A stretch of 47,284 nucleotides of DNA from Pelomyxa schiedti (lineage: Eukaryota; Protista; Evosea), in contig JAHLWZ010000776.1 in assembly GCA_020536535.1 (NCBI GenBank), positions 1-47,284 of the forward strand, in the 5' to 3' direction. Below, in pieces: positions 1 through 47,284 of the stretch (position 1 is the first letter of the stretch; each line of letters starts with the position of its first letter). A program made the translations under genes and the position numbers. A model generated the notes under the pieces. It made no database searches and was not told the origin of the DNA. It saw only the letters and a list, made by a program, of their open reading frames with translations.

Positions 1-564
1 GTTCGACTTAAAACTCCGTTTTTTTACCCCAAGTTTGCCGCACCCCAACTTATCGCGGAGTAAACTCCCGAAACTAAGTTGGTTCCGAAGAGTAAACTCC
101 GAAAAGCATTGGCCTTCCCAAAACTGTCCACAGTCAATTCCAAAGAGGATCCCAACTTGGCAAGCTTCCAGGGGGGATGGACTAAGTTGGTCAAATCAGC
201 TGTAGTAGTCACTTTGTGCTCCCAACCTGAGGGTCGTCGACATGGATTTCGTTTTGCCCGACTTTGGCCAAAACGGGGCGTGATCAACGTTTTGTTGATG
301 ACTTGCGGTGCGTCGTTCACTTCAATGCGGAGAAGCAATTGAATTCAATTCCCGCATGGAACGTTTTTAGCATCCGGTTCGAGGATTTCGACTTTTCCGG
401 GTTTGTTGTGCACGTCAAATGAAGGGACAACCTTCACAACGGCTTCTCCTTATATGGGAACATCAGCGGGCCCAAATCATTTTTTCTGCTTTTTTTTCAA
501 TCCAGAAAGACAAAGAAAGAAACGGAACGGGTTCAAAACGAAACAAAAACAAACATACAAAACA

Positions 565-685
565 ACAAAAAAACAAACAAACAAACAAGAACACACACAA
601 AAGAACAACCCAAGATGGAAACGCATAAAGGAGGCACACTGCCCAAGCGCAGCTGCGACCACTCCAGGACCTGCTCCAAGACCAG
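565..685 (+). repeat. 121-bp segment, copy A (5' leader and first codons of the gene at 615)
   Basis: 565-685 is the exact reverse complement of 1209-1329. Both ends were checked base by base; identity stops at 564/1330. Confidence 0.92.
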
Positions 686-938
686 CCACTCTTGCGTCTG
701 CGACTCGGTCCTAGCCGTGCTCGTCCTTCTTCAGCTGGTGCTGCTCGCCGTCGGCCTCGCCTACGTCTTGTATGTAACAGCTCCCGTGGGCGACGTATGC
801 ACATGGTGGCCGTGGGCCGTGGCCATCTCTTGCCTGATTTTCCTCCTCGACGCGTTGGCTACCTCTGCTTTGCTCAGCGGCTTGGTTTGTGCTCGAGTGA
901 AGCGCGCCAAGTACGATTATTATGTAGAAATGGGTATG

Positions 939-978
<40 letters not shown>

Positions 979-1108
979 GTGTTACGAATCAAGTAACTTA
1001 CAATTGCTGAAGAACAGTTGGGAATAAATTGGATGGAGGTATCAGTGGATCAGGAACCAAACCAACGTTTGAAGCACCAGGTTCATTGCTCCATTCTATG
1101 TCCAATCC
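615..1108 (+). CDS. Partial membrane protein (two hydrophobic helices), truncated by the assembly gap
   Basis: ATG 615 METHKGG..., hydrophobic stretches VLAVLVLLQLVLLAVGLAYVLYV and WAVAISCLIFLLDALATSALLSGLV. GTATGT donor at 934, poly-T intron, CAG acceptor at 1017, then (V)GNKLDGGISGSG toward the N-run. Confidence 0.55.
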
Positions 1109-1208
1109 NNNNNNNNNNNNNNNNNNNNNNNNNNNNNNNNNNNNNNNNNNNNNNNNNNNNNNNNNNNNNNNNNNNNNNNNNNNNNNNNNNNNNNNNNNNN
1201 NNNNNNNN
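1109..1208. other. Scaffold gap (100 N)
   Basis: Run of exactly 100 N, a typical placeholder for a gap of unknown size. Confidence 0.99.
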
Positions 1209-1329
1209 CTGGTCTTGGAGCAGGTCCTGGAGTGGTCGCAGCTGCGCTTGGGCAGTGTGCCTCCTTTATGCGTTTCCATCTTGGGTTGTTCTTTTGTGTG
1301 TGTTCTTGTTTGTTTGTTTGTTTTTTTGT
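1209..1329 (-). repeat. 121-bp segment, copy B (inverted), including a second METHKGG start at 1279 reading into the gap
   Basis: Reverse complement of 565-685, directly abutting the gap. Confidence 0.92.
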
Positions 1330-1380
1330 ATTTTTCTACCAGCCGGCTTGAAACTGATTTTGTGTTTAGAAGAAAGAGTG

Positions 1381-4300
1381 ATGAATTCAGTTCAGGATGG
1401 CAGCAGCTCGGCGGCTCCCAAACCGGTTTGAGTGATTTTTTTTTTTTCCCCAATACTGATATGTCTTCCAGAGTATGTCGACTTGCTGCTGCTGGATTCT
1501 TGGCATTTTCGTCGTTCTTCTCTTTGTAGTTATCGTCGCCCTTGTCGTTGTTGTAGCTCTTTACAATCCTACGACCGTTCTTCCCACTCAACTCCCGGGC
1601 CTTTATGAGGTAGGTTCTCGTTCAATCTCTGATTGTTATCTAACAATAAGTTCAGGCTCTCGACATCAAGTACGATGTAAATGGTGTACCACATATCACC
1701 GCGCAGAACGTCCATGACGCGTTCATGGGTGTCGCTCTTGTACATTGCCGAGACAGGCTTTGGCAAATGGATATGAGTAGGAGACTGGGGCTTGGATCCC
1801 TTAGTGAGCTACTGGGAAGCACCGCACTACGTGCCGACATGTTCGGAAGCCAATTTATCCTTTTTATTGATTCAAATTCACCAGGAGCATCCACATTCTG
1901 GGACTTAATCGCGCTGTCGAACGAACTGTAGCTGCCTTAGATGACACGACAAGAATGGTAATGCAAGCCTATGTGGATGGCGTTAATGCATACCTTGCCA
2001 CAAACCCAACACTCCCCCTGGAGTATACTGTTCTTGGGGTCACGCCAAGACAATGGGAGATTGGAGATCTAATTGCCTGGTTTAAGGTATGCTCCGAGCA
2101 ATTGTTTCACGTTTCCACTTGGGAGTTAAGTCCTACACCAGGTTATCGATATGTACATGTCCCATGACCTCCGAAGGACACAAATGTTTTATGATTTCCT
2201 CACTGTTTATGGCCTTTCTTACGAGAGAATTATGACACTTCTACCACCAGTGGACAGGTCTCTCTTCCTGCGCCATGCTTAAGAGTCACTGTTTCTCTAG
2301 ATCGGCTGTACCAACAGCAATCCTTCTCGAAGATATGGCTAATGGGCATGGCCCAGCACTTGGGCGAGTATGCCCTGCTAGTGAAACGGACCCGCCAGCT
2401 ATGATCGATTTCATTAACAGCTTCATTGGTCAAGCTGCTCCCACCGGTGATGAAGAAGATGATGATTCGTCTTCAGGAAAATACTTTTTCTCTGAATTCT
2501 TTTTTGGAGGCGTGAAAGCATCCAATAATTGGGTGGTAAGTGCGCAATTTTACTGTTGTGGGTTAACTTTTGGAAAGGTTAGTGGTGAGTTTACTGGTGC
2601 AGGACCAATTTTGGCTAACGATCCTCATTTAACTCTCAGTTCACCGTCTGTTTGGTATCAACTGCATTTAACCATTGAAGGTAGGAACATTCAGTTATTT
2701 CATGGTTAACCTAACCCACTTTCCAAGACGAACAAGAAATTTATGGAGTTACCTTCCCAGGGTACCCATTTGCCCTTCTGGGCAAGACAAATAAGTTCTC
2801 ATGGGGAGTCACGAATGCTGGCGTTGATGTACAGGACCTGTAAGTAGACAACGAAAACATTAGCGTTGCCCAATAGTTTTGTCGAGCTGAACGCGATATA
2901 GATATCTTATTGATCTGGATCCTTCCGACTCGAGTAGGTACATGAAACACGGAGTCAGCTATCCCTTCAAAGTAATTACAGAACAAATTGCAGTGAAGGT
3001 ACCTCGTTTTAAGTAATAGAAGGTAGCTAACACGCCAATTCAGGATAGTTCTTCGTATCCTGTCACTGTACGACTTACGCAAGATGACATGCCTATTCTT
3101 ACCGACATGTACATGCCAATTCGCAATGGTCCTCCAATTGCTCTGAAATGGGCTTGTATTGATCCAAGTGTGACCGATACTACCCCAAAGGGACTCTATC
3201 ATTTGAATCTGGATGTTGATGACTGGGCTTCCTTCAAGGATGCAATGAGGTACGGTAATTCTTAGCTGCCTCCACAACACTGACATCTTACTCTCAGCTA
3301 TTCTATTGGCCCCGTACTGAACTTTGTATTTGCGTCAAATACTGGCGGTAGGCCCGTGTACATATCAAGTCCATTTTAATTGTGCCCATTATGTAGATAT
3401 TGGATACCACTTGGTAGGCCGTGTTCCTCAAAGGCCACTCGGTTTTACCGGCGGCTGGCCTGTCCCCTACAATGGAAGGTTGGGCTGACAACACCAAGTG
3501 TTGCTCTAAACGCTTTTAGTTACGACTGGAATGGGTTCATTGAGTTTAATGACCTGCCGTGGACTCTGAATCCTCCAAGGGGCTGGATCGCAAATGCTAA
3601 CAGTATGATTACTCCAATCGGATACGAAGCAGAGGGCTGTGTGAGTAAAGACTACTGTTTAATATGCCAGTAACCATCCCTAGCTGATGCCTGGTGGATG
3701 GGACGCCCACTTCCGACAGCAACGAATGGACGACGTACTTGCAGAACTGGTTGCAAATGCCAACCAGCATCCAGTTTCCGTTTATGACATGCAAACTCTC
3801 CAAATGGACGCAGTCGCTTACAGATTCAATTCGCTCTATCCGCTATTCGAAACCTTGCACCAGCACCCTGAGTTATTGTCAGACGACTCTCAAGAGTGGG
3901 TTCAGCGCCTGCTCTTCTGGGACAGTGATTCCGGCATAGGATCTCACGAAGCAGCAATCTTCAACTCCTTCCTTCTAGAGCTTTTACGAGTCGATAAGGC
4001 CGAAACGGGGCAGGACCAATGGGGAAATTGGTTCAACGCCTGGATGCACATCGTGAACGTTTTTACTGGAGATGTATGGAAAACGCTTATGAGATTTTCC
4101 CTCACCAGTGTTAGGAATATGACCCTGGCTGTGGTGGCGATTGCCTTGCGTACGCTGCACAAGCATTCAATAACGCATTCATCAGAGTTAATAGCTCAAC
4201 TGAATGGGGGTACGCAAATCCTATCCCATACATACAAAGTAGTGGAAAAGGGCTCAAGAGGGAAAAAAAAAAGCAACACCGCACCACAACCCTCCTCCCT

Positions 4301-4677
4301 AACTAACAACACACAGAGTCGACGTTCACAAGGCCTACTTCCTTCATTCTGTAATGTCCAGCGCACCAGATATGGTGAGCTGCATGTTTAACCGAAATGC
4401 CGAGGACGGCGGCGACTGTGCCACAATTCAGTCAGGATGCCCGGCCGATTCTGCGGACTTCCGCTGTGTGTCCGGACCAGGAATGAGATGCGTGTTTGAG
4501 TTCCCTGGTGGGGACCACTTCGAAAACACAATCAGCTGGATGAACTCTGTTGGAAACAGTGGGAACCCACTCTCGTGGCACTACGACGACCTTCTGGGGC
4601 CCTGGTCTGATGGAGGCTTCACCGACCCCACCACGGCCGCAATAGAAACCGTCTTCCACATTGAACCAGAGTACTAA
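1381..4677 (+). CDS. Penicillin amidase / AHL-acylase family Ntn-hydrolase (peptidase S45) with N-terminal membrane anchor, multi-exon
   Basis: TM WILGIFVVLLFVVIVALVVVVALY. Alpha-chain motifs DVNGVPHITA and DRLWQMDMSRRLGLGSLSELLG. Beta-chain nucleophile SNNWVV (TCC at 2521) followed by GPILANDPHL..PSVWYQLHL. GWIANAN at 3581-3601. C-terminal GNSGNPLSWHYDD..W. Start 1381 is inferred via the GT-AG intron 1426-1471. Confidence 0.88.
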
Positions 4678-4885
4678 GTGCCCCACACCAACACAACCCG
4701 CAGGCCCAAAAACAGTACAAATAGAAACTGAGTTCTTAACTTAAAAATCAAAAAAAAAAAAAAAAAACCCAATTCCCAGAAAAGCCTTTTCGACTTCTCG
4801 AGAAAACAAACACGAACACAAAAAAAAAAAAAAAAAAAAAAAAAACCCCACCCCCGACCGAAGAACACCCAGCCACCAGGTCGAA

Positions 4886-6013
4886 ATGACTACATCGGCA
4901 GCGAACCCACCAGTAGTGAGCGAGGCACCAGTGGCACTGATCGGGGTGATAGGGGGCACTGGGTTCTACCAGTTCCCGGGGCTCACGGACGTGCGGACGT
5001 ACCCGCAGCTGGCGGACACGCCCTTCGGCGCGGCGTCGTCGGCGCCGCTGGTGGGGACGCTGCGGGGCAAGCGCGTGGCGTTCATCGCGAGGCACGGGAC
5101 GGGCCACGACAGGCTGCCCAGCGAGGTCAACTACGTGGCCAACATGTGGGCGCTCAAGTCGCTCGGCGTCAAGTTCGTGCTCGCCGTGTCCGCCGTTGGG
5201 TCGCTGAAGATCGAGCACAAGCCCATGGACGTCGTGCTGCCCCTGCAGTTTATTGACAAGACCTTCAAGAGGAGGTACGTTGCTGTTGGGTTACTTTCGC
5301 TTATGGGTGCGGTCGTTTCTTGTAATTTTTTCCTTTTTTTTTTTTTGTTTTTCCACTATTTTTTTTTCCCGTAGTAATAACCAACAAAAGGAACACGATC
5401 TTTGGTGATGGGATTGTGGGACATGTGGGATTTGCCCATCCAATCTCTGAGGAGCTTGCCAAAAGTACAGTTTTTCAATTTCCCCATGTTAGACTTAATA
5501 CTGGCAGTTGTACTTGAGGCATCCAAGACAGTGGGCTTGTCTGTCCCAGTGACAGTATGTAATTTCAGTATTTACTATTTATTCCACTCAGTTTTTAAAA
5601 ACCAACAGCTCGGGGGCACCTATGTGTGCATTGAAGGACCACTGTTTAGCACAAAAGCAGAATCCGAACTTCATCGATCATGGGGTTGCGCTGTAGTTGG
5701 CATGACTGGAGCAACAGAGGCTAGAATTGCCCGTGAGGCTGAGTTGGCTTATGCTACAATAGCACTCGTCACTGATTATGATTGCTGGCGCGAGGAAGAA
5801 GCAGACCAAGTATCAACAGAAACTGTGGTGAGGTACTTGAGAGCCAATGCAGAAAATGCCCAGAAGATAGTCACTGCAACTGTGGCCATGCTTGACACAA
5901 GTATGGACATGAAGGCCCACCATGCCCTTGAATTCTCCATCATGAACAAGGCAACAATCCCCCCAGCAACCAAGGAAAAACTGGATGTGTTCTTGCACAG
6001 ACACCTGCTATAA
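4886..6013 (+). CDS. MTAP: S-methyl-5'-thioadenosine phosphorylase
   Basis: IGVIGGTG, TPFG, FIARHGTGH..PSEVNYVANMWALK, GGTYVCIEGPLFSTKAES, VVGMT, EAELAYATIALVTDYDCW. Several GT-AG introns, the first with its donor at 5276. Confidence 0.96.
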
Positions 6014-6069
6014 ACTTTTGTGCTCCAGAAAAACTTTTTTAAAAAGTCACATTTTTAAACAATTGCTTT

Positions 6070-7166
6070 TCAGTAAGGTACAAGTGTTATAGCATTCCTT
6101 GCTGCAAGTAGCTTTATTCTTTCAGTTACTTGTATTCTCCCAATGTGAAGCCTCTTTAGGCGCACGTGCTTGTTCTTAATTGCCGGGCACACTTCCAAGC
6201 CAGCAACACTACATTGCTTCAGGAGTTCCTCTATTCCAGAAGCTGTAACTCTTGTGCTGCATATGACCAAATCTCGCAGTGTTGATGACTCACTTGTTGC
6301 AATGACTGAGGCCAAGCTGTCACCCACAGGGCACCCCCACAGGGATATTGACCGCATTGATTTGCACTTGGCTAGAATTGATGCAACGCCACTTTCTGTG
6401 ACTTCAGTAAATCCAACATCGAGTGTGACTAAACCGGCACAAGAATTGGCAATCTTTGCGCAGGCAGTATCGCGGATACTGTCTATATCACTAATATCCA
6501 AATTCTCCAAGTGCAAGCGAGACAGCAGTGGCATCGCAGCTTCTGTTATCTGCATTGGAGGGTACAGAAAAAAGAACGGGAATAAATTCTGGAGGTTACT
6601 CTTAGGAGTTGAGAGAAATCACCTGGGTTCCTTTTAGGCGCAAGTTCCTGATGGAGGGGCATAACCTCACCAGGTTGGCGATGCTTTTATTTGTTATCTT
6701 TGCCCAGGAAAGATCCACAATTTGTAAGTCTCTACAATGTGATGCAATGGCCACACAACCATCATCAGTAAGAGCTTTTAACGAGAAAATTGAAATGTAA
6801 GGCCCAAAGTAATCCAACAGTTAAAAGAATCATAGAATATAGAATGGGAATAATAGAAGAGATACTAACTAGCAGGAGGATACAGCAGAGATAAGTTATG
6901 GGCCTGGCCCAAATAAGGCGCAGTGCAGATCAATTTTGCAGTTGCGTCCACGCTGGGAATCTGCAAATCGCGCCAAAGTGCCGGATCACTGGCCAGTCTT
7001 TTCCACAGTTGACAAACACAACGAGTTTTGGCTCGTTCCCTAAGAGTGATTGGACGAAGGGCCCAGAAGCCTCCAGGAGGCACCCATAAGTGTAGTGTGA
7101 CTACCTTTGCGACAGCGTGGGAAAAACCAACATCAGGGCCATTTGCACTCGGTTAATGTCTGCCAT
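6070..7166 (-). CDS. F-box / leucine-rich repeat protein (FBXL-like)
   Basis: Spliced N-terminus MADINRVQMALMLVFPTLSQR|ERAKTRCVCQLWKRLASDPALWRDL (F-box). AMN1-type LRRs follow: LTDDGCVAIASHCRDLQIVDLSWAKIT, LVTLDVGFTEVTESGVASILAKC, ISLWGCPVGD. Confidence 0.85.
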
Positions 7167-7405
7167 TTCGTTTCGTCCCCACCTCCAAACGAGTTTCGGG
7201 ATCTTCCCGGAAAAAACCTTCCGTCAAAACAGACAATTTCCACCAGCTCAGGGGTGGATACTTCTCCACATTAACCTAGTCCTCCCTGCGTTGTTCCTGT
7301 TGGTGCCTCTATGATGCCTTCTGAGTCTCACGAATCCCCCAGGATACCCGAGATCTGGAGGAAAGCGAACAAATCCAGCCAAAAGAACAGACAAAGGGGT
7401 GTGGC

Positions 7406-8890
7406 ATGTGGCCGGCAGAGTCGGGTGTCACGAGGCCGAGCAATACGTCGGCGATACAAGCGCCGCCATCTGCTTTCGTGCCGTCGTCGTCGCAGATCCC
7501 GCTGGTCTCTTCTTCTTCGTCATCTTCGTCTATTTCGGGAGCAACCACGGCAGCAGCGCCGCCAACAACGAATCCGTCTCCCACAAGTTCGTTTTCTTCC
7601 GGTGCGACTGCGACGACGGCGGCGCCCGGCGCCTCGTCCGATTCTGCCAGTGCAAATGCCGTAGCGACGTCGGCGGATTTCGTTGTGAGCCCCGAGGACT
7701 CCCTGCCGGAAACGATGTTTTTATCTCTGCCGACCACGCCCGATTTCATGTGCCCGGTGTGCTTGTGTGTGCCCACTTCGGCGAAGGCCCAGGAGCACGA
7801 AGTTTGCGGGAGACTGTTTTGTGACACTTGCTTGTCTCAATTGGTAACTGGATTCAATATTTGATTTTCAACGGTTTCACCTTTCTGTTCTCTCGGAGTT
7901 GAACTGAACAAAAGTTTTTCCCATGCAGTGTACTGACAAGCACGACGCTTGCCCATTCTGCACTCAGTCACTACGTAAAAACTGCCGATCAGTGAAAGAG
8001 AAGAACCTATTTTTATTCCGTCTTCTGGAAGGTTAGGCCATACCACTCAAAAAATCCCATACCATTTCACTCCGTTCTCTATCCACAATATTAAGCTGTT
8101 CCAAGGCCTGAATGTACGGTGTGTGAACCATGCACGAGGTTGCACATATGTCGGCGAATGGAAGCACATGAGAACTCACGTTGAGCGAGATTGCACTTAC
8201 GTTCCCAAACCTTGTCCTGTTATTGGTTGCAAACATGGCATCTCTGGTGACAGTACCGGCGTTAAAAAACACCTCAACGATCATTTACACTCACACATAC
8301 TTCTTTTACAGGTAGTTTTTCTCAGTGACATTCCATACTCACTTTGTTTCAGGATCAAATCACTCAATTAACCGCAACGGTGAAGGTGCTTTTGTCTACT
8401 CATTCCCCCCTTGTCTTTTTTCACTGGTTCGCAAGGATCTCGAAAGTAGGCTTACTGAGATGCCTGACCGCCAACCCTCTGGAAACCAAGTCATTTTATT
8501 GTTAAAGAAGTCATCCCCCACTGCCCAAAGACTCGTTGCCGACTTCAACTGTGTGGGTCAACGTTGGCAGATAAGAATTTTCCCTGAGGGAGACTCATCA
8601 TCCGATAAAGGTTTTCCTTTTCCCACTTGAAAAAAAAAAACCGTAGCTTCTCACCAAACACAACAGCCAACTGTGCTGTGTACCTCGAAAATCTTTCCCA
8701 CACTGTATTCGAGCCTTCCGTCAATGTCTCTGTGCAACTCCGCGACATGCAGTTCAAGACAAAGACACTTGTTGGGGGGCCAAAGTACCCCTTCACAGCC
8801 ACTAATCCCTGCTGGGGCTGGTCAAACTTCTCCCCAAAGAAGGACTTGCCCGATGACAACATCACTGTACTTGTCCAGTTCAATACTTAG
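7406..8890 (+). CDS. TRAF-like protein (S/T-rich N-terminus, RING, TRAF zinc finger, MATH domain)
   Basis: RING CPVCLCVP...HEVCGRLFCDTC; TRAF-Zn CTNHARGC..GEWKHMRTHVERDCTYVPKPCPVIGC; MATH-like QRWQIRIFPEGD..CAVYLE..WGWSNF. Confidence 0.85.
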
Positions 8891-9052
8891 TTGGTCTTGA
8901 ACTGCTGCTCTTCAAGAGACAAACAAAAACGAAAAAACCTTTTTTTTTTTGGCGCATTTTCGCTTCGGCGCTTTTTTCCATTTATTGTGTTTTAGAACAG
9001 TGAACAAAAAAGAGGCTACACAAAGGCACAACACTCGGGAGTAGTAGTGGAC

Positions 9053-11953
9053 ATGGAGTCAGACAAGGAGCAAGCAACAGAGACAATAAAGGGAGAGAAT
9101 GAGGGTGATAACAGACACGAGACCGGTGATTGCAACACTCAGTTGGGAGGAGAGGTGGCCGTGGATGTGGTAGACGAAAGCCGAGGCGGAAGAGAGCTCG
9201 AGGGCGAGGGCGAGGGAGAGGACGAGGACGAGGACGAGGAGAGCGCCGGAGATACTGATGCTTATGAAGAAGGCAGTAACTGCCCTGAGGAGGAGAGTGA
9301 GGTTGCAGAGAGTGCTGCTGGTAGCGAAATTGGCCAAGAGGGTGGAGCGGAGGAGTTGGAAGCGGCAGGGAACTACAGTGCCCCAGTGCCACAGGCTAAT
9401 CCGGCCAAGCAGAAAAGAAACGCGGCGTTCAAGGCGTTTAGGTTCAAAATGAAGCTCCTGGGAGTGTTTATCCTGGTTAATGTAAGTGGAAGGAACTTGA
9501 CGGAGAGGGGAGAAAACCCTACATTCTAATGTCTTGTTAAAGGTGGTGTTTGTTCTTATGACACAGATGTTGCAAGCAAAGTACACCGGTTACATATTTC
9601 TTGGATGTGCGGATCCTGCTAACTGTTTGTGTACTTTCCAATAAATCTTGTCTTCTAGATATCATACTTTCAGCTTTACCCAAATTTCTCTTTGGCTCTC
9701 TTTTGGCGAAATGCCAACCGAGGTGGAATACACACAGAACTAGGCGCAAAGAAAAAGGTGCCAAAGAGTGGAAGATAGAGGCAGAGCCAGGTAAAATAGA
9801 TGCTTTATACTGGTCTAACGTTGGTAGTTTTGTGTCCCCGTTGTAATAATGATGCTGCCGGGCAAGTGAAGTGTCCAACTTGCAGTGAAGAGCTGGACAT
9901 TATAGGTTGACATATATTTGCTGGAGCTGGTCTAATCTTATGCAAAAGGGCATCCACCACTTGTCACGGCTTGTGTTACTGTACATCATGAAGATTCAAC
10001 AGGTCTAGAGTCGGGAGTGGCATCTTTTGAAGAAGCAGAATTGCCTTTTCCAGCTCAGCTATGCCAACTGGTGTACATCATTGATGGGAGATTTAATGGC
10101 AGAGGTAATTCCTTTTTGAGGTGCTGGGAGTAACCTCACATGCAGGTGAGTTTGACACAGTGCAATTCGACACAACCCGCTTCCTCTTATGCCGTCTCTT
10201 TCATTGCCCAGAGTCTCTGTGTATAACATCTCCATCTCATTACGACTCTGCTCCATTTGTTCCCTCTTCCCCTGGTGTAAGACATGCAGTACTGCCCACC
10301 ATGCTAGTTGATGGAACAGCGGTGTACAGAGGATTCCTTGAAAGGGGTATGCAATCTCTTATTTCTTCAGCTGGGTTCATTCTTGTAGGCATACCTTTTG
10401 TTGTTTTACTCAAGAGACAAAACAAAGGAAAGAGGCACTCGCACCAACAATTTTTCCAGTATATGGAAGCGTCAATAATTACACAAACACTAAATGCGAT
10501 AATGGTGCGCCTGTTGCAAACCTAAAAATTCCTGAAATATGCTCTAGTTTGTTGACAGTGATGTTGTTTTCTCCTGGAAGAACCACAATCAAGGAATGCG
10601 ACTTATGTATGAATTTCTGATGGCAAGACCAAATTTGGGTGGTGCCTGTGGGGAAATTGAAGTGTGGAAATGGACAAAGAATCCTATCACAATAACGCAG
10701 TACTTTGAGTACAAGAGCAACCAGTTTTTAGCAAAAACTTTTGAGAGCTGGTTTGGAATGGTAACTTGACAATACCTTTTATTGAAATCTCACCATGATG
10801 TTAAGGTGACCTGCCTTCCTGTAAGTCTTTACGGTTTCAAAAGGAATACCAACCATTATTTGACATAGGGTGCCTTTTGTATGGTTCGGCCGTGCGCATT
10901 GGAGGATGTACTCAATAATTACCTTCAAGTAGCTAATAGTGTAAGTGATCCCTCTAATCAGCGATAATTAATAATACTCTGCAAGATTCTTGAGAAGAAT
11001 CAACTAGGTTAATTCTCAATTTCAACGTAAAAAAAACCCCCAACAACAACAAAAAAAAAAACCCCACAGACCTAGGTGAAGACCGTACACTCACCACGCT
11101 ATTGCTGCAAGCCGGTTGGAACACAGGCTACATACCCGGCGCGAGGGCCCTCACAGAGGTGCCCCAGACTCTAATCACGCTCATCCGGCAGCGCCGCCGC
11201 TGGATAAACTCCACAATCGTAAACATGGTAAGCTTGTCCCTTCTCCCTATCCCTGTATATCTCCCCCCAATTTCATTTTCCATATCTCCCCAATTCAGTT
11301 TTCTCCTACTATTTCCCCTAATCCTCCTCCCCCTCTCCCCCAAACTGACTTTTGATCCCCATCCCACAAGTGGCTTTTGCTGCGGCACTCGACGCGGTGG
11401 GTCACAGCGCTGCCGCTGCTAGTGTCGCTCGCGGTGGAGCTGGTGTCGAGCTTCATACTGCCGACGGCGGTGCTGATGCTGTTCTTCCAGATGGGCGCCT
11501 CCGTGGGCCTGCATCCCACAATAGTCGTGGCGGTCGTGGTGGCGTGGGTGGTGGCCCTCGTGACCCTGTCGCTCACGGCGCAGATCGACCGCGTCAAGTA
11601 CGCCTTCGAGGCGTCGTCGATCATCGGCGCCGGGCTCATCGTGCTCATGATGGTGTACACTGTGCAGCACTTTGACGCCTTTGTGACCAAGTACTGGGCC
11701 GAGCTCGTCGTGGTCGTTGGGTGGGTGGGTATGTAGTTCCTCGTCTCACGTTTTCCGGCCGGCTAACTAGCTCTCCCACAATTTTTTAGGGATAGTGGTG
11801 ATTTCGTCGCTGATACACAGGCAGTTTGTGTCGGTGCTTGGCGTGGTGGCGCCGGTGTGCTGGCTACTGTTGAGTCCCACAATGTACGTGGTGGTGCCGA
11901 TCTACGCCATATGCAACGTGGACGATGTCTCTTGGGGCACAAGAGGCAGCTGA
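9053..11953 (+). CDS. Chitin synthase (GT2), acidic N-terminus, multi-exon
   Basis: FVDSD, GGACGEIEV, FESWFGMVT-CLPG, LGEDR (about 11072), QRRRWINS (about 11190), a C-terminal TM block and terminal NVDDVSWGTRGS-TGA (11951-11953). Confidence 0.93.
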
Positions 11954-12107
11954 GAACTCTAGAAGCGAAAAATAACTTTATGTTGCGTCAGTTTCGTTTC
12001 CAACTTTCTTCTTCAGACTCTTCCACCGCAGCACCATCCATCAGAGAAACTCGTGGTTTTCTTTTTTGCACGAAAAAGAGCCGTTAGTCAAAAGAGAAAA
12101 ACCACGG

Positions 12108-14582
12108 ATGCAGTTTCTGCAAGAGGTGTTTGGCCCTACGTTCTCCACAACGCCACCTGCGCGTAGTGACAGTGCGGCACGAATACGGAGCCAGCGGCGG
12201 TGCCCCAACTCCGCTGCACACTCCCCCACCGCGACCAGCTCCACCAGCAGTCCCCTGCTCCCCTCGCCGCCGCCTTCGTCCGCCTCCAGCGCGAGCCTGC
12301 CGCCTCCGGCGACAACGGCCGCGCGCCCCACTGCTGGGCCCACCACCCGCATCTCCACCGGCGCCTCCGTCCTCACCGACACCAAGCTGGCCACCACCGA
12401 CGCGGTGGAGCGCTGCGCCCGGTCCCCCGGCTCCGGCTCCGGCTCGGCTTCCTCCTCGGGCTCCCCTGGGCTGGTGCTGGTGGCAGCTACGAGCGGGCAC
12501 GACCCCGCGGTGGTGTCCGCCGTCGTGCGGGGCATGTGCCCGGGCGCCGTGGTTGCGGGGTGCAGCACGTGCCAGGGCGTGATGACTGAGACCGGCGTGG
12601 CTTCTTCGCCCGACTCGTCTCAGGTTTGTTGGCGGTCCCGGACTTATCTGCTACTTGATTGGGGTTTTGTAACGGCTTATGGGAGTTGGTTGCCCTTGAC
12701 AGAGAAATGGCTGCAACTATCTTTTCACTTTTTATGTACCTAACGTTGGTGTTTTATCCTCTGCTTTTTTTCCCTTTAGGCTGTTGGAGTATGGATGTGC
12801 ACTGACGAACGTGGGAAGTTTTCTTCTTGTGCTGAGGAAATGGACACTTCACCTGAAAACAGATTCTCTGAGGCTGCTGCGAAGCGGGCAGCGACAAGAG
12901 CTGCCACAGAGGCTCTTGCACAATTGGATGAACGCAAGCCAACACTGATTTGGGTACAAACAGCCCCTGGTTATGAGGAGAGTGTACTAGCTGGAGTGGA
13001 GTCTGTTGTAGGTTCTGATGCCCTAATTGCAGGAGGAAGTGCGGCAGATAATACTGTCTCGGGTGAGTGGTGGCAGCTGTGCAATGACAGAGTTGATCAG
13101 TTTTTCCCCTCCACGCTCTAACCCTATTCAGGTGTACAAAAATGCTGTTGTAGTTACAATGATGGTTACCGATGCAGATGCCTTTCCCGTTTTTGGTAGT
13201 TGCTATCAGGCTACAAGCCACTCTGGGATAGTTACAAGATGCAGTGGACGTGTACTCAATGAAATTGATGACAAGCCTGCAGCTGAAGTTTACAACCGGT
13301 AGCAGTTTTAAGGCTTTACATGTCTAAGTCTGCATGAAGGTGGACAGGCTATCTTATTTCTGACAGCCCTCGCCCGCCTATTGGTGTTTACTTGGGGCCA
13401 AGCACGGTAAGAATTCTAACCCACTGATGTTATGTGTCTCCAACACTGTGTTAGGTGTTTCCTCTTGGAAAGTTTTTTGGAACTGAAAAATCCAATGGTG
13501 AGGATATGTATGAGCTTATGCATCCCCATCGCATTGAAGAAGATGGCAGCCTCAGTGTATTTGCCAATGTTACCAAAGGAATGAGAGTTCACCTCATGGC
13601 TGCAACAACACGACAGGTAATGCATAGTGCAACATTTGCCAACCCCACTATGCCCCAAGAAGATAACCTCTTATCTGTTCTCTCAGATAACCAATGGAAT
13701 TGGGTCCAAGATTTCCGCAGCAGTAAGAGACTTGGCTCCTTTCAATGAATCCGCCATTGTGGGAAGCCTGATGGTTTTCTGTGCCGGTTGTATGATGCAC
13801 GTCAAGGCCTCTCACGGCCTTGCCTCAGTTGCCCAAAAGATAAAGCAATCTACCAACGGCGCCCCGTTTATGGCAATGCACCCTTTCGGAGAACAGGGCA
13901 GATTCCCCGCGTGCGTGGTCGGCAACACTGAGCACAAGGTAAACTTCCTTTTTCTATCGTTCCCTTTCAAAGTTCTAACTCCGAGTTCTCACCGCAGGCG
14001 GCGATAGGCCACGGCAACTTGATGTTCTCTGCCGTGATATTTGGCAAGGCCACGTTCGGGCAGACTGCACGAGCGGACGTGTTCTTCTCGTACTGCTGGG
14101 GGGCCAAGGGGTCCCCAACGCAGTCCCTCGTGAAGACCACGGCGGACAGCCTGCGTCGCGAGGCCAAGGTCACGGTGTGGTGGGACGTGGAGCGCATGGG
14201 GGCGGGCCAGAACCTCGACGCCGAGATGCGCATGGGCGTGCAGTCCGCCTCGGTGTTCCTGCTGTTCCTGGACGAGGCGTACGGGGGCTCCCACAATTGC
14301 CAGGCCGAGTACCGCTACGCCCTGGAGTTTGGCACCCCGATCGTGCCGGTGCTGCTCCCCGGGTACCTGGCCTCCCGCCGGGCCAAAGGGGGGATTCCTC
14401 AGAATCAGTGGTGGCCGGAATCCATGCCGGAGCTGCAGGGCCTGCTGTACTGTGACTTTGGAGACGAGGAGGCGCAGCAACGAAATTTCGCGGGGCTGAT
14501 GCACCAGGTTGACAACTTCAGGCGTCTCAGGCACCAGAAGAAAGTCTCGTTGCTACCTGAGACTCCCGGCGATTCCCTCTGA
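12108..14582 (+). CDS. FIST_N-FIST_C-TIR fusion protein
   Basis: FIST_N: GCSTCQGVMTETG, APGYEESVLAG, GGSAADNTVSGEW. FIST_C: EIDDKPAAEVY, FPLG, VFCAGC, FGEQG, HGNLMFSAVIFG. In the same last exon (13998-14582) a TIR follows: DVFFSY, VWWDVERMGAG, SASVFLLFLDEAYGGSHNCQAEYRYA, PIVPVLL. Confidence 0.87.
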
Positions 14583-14690
14583 TTTTTTTTGTGACAACCC
14601 TCAAATTGGAATGTCGTGTAAAATCACAACATCAAATAAAATACAGCTTCTCTCCTTACGGGGGGGATCTACTCTTTCGTAAACACAGCT

Positions 14691-16010
14691 ATGGTTGACG
14701 ACATGTACAAAAACAGTTACGGTGCGGCGGTGAGCCCTCATCTTTGTTATTTCATTTGCGTGAAGTCGTTGGGGCATACGCCGCGTGAGAGTTTGTTTTT
14801 ACTTGTTTGAAGGTCACAGCACTGTACTTCACGGCAGAAGTTGCGTGCATTGCGTCATTTATCGCGGAGCGCAGGAGGAAGCACAAAACTGATTACCACA
14901 ATGCACAGTACCTCCCCAGGTCTAAAGTGAGCATTTTCTATATCTCACTTTGTGCTTTCTTATTAGGTGTGCCTTTTTGTTACCATTTTCCACTAAGATT
15001 GTTAGTGAGAATTATTGGATGCTCCGTGCGCTTACTATTTTTCAATTTGGCTGAAGAAAAAGACTATTTTGACGATCTTACTTTTGTTTTTGAGAGAACA
15101 GGGAGTGCGCTTTTCTTCACCAGTTACACTGTTGTTTTATTTTTTTGGTAAGAATGCACCTTCTGTGAAATCTTTAACTCTTTTTCCTTTTAATAAAAGG
15201 GCTGAAATGACCCATAAGAGCTATGTTTCTGCAACGGGGTTTCTTCCTAGGTTGAAATGGGTGTTCATCTCATTAAATGCACTTGTTTATGCTTGTGTCT
15301 TGGGCATCACTGTTCTATGTGTCCTACTGCAAGTACTTTACCCTTTGAATTTCCTTCCATCTGACCGACTTGAGGATTCTAATATTTCTGATTCTATATA
15401 CTACTCTATCAACTTATACTTCGGTAAGTCTTCAAATCTGTGGATATCTTGCTTTATGATTTACAGAATCGTTTATTAGTATTTCCATCTCCATTGCCTA
15501 CACGGTGTATGGACTTCGTCTTGTTTCAGCAGAAAAGAAAAAACTACCCCATGAACGGGTAACATCAAATTCCTCTGCCTGGAAATGGGTAAGAAAAGGA
15601 CCTGTTTCATTATTAAGTGGATAACAATTAATTGACTGTGAAGAGTGACATCTTGTAACAACCAAAAGTTTCTATTTTGTACAGTGACTTTCACTGCATG
15701 CTTTGCACTTCGCTCTGTGATGTTTTTCTTTTGGTCACTATATGACCAAGAGATGAGGTTTGTGATATTTGTGAGCTTAGCTTTTGTGATACCGGAACTA
15801 GTTTCATCCGTTCTACAATGTAACCACTTATCGTCTTTTTACTTCTCCAACTTATCTTATTCCTTTGCAGTATTACTGGCAAATATCTCCATGAAGGCTG
15901 AAGAACAACTTGTCTCCTATGTCAATTGGTTATACACTGTATCAGAAATTGGCTCCTCCAAAGACTATGAACACTTTCCAATCAACAAAAAACGCACTAT
16001 CAACAACTAG
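14691..16010 (+). CDS. THH1/TOM1/GPR137-like (DUF1084) multi-pass membrane protein
   Basis: Multiple spliced TM exons. SALFFTSYTVVLFFW|AEMTH resembles TOM1 LFFSTYTLLVLFWAEIYH; also TACFALRSVMFF and FVIPELVS. Exon boundaries are approximate. Confidence 0.65.
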
Positions 16011-16169
16011 AACCACCACACTACTGCCCAGAATCATGCCTGTACATGTCCCTGTACAAAACCCTTGTTATTTTTTCTTTTCAGATAAACAGAACCAATC
16101 AAATCAGTTCAACGACCCAGAAAACTAACCAAAAACGGACCTCCACAAAGAAAAAAAAGGTCTCAAGCA

Positions 16170-17387
16170 ATGGGCAATACGGCACCTCAGAAGGGAAGCA
16201 AGTCCAAACGACGAGAGATAAAAATATTGCTACTGGGGGCTGGGGACTCTGGCAAAAGCACCCTGGTGAAACAGATGCACGTAATTCACCTGGAGGGGTT
16301 CACCGACGCGCAAAAGAAGGAGTTCCGACCCATAATTTACAGCAACTTGATCTCCTTCATGGTGACGTTGGTGCAGGCCACCCGAGACTTCAGTATTCCC
16401 GTGAGTCCGGGCAACGAGGCCGCTGCACAGAGATTTCTGCAAAAAGATAAATTCGGAGTTGCCAGTCTAAACCCGGAAATAGCGAGGGACATAAAGATAT
16501 TATGGTACTCCCACTTAATAGAGCACATTTCACTCTTGCTTTATTTGTTTTTGGGAATTACCCCTAACCACACCTGCTCCTACTTTTTTTTTTTTTTGTT
16601 AAAACAAATAAAGATATAACTAACTCTTGTTTATAGGAGTGATCCGGGTATCCTGGCAGCGTTTGCACGTGCCAGAGAATTTCAGCTTCCTGACAGTGCT
16701 GCTTATTATTTCAAGAGTATTGACAGGCTTGCAGCCCCTGATTATATGCCGACTGACACAGATATCCTGCACACTCCATCACATACAACCGGGTTCAATG
16801 AAGTCGTGTTCCACAGTCATAATGAGAGGTTCCGTGTGGTGGATGTTGGTGGTCAGCGGTCAGAGCGCCGTAAGTGGGTTCAGTGCTTCCAAGATGTGAG
16901 TGCCGTAGTGTTTTGTGCAGCATTGAGCGAGTACGACCTTACTCTATTCGAGAAGGCAGACGAAAACAGAACACATGAAAGCCTCAAACTGTTCCATGAT
17001 GTGTGTGCATCCAAATGGTTTGCAAATTCACAGATATTCCTCTTCCTCAACAAGAAAGACCTGTTTGATCAAAAAGTATCCACCTCCCCACTTTCCATCT
17101 ACTTCCCACAATACTCTGGACCAAACGAACCCGATCCCGCCGCGGAATTCATCAGAGACTTGTTCCTAACCACTGCAAGCTGTGGCCGCGAAGTCCAAGT
17201 ATTCTACACATGCGCAACCAATTCCGACAATGTCCGGGAGGTATTCAACATGGTTCTACAGAAACTACTCCAACATGCTGCGGCCAACGCAGAGGCTGAG
17301 GCCGCTGCAGCCTCTGCCTCATCCACAACAACAACTTCAACATCCTCCACACTGCAATCCTCAGGAGGACTCTCTAGGGGCTCGTAG
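16170..17387 (+). CDS. Heterotrimeric G-protein alpha subunit, atypical (switch-I Arg replaced by Pro, short N-terminus, low-complexity C-tail)
   Basis: KILLLGAGDSGKSTLVKQM, DVGGQRSERRKW, LFLNKKDLF, TCAT. One intron with donor near 16505 and acceptor near 16636. Confidence 0.95.
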
Positions 17388-17531
17388 AGATTCCTCAACC
17401 AGGAATTGCTGTAAAATTTTCTACATTCCAACAAGGCACAGACAGCCCAACAACCTAACAAAAAAACATTTTTTTTTCCTTGCTGGAACTCTCAATTTGG
17501 TTTGTGTGTGAATTTGGTGGTGTGTTCGTTT

Positions 17532-20500
17532 TCAAGGAGAGAACCAAGAGGGACGATAGCTAGATAGAGCTTGGATATGGCCTTCTATGCTCTCATTGTC
17601 ATGCACCCCAGAAGCCGCGGCTATGCTAAAGTACTTTTGCGCCGTGGGCTGGTCAGCCAAGCCGCCAAGGCCAACTTGCCACATTCTTCCGAGCTGCCAT
17701 GCCGCAAATGCATGGGCCGGATTCGCAGTTGTGGGAGTCGCGGCCATCTCGTACACCGTGCGGGCTTGTTCCAGGCTGAGGGGTACTCCCAGGCCTTGCT
17801 CGTATCTCAGCCCCAGTTCGTACATAGATTCCTTCTTATCTGTTGTTAGGTCAACGAAAAGCTGTGCTATATCGTCTCCCATTGCTGCTGCGGAAGCAAA
17901 TAGAAGCGCGGCTCGGTCCGGGTCCGCGGCTAGGCCATCGCCTCCTTCCAGGAGCCAAAAGGCTAATTCCTTTGCCGCTTCCGGAGAACCATTGTCCGTG
18001 GCTTTTTGAAGCAGTTGTTCGGCATCGTGGGTATCCAGTGGTGCTATATCCGCTTGGGAGCCGTCCCGGCAAAGTTGTGACTTGAAGACCATGACTTCAG
18101 GCACACTACTATCTATTGCCTTCTTCAACATTTTGCGTGCACGGGATCGGCTTGTTTTCATTCCACATTCGCCATACATATAGCCTCTAAGGAGAGCCAC
18201 AGTCCCCTTACCATTTCCGCTTTTGTGAGCTTGCTTGTATAAAGCCGCTGCTTGCTTTTCATTTGGTGCCATATCATCACCTCCGTTTCGGTACAAGTCT
18301 GCAAGAGCAATAGTGGCAGCTTGAGACCCGGCAGAGCTGGCTTTTAGCAGCCAATTTGCAGCCTTAAGAACGGATTGCTCTACGCCTAAGCCCTGTATGT
18401 GACAGTGTGCGATGTGGTACATGGCCTCAGTGTTCCCGATGTTAGCGGCTTTCTCCCAGAAACCGGCAGCCTTTCCGATATCTTTGTCAACTCCCGTGCC
18501 AAAAAAATGGCATTTCCCAAGAACAACCAGTGAGTCTGGTTGTAATGCATTGGCTCCAGCAGTTAAAATCTTCAGAGCAGCTTGTACATCAGAAAGACCG
18601 CCTGCGCCAGTGAGATTGCACATAGCAAAGGGGATTTGAGCTTGGGGTAATCCCATATCAGCAGCTTTTCTTATCATCCCAGCTGCCTCTGTTGCAGCAG
18701 CACTTTTTATACCTCCCATCTTCTGTGCCTCCGCTATCATTATTTGTGCTAGTCTCGTTGTTGCCCCAATGTGCCCTCTGCCATCTGCAAGGTTATACAA
18801 GTGCCTCGCGGTATTCATATCCTTTGCGCCGCAAAGGCCAGTCTCCAACCACAACCCCCATGAATACATCCCACCAAGGTGATTGGCTATAGACAACCGC
18901 TGCATGAGAGCGGCAGAGGTAGCGACATCCTTCTTTATATGGAATAGCCAGAGCGCAGCAAAGTACGAGCAAGTAGGTCGCACCTCCATTGCGTAATCAG
19001 GGTTCGTTTGGTAAGCAGAAACCAGTAAGTCTCCTTCAGACACAGATTTTGGGTCATTTCGACCAATGATATCATTAAACGCTTTATCTGTGAGAGGGAT
19101 TCCTTGGAATAGAGGAGCGATGCCATACAGACATAAATAATAGTACGCAATATAAGCAGGCTTATATATAAACTTCATTCCAGACATTGCATCATGCAGG
19201 AGATTGAAACACTGGACTTGGTCACCTTTGTCCCACTCCATAAGGGCTATTTGAGTTTTTCCAAATGGTTCGTTAATGTCAGGAGGTGGGAGCGTTACAA
19301 TAGCTCCAGGTACCGTTGGGGGAATAGGCTGAGTGGGGGTAGTGACCGGCTGTGATACAGAAGAGGTGAGTGTTGATACTGCTACAGCTGCGGTGACGGA
19401 GGCATTCAGTTTTGAGCTTCTGTGCTTATGCTTCTGTGCAGAATCCGTTGCTGGTGAACCCGGCTCCGATTGAGTCGGAAGCGTTGGTGATTGCGGTGCT
19501 ACAGGAACCACAGGAGTCTCTGCGAGGGCTGGAGGTGTTGTAGGACTGGCTTGGGACCGGTGCTTATGCTTATGGTGGGTGGATGCTGCAGGGTCCTGAC
19601 CTGGAGCAGTAGTCGAGACGGGGGTGGGAGTTGGTGTTGGTGTTGCCGTTAGTGTTGGGGTTTGCCTTGGTGAAGGGCTTGCAGGATTGGCAGCTGCAGT
19701 TGGTGGAGGATTTGCAGCCGGAGTTGGTGGAGGAGCAGTTGCAGAATTTGTCGGGGTGGATGTAGCTGTTGCCAATGGAGGTAAAAGCTCTTGCAAAAGC
19801 AGGGGTGATTCTTGCATATCGAGATCTACCACAATAAGATCTGTTGTATCCAGAACACCAGTCACAATGAAATTTGTTTCTGGCTCCAATAAAATCTCTG
19901 TTTGGGGCAAAAACAAGTTTTGATCAGTAAGAAGTCTTGAGGAAGTGCGAACCTCACCTCGTTCACTGGGGATGCAAGAATAAGGTGATATATCATAGCC
20001 CCAGACTTTCCCTCGGATGACAAAAAGTGTTCCCTTACAAACACCACTTTCTTTATCTGTAAGAAACTGTTTTGTGACTTGCATTTCCAGGGATGTGGAG
20101 CACAGCGTGTGCCACGTGATTGTGTTTCCTGCCAAGCAGTGTAAGGTCATGACTTGGTGAGAAACAACAAAACAGCAAAAAGGCAGAAACCTGGATGGTA
20201 GTGAGTATCATCAACCTGTACTTTCTTTGTAATTCCTCTAAATAAAGCTTTGCCAGGAGGGATAAATGGAGGAAGAGATCGGAGTGCTTTGAGTAACATG
20301 TAGATGTATCCGCGCCATCGTCGAAGCTCCAGTGTATTACGTTGGAACAGTGTGCGGTTTAGCCGGAAATAGGGGTTGTCTTCAGGTGATGGCTCTCCAA
20401 AGTCAAACGAGTAGAGTGCAATTGCACCAGCCCCTAACAGTGGTAAAGAGAGTGTCTGGCTTGCAATTCAACATGTTACATACCCTGGTCATCAAGAGTA

Positions 20501-20885
20501 CCCGGAAACGGTTTCGCTTGCGCAGCTATGGTCAAGCATACTTCTACAACCTGGCCATGAGATAAGGGTGATGAAGAGAGAAGTGAAATGAAATGGTGAG
20601 AACTCACGAATTCATGTTTTTTAATTTTTGCTTCGGCACAAGCTTCTAATAAAGATTTTGGGGGATCGTAGTTCTGCCTATGTGGCAAAATTAAACAATT
20701 GCTTGCTCACACTAACCTTCTACATACGGGTACAATCGAAAAATGTCTCCCAATTGTTTGAGTGTCGTGCTGGTGACAACTTGGTCCAGATCAAAAGTTC
20801 TGCGAGAAAGCACTGAAACTTTCGCGACCGTAGTTGGTGTAGCCGGTGTGGGCGTGGGCGTTGCCGTTGGGGTTTCGGTGGACAT
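17532..20885 (-). CDS. ARTC-type (R-STS-ExE) mono-ADP-ribosyltransferase domain + Pro/Thr-rich linker + Sel1-like repeats
   Basis: Spliced reconstruction: PPKSLLEAC..GAIALYSFDF..PYFRLNRTLFQR..WRGYIYMLLKALRSLP..LFRG (Arg 20237-20239)..GNTITWHTLCSTS (20091-20099)..GTLFVI..GYDISPYSCIPSE-R-E-ILLEP (60-nt intron 19898-19957). About 10 Sel1 motifs follow (e.g. AMYHIAHCHIQGLGVEQS, LGKCHFFGTGVDKD, LGLRYEQGLGVPLS). The 5' exon structure is less certain. Confidence 0.82.
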
Positions 20886-21162
20886 TCTCAATGATGGGAT
20901 GTTGTTTGCGCGGTAAATTGATTATTCCACGTGCCCGTGATTGGTTTGCTGCGACCGTAGCGCGTAGCTACCGAAAGGAAAAGGGAAGAAAAGAAAGTTT
21001 TTGTTGCTCCGGTTTTGTAAGGGTGAAATTAAAGATTCACAATTACAACAGCAGCAGAACACATTCAGTCGGTGCAATAGGAAGACCACAGAACTCCCCC
21101 AGAGGCCTTTGGTAACGCGCCACAAGAATCTGCTGAGAGACTTGCTTTCGCCGAACTGCGAA

Positions 21163-22709
21163 ATGTACGTACTCGACATTAGCGCCAGTCCCCCGATTAG
21201 CCTGCATGCACCAAGTTTCAGCCCAAGCCACAGCAGCAGCTCACTCGCGAGCTCCTCCCATAACTCCAACAGCAGCGCCGGGGGCGACCATGACATAACC
21301 ACCGTGGTGATCGACACCGTAAGCATTGCGCTGTACCTGACCATGGGCCTCGTCACAGCCTGGCGCCTCCTGGTCCACATCAAAGACCACTACACCAACT
21401 CCACCCGCTCAGGCCCCCCTCAGTCCCAGTCTCCGTCTCCGCCCCCCTCACCCTCCCCATCACCATCACCATCACGGTCTACTGCGATGGTCGAGGGGTC
21501 GTCATTCAGCCACAACGGGACTGGGAACAGTGCCGAGTACGATAACAGTTACTACGCCGCTCCGAACCAGAAGAAGCTGGAATCTGCTTCGCGGAAGAAG
21601 AGGAGGAAGGACTGTTTGTGTGCATGTTGTAGGGCTTGTGATTCCAGGCTGGTGCAGTTCCATTGGTTCCTTTTCTCTTTTTTTATGGGTATGGTTCTGC
21701 CACTGGCTATTTTTTTTTTTTTTTTGGAATATGTACTTGGAATCTACTTGTCTTCCTTTTTGATTTCTTCCTCCCTGTTTTGGACCTTATAGGTGCATTC
21801 TTATAATCTTGCCATAGTTACTATTGTGTACTGGCTTCTATCAATTCTTATTCACCAGGCTGTGGAAGCAACCCGATTTAATGTGGGCTTCAAATATGCT
21901 CTAGGGACCCTTTCTCATTGCCTTTTTTTCACTGCAGTTTTATTGATGCTGGTCCATATGTAACATGGAATTCAAATCATTTTCTTTCTAAAATACTACA
22001 AGGTTAGAGCACATGTATGCACAATCAACCATTGCTATACCCTATGTTATACTGTGGGTTTCGATAAGTGTACCATACACCTACACTCTGCTCACTACCT
22101 TATATTTTATTGTAAATCCAGACCAATATAAAGATGGTTCCCCTCAGTTCCTTGAAACTCAACTCATTCTTACTCGTAGGTAATATCATCTACGATAGTT
22201 CAATTATAACAATCTGTGTGTACAATCTTTTGTGTGGAGTGGCTTACATTATAACTGCCGTTCTGGTGATACGGAAAATGTACGCTTTAGAGCGCAGTGA
22301 CGTTTTCTTCAAAAGTACACAAACTCCATTAAGTACTTTTCTAATCGAAAAAACCAGTGAAAAAAAGGCCTGTGTATCTACTGGTAACCCTGCAACCTGT
22401 ACTTTTTTTCCCTCATTAAGACAGGTTAGTGTCATGTCTGTGTGCTTTGTGGGCTTCCTTTTGCAAGTGTGTTATATCTCGTATTTTAATAAATCGTAAG
22501 TTATTGCAGTGCGCAATGCTCCTGTATAGACCAATAACTGGCGACTACATGAATCAATATGTCTTTGAAGTATTCACTTACTGGCTACCAGAAGTATTAC
22601 CCTTTCTTCATTGAAAACCTGTAACAGAATCGATTCATAGATAGCTATTTCTGTTCTTCTCTTGATAGTAGCAAGAAGACCAAAAACACAACGGGCTCTC
22701 ATAAACTGA
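21163..22709 (+). CDS. Second TOM1/GPR137-like multi-pass membrane protein
   Basis: S-rich N-terminus, TM1 VVIDTVSIALYLTMGLVTAWRLL, a Cys-rich loop, LSHCLFFTAVLLMLVH, and YVFEVFTYWLPE|IAISVLLLIV near the C-terminus. Many short introns. Confidence 0.55.
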
Positions 22710-22734
22710 GGAAGAAAATTCAACTTATGACTGT

Positions 22735-25700
22735 TTACAAGCAAGCATTTGAAGGCGAGAAACGACGGCACCCAGTGTGCACTGTATAAATACAGTCTGA
22801 AATAAAATGAAATGCTCTAGTTAGACTAAAGCTACACTTAACAGACTTACTTTTGCACTTAAGAGCTTCTTTGGTTATGGGTTGGGCACATTCCACGCAA
22901 AGAGTACTTGGCGTCACGCAATGAGGAAATAGTTGGTGACACTGAAAACCAGTTTCCCAGGCACATACTGTTCCAGAGGAAGAACCTGTCGATTTCACGT
23001 TAATTCAAATTAGTGGTGTTTTTATTTTTACCACTATACACTTGGAGTGAGGAGATTTCACTGAGTGGGTCGTGAGAGGAGACAGTGGTTAGAAATGTTA
23101 CTGGGCCATTGTGTGCATGAGGTGCAGTCATTCTAATAGTGTGTGTCTTGCTTGTGAGGTAAAAAAAACACCCGAAGATACAAAGGGGGGGTGCACCTAC
23201 CTCAGCATTACACTGTGCAAGGCTGCCGTCTGAGTAGCCAAGCCAAACTGAGTTGCCAGCAAGTGGGCTCAGAGCAAGAACACCAGGGGAATTGATGGTC
23301 TTAATGCAACAAAAGGTTGCTGGATCCCAGATGGAAATATGCCTATCATGTAAAGTCCACACATGGGTGCCAACAGACACAATTCCAATAACTGGTGTTT
23401 GCAGCTGATGATCTACTCCTTTCTTTTTCTTTTGTATCTGGAGGTTGTCAGTTAGGCATAAGGAGTAAATATTGCATAGCTACTTTAACTTCTACGTGAT
23501 AAAGATGATCAGAGTCAGTTCCTATCCAGAGCCAGCCATTATGCAGAACCATACACCTCACTTGCGTTTTGAATTCCAATGTTTTCACCAATTTTCCCTT
23601 TGAGGAATGAGCAGAATTCAATAGCATTGGGGCTGTACTTTGACTTTCCACACTTTAATTGTCTTATCAGCTGATAAACTGTACACATGATTGTCTATAC
23701 GCAGAAGTGCAAGAACAGGTCCTTTGTGTCCAGATAGAGAGGACCCATGTGACAACTATTTTGTGGTTGGAAAGTAAGTCAGGGGATGACATTTTGTACG
23801 TCTTTAAAAATAATGATGTCTGCTTGATCTGTGCCAAGCCATATGCTAGCATCCACAGGAAGAATGGCGTGAAGGGTAGAGTTCGAGTTGATTTGGAACT
23901 TCATTATGGTACTGCAGGCCTACAAATATTAAATCCGGACTGTAAACACGGGAAGTACTGACAGAAAGTGCTTTGATGATCCCCATTGTACATGCAACCC
24001 AAAGTGATGACATTGATACAGCAGCTATGCAGCTCACGTGAGATGAAAGCCGTGTCACAATTGTTGGCTGGGAAATGCCTGGCTAATCATGTTACAAATA
24101 GAACACAACCATGTTTGTACCTTGGAAGGCTCACTTGAAACAGATGAAGCGGGTTCTGTGTTCAAATTTTGGTTAGATGTTCTATCCTTCATAATACGTA
24201 CGAGTAAGTGGAGAGCCAACAGTTGAGGCTTGCAGTAAACTAAATCTTGTGGCTGATCCTAGTCTAGACTCTGCAAAAGGTGTTCATGGTTTAAAGGATA
24301 TTGGTAGGCAGGTACCTCTGGAAAAAGCTGAGAATAAACGAGATCGTGTCTAGGAGGAATCAGGAGTAATGCATAGAAAAATGGTACAACATTTATAGGC
24401 GATTCCAGTTGGGAACTTTGGGTGACCTTCTGCCCAGGTACTGATGAGCGTGTGTCTTGGTGAGGAAGCGACGCAGCCAAGGGTGTGAAACTGGTAGTGT
24501 TTGCCAATGGTGTGTCACTTCGGGAAATTGCTTGCAGTGTTGGTGGTTGCTCAGATGGAGGGGGAATATAGACTTGAATTTCTGTTGCTGCTTTGTGTGC
24601 TGCAACTGCTTCCTTGAAGAGCAAAGTGGTTGGAAATAAGGCAGGAAAAGTAAAATAAACTAAAGGAAAAACCTTAAGTTGGTGAAGGTGAGCTTCCAGA
24701 GATACTATACGATCCTGTGCAGCTGTGAATTCTGCCATTTTGGCCTTATGTTCAGAAAGAAGTGCCTCAATAGATGACTTGTCTATGCCTTCAACTAATG
24801 ATGTTGATTGAGATGAAATGTAATAACATATAACAAACTGGAGTTGTTGGCTGTATTAAGGTTTTCCTGGAGGTCAACCCTTTTTTGCATTAAAATTGCA
24901 AGTTTTTGCTCTTCTAGGGATAACTCTGTCTGAACGTTGTGAATTAGGATTTGAAAAGAATGTTTCATTTACCTGTGCTTGTGTTGCAGGCATAATAGTG
25001 GCATTTTTTATTACCCCATTCTCTATTGTGAATTGAACTCGACAGTCATGGTGGCCAGAGTAAGGCTTGACAAATTGAGACCAGAGGGCCACTTAAAAAT
25101 TATAACCTTGACATGCTTTATCTTCTCAATCAATCCCACCAGTGTTGCAGTAGTTTCTTGGTGTTCACTTTTGTACTGTTCTACCACTTTGTTAAGGTGA
25201 CTGGACTCCTGTCAGTTTGTTACTACCAAGTTATTCCTAAGGAGCTTGGTTACTTCATTCATTGCAGCTATTTCATGCATGAAATACTGTAACTTTTCCT
25301 CAAGCTCAAGCTTCTTTTTAGCATTTTGCTCTCTTTCAGCTTTTAATGCCTGGTACTACAATGTAAGTGCATGAACCAATCCAATAGGAAAGCATTCCGA
25401 AAATAACTACAAGGATTCACACACCCAAGCAAACTCCTTTATCCTTTGGTTCTTTTGTGCACACATCTGATGGCACCACAACAGTTGCATTTCCAACGAT
25501 CTGTCCCCGATATCTGCATTACCATTACCAACTTTTTGTTTAATTTTTTTTCCCCCTGTACCCTCCATGTCATATTCGCCGTCATCATCCTCATCACCTT
25601 CTTCTGCTTCTTCGTCTTCGTTTTCGTCTTCTTCCTCACTCTCACGGTCGTCGTTATCGACCCCACTTTGTGTTGACGCTGAAATCATCGTTGTCGTGGA

Positions 25701-25871
25701 GGAAGTAGAGGATGACGAGGACCAAGACTCCCCGCTGGTTGTTGGCCGCAGCGTGCCCTCAATTGTGGGACGGCATAGCGTTGGTGCCGCCTCGTTGTTC
25801 TCGGGTGGGTTGCCCACCACAGCCTCTTTCTCCTTGTTGTTGGCCTCTCGTTCAGACGACCCGCCGCTCAT
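22735..25871 (-). CDS. Acidic/coiled-coil + WD40-like beta-propeller + C-terminal C1 zinc-finger protein
   Basis: Acidic N-terminal exon (25407-25871) and heptad-rich exons. Propeller-like blades SLWVACTMGIIK, VRCMVLHNGWLWIGTD, SVWLGYSDGSL. C1 pattern HQLFPHCVTPSTLCVEC..LKC..C..TVHTGC ends at 22735. Confidence 0.6.
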
Positions 25872-26037
25872 TTACCATTCCGTTACTTTGTCGTTTAACG
25901 TAACGAGTGATGCTTGAATGACTGCTTCAGCGAGGATTGCCCACTCACTCGGTACATATGAGAGTACATGTGAGGGGTCGTTGCACTGAACAACCTCCCA
26001 CACAGACCGCAAGAGAGAACCGAAATCCAAAACGGTG

Positions 26038-27474
26038 ATGGGTGATCCGGCGGTTTTTGCGGCGCTGTTGTTGGTGTCTCTTGGGCTCGTTGGAGTGTAT
26101 GCCACAGTGGTGCCCACACGCCATTATGGGGGGTTACGTGCGGACGACGAGTGCTTTTCGACGTATCCCAACCAGTACGTAGCACGCAGGGTCACGTCCC
26201 CGCCAGTAATCGACGGTCTGCTTGACGACGACGCGTGGGCCGCGGCTCCTTGGTCCTCTTTGTTCGTTGACATTGCTGACTCTGACAAGGGTACCTTTTT
26301 TTTTTTTCGGCCCCTTATGAGGGGGAGACAATGTGACACAACTCTTTGTGCTTCTATGTTTGGTGAAATTCACCGAAGTAATATTTGGTTAATGTAGAGC
26401 CGTACTATGACACGCAAGCCAAGATACTTTGGGATGATGATTGCCTGTATGTTGGTATGCTACTTGAGGACCAACAGGCATGGGCCAACTTGACAGAGCA
26501 CAATAGTATCATCTTCTATGACAATGATATTGAGGTGCTTTTGTACCGTGATTTTTTCGTAGTGAAGGAACTCACTTTGCTCCCCAAGGTATTTGTTGAT
26601 CCCGATGGAGATACCCACTACTACAAAGAAATAGAATTTAACGCCAGGGCAGTAGACTGGAACCTCATTCTTGTCAAACCATACTTGAATGGTGGTCCAG
26701 CTGTCTGTAATGCCACCGTCGAGGTACACCCAATCTCCAATCAAAATCATCACAACTACAAACTTATCTCGAATCGTCGACCCCAAAACAACCCACCAAA
26801 CCACAAAATAGGGACAATGCTCTCTGTCCGCCCCCGAGTACGGAATTCAGTGGTGGGACGTGGAGAACTCCCTGAAGGCGGCCGCCCACGTCGAGGGGGC
26901 GCTCAACGACCCCGCGACCGGCACGCAGTGGTGGTCTCTCGAGGCCTGCCTGCCCGTCGCCGAGTACACCCGCTACGAGGCGGTGCCCAGCCCCCCGCAG
27001 CCCGGCGACCTCTGGCGCATCAACTTCAGCCGCGTCCAGTGGCACATACACGTAGACGCGGGCGGCTACTACGCCAAGGACCCGGGGGTCCCCGAGGAGA
27101 ACTGGGTGTGGCAGCCCACCGGCGTCGTCAACATGCACCTCCCGGAGCGCTGGGGCTACGTCCAGTTCGCCGGCTCCTCGGGGGACCCGGAGGAGGCCCG
27201 CGACCCGGCGTGGCCGGTCAGGGGGGCCCTGGCGGCCGTGTACGCGGCAGAGCAGGCCTACGGGTGCTTGTACGGGGTGGGCTACACTGAGGACGTGGGG
27301 AGCTTGGTGGAGAACGCCGGGCTTGGCGAGGACGTGGCCTCTGGGGTGTGTGCTGGGGTTCCTGCCATAGCGGTCACGGACCAAGGGGGCTTTGAGGTGC
27401 AAGTAAAGTCCCTGGATGGATCGTTGATTGGGACTATCGATGAGGAGAGGCTGACTACAATACAGAGTGTGTGA
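26038..27474 (+). CDS. Secreted carbohydrate-binding family 9-like (DOMON-like) protein
   Basis: Signal peptide MGDPAVFAALLLVSLGLVGVYA; PPVIDGLLDDDAWAAAPWS, AKILWDDDCLYVG, IFYDNDIEVFVDPDGD, YKEIEFNA, WRINFSRVQW, NWVWQPTGVVNMHLPERWGYVQF. Confidence 0.8.
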
Positions 27475-27595
27475 AAGTGAAGTGATAATGCAAGGTGGAT
27501 AAGTGGGGCATAAAGAAAAAACAACAATTCAGTTATGAGGTTATGTGCAATACAATTAGTTTTGGTGGGGAGGTAGGTGGATACATGGAGAGTAT

Positions 27596-29643
27596 TTAAT
27601 TGACTGCTCCCTCTTGTTGAACAGCCCCATCGGGGGTGACTGCTGGGCCCCAGTTGGCAAAAAATAGGAATAGCCAGCAGTGTAGGAAGATGACGTAGAT
27701 GACAACAAATAATCTGAACAGAGGGTTTCTCAAAAGCCTTGCGGCAATGGAACAGACATTGTCAAATGCTTGTGCCGGGCACACCAATAGCCCACATACA
27801 GGTCTCATCCAGGTAGGTAATTTACTGCTTACCACCAATTCCGATAGGGCCCAGCTTGACGATGGAGAATGAGGCTTTAGTCTTCCGCCGTAAGGATCAA
27901 TAGTTATGGAGACACTGTCTCCATCGCTAGGGGTTGCCTGAAGGGCACGAAGTTGTTCAGTGAGAGAGCGCACTTTGTTCTCTAGTGCTACTACATCTGA
28001 GGTTGAGTGTGTATGTTGCGAGGCGAGGGTTTTAGCAGTTATTTGTCTCTTCAGTGAAGTAACTTTGGATTGAGACTCTGCAAGCTGTGAACGACACAGC
28101 TCTAACTCTCTCTTTGTTTTCTCCAGTTCAATGTTAGAGTTTGACCTCATTGCACACAGATCGTTTTCTAAAGTTGCTATTTGTGCTTCATATTTGAGTG
28201 CCACTAGTTTCTCGTTTTCTTTTGTATCAGATGTAATCTCTCTGGGTTGCTCGGAACACTTGGTGTTACTTTTTGCCTCTAGATTTGCTTTAAGACTCAC
28301 ATTCAGGGCATTTGTACGCAGTAGTTCCTCCTTTTGTGTTGCTAGGTCTGCATCCAATTCCATGAGCTTTTTTTGCAGAGCTCTTACACTTTGTTGTTGT
28401 GCTTCAGAATCAGCAGCACACTGCTCAGAATGCTGTAAAAATTTCATTTCTGCCTCATTTAATAGCTTCCTGAGGTCCTTGGTCTCAGCTGTACGGGTTT
28501 CCACCTCTTTTGCTTTATCTTCACACTCTTTATTGACTGCACTGAGAGCTGAAGAATATTCTGTTATTCCTGACTCGAGATTCGCAATTCTTTCATTTGC
28601 TTGACGTCGGGTTGTGGTGTGAGCCTCTTGCTCCTCACTCAAAAGTTTCTCAAGTTCCGCCTAATTTATGTTAGCAACATTCCCTTAGTAAGTATCCGTT
28701 GGGTACCTTCCTTTGCCCTAGTTCTTGAACAACTGAGTTTAAAGATGAAACCGAGGAATTTGCGGCAGCAAGTTGTTGTTCCTGATTAACAATTTGCGCT
28801 CCTAACGTTTCTACTCTGCTTTGAAGGGTGACTATGTCTCGAACCAATCGGCGGCCTTGAGCTTTTAGCCTCTTATTTTGCGTTTCTAATTGTTGCATAG
28901 GGTTGCTGGTAACATTTCTTGTGCTTGACGATGGGGGCAACGGTGTTGCACCAATCTGAGCGGTAACTGAAGGTTGGGTTGTCTCCTGTGAAGCAGAGCT
29001 ACCTGGAGTAAGTGAGAGAGGGACAGTAGCATCTCCCAGTGCTTTTCTGTCAAAGAAGGCGATTTTAAGTTTTAAATAACAATGACTTTGGCATACCCTT
29101 CAGTAGTGGCTTGACTAGGTTTATCGGGAGTTGCTGGAAGTAAAGTAGTTGTCCCAGTGGGTAGTGGTACAGCAGAATTTGCCACTGCGCCCACAACACT
29201 AGATGATGGGGATTTATCTTGTAGCGCCTCTGTGGATACCTCGCGAGTTGCTTGGGGTTTTGTGGGTGTGCTCTCAAGTGGTTGCTGTTCATTCGGTTTT
29301 TTGGGGGTTGGTGCTGGACCAGACTTCGCGGAATTTGCTTCCTCAGGACTCACGTCTGGATCGTCAACTTCTTCGTCGTACTCCGCGTCGTCCTCCAGTT
29401 CCGCGTCTTCTGCTTCGTCGTAGTCCTCCTCGTTGGAGTCGTCGGCGTCACCGTCAGCGTCGTCGTCTGTGGTCTTGTTACACGTCAGACAGAACGACAC
29501 GTAGACGCAGCAAATGAAAGAAGAATAAGGGGAAAAAAAAAACAAACAAACGCACTCACTTCATCTGGTTTCTTCGTAAGTGTGGACACAGTCCCGTCCA
29601 CCTTCTCCAGAAACGTCTCCATTTTCTTCAAGTACCACGACAT
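27596..29643 (-). CDS. GOLGA5: Golgin-84-like tail-anchored coiled-coil protein
   Basis: N-terminus MSWYLKKMETFLEKVD matches the golgin-84 MSW..AE.LL..VD signature. Long coiled coil, then C-terminal RNPLFRLFVVIYVIFLHCWLFLFF TM segment. Confidence 0.75.
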
Positions 29644-29883
29644 GCCTGATGACTCCCCAAAGAATTATTAGTGTCTTCTGCCGGAAACTCGCAGTATTAC
29701 AGACCTCAAGCTGAAGAGCAGGGCATTGCTGTTATTCCCCCACCCTGGTTTTGTTGCTTGTCACAATGTGCCAGTGTTTCGCAGCTGAGAACGTTCAGAT
29801 CTTCTCTCTAAGATCTGATTCTCAAAATAAAAGAAGCCTTTTCAACGGGTATTTCTTTCACAAACACACACAAGACAAAAAAA

Positions 29884-31048
29884 ATGATGCGGAGAAGGCC
29901 AGGGCGAACGTACTACCTCGGTGTCAATGACAACCACATGATCGTCAGTTTTCCGGTGTTGGAGGAAGAGGGGGAAGGTAGTGCCGCCAGCGATGAGAGT
30001 GCGTCTGAGGGCGGTCCGGTTTTCGACGACGACTACGAGATCTTGGACGGCGCTGATTATGAGGCCGGCTTAGTGGAGAGAGCGTTGGTAGATACGGGAT
30101 CTCCGCTGTCGTTGTCCACAGCGGGGCCGATCGTTTTACTCGGCCAATCGTACACTGTTTCAGAGACCGGCTTGGTGTCGCTGAAACAACTCAACGATAG
30201 TCTGTGGTTTTTTTTTTTTTTTTTGTTTACATTTTGTTTGTCCCTCCCTACTTTCCTACTTGCTTCCTCCTTTCCCTTCTTCTCAACGTGCTCTCAAAGT
30301 TTGAAATTGTTCCTACCTTCTCCCTTTGTTTGCAGCCGTACCTGGACGACCATTCAAATGGTTTTTGGGAATGGATCTCATGTGGGACTTTGTGGTAACC
30401 ATCAACTGGAGTGCTCACAAGTTCAGCCTTTCATCGGCTTCATCTGCCGCTACAAGCAGAAGCGGAAGAGCGGCTGTGTGGAGACCCCCTACAGGTTCCG
30501 ATGTTGTTAAATTGGGCACGATGTATCGGGGTGGACCCCCAATTATCGCACAGATTCAGCTGCCCGCCACTTCGCATGAGTGCACTGCAATTGTAGACAC
30601 CGGTGCGAAAGTAAGTTACTGCAAAGCAAGCTTACTTGATGCCGGTGGTTACGACATTTGCCCAAATGAAAGGGCCACAGATTTTTATCCTGGTTTGAAT
30701 GCACCCGTCCTTTCAAATAATACAATAACCTTTGAATGGGCATTAATAATCCAAATTCAGGCTTTGGAAAATGGACTACAGAATTGTATCAAACTCCCGT
30801 AATTGTAGGCCAACAAGTTATTGTGGTCAAATTCGGCAAACTTCCAAGTATCAACAAAAACAATAAAATATGTAACAAAGGGGAGGGAGAAACCCCAAGC
30901 CATCACAAAAATCCAACCACTCCAAACAGAGGAACTTGATGCTGTTATGTTTATGATGTCCGATGTAGTTCTTGGCAGTGATTTGTTTGCACAAACAACT
31001 GAAGTTGGTTTCAACTTTCAAGCAAAAACCATGTGGATCATACCCTAA
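29884..31048 (+). CDS. Two-domain retropepsin-like aspartic protease
   Basis: LVDTGS (30091) with downstream FLGMD, and IVDTGA (30596) with downstream VLGSD. Introns are present; no signal peptide. Confidence 0.72.
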
Positions 31049-31363
31049 AAGCTCGCTGTTAAATTATTAGAAACCATCAAACCTCTTTTTTTACTTGCAC
31101 CTGAAGTGGGTTGGGTTTGGATAGTGACTGGGGTGTTGTTGTTTTACTTGTGCAGTAAGGGAGAAAGAAGCCCAAATTCAAACACAAGAGTTGATTGTTT
31201 CTTAATTAATAATGGCTTATTGCTTGAGTAACTACAATGGCGTTGTTCCCGGCCGATAAAGGCACTAGAATCAGTTCTATAGCCTGAATCTCCCTCAGGT
31301 CCCAACAGATTCGTGGTAGGTACGCGAAGTCGCCTCGCCACACGGAAGTTCTTTGCGGACAGT

Positions 31364-33089
31364 ATGTCTTCGTCAACAGCAGCAACCAAGGACCGGTCAC
31401 GCTTGTGCTCGTTCTACATTGTGGGAAAACACCGCCCCTGCTCATTACAACGGACCCGTGGGTCGGAATTTTGTGCAATTCACTCATCAACCCAAGGCCC
31501 TGGAACAAGAATCCCCTGCCCAATTGACTCCTCTCAGTTTGTACTTTGTTGGCATTTTTCCGTTGCTTCTGACCTTTTTGCTATGAAGTACTGTTTTGGC
31601 GAGTAAGATTGAATCCCACTTGAAAAAGTGTAGCACAAAAGCAAAAAATAACGCTCAGAAACCTCCCTATTTTGGCTTGGATGCCAATATCGATCCAGGT
31701 ACAAAGCTATGCTGCATAAAATACCTGGATAATTTATCCCTCTTCTCTATATAGCTCAGGAATTAGCCCCTAGTCCAGTTTGTACTGAAGCCTGTGTGGT
31801 GGAAAAAGTTGTTAACCTATGGCACCACATGTGGGACCCAAATTTTTCTCAGAGTGGTGATGGAATAGGCCTGAACGCGATGGGGCTAAGGCTAAGTCAA
31901 TCTAGTCACAGGCTGTAAGTTTTCGTTTTCTCAACTTTCCCTCCAGCTGACTCAAATAAGTGTTTGTTCCGCTCTTTTTCCAGGATTTCACAGAAGCATT
32001 GGCCCCAAATTGTATCCATGCTTGCACATATGGAGAACCTTGGAGCCTTTACACCACCAAATGCTGAAGCCCACTCAACAACAGCTTCCAGTGCCCACTC
32101 TTGTAGTTTAGTTGATTCTTTTGTTGAATATGGCGCTGGGAAGGCGCACTTAACCAGAGTCCTTTCGCACCTTGTAGCAAAGGAGACTTCCAGATTTTTC
32201 ATTGTAGACCGCAAGAGCTTTCGATACTCTGTTCGTTCTGTATCAAAAATACTCCTACTTATTTCAACTAGGCTGAGAAATATGATGACCTTGCTGGGTT
32301 TCATGTAACTAGACTAAAAGTTGATATTAAGGATCTTGTTCTCCACCAAGTAGAGGATAACTCTTTACTGAATTGCAACAAATTGATCGTTTACGGGAAG
32401 CATGTTTGTGGTGCAGCAACTGATATGACACTAAGGTTTCTATGAACCTTTTTTTGCGTTTAATATGTACCCAGGTCCATTTTTGCTGCTCTTCCAAAAT
32501 TAGGTATGCTGTTTCTCCTTTTTTTTCTTTAATTACTTATTTCCCAAAAGCTTTCCATAAAATAATTATTGTCATTGCACTGTGTTGTTATCATGCTTGC
32601 TCCTGGAGAGCTTATATAAGTACTGCTTTCTCAACTCGGACTTGATTGTTATACTAACCGTAGATAGACAAACCCTTTTTAGTTGAACATGAATTGTCAG
32701 AGCAGGACTTCTCGTGCATGTGTTCCATGTCAAGGTCTTACCCACCATTACCGAAACTCTTACAAACCACCTAGTGCAGTTGGTATGTGTGCGGAATGTC
32801 ACACAACCACCAGAATTCAGCAGCCCTATCACCCACAACGACACTCCCCCCTACTGAGGAAACAACCACCCTCTTGCCGCCAACGGACTCAACAACTTGT
32901 TCAACACAGGAAACAACAGGTCACTCTGGCCAATACAGCAAACCCCAAATTGGCCTTATGGCACGCCAAGTTCTCCTTGCTGGCCGAATCAAAGCACTTA
33001 TGTCTCATGGATTCAGTAACGCCCATGTCTGCCAATATGTTTCCTACTCTGTCACACCAGAGAATACTCTCCTTCTTGCTTCCCTGTAA
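31364..33089 (+). CDS. TRM13: tRNA:m4X modification enzyme TRM13
   Basis: N-terminal Zn fingers CSFYIVGKHRPC..FCAIH and IPCPID; FVEYGAGKAHL; FFIVDR; DIKDL; GKHVCGAATD; IALCCYH; C-terminal VTPENTLL. Confidence 0.93.
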
Positions 33090-33214
33090 CCGCACCAAAC
33101 GAAACTGGGAAAAAAAAAAGAATAACAAAAATCGTTTCTTCGTTGAGGGTTTTGGCCCAACACAATGAATGCCGCGAAAATTAGGAATACAACTTTGCTC
33201 ACGTTGCCACGAGT

Positions 33215-34091
33215 TCAGCAACACCTACAAGAGAAAGAGAAAGAAAATTAACTGGGTGAAGAGTGGATTCTCACTATACCTTCTTCCTTTATGGACGTTA
33301 TCGTCCAGCCGGATGAGGCCATCACCTGACCCAGGAGCACCACTTGATAATGGCGTAGCGGGCTTGGTGCACGCATCCAAGATACTGGTGACAGTAATGC
33401 CAAACATATTCGCAACAGACTGGGCATCATTTGCACATGTTTCCACGAATGGCATCACTTTTTCTTTGGCTAGGTCATTGCCCCACTCTGTTGGGACTTT
33501 TCTTTGTTCTGTTAAGTCACATTTGTTGCCAACCAGAATGTAGGTTGCGTCGGGGCAATAGTGTGTTGCCTCTGCAATCCAGTTTTTGAGGCTGTAGAAT
33601 GACTAGGTTTTGGTGTGTTTTGTTTGGTGTAGATTTTTTTTAGTGCCATGCTCTCGTCTGGGAAAAGGAATACTATACCTCTTGATTTGTTACGTCATAT
33701 ACCAAAATGATTGTTTGTGTTCCGCGGTAAAATGTGCTAGTTAAGGCCTTGTGGGATTCTTGGCCAGCTGAAAATGACTTAGTGGTTAGCCTATTTTAGA
33801 GTATAACCAACCTGTATCAAAAATATTAAGCATTACCCGTTTTCCTCTTTCGGATACCAACTTACTTTTCGCCTCCTCACCAGGAGGTAAAGTACTGTGC
33901 CCCTTGGCTTTCCATTCTGGCTCAGTCCAACTAGAGGCCAAGTGGGTGTGCATTAGTGCATTGGGGAGAAAAAAAAAAGAAAAATCCTGTGTGTATTACC
34001 TCAACAACAAAGATGTTTTGCCCACTCCCACATCCCCAAGAAGGAGAACTTTGGCAGAATAGTCGTACTCAAAAGGAGCCTTCTTCGGCAT
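33215..34091 (-). CDS. Rab-family small GTPase with divergent switch I
   Basis: MPKKAPFEYDYSAKVLLLGDVGVGKT, FDT|AGQE, FYRG, LVYDVTN, LVGNKCDL, FVETCA. The spliced C-terminus ends RRCC-TGA (geranylgeranylation motif). Confidence 0.9.
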
Positions 34092-34503
34092 GAGTTAAAA
34101 GGGTGTCACCGCCTCACGGAAGTTTTTTTTTTGTTTTTTTTTCGTTGGAAGCGAAAAACAAAAAGCGGTAACGCGGAAAGTTAATGAACTGCCCGACTTC
34201 ATCACTGGTGATGCGATCTCACCACTGGGAGTTCACGTAACACCAGAATAGGGTCTGTGTCTTATGCCCGACCGCTCCTCATTAGAGGGCCCTTGATTTC
34301 CCGTTTCCTTCGCAGCAACGAGGAAAAAAAAAACTGTGAAAGTATGGTGGTTTGCAGGGTTTTCCACCGCGGGATAAAAGGAGTTTAAGAAGAAAAACAG
34401 AACATAAGCAGGTAGGTAAGTAAATATGGCAGAGAGTTTCTCTCGTTGGGGTTTTTTAATTCCTCTTCTTTTTGTTTTTAATTTGTTTGGAATCGCCAGT
34501 GAT

Positions 34504-35103
34504 TTAGGACTTGTGGAGGATGGCCTCGACAGCAACCTTGTCGATTTCAGAAGCATCGGTGGCCTGAAGCTCAGCACCAACACCAACCAAGCTCTTGCGG
34601 AGTGCGGCCTTGCTGCGGAACGTGTTAGTTCATTTGGTACAGAGCAAGTGTATTAATTTAATAACACAATACAAAATATTAACAAGGATAAATGCTACAA
34701 ATAAAAGCCTACCTGGCGGTAATGAGGGTCTTTCTCTTGACTGGGGCAGTGTCTGGGGCCCAGAGGACGAAGACGAGCTAATAAAACGTGAATTCGAAAA
34801 ACACGAAAGAACGACACGGCAAAAAATGCAAAATACGAAAAGAAAAAAAAAACAAACCTTGGATCGATCGCCCTCGCCACCGCCAAGGGTGTAGTCGTAG
34901 TCGAACACGGCGTAGCGAACGTCGTTGGCGGGGAGCTTAGCGGTGAATTGTTCCCATGTCTCGGGTCTCTCGCCGGTGCTCTCGACGATAATTGTCTTGA
35001 GATCTGGGGTGAAGGTGAGGATCATGTGCCTCTTGTTGTGTCTCAGTTTGAGCTCGTTGTAGACAGACACGACATCGTCATGGATCGCGACTCCGGAGGC
35101 CAT
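34504..35103 (-). CDS. Actin-depolymerising factor / cofilin
   Basis: MASGVAIHDD..YNELKL..RYAVFDYDY..RSK|LVFVLWAPDTAPVKRK..|SKAALRKSLVGV..ELQATDASEID; three exons. Confidence 0.95.
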
Positions 35104-35408
35104 TTCGGTACGAGGTTTTGGTTTTTTTTGTAGTTTGTGACCTTTTGTTTTTTTTCCCGTATCCAGGCTTTTTCGCCGGGGGTTTTCATCGTGACGTAAA
35201 GTTGAATTGCAGCAATTAGACATGGTATAGAACTCCCTTTCTATTCCCTTGGCAGCTCTGGCCGTGCTAGTCCTCCTCCAGGTTTTGTTTTAAGATGCCA
35301 AGAGTGACAGTAATTCCCTGCTCTTTCTCCATCTCTTCAAGGAAGCTTCCATGTCAACATCTCACACCAGAAATTAAAAAAAAGCAACATCTCATCAATC
35401 AAACACGA

Positions 35409-37000
35409 ATGGCTAGCGGGGGATGGGGACGTGGTAGAGGCAATGGAATGGGCGGAGGAGGTCCTGTGTGCTGCTTCAAGTGCGGCCAGGTTCACCGTTT
35501 GTAGCAGGCCGCAACATGTTGCTAAACTTGTTTTTCTTTTGTTTGGCAGCCGGGTCACTTCGCGCGTGATTGCGCGGTTGTGAGTTGTACTAGTACTTCT
35601 GCTTCTACTACCTCTAGCGGTCGCGGTCGGTCGGGGGGCAACTCCATGACTAGGTCAGAGCCTCGGTGCTATAACTGTGGCCAAGTACCTATTTTCCCCT
35701 TCTTCTCTCTTCCTCTACATACGCACCCCACAACATGTATGTAAAGCATTTCGGACCATCCCACCACACACAGGACGGGACACCGAGCCAGAGAGTGCTC
35801 TGTCGCAACCTCCGGTGCTACTAGTCCGCAGCATCTGATACGTGCCCCTGGAACACATGGCTTCATTGACACTCATTGCCACGTAAGTAGGGAGAGTGTT
35901 TTTACTGTCCTCCTCATAACTCTAAGTTGGATTATATTATGGATAAAATGAGAGTTCCTTCTTTTGAGCAGTTATTAGCCAGGCTTCACATGCCTGAGCA
36001 CTATAGGGGGTGCATAACCACATTTTGGTAAATTTTCTCTCCTGCGTTATCAACTAAGCCCTATGAAGTGACATGGCTGCGCTTTCTCCATCACTTGGGA
36101 ATGCTATGCAGCTCCTTGAAACGCCGCAAGTTTGGGGGACTTTTGGGTTGCACCCACACAATGCAAAATACTACAAGTGTGGCTTCTTTTTGTACAACTT
36201 CTTCTAAAACTTTACAGTGCTGCAGCTGAGGCCAAGTAGTTTTAACAGAACAAACCAAATGGATTAACCCCAACTAGGATTATCGAGTTTCTTAAACACC
36301 CAAAAGCGGTTGCCTGGGGTGAAATTGGTCTAGACTTTCAGAAAAATGTTTCAGAGCGGCAAGTACAGATTGAGGCTTTCCAGCAACAGGTTGAAAGGTG
36401 TTTCCAAACGTATTTTGACCGAGGTGCAGCTTGTGTGTGCCGTTTCTCTGGGGAAACCAGTTGTCATTCACTCTAGGCGGGCTGAGGATGTATGATGATT
36501 CAATTGCAGTTACATCCTAAAACTATCAAAGGAAACTTATGAGATTCTATGCACGTGTGTCCCTCATGACTGGCGAATTCATCTCCACTGCTTTAACGAA
36601 AGCATGGAGCACGCCGCACGAATGCACGGTATGAAAAACGGACTCATTTCTTTTCCTTAGACATATTCCAGCAACATTTCCTAATCTGTATTTCGGAATA
36701 TCTGGCCAGGTTGTTAACCCAAAGAACACAAATCTTGCTAGTGTTATTCAAGGGGTCATTCCCATTGACCGGTTACTTTTGGAGGTATTTCCCAGTAGGA
36801 GTAATAGAGAAATCTAACCAAACCCAAAAAAGACTGATGCCCCATACATTACCCCTCAACCAGCTACCGGCATCAACCACTCAGGAAACATCCCTTTCAT
36901 TGCCCAGTGGATTGCGGGGCTTCTGAGCATGGGTGTGGACCAAGTTCTGCAACAGTGTACCGCAAATGCAGCAGCTTTGTATAAACTGAGTCTCTCCTGA
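35409..37000 (+). CDS. RGG + CCHC zinc knuckles fused to a TatD-family nuclease
   Basis: MASGGWGRGRG; CFKCGQ|PGHFARDC; CYNCGQ|..GHRAREC; then TatD motifs FIDTHCH, FGLHPH, AWGEIGLDF, VVIHSR, IHLHCF, LLE|TDAPY. One junction is unresolved (see findings). Confidence 0.82.
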
Positions 37001-37155
37001 GAACTACCACCACAGAATTTTTGAGGAGCAAATAAAATAAATGAGAGGTGGTGAAAACAATGTCTTTCTTTATGTTTACAAGTGTGGTTTGGCCTCAGAA
37101 TTGTGGTAGTTGAAACAAAAAAGCAAAATCGGCAAATAGCTTGCAATAGAGGGGT

Positions 37156-37665
37156 TCACTTTGGAGAGCCCTTCCTTTGGTGTTGGCTTGGAGTGTAGGT
37201 CTGATTCTCGTCTAGCAGGCAAAGTGCTTGGAATTCATTGACCCAGGAGAGAACGGCAGAGCCGTTGACGTTGTTGGAGACTGGTGTGACGTAATTGCCG
37301 CCGGTGTGCAACTGCAATTGGGGCTGCACGTGTGGCGGCTGGTATGGGCTGTCATCCATCGCGCTTGGGGAACTTTCTTCCCCAAGCGACAGACTGAGGG
37401 AACCTGGTTGTGGTCCCTGGTGTGCCGTTTCGGCCGGCTGCGTAGTAGTAGTATCGCCGTGGTTCAAAGGTGATGGGGAAAGAGAAAAAGAAAGAGAAGG
37501 CGAAGGGGAAACGGATCGGGCAGAGTCCATGGAAAGAACAAAGGAATCGTTGTAGTCCGCGAGGCCGAGAGGCCCGTTGGAAAGGGACATGGGAGCCAAG
37601 GAGGTAGCCATCGCCCCATAAGTAGAAAATGGGGTGTTAACAGCGCCATAGCCGTATGAAATCAT
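37156..37665 (-). CDS. Hypothetical Ser/Pro-rich protein (limits uncertain)
   Basis: Open frame MISYGYGAVNTPF...RKGSPK lies downstream of a CpG/poly-T promoter-like region (37.8-38.1 kb) and a pyrimidine-rich acceptor. No recognisable domain. Confidence 0.4.
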   Translation of the reverse strand: MISYGYGAVNTPFSTYGAMATSLAPMSLSNGPLGLADYNDSFVLSMDSARSVSPSPSLSFSLSPSPLNHGDTTTTQPAETAHQGPQPGSLSLSLGEESSPSAMDDSPYQPPHVQPQLQLHTGGNYVTPVSNNVNGSAVLSWVNEFQALCLLDENQTYTPSQHQRKGSPK

Positions 37666-38367
37666 TCCGGGGAGCTGGCGCAGCAGCGAGAAGGGAGACG
37701 GCGGTGGCGGCGGCTGGTTGGTGAGTGAGAAGTGCGGCACGATAATGGGACACGACTGGGGCCCCAAGTGCGGTGTCGGTGGCGTAGTCATCGAAATACG
37801 GCGGGGGGGGAATTTGAGGGGGAGGGATTTTTCGTAAAGCCCTTGCGCTCGCAACGTAAACGGGTTGGTCTTGTTTTTGCTGTGGAATGGCTGTGTACTC
37901 GGCGATACGGCACAATAAATAGGCCAAGGTTTGAAAGCGCTAGACGACGACGACGACGAAAAAAAGGCCAATTTACAGGGCTCCGAGGCACAGCCCAGCG
38001 ACTTGTTCCCGCCGCTCTTTTTTTTTTTTTTTTTTGTGGTTTTTTTGTGAATTGAAACTTGCGTTTGCAATTTCGTTTCCACCGGACTTTTCTTTCTAGA
38101 AAAAGCGACGCGTGGGCGATCTGATCTCCCGAACATCAAAGGCCAAGACATACAAATCCATTGTTCTTTTTTGTAGCCTTTTAAGGTGCCAATGGACGTT
38201 TCAGATGTTGCAAACAACATCAAGTGTCATTCCATTCTCTGATCGTGAAGGGTGTGCCGACCCTCTCCCTGGGTCTGTGTGTACGATCTCTATCTTGCAT
38301 CCGGCTGTATCTTGTGGAAAGAAAACGGTGAGCATAGACGGGGGTGAAGGGTGGCAAACCTTGTTGT

Positions 38368-40316
38368 TTAGGGTATGACTGTAACTACATCCCTCTCGGT
38401 TATTGGCTTGAGAGGTTCAACGGGGTTCTGGGCTCCAGGCTGCCTGGCGGGATGTGCCCGCAGGCGTTTGCGTTGATCTGCGAGAACCATGATGTCCCTC
38501 TTGGTGCGCATGGAATTCAACTGCTTAGGTAGATGGTGATAGTCGTGAATGGATCGGACGGGCTTGACGTGTTTGTAACGGTCGATAAGCTTTTCTTTGT
38601 AATCACGGTTCATTTGGTCTCGCAAGGTCAACTACTTTGTGGTCAGCGAGAGATCCACGTGGTTTACTAGAATGCGGCACACCAGTTTGAGTGGCTCAGA
38701 AGCGTTAGCTTTCCATACTCTCACGTTACCATCACTGCTGCCACTCACTATGAAACGGGAATCAACTGAAAACTTACTAACCCAACATCTCTGCATGCGC
38801 TGGGTGTGATATACATCCCTTGCTCGAATATGATTAAGTCTACTAAGAATAAGTAGCAATTTGATAAATAAAGCACGCACGGCCAGATTCTTATTGAGCG
38901 GTCAAAGGAGCACGAAACAACTTCCAACCCTGTAGGAGAGAAATCTACATCCATCCTAGGAATGATGAGTATGCCAAGAGGAAGCACACAACTTACACAG
39001 CTTGGAAGTGGCCTCGGTATGCTTTCGACGCTTTCGTGAAGAATCTGGCATCGTAGGTGTAAACATTACTGTCTTCACTTCCAGTTGCAAACTGGTATGC
39101 AACCATTGGGTTCCACGAAATACTATTTACCTTGTTCTGTTGCCATTAGATTGATTATTGCTGTATTGTTTTTTTGTTAAACCTTAGTGACTAACTTTCT
39201 TATGGGAGTTTTCCTGCGAAGATCGTAAAGAGTTATAGCTCTTTCGTTGCCACAACTGACAAGAAGATCTTGTTCAATTGGATTGAATTTGCAGACGTTG
39301 AGAGTTTCATCTCCCCACTGATAAGATTCGATTGGTGTTGAGCTACCTTTGAGTAAAAACGCAAGCAAACAACAACGTCAAGTGAAGCACACCGTTCATG
39401 TGACCATATTTGCACCACCCCAAAACCTGCAGAAGCAAACACAGTATTTGCTCTTTGATGATCAAGGTACCTGCACTCAATCAATAACATAGTCATGGGT
39501 TACAGCATCAACAGTCCATACATAATAGAGTGCTTGCATGGGTAGGTGCTCATTGGCTAAAAGAATTACTATGAGCAAACATTCTCAAAATGATAGGTGG
39601 CACATACAACGACTTTTTTTGCTGCATTGCCTTGGTTAAAGAGTAAAGGCCATTGTTTAATCACATTATCTGAGCCACATGAAAAGAATGTATGGCCGGC
39701 ATTTGACATGCAAAGACCCCGAACAAGGCCTTCATGGCCCTGTATCTCGTTCACACACGTTCTGGAAATCAACCACTTTTACATATACGGAAACCGGAAA
39801 ACAAAAATGTACCTGCTAGCAATATCCCAGACCCTAATTTCTATTATTTCTGGTCAGGATAATTTCAGGAAATTGTAGGCATTACCTCCCTCAGCACCTC
39901 CACTCACGAAACAGGGGAGAAAGGTTGGATGTCTAGCCATACTAACTACACCATCAAGATGTCCTCTGGTAATAAAATGAAACATTCGTTATGACTGGTA
40001 TTGCCAAATATATGAAGTTTATTTACTAAGTAATGGTGCACTGCAAATTGGATGAACCACACAAGTACTTACGACATAGCTCCCACGAATGGTTTCGCGA
40101 ACATCTTCTCCATTTTGACTGCGTTCATTGCCCTCACAAACTCACGCGGTTTTTCAAAGGGATGTATTGCCGGGTCCGTGTTTTTCAGTACTTTCTTGGC
40201 CGTACCAGGCGTCTCCTGTAGCAACTGACGGCGGGATCTCGAGATCACCTTAACCTTCTTGACTTGATGTTAATACTACGTATAACGCTCGATACGCCAC
40301 GACGACGCACCACCAT
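38368..40316 (-). CDS. DCAF13: U3 snoRNP WD40 protein SOF1/DCAF13
   Basis: KVKVISRS..DPAIHPFEKPREFVRAMNAVKMEKMFAKPF, GHLDG, WD repeats, YHTQRMQR, IVSGSSDGNVRVWKANASE and a C-terminal Sof1 region (VRSIHDYHHLPK). Confidence 0.95.
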
Positions 40317-40408
40317 CTTTGATCGTCGGGGTTTTAATTAACTTTTTAATTAAAAACTGGCTACTAGATTATTTTTTTCACTCAGAACTCAGTCTCGACA
40401 GATCAGAC

Positions 40409-40899
40409 TCACATAGCAGCCACCAATTCCTTGAATTTGAGCTTTGCTTGTTCGGCCTGAGTCTCGAGTCTGTCCCTTGCGGCCTTCAACTTGGAGCCAG
40501 TCTGAGACTTCAATTCGGCCAGCTTGATCTGTATCTCGTCGCGCTTGGAACGGGCCTCGGAGATCGCCTTGTTGAGCTTCTCCTTGCGAATTCCCTCCAG
40601 AGATCCAAGGGACATTTCGGCGCGGACAAGTTGTCCCTCGTACTCCTTGAGCTGGTTGCGAAGTTTCTTTTCAAAGCTCACTTGGTCTGAAGACAGTGAG
40701 GTTCAGTCTCTAATAATACACCCACTACTAGTGATACTATTATAATATTGAATGTGCTGTGGCATAAATACAAACCATTTTTAGACGAGGGCTTGGCAAT
40801 GTAGACTCCAGCGACTACGAGTGCAACGACAACAAGGCCCACACCAATCACCGAGAACAAGTATCTGTGTGCTCGCACTGTCGATATCACCGTTTGCAT
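40409..40899 (-). CDS. Small N-terminally membrane-anchored coiled-coil protein
   Basis: MQTVISTVRAHRYLFSVIGVGLVVVALVVAGVYIAK in exon 1; heptad-rich E/K/Q/L exon 40409-40690. Confidence 0.55.
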
Positions 40900-41352
40900 T
40901 TTTTTGTTTGTTCAGTTTCCCTTCTCACTCCTTCCCTTCGTTTCTGTCTGAATGATTTACCGAGACCCCAACGTTGGCCAGGCTTTCGGTCATTCGTCAC
41001 CAGTCATAACCCACGCCCTTTTATCAGATTTCGATGGTTTTTTCCCCCATTGGAGAACGAACTGACACTTTAACGAGTAATGTACGTCCGCCCTCCGTGT
41101 TCCACTGCTGATCTTGCATCCTAATCACAAGCACTGCACGCAGGGATGGATCTTGATCCTAAGCTGCATGAACAGAAAGAGATCTGGCTTTTTCCACCCC
41201 CAAAAGTCGACAATCAAGAAAAAAAAAAATTTACGCCTTTTTGGCTCGTTACGACCCGTGGCCACGAGACACCGAGCACGCGGCCACAACACCCACCCAA
41301 TCGACTTCTCTTGCCATCCCATAAGTACTAGTCCTGTTGGGGTTTACAAGTG

Positions 41353-43135
41353 ATGGCCTTCAGTAGTGACGCCGTTTTGGCACTCGTTGCCTTTACTCTC
41401 ATCAATGCACTCAATTGCGCTGATAGGTACTTGGGTTTTTTTTGTTTTTTAAATGTGTCATGTTGGGTGAAATCAAGCTATAAATTGATAAAATTCCATC
41501 CTACTTTTCCCCAAGGTATATCCCATCAGCAACAAAGGCCTTGTTGATAGAAGACCTTGGATTGACAGACACTCAAACTGGTGCCTTGATGACTGGTTTC
41601 ATGGTGCTGTTTTTGGTTACAACTCCAGTTGTGGCCATTTTGGTTGACAAGGGGATGCCAAGGTAATGACTTAGGAAATCTTCTTCCCTCGTTATTCTTA
41701 GTGCCTGATACAGGAAATTCTTTGTGATAGGAGGAGTGCTGCTGTGGTGTGTGGCTGCTGGTTTGGGTGCACTGGCAGTTAACTTTTGGACTCTTTTACT
41801 TCCTCGTTGTTTTGTGGGAGTTGGTGAAGCTTCGTATGCTTTTGCAGTGCTCTGCTTCTTTTCACCACTTCTAGATATGGTACTCTGGCACAAACAATTA
41901 TCAGTGACTTTTTCCCACCGGAACGACGGGCACTGACACTTGGAATCTATGATGCTGCCATACCAAGCGGCAGTGCAGTGGGATTCTTACTTGGTGGTTT
42001 CATTGGGCAATGTAGACAACTGGCACTCTTGTGTAACAGCAACTAACTTCACTGATAGATATGGGCTGGAGGTACGCGTTTCTGATCACTGCCATCCCTG
42101 GGTTAGCAGTTGTTCTTGTTGGGTTCCTTAACATGCCGGTTGCTGGGCAGAGTGAGAAGACAGGGAAAGAGGAGAAGAAACCACCTCCATGTATTTCTGA
42201 ACTTGGGTTCTATTTGGTCTTAACTGCTACCCAGCTCTTCTTGCTACATTGAAGACTCTAATCAAGAGTCCGACGTACCTTTTTGCTCTTTTTGGGAATA
42301 TCCCTTTTGCCTTTGGCAAAGGTTTATTAGCCGATTGGATGTCCATTTTCCTCATTCGAGATCATGGTGTGTTTGTCTCACTTTTTTTTTTCCCCATATC
42401 GAACTAAGCATTGATTGTTGGGTGTATTAGGCTTGACAGTAAGTCAAGCTGGAGTTTTTGCTGGGTGTATAGCCATTGCCGGAGGAATTTTGGGCAGTGT
42501 ACTCGGTGGTGTTGTTTCTGAGAAGTGAGACTTATAAGGTGCTGTTAACTGTTAACTAATAAGAACTTCCACAGAATGGCAAAGAAGGTTAAGAACCCCC
42601 AGATGTTAGTGAGTTCCGTGGGAGTTGTTATTGCAAGTGGTTTCGCTGTTCTAGCTTTCTGTATGTGCACATCTCCCCTATTGTCACCAATCCAATCCAA
42701 TCCCATCCATAGTTGTGATGCAGGATAGCATACTCTTCGTTGCGGCCATGCTTCTCTTAGCCTCCATAAGCTCCTGGACATCAAATGGTAAATTCTAAAG
42801 CTCGTTTTGCCCTCATCCCTGATAAACCTCCCTCCCAAGGTCCCATACTTGCGGTTGTGGTCGGCAGTGCACCGCCCGATATGAGGGCCCGCACCATTGG
42901 TATTTCCGTTATCCTGGTTCACCTCTTTGGCGATGCCTTCTCTCCCACAATTGCCGGGCTTATTTCTGATGTCACTGGCGATATCAGAAATGCCATGATC
43001 ATGTACCCAGTAACCCTTGTTGTGGCCGGGATTGTCTGGTTTATTGGATTCTGGGTCTGCCGGCACTTTGTTCACAAATCCCAGAAGGCTACTAAGAGCA
43101 CCAGGCTTGTGGACTTGGAGACAATGGACACCTAA
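41353..43135 (+). CDS. Spinster-type MFS transporter
   Basis: INALNCADR, RCFVGVGEASY, LSDFFPPERRALTLGIY, GWRYAF, RARTIGISVILVHLFGDAFSPTIAGLISD. Confidence 0.9.
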
Positions 43136-43211
43136 TTACCTCTTAACCTCTACAAAAAATAAGTAACAAAAAGAATACTCTTTTTATTTTCGTCTTTTTT
43201 TTTCCTTTTTT

Positions 43212-46074
43212 TTACTGGATTTTGCAAATATCGGTGTAGTCGACATTGGACACAAGGGCTCCCACACTTATTGTGCAATTCGGCCCGGCCTTTGTGATTT
43301 TGATATCCGCTGTGGAATTTGTTAAGCTGCAACAAATGGTGTGGAAAAAGGGACAAACCACAAAAGTCTTTAACGTGCACAGCTTCCAGGGTTGCTATGC
43401 TGCCTCTAAATGGACCCTTGACAACTAGCACAGGTCTTCCAATGCCCTGTGTTGTGGAGGTAAGAATGAATATTAAGTGCTAATAGTTCGTTTACCGGTA
43501 AAACGGTCTCCAGTTGTGCTTCATCAACTCTCAACACAGAGTTTGGTGGTTCAAGCATGCGCACATGTGCACAATAGGTGTCAACAACGCCCTCAACCAC
43601 CCCCTTTTTGTTGTAGTAAGCCCCATTTCCAATGTCTTTTGCAAGCACTTTCACAACAATCCCGTTTGCAAGCCAACTAAGCTCTTGTTTCCTCGGCTGT
43701 GCACGGGGAACAGATTGGCTTTGCCCCTTTGGCCTAAAATGTGCAGGGTTAACAAAATGCAAAAAACATGTTGAAGTCATACACTTGAGCACAGGATGGC
43801 TGTGGAGGCCTGAGCTTCTTAGTTGCGGGTTCCTCTGCTACAACTTCATCAACGGTGGCTGCAGCTACACTGATTTTGGGGGGAACTTTCAGTGTCATTT
43901 GCAAAGAAGGTTTGCTTGTGGATGAACTTGGGGTGGGGAGGGTTTCAGTTTTGACCTGTACTTGGGAGGGAGTCTCAGCTGGTGGTTTTGACAATGGTTG
44001 TGTATTCGGAAGCTTTGATCCCTCACCAACGACTGGCCCTTGGCTCGTTATAGCAGGAAGATTGCTTGATGAAATAGTTGAGACTGCAGGCGTCTGGGTA
44101 TTTGTTGGAACCACACTGTTCTCGGTGTTAATTTTTGGGACCACAGTGTTCTCTGCTTTTTTCTCGAGAGTATCTGACACAATAGCCAACTCTACATCTT
44201 TTTGGCTATTACTCTCTTTTGATGCACTTGTATTTTCATTACTGGGGGAGATGCCTGTATTGGTTTCGGGCTTTTGGATACTGCCAACTGAGTCTACAGA
44301 GGAACTTGCTGTGGTAACATCACACATAGGTTTCTCTGTAGATGGCTTTGTAGGCTCCCGTGCATGCTTTCTTTTTTTTGGTAGTTTACTGTGGGTGGCA
44401 CTTGGTGTTGTGCAAGAGGATCCTTCCGGTATGGAAACCCACGAAGAATTGGGGGTGTTTGAAGACGTGGTTGCTGTGGGTGTTGTAGAAGTGGTTGAAG
44501 TTGTCGTGGAATCTGCGTGTTTGACTATTGTGTCTGGAAGCGATGCTCTTAGTTTAATTTGGTGTAATAGGTCCATGTCTCTCATGTGCTTTAGAGGTTT
44601 GGGGGCTTCAATTTTTAGTGATGCAAAATCGAATTTTGGAGGCTCTGGTGGCTCTACGAGTGGTTCATCTTGCTTTTCGGAACTAATTGGCACCTCGAGG
44701 TGGTCCTCTTTTACTTCAGTCACGTCTAGCTTTCTTTCAGTACCAGCTTCAGCGTGGTCTTCACTGGGATTGGTTTCTTTTTCTTCGTCTTCGTCGTCGT
44801 CATCCTCATCATCGTCGTTGTCATCATCATCATCCTCATCATCTTCTTCTTCATCGTCGTCACCAGCATCTAGCCCGGTACCAAAGTCCACAGACTTTCC
44901 CAGCTCTACTCCGTCAATGCCTACTCCCAATGAAGGGGGTGCTGATGACTCATCAACAGGCTCAGTGGTAGAAGAGCCTGGCGCTTGGGGTTCTCCATTT
45001 GTGGCGGCTTTCTGTGCTGCATCCTGATTCCGTAGTCTTTCCATTTCCTTGTAGTGTTCCAGTCTAGCGGACATAATTTTCTGATTCCTATCTTCATCAT
45101 CCAAAGAAGCTTTGGACTTCTTTTTCAGTTTCTCTTGGCGTTCCAAAGCAGCAGGGTCTCTGTCAATATACTTGATATACCAGCCTTTGGGAGTTTCATC
45201 AACTTCACATTTACCAGTACGTCCCAGGTACTAGGAAGAAAATGAGATACATTGTGCTGATACTACTATTTTTGTACCTTCACAAATCCTGTTAGTGTAG
45301 TCCATGTGGTACCGTTCATGTGAATGTGATTCCTGTCTGATGAAGGTAAATTATCAAAATTGCTGTGAAATATAGTCAACCTTGAATGTACTCATTGTAC
45401 ACAGTATTGGCTCGTACACGCTTACTGCGGTACCTGTATAATAATATAAGTGTGTGAAAACAAAGAATTCTTGCTGCTGCCTTAGGGTGTGACAGTGTGT
45501 TGCTTTCATTGTTTCTGTTTCTCAGGTGAGGTGTTTGTTTTGATGTGGGGAAAAAGAAACACCTGCTCTTCACTAGGTCCATGAACCCTGCCTCGAATTG
45601 CCGCGAATAATCGTGGATGAAGCGCCCAGGCGACTGGGCAAACAGAACCATTTGACGTTGGTGACTTTCACTTTCACAGTGGCACTAAACAGTTCACATT
45701 AGGACAAGTACTGGTGTTTGGACTTCCGCACCTTGAAACCTGTAAAATTTGATAAGGTTTTGACTCTGTGGCAATAAAACAAACATAGAAGGGAAAGAAG
45801 GGGGAGGGGAAAAAGAAAGAAAAACAAAAAGTCACAAAAAGCTAACCGTTTTCATCCCTGCACTGCTTTTGACACATCTGACAATACCATCGTAACTTCT
45901 GAAGTCCCTTGGCCTTTGGTCGCGTAAGACACCCAATTATCAATCACCACGAAAGTGAGTGCGCGCTACGTTTGCAAAGGAGAAAGGGGGTCTCGCGTCC
46001 AAAACAACATCACTCGTCCTTGCCTTTATTCTGTTGGAAATGGCCTTGGGCGAGAGGAACTCGTGCTTCGGCAT
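43212..46074 (-). CDS. KIN17: DNA/RNA-binding protein KIN17 with expanded low-complexity linker
   Basis: MPKHEFLSPKAISNRIK|AKGLQKLRWYCQMCQKQCRDENGFK, HMDYTN, KGWYIKYIDRDP; C-terminal KOW/SH3-like WLANGIVVKV..KKGVV..LETVLP..DYTDICKIQ. Confidence 0.94.
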
Positions 46075-46154
46075 CTTCAAAGACCCTTTTTTTAATTAAT
46101 TTTTAAAAACAAAGTCTGCCGAGGTCGAAGGAAAGGCTCACTCGACAAAGGGGG

Positions 46155-46160
46155 AAAAAA
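46155..46160 (-). terminator. Pol III terminator (T6) of tRNA-Tyr
   Basis: TTTTTT on the minus strand, 2 nt downstream of the discriminator base. Confidence 0.8.
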
Positions 46161-46162
46161 GC

Positions 46163-46249
46163 TCCTCGCTGCCGGAATCGAACCAGCGACAAATGGATTA
46201 CTTTGGCTTTCACTACAGTCCACTACTCTACCAACTGAGCTAAGCGAGG
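46163..46249 (-). tRNA. tRNA-Tyr: tRNA-Tyr (GTA) with a 14-nt canonical intron (46199-46212)
   Basis: CCTCGCT/AGCGAGG acceptor stem, D-arm GCTCAGTTGGTAGAGT, anticodon arm GTGGA-CTGTAG[intron]A-TCCAT, T-arm GCTGG-TTCGATT-CCGGC; 73 nt after splicing. Confidence 0.97.
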
Positions 46250-46370
46250 TTTGTGAGAGATGGGGAGGAGTGTGTGTTTGTACAGGGAAATCCCTTTTTC
46301 TTGTATTTTTCTGTCTGAATGCTTCTTCTGGGTGAACTGGTGTACAACAATTCCAAACGGTTTATTGTGG

Positions 46371-47093
46371 TCAGAACCTTTGGGAAGGAGGCAAGGGCTC
46401 GGTGGGAGTGCGGATTGATTGTACTTGGTTTGTTTGTGTAGGTGTGTTGGTGGGTTGCTCTGGAGGCTGTAGCGGGGGTAGTTGAGGGGCTTGTAGCTGT
46501 TGCGGCGAGTATAGCCTCATTCTCCAATCGTGGTATTGTGTCATTTGGTGGTAGATGTTGGCTGCACAGTCTGGGCTCTCCAGAGCTTCACGAAAGGACT
46601 CCGTCTGCAATAGTTCCAAAAAAATTAGGCAGTTAGGGTAACTGCACGAAAGTAGAGTGTTAGTCGTACAGCAAGAGAGTGAGTAGAATAGGTACTCCAA
46701 GAATCTGGCGTACTGCGGCTGCTTCCAGTACTGCAAATAGTTCAAGTAGTTTATAAACGCCTTGTCATGAAATATCTTCCCATGGAACCGCGCAAGGTCT
46801 CCTATTATTAATAGTACCCAAAACAAAGGGAAAGAGGGGGAAGAAATGAATCTAAGATTGGGAAACAGAAGAACGCCAAAGAAAGTACAATGGAGGTATT
46901 CCGGATTGCATAGGCACTGCACGAATTCAAGTTCGATTTGAAACCGCATGAGATCGTCATCGCCCGCGGCCGAGGAATCAACGTAAGCAGCCGCGCTCAT
47001 TGACGTCGTAGTTGACGTCGCAGTCGCTGCAGATGCCGTCGTAGTTGTCGTAGTTTGTCGCTCCTCCGGCGCCCCGTTTCCTTCCTCCATCAT
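46371..47093 (-). CDS. MED31: Mediator subunit 31 (SOH1)
   Basis: RFQIELEFVQCLCNPEYLH, FINYLNYLQYWKQPQYARFL, YPNCLIFLELLQTESFR; two in-frame introns. Confidence 0.95.
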   Translation of the reverse strand: MMEEGNGAPEERQTTTTTTASAATATSTTTSMSAAAYVDSSAAGDDDLMRFQIELEFVQCLCNPEYLHCTFFGVLLFPNLRFISSPSFPLFWVLLIIGDLARFHGKIFHDKAFINYLNYLQYWKQPQYARFLEYLFYSLSCCTTNTLLSCSYPNCLIFLELLQTESFREALESPDCAANIYHQMTQYHDWRMRLYSPQQLQAPQLPPLQPPEQPTNTPTQTNQVQSIRTPTEPLPPSQRF

Positions 47094-47167
47094 TTTTGTT
47101 TGGGACTCGAGGTTTTTTAAGATCGGCTCTTTTCTGCTAATACCAATTTCGCGTTTTGAGTGCGTTG

Positions 47168-47284
47168 ATGGTGCGGGGCTAGGTGTTGTGTTTGTTCGTT
47201 AAACCTTGAACTTATCGCTGAAACGAGAACGCAGGCACTGTACCTATTGAGCGAAGAGCAATTGGCTGAATTGCGGGAGTCATT
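47168..47284 (+). CDS. Calmodulin/centrin-like EF-hand protein, 5' part only
   Basis: ATG-only exon (47168-47170), GT..CAG intron to 47234, then ALYLLSEEQLAELRESF, which resembles calmodulin LTEEQIAEFKEAF. Runs off the window. Confidence 0.6.

What the first reader, a model, noticed from the sequence alone, without database searches (positions are those of the whole stretch)
12108..14582. FIST sensor fused to a catalytically intact TIR domain: candidate ligand/NO-gated NADase
Seen: a complete FIST_N and FIST_C, with the FIST_C end (HGNLMFSAVIFG) and the TIR start (DVFFSY) in one exon (13998-14582), so the fusion does not depend on a splice guess. The TIR has S-x-x-C-x-x-E (SHNCQAE, GAG at 14307-14309). 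Established: this Glu is the catalytic residue of SARM1, plant, Thoeris and other bacterial TIR NADases; FIST (NosP) domains are small-molecule or heme/NO sensors usually coupled to kinase, MCP or GGDEF outputs. Inference: a one-component signalling or immune switch in which ligand binding oligomerises the TIR to cleave NAD+ or make ADPR isomers. I know of no characterised FIST-TIR, but cannot confirm novelty without a search.
Basis: partly seen in the sequence, partly recalled or inferred. Interest (0 to 1): 0.85.

Follow-up and report, generated by a model that had tools for sequence, protein, structure and literature searches.

The report
FIST sensor fused to TIR enzyme domain
An anaerobic amoeba (Pelomyxa schiedti) has a real seven-exon gene joining a bacterial-type FIST sensor domain to a TIR domain that keeps the residues of NAD-cleaving TIR enzymes. 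The same uncharacterised fusion occurs in haptophyte algae, so it is a new sensor-plus-TIR combination, but neither its ligand nor its activity has been tested.

Summary
Window 12108-14582 (+) is a seven-exon gene whose translation equals GenBank KAH3758383.1, "FIST N domain protein" of Pelomyxa schiedti (686 aa).

Pfam gives FIST (87 bits), FIST_C (51 bits) and TIR_2 (55 bits), all above their cut-offs. The last FIST strand (HGNLMFSAVIFG), a 10-residue linker and the whole TIR lie in one exon. Glu596 is the GAG at 14307-14309 and aligns with SARM1 E642 and the Cat1 glutamate.

- The motif is S-x-N-C-x-x-E. Asn replaces the usual Trp four residues before the Glu, so "catalytically intact" is too strong.
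- The FIST is not NosP: it scores 48 bits against a 450-bit cut-off. NO or heme gating is therefore unsupported.
- The architecture is not unique. About ten proteins, one cluster including Prymnesium polylepis sequences and the rest from unassigned environmental contigs, share it and the same linker, which suggests a single origin.

The closest FIST, from Mastigella, has no TIR. No paper in the searched library describes a FIST-TIR.

Most likely reading: a one-protein sensor and effector in which the FIST controls TIR assembly and NAD+ cleavage. That function is inferred, not shown. I class it as a new variant of a known kind, of moderate interest.

The parts
12108..12623 (+). Exon 1. Start codon, then a Ser/Pro/Ala/Thr-rich region with no Pfam match (residues 1 to about 115), then the start of the FIST N domain (from residue 122). 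GC 72%.
   Evidence: FIST profile positions 2-43; no Pfam hit in residues 1-121.
12780..13091 (+). Exon 2. Middle of the FIST N domain, including the GGSAADN motif.
   Evidence: FIST profile 72-140. Invariant G257, A261 and D262.
13132..13298 (+). Exon 3. End of the FIST N domain. It follows a 40-nt GT-AG intron (13092-13131).
   Evidence: profile positions 142-189 continue directly from position 140 in exon 2; the model translates to P0001.
13340..13406 (+). Exon 4. FIST_N/FIST_C junction (W333-T-G...).
   Evidence: The translation matches P0001 only with the acceptor at 13340. Homologues share YNRWTG.
13455..13616 (+). Exon 5. First half of FIST_C, including the invariant H377-P378.
   Evidence: FIST_C profile 24-67.
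13687..13938 (+). Exon 6. Second half of FIST_C (FCAGCMM 439-445, HPFGEQG 473-479).
   Evidence: FIST_C profile 81-131.
13998..14582 (+). Exon 7, carrying four features in one exon: the last FIST strand HGNLMFSAVIFG (14010-14045); the conserved 10-residue linker KATFGQTARA; the TIR domain (residues 519 to about 675); and the stop codon at 14580-14582.
   Evidence: TIR_2, 58.6 bits; AF2 pLDDT 87.8; Z 14-16 to solved TIRs.
14307..14309 (+). GAG codon for Glu596, the putative catalytic glutamate in the motif S590-H-N592-C593-Q-A-E596.
   Evidence: One search gives the coordinates. One search aligns it to SARM1 E642 and the Cat1 Glu. It is invariant in 10 FIST-TIR proteins and nearly invariant in 100 subfamily TIRs.
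14184..14207 (+). D555-V-E557-R-M-G-A-G562. These are the equivalents of SARM1 D594, E596 and the BB-loop glycine G601.
   Evidence: Profile alignment to SARM1. D and G are invariant in the FIST-TIR family. Coordinates.

Best explanation
The gene encodes a cytosolic, single-chain sensor and effector with four parts:
- a disordered Ser/Pro-rich N-terminus;
- a complete FIST module of the clade whose bacterial members are stand-alone proteins encoded next to histidine kinases;
- a short conserved linker;
- a C-terminal TIR domain of the S-x-N-C-x-x-E subfamily.

Proposed mechanism, by analogy with SARM1 (ARM-SAM-TIR), Cat1 (CARF-TIR), TIR-SAVED and SPARTA: a signal recognised by the FIST releases or promotes TIR-TIR association. 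That association completes the composite active site around Glu596. The enzyme then cleaves NAD+, either depleting it or making an ADPR-type or cyclic-ADPR-type messenger.

Shown here: the architecture, the folds, the conserved residues and the phyletic pattern.
Inferred: enzymatic activity, control by the FIST and oligomerisation.
Unknown: the ligand, which could be a small molecule or a protein. There is no evidence for NO or heme.
For: Architecture and one-exon junction.

TIR domain:
- Confident AF2 model (pLDDT 87.8).
- TIR fold at Z 14-16, with SARM1 the closest by identity (22-24%) and rmsd (2.0 A).
- The subfamily profile hits the proven NADases Cat1 (2.4e-21) and SARM1 (4e-13) ahead of MyD88 (about 1e-5), and the Glu aligns.
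- Glu596, D555 and G562 are invariant across 10 FIST-TIR proteins.

FIST domain:
- 69 of 91 positions that are at least 90% conserved in the bacterial relatives are kept.
- Confident model (pLDDT 89.5, pTM 0.90), with FBXO22 FIST as the top structural hit.
- The nearest bacterial homologues checked lie directly upstream of HisKA/HATPase_c kinases, so this FIST clade works as an input module.

Conserved fusion: the fusion and its linker are shared between Pelomyxa and the haptophyte-type proteins, which implies selection on the two-domain unit.

Literature: a 2026 preprint (10.64898/2026.04.20.719644) reports Glu-dependent cADPR production by TIRs from Amoebozoa and other protists.
Against: - No activity data exist for any TIR that I could show to carry Asn at position -4. 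The usual Trp or Tyr there is replaced by Asn592.
- A conserved Glu is necessary but not sufficient for activity.
- The FIST ligand is unknown, and the protein is not a NosP equivalog.
- The only structurally characterised FIST (FBXO22) recognises a protein.
- The closest FIST, from Mastigella eilhardi (54% identity), has no TIR, so the FIST can function without it.
- I could not inspect transcript data directly.
- No full-length model was made, so contacts between the two domains are unknown.
Confidence: 0.5

Rival explanations
1. The TIR is a non-enzymatic adaptor. It works as a protein-protein assembly module, as in MyD88 or MAL. The FIST is a protein-recognition module, as in FBXO22. The protein would then nucleate a signalling complex with other Pelomyxa TIR proteins without cleaving NAD+.
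For: - Structural matches to the scaffold TIRs (IL-1RAcPb, MyD88, MAL) are tied with the enzyme TIRs at Z 14-16.
- The Trp at position -4 is missing.
- The FBXO22 FIST binds the BACH1 BTB domain through a beta-sheet extension.
- Earlier notes on this genome list other TIR-like genes (not checked by me).
Against: - Glu596, D555 and the BB-loop Gly are invariant in the family.
- The sequence profile is much closer to Cat1 and SARM1 than to MyD88.
- The 2026 preprint finds that the catalytic Glu predicts activity in many eukaryotic TIRs.
Confidence: 0.25
2. It is specifically a NO- or heme-gated NADase. The FIST would bind heme like NosP, and NO binding would switch the TIR on.
For: - The FIST belongs to the same superfamily as NosP (weak hit to NF041558).
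- His377, His497, Cys155, Cys440 and Cys443 are conserved with the bacterial relatives and could ligate a cofactor.
- The bacterial relatives have a gene arrangement like NosP-NahK.
- The organism is an anaerobe that harbours prokaryotic endosymbionts (abstract of PMC10579272).
Against: - It scores 48 bits against the 450-bit NosP equivalog cut-off, and the nearest bacterial relatives also fail (38-65 bits).
- Cys155 and Cys443 are not kept in the haptophyte-type FIST-TIRs, which have His and Thr/Val there.
- The review PMC8846402 calls the mechanism of FIST ligand binding little known.
Confidence: 0.1
3. It is a gene-model artefact, a dead gene or contaminant DNA. The FIST and TIR would be made as separate products, or the locus would not be expressed.
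For: - I inspected no RNA data.
- Two introns are very short (40 and 41 nt).
- Exon GC content is very uneven (43-72%).
- The assembly comes from whole-genome-amplified single cells (PMC8887013).
Against: - The FIST end and the TIR are in one uninterrupted exon.
- Six introns restore a full-length alignment to the Pfam profiles and to homologues.
- 69 of 91 conserved FIST positions and all key TIR positions are intact.
- In related proteins the same fusion is one continuous ORF, and one is an MMETSP transcript.
- The public model was built with PASA/EVM using transcriptome data.
- Spliceosomal introns exclude a bacterial contaminant.
Confidence: 0.04

Closest known systems
SARM1 / TIR-1 (ARM-SAM-TIR NAD+ hydrolase)
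   Same: - An N-terminal sensor domain controls a C-terminal TIR in one chain.
- It is the closest solved TIR by identity (22-24%) and rmsd (2.0 A over about 126 residues, Z about 15).
- The Glu aligns with E642, and D555, E557 and G562 align with D594, E596 and G601.
   Different: - There are no ARM or SAM domains, and the sensor is a FIST.
- SARM1 W638 corresponds to Asn592.
- SARM1 Y568-R-R corresponds to Y524-C-W.
- No octamerising SAM ring is present, so how the protein would assemble is unknown.
Cat1 (CRISPR-associated CARF-TIR NADase)
   Same: - It is the best sequence-profile match in the PDB (E 2.4e-21).
- A ligand-sensing domain is fused to a TIR that cleaves NAD+ on assembly.
   Different: - The sensor is a CARF domain that binds cA4.
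- It is prokaryotic and part of the type III CRISPR system.
- Its motif is S-D-W-C-W-D-E, with the Trp present.
Haptophyte-type FIST-TIR proteins (uncharacterised). One cluster includes Prymnesium polylepis EukProt sequences and an MMETSP transcript; the others are environmental proteins P0007, P0015, P0152, P0276, P0277, P0279 and P0280.
   Same: - Same domain order, same linker FG[KQR]A.[FY]G...R and same S-x-N-C-x-x-E TIR.
- Shared HPFGEQ signature in the FIST.
- TIR identity is 35-48%.
   Different: - Their FIST domains carry long insertions and are only 31-34% identical.
- In the two encoding contigs examined (P0007 and P0015), which are GC-rich, the gene is one continuous ORF.
- Cys155 and Cys443 are replaced.
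- The host lineage is very distant (Haptista versus Amoebozoa).
Bacterial stand-alone FIST proteins next to histidine kinases (the NosP-NahK type of arrangement)
   Same: - 33-39% identity over the whole roughly 390-residue FIST module.
- 69 of 91 highly conserved positions are kept.
- They act as an input domain for a signalling output.
   Different: - The output acts in trans (a kinase), whereas here it is a fused TIR.
- The protein is not a NosP equivalog (48 against 450 bits).
FBXO22 (F-box + FIST)
   Same: It is the only solved FIST structure and the top Foldseek hit for the FIST model (E 7e-9). It is also a eukaryotic FIST fused to an effector-recruiting module.
   Different: - Identity is only 11-12% and TM-score 0.42-0.52.
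- It has an F-box, which is absent here.
- It binds a protein degron, and it belongs to a different FIST clade.
Mastigella eilhardi FIST protein (EukProt EP01105_P011878)
   Same: It is the closest FIST (54-56% identity, sister in the tree with 99% SH-aLRT support). It comes from the same amoebal family and also has a long low-complexity N-terminus.
   Different: It ends 15 residues after the last FIST strand, with no linker motif and no TIR. Its N-terminus starts MGSGAS.

Membership tests
TIR domain (Pfam TIR_2, PF13676) | Profile HMM score above the gathering threshold | tested here: met
   54.9 bits against a cut-off of 28 on P0001; 58.6 bits on exon 7 alone.
TIR domain (Pfam TIR_2, PF13676) | Flavodoxin-like TIR fold | tested here: met
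   AF2 pLDDT 87.8. VIA-align Z 14-16 at rmsd 2.0-2.5 A over 123-136 residues to many solved TIRs.
NAD+-cleaving TIR enzymes (SARM1, plant TIR, AbTir, Cat1, Thoeris ThsB) | Catalytic glutamate on helix alphaC | tested here: met
   E596 aligns with SARM1 E642 and the Cat1 Glu in a profile-to-PDB alignment. It is invariant in the FIST-TIR family.
NAD+-cleaving TIR enzymes (SARM1, plant TIR, AbTir, Cat1, Thoeris ThsB) | Aromatic residue (usually Trp) four residues before the Glu (W-x-x-x-E; S-x-W-C-x-x-E) | tested here: not met
   It is Asn592. S-x-N-C-x-x-E is the rule in most of the 150 closest TIRs, while the bacterial WD40-type relatives have Tyr. That this residue matters for catalysis is from my own knowledge of SARM1 W638 and AbTir W204.
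NAD+-cleaving TIR enzymes (SARM1, plant TIR, AbTir, Cat1, Thoeris ThsB) | BB-loop glycine and the acidic residues of the betaB-BB region (SARM1 D594, E596, G601) | tested here: met
   D555, E557 and G562 align to them. D and G are invariant in the family.
NAD+-cleaving TIR enzymes (SARM1, plant TIR, AbTir, Cat1, Thoeris ThsB) | Measured NAD+ hydrolase or cyclase activity that depends on the Glu | not testable with these tools
   This needs a biochemical assay.
FIST sensor domain (Pfam FIST PF08495 + FIST_C PF10442) | Both profile HMMs above the gathering threshold, in order | tested here: met
   FIST 87.4 bits against 23.2 (residues 122-324). FIST_C 51.3 bits against 28.5 (residues 326-480).
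FIST sensor domain (Pfam FIST PF08495 + FIST_C PF10442) | FIST fold (three-fold pseudo-symmetric, as in FBXO22) | tested here: met
   AF2 pLDDT 89.5 and pTM 0.90. Top Foldseek hits are FBXO22 (E 7e-9), followed by Toblerone-fold hydrolases. The fold is described in 10.1101/2024.06.03.596960.
NosP (nitric-oxide-sensing FIST protein, NCBIfam NF041558 equivalog) | Score above the equivalog cut-off | tested here: not met
   48.3 bits against a cut-off of 450. The nearest bacterial relatives also fail, at 38-65 bits.
NosP (nitric-oxide-sensing FIST protein, NCBIfam NF041558 equivalog) | Heme binding and a response to NO | not testable with these tools
   This needs spectroscopy on recombinant protein.
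SARM1 family | ARM repeat and tandem SAM domains upstream of the TIR | tested here: not met
   Pfam finds only FIST, FIST_C and TIR_2 in P0001.
FBXO22-type F-box/FIST proteins | N-terminal F-box | tested here: not met
   There is no F-box hit. Residues 1-121 have no Pfam match.
Thoeris ThsB | ThsB-type TIR with a partner ThsA effector | tested here: inconclusive
   Only a weak PADLOC hit to ThsB1 (23.8 bits, E 5.5e-6). A partner in an operon-like arrangement is not expected in a eukaryote, and I did not look for one.

The most novel reading that the evidence does not exclude
FIST-TIR is a previously unrecognised family of eukaryotic one-component switches with a single origin. It would be shared, by ancient inheritance or by transfer between eukaryotes, between Archamoebae and haptophytes. 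A metabolite or an infection-derived cue bound by the FIST would directly trigger TIR-catalysed production of a cADPR-type messenger, or NAD+ depletion. If so, it would give the first tractable read-out for what non-NosP FIST domains sense. It would also define a new input class for TIR immunity or signalling in protists, using an active-site variant with Asn in place of Trp.
Probability: 0.3. Interest if true: 0.75.

Novelty: new variant of a known kind. Interest (0 to 1): 0.55.

Why it matters
Sensor-TIR fusions such as SARM1, Cat1, TIR-SAVED, TIR-STING and SPARTA are a central theme in NAD+-based immunity and cell-death signalling. A FIST input has not been described among them.

FIST is one of the least understood widespread sensor domains. 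Fusion to an easily assayed enzyme would make its ligand experimentally approachable.

The same fusion, with the same linker, occurs in an anaerobic amoeba and in haptophyte-type marine proteins. In haptophytes, TIR genes respond to giant-virus infection (PMC12489294). This suggests a conserved functional unit, and possibly gene transfer between distant eukaryotes.

The S-x-N-C-x-x-E active-site variant is also shared with many invertebrate and protist TIRs whose activity I could not find documented.

Tried and rejected
- My first gene model began exon 4 at 13367, giving 677 aa. I rejected it: the public protein and its homologues require 13340 (686 aa).
- A donor at 13063 for intron 2 breaks the reading frame. 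The 40-nt intron 13092-13131 restores both the frame and Pfam collinearity.
- NosP membership was tested and failed.
- Single-sequence phmmer of exon 7 against the PDB gave only a marginal Cat1 hit (E 0.04). The profile search was needed.
- The TIR phylogeny (153 columns) did not resolve whether the Pelomyxa TIR is sister to the haptophyte-type FIST-TIR TIRs. The AU test does not reject that clade (p 0.37), which is not proof of it.
- A scan of viral contigs for FIST-TIR found nothing. It used only two peptide patterns, so its sensitivity was low.
- Literature searches for FIST with TIR gave no relevant paper. The whole-word "FIST" hits appear to be misspellings of "first", judged from titles and abstracts.
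- The minus-strand ORFs across the gene (12041-12568 and 13989-14534) have no Pfam hits and look like by-products of GC-rich sequence.
- The neighbouring genes (chitin synthase, G-alpha, Sel1-repeat protein) give no evidence of a functional link.
- I did not search for prokaryotic FIST-TIR fusions that use other TIR subfamilies.
Full report
**What is there**

The window is eukaryotic DNA with short spliceosomal introns. Reading 11950-14750 and translating the candidate exons gave a seven-exon gene on the + strand. A HMMER search of the last exon against 1.84 billion representative proteins returned a 686-aa protein that is 100% identical over all 194 residues (P0001). The cluster look-up names it KAH3758383.1, "FIST N domain protein [Pelomyxa schiedti]", on a contig of 47,284 bases, the same length as the window.

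After I moved the exon 4 acceptor to 13340, my spliced translation equalled P0001 exactly. The exons are 12108-12623, 12780-13091, 13132-13298, 13340-13406, 13455-13616, 13687-13938 and 13998-14582. Searches showed GT-AG boundaries for five introns and the donor of the third; the revised exon 4 acceptor (AG at 13338-13339) was read from the sequence. Introns are 40-156 nt. The genome paper says the gene models were built with Augustus, PASA and EVM using single-cell transcriptomes, and it does not mention FIST or TIR (PMC8887013).

**Domains**

Pfam on P0001 gives three families, all above their gathering scores:
- FIST, residues 122-324, 87.4 bits.
- FIST_C, residues 326-480, 51.3 bits.
- TIR_2, residues 520-647, 54.9 bits.

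Residues 1-121 are rich in Ser, Pro, Ala and Thr and have no Pfam match.

The last exon begins AAIGHGNLMFSAVIFG. In an alignment of 91 FIST proteins, H497, N499, L500 and M501 are invariant, and the bacterial members end immediately after this strand. So the final strand of the FIST fold, a 10-residue linker (KATFGQTARA) and the TIR (from DVFFSY, 519-524) are encoded without interruption. The fusion does not depend on any splice choice.

**The TIR domain**

An AlphaFold2 model built on 100 homologues is confident (pLDDT 87.8, pTM 0.83). Solved TIR domains match at Z 14-16, and scaffold and enzyme TIRs are tied. SARM1 is closest by identity (22-24%) and rmsd (2.0 A over about 126 residues).

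A profile of the subfamily searched against PDB sequences ranks the NADases first. Cat1 scores E 2.4e-21 and SARM1 4e-13. PdTIR and AbTir score 1e-10 to 1e-8, and MyD88 only about 1e-5. In those alignments the family's Glu pairs with SARM1 E642 and the Cat1 Glu. The W-x-D-x-E...G-x-G segment (D555, E557, G562) pairs with SARM1 D594, E596 and G601. These residues are invariant in the ten FIST-TIR proteins aligned.

One departure matters. The canonical S-x-W-C-x-x-E or W-x-x-x-E has Asn592 in place of Trp. This S-x-N-C-x-x-E form is the rule in most of the 150 closest TIRs. Those include proteins of a mollusc (Haliotis) and a cnidarian (Hydractinia), and marine protist transcripts.

I found no experiment that I could tie to this variant. 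A 2026 preprint reports Glu-dependent cADPR synthesis by TIRs of Dictyostelium purpureum, a choanoflagellate, a cryptophyte and an oomycete (10.64898/2026.04.20.719644). That raises the prior that a protist TIR with the Glu is an enzyme. "Catalytically intact" is therefore plausible but not established.

**The FIST domain**

The model is confident (pLDDT 89.5, pTM 0.90). The only solved relatives are human FBXO22 (E 7e-9), followed by the three-fold pseudo-symmetric Toblerone-fold hydrolases. This agrees with the published description of the FBXO22 FIST as three pseudo-symmetric subdomains that bind the BACH1 BTB dimer (10.1101/2024.06.03.596960).

By sequence the domain is far closer to other proteins:
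- Mastigella eilhardi FIST (54% identity, no TIR).
- Bacterial stand-alone FIST proteins of about 400 aa (33-39% identity).
- A Rozella allomycis protein that joins 7tm_3 to FIST.

Pelomyxa keeps 69 of the 91 positions that are at least 90% conserved in the bacterial set. Both bacterial relatives that I looked up lie directly upstream of a HisKA/HATPase_c kinase. This is the arrangement reported for NosP-NahK (review PMC8846402).

However, the NCBIfam NosP equivalog model scores only 48 bits against a cut-off of 450, and the bacterial relatives fail too. The domain is a FIST input module of a non-NosP clade, and its ligand is unknown. NO or heme sensing is not supported.

**Relatives with the same architecture**

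Several of the best TIR hits also align through the FIST tail. Pfam shows FIST, FIST_C or both, followed by TIR_2, in P0004, P0007, P0009, P0015, P0152, P0276, P0277, P0278, P0279, P0280 and P0281.

One cluster contains an MMETSP transcript and EukProt sequences of the haptophyte Prymnesium polylepis. The others come from environmental assemblies. In the two contigs I examined, which are GC-rich, the gene is a single uninterrupted ORF.

All of these proteins share the linker FG[KQR]A.[FY]G...R with Pelomyxa. The motif is absent from other TIRs of the same subfamily, and from the bacterial, Mastigella and Rozella FISTs. Archamoebae and the haptophyte-type proteins also share HPFGEQ where bacteria have FTFGEQ.

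In the FIST tree, Pelomyxa and Mastigella are sisters (99% support) and the haptophyte-type clade is monophyletic (100%). The two groups meet at one node, opposite Rozella plus the bacteria. The TIR tree is unresolved, and an AU test does not reject a single FIST-TIR TIR clade (p 0.37).

Together these results favour one origin of the fusion. The TIR would then have been lost, or not sampled, in Mastigella. Vertical descent with many losses or transfer between eukaryotes could both explain the distribution, and I cannot tell which. No relative was found in the viral contig collection, though that scan had low sensitivity.

**Mechanism**

The best-supported reading is a one-chain sensor and effector. 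The FIST receives a signal, and the TIR is the output, which needs self-association to form its active site. It then cleaves NAD+ or makes an ADPR-type messenger.

- Shown: the architecture, the folds, the conserved catalytic-site residues and the conservation of the fused unit.
- Inferred: activity, coupling between the domains, and oligomerisation.
- Main rival: a non-enzymatic adaptor TIR with a protein-binding FIST.
- Specific NO/heme version: unlikely.
- Annotation artefact: very unlikely.

**Surroundings**

Upstream on the same strand is a chitin synthase (Chitin_synth_2 hit at 11102-11422). Downstream are a G-alpha gene (16170-17387, +) and a long Sel1-repeat ORF (17532-20150, -). Nothing ties them functionally to this gene. 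Earlier notes of this scan propose a five-gene signalling block here, which I did not test.

**Novelty**

The protein is already public and is auto-named from its FIST domain only. No paper in the searched library mentions a FIST-TIR. The G. huxleyi TIR study states that its TIR genes carry no such extra domains (PMC12489294). I could not query InterPro architectures.

Sensor-TIR fusions are a known kind, and FIST as the sensor is a new variant. Interest is moderate. The finding is clearly real and gives a testable handle on both FIST ligands and protist TIR signalling. But domain shuffling onto TIR is common, and no function is demonstrated.

Noticed in passing
window 12108-14582 (exons versus introns): GC content differs strongly between the exons of one gene: exon 1 is 72%, exon 7 is 64%, the internal exons (apart from the short exon 4, about 60% in my first model) are 43-53%, and the introns are 40-47%. 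Similar GC peaks occur elsewhere in the window, at about 7-8 kb, 27-28 kb and 37-38 kb.
   Followed up: partly
P0193 (Rozella allomycis CSF55, 665 aa): A eukaryotic FIST of the same clade is fused to a class-C GPCR transmembrane domain (7tm_3, 33.3 bits, just under the 33.5-bit cut-off). This is another unstudied eukaryotic FIST architecture.
   Followed up: partly
P0157 (Mastigella eilhardi, 614 aa): The closest homologue of the FIST part has no TIR. It starts MGSGAS, which looks like an N-myristoylation site, followed by about 200 low-complexity residues. The Pelomyxa protein starts MQFLQE and lacks that motif.
   Followed up: no
P0006, P0008, P0011, P0010 (environmental eukaryote contigs): The nearest TIR relatives without a FIST are TIR + EF-hand proteins and a Roc-COR-TIR protein. 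Many other members have a Cys-x-x-Cys...R-[IV]-x-D-[IV] element just before the TIR. This points to a family of differently gated TIRs in protists.
   Followed up: partly
window 11102-11422 (+): An exon of a chitin synthase gene (Pfam Chitin_synth_2, motif RRRW) lies just upstream on the same strand.
   Followed up: partly
window 16170-17387 (+) and 17532-20150 (-): A G-protein alpha subunit gene (two ORF pieces, 87 and 222 bits) and an 872-aa ORF with Sel1 repeats lie downstream. Other notes of this scan discuss them, and I did not evaluate those claims.
   Followed up: no
window about 1100-1250: ORF translations there contain a run of X, which indicates a stretch of N (an assembly gap) in the contig.
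   Followed up: no
FIST model mfbd9f75accd4: After FBXO22, the next structural matches are the Toblerone-fold cyclic amide hydrolases (cyanuric acid hydrolase, barbiturase, orotic acid hydrolase; E 1e-5 to 1e-3, TM about 0.3-0.4). From my own knowledge, these bind their substrate at the centre of the three-fold pseudo-symmetry. That hints at where a FIST small-molecule pocket might lie.
   Followed up: no
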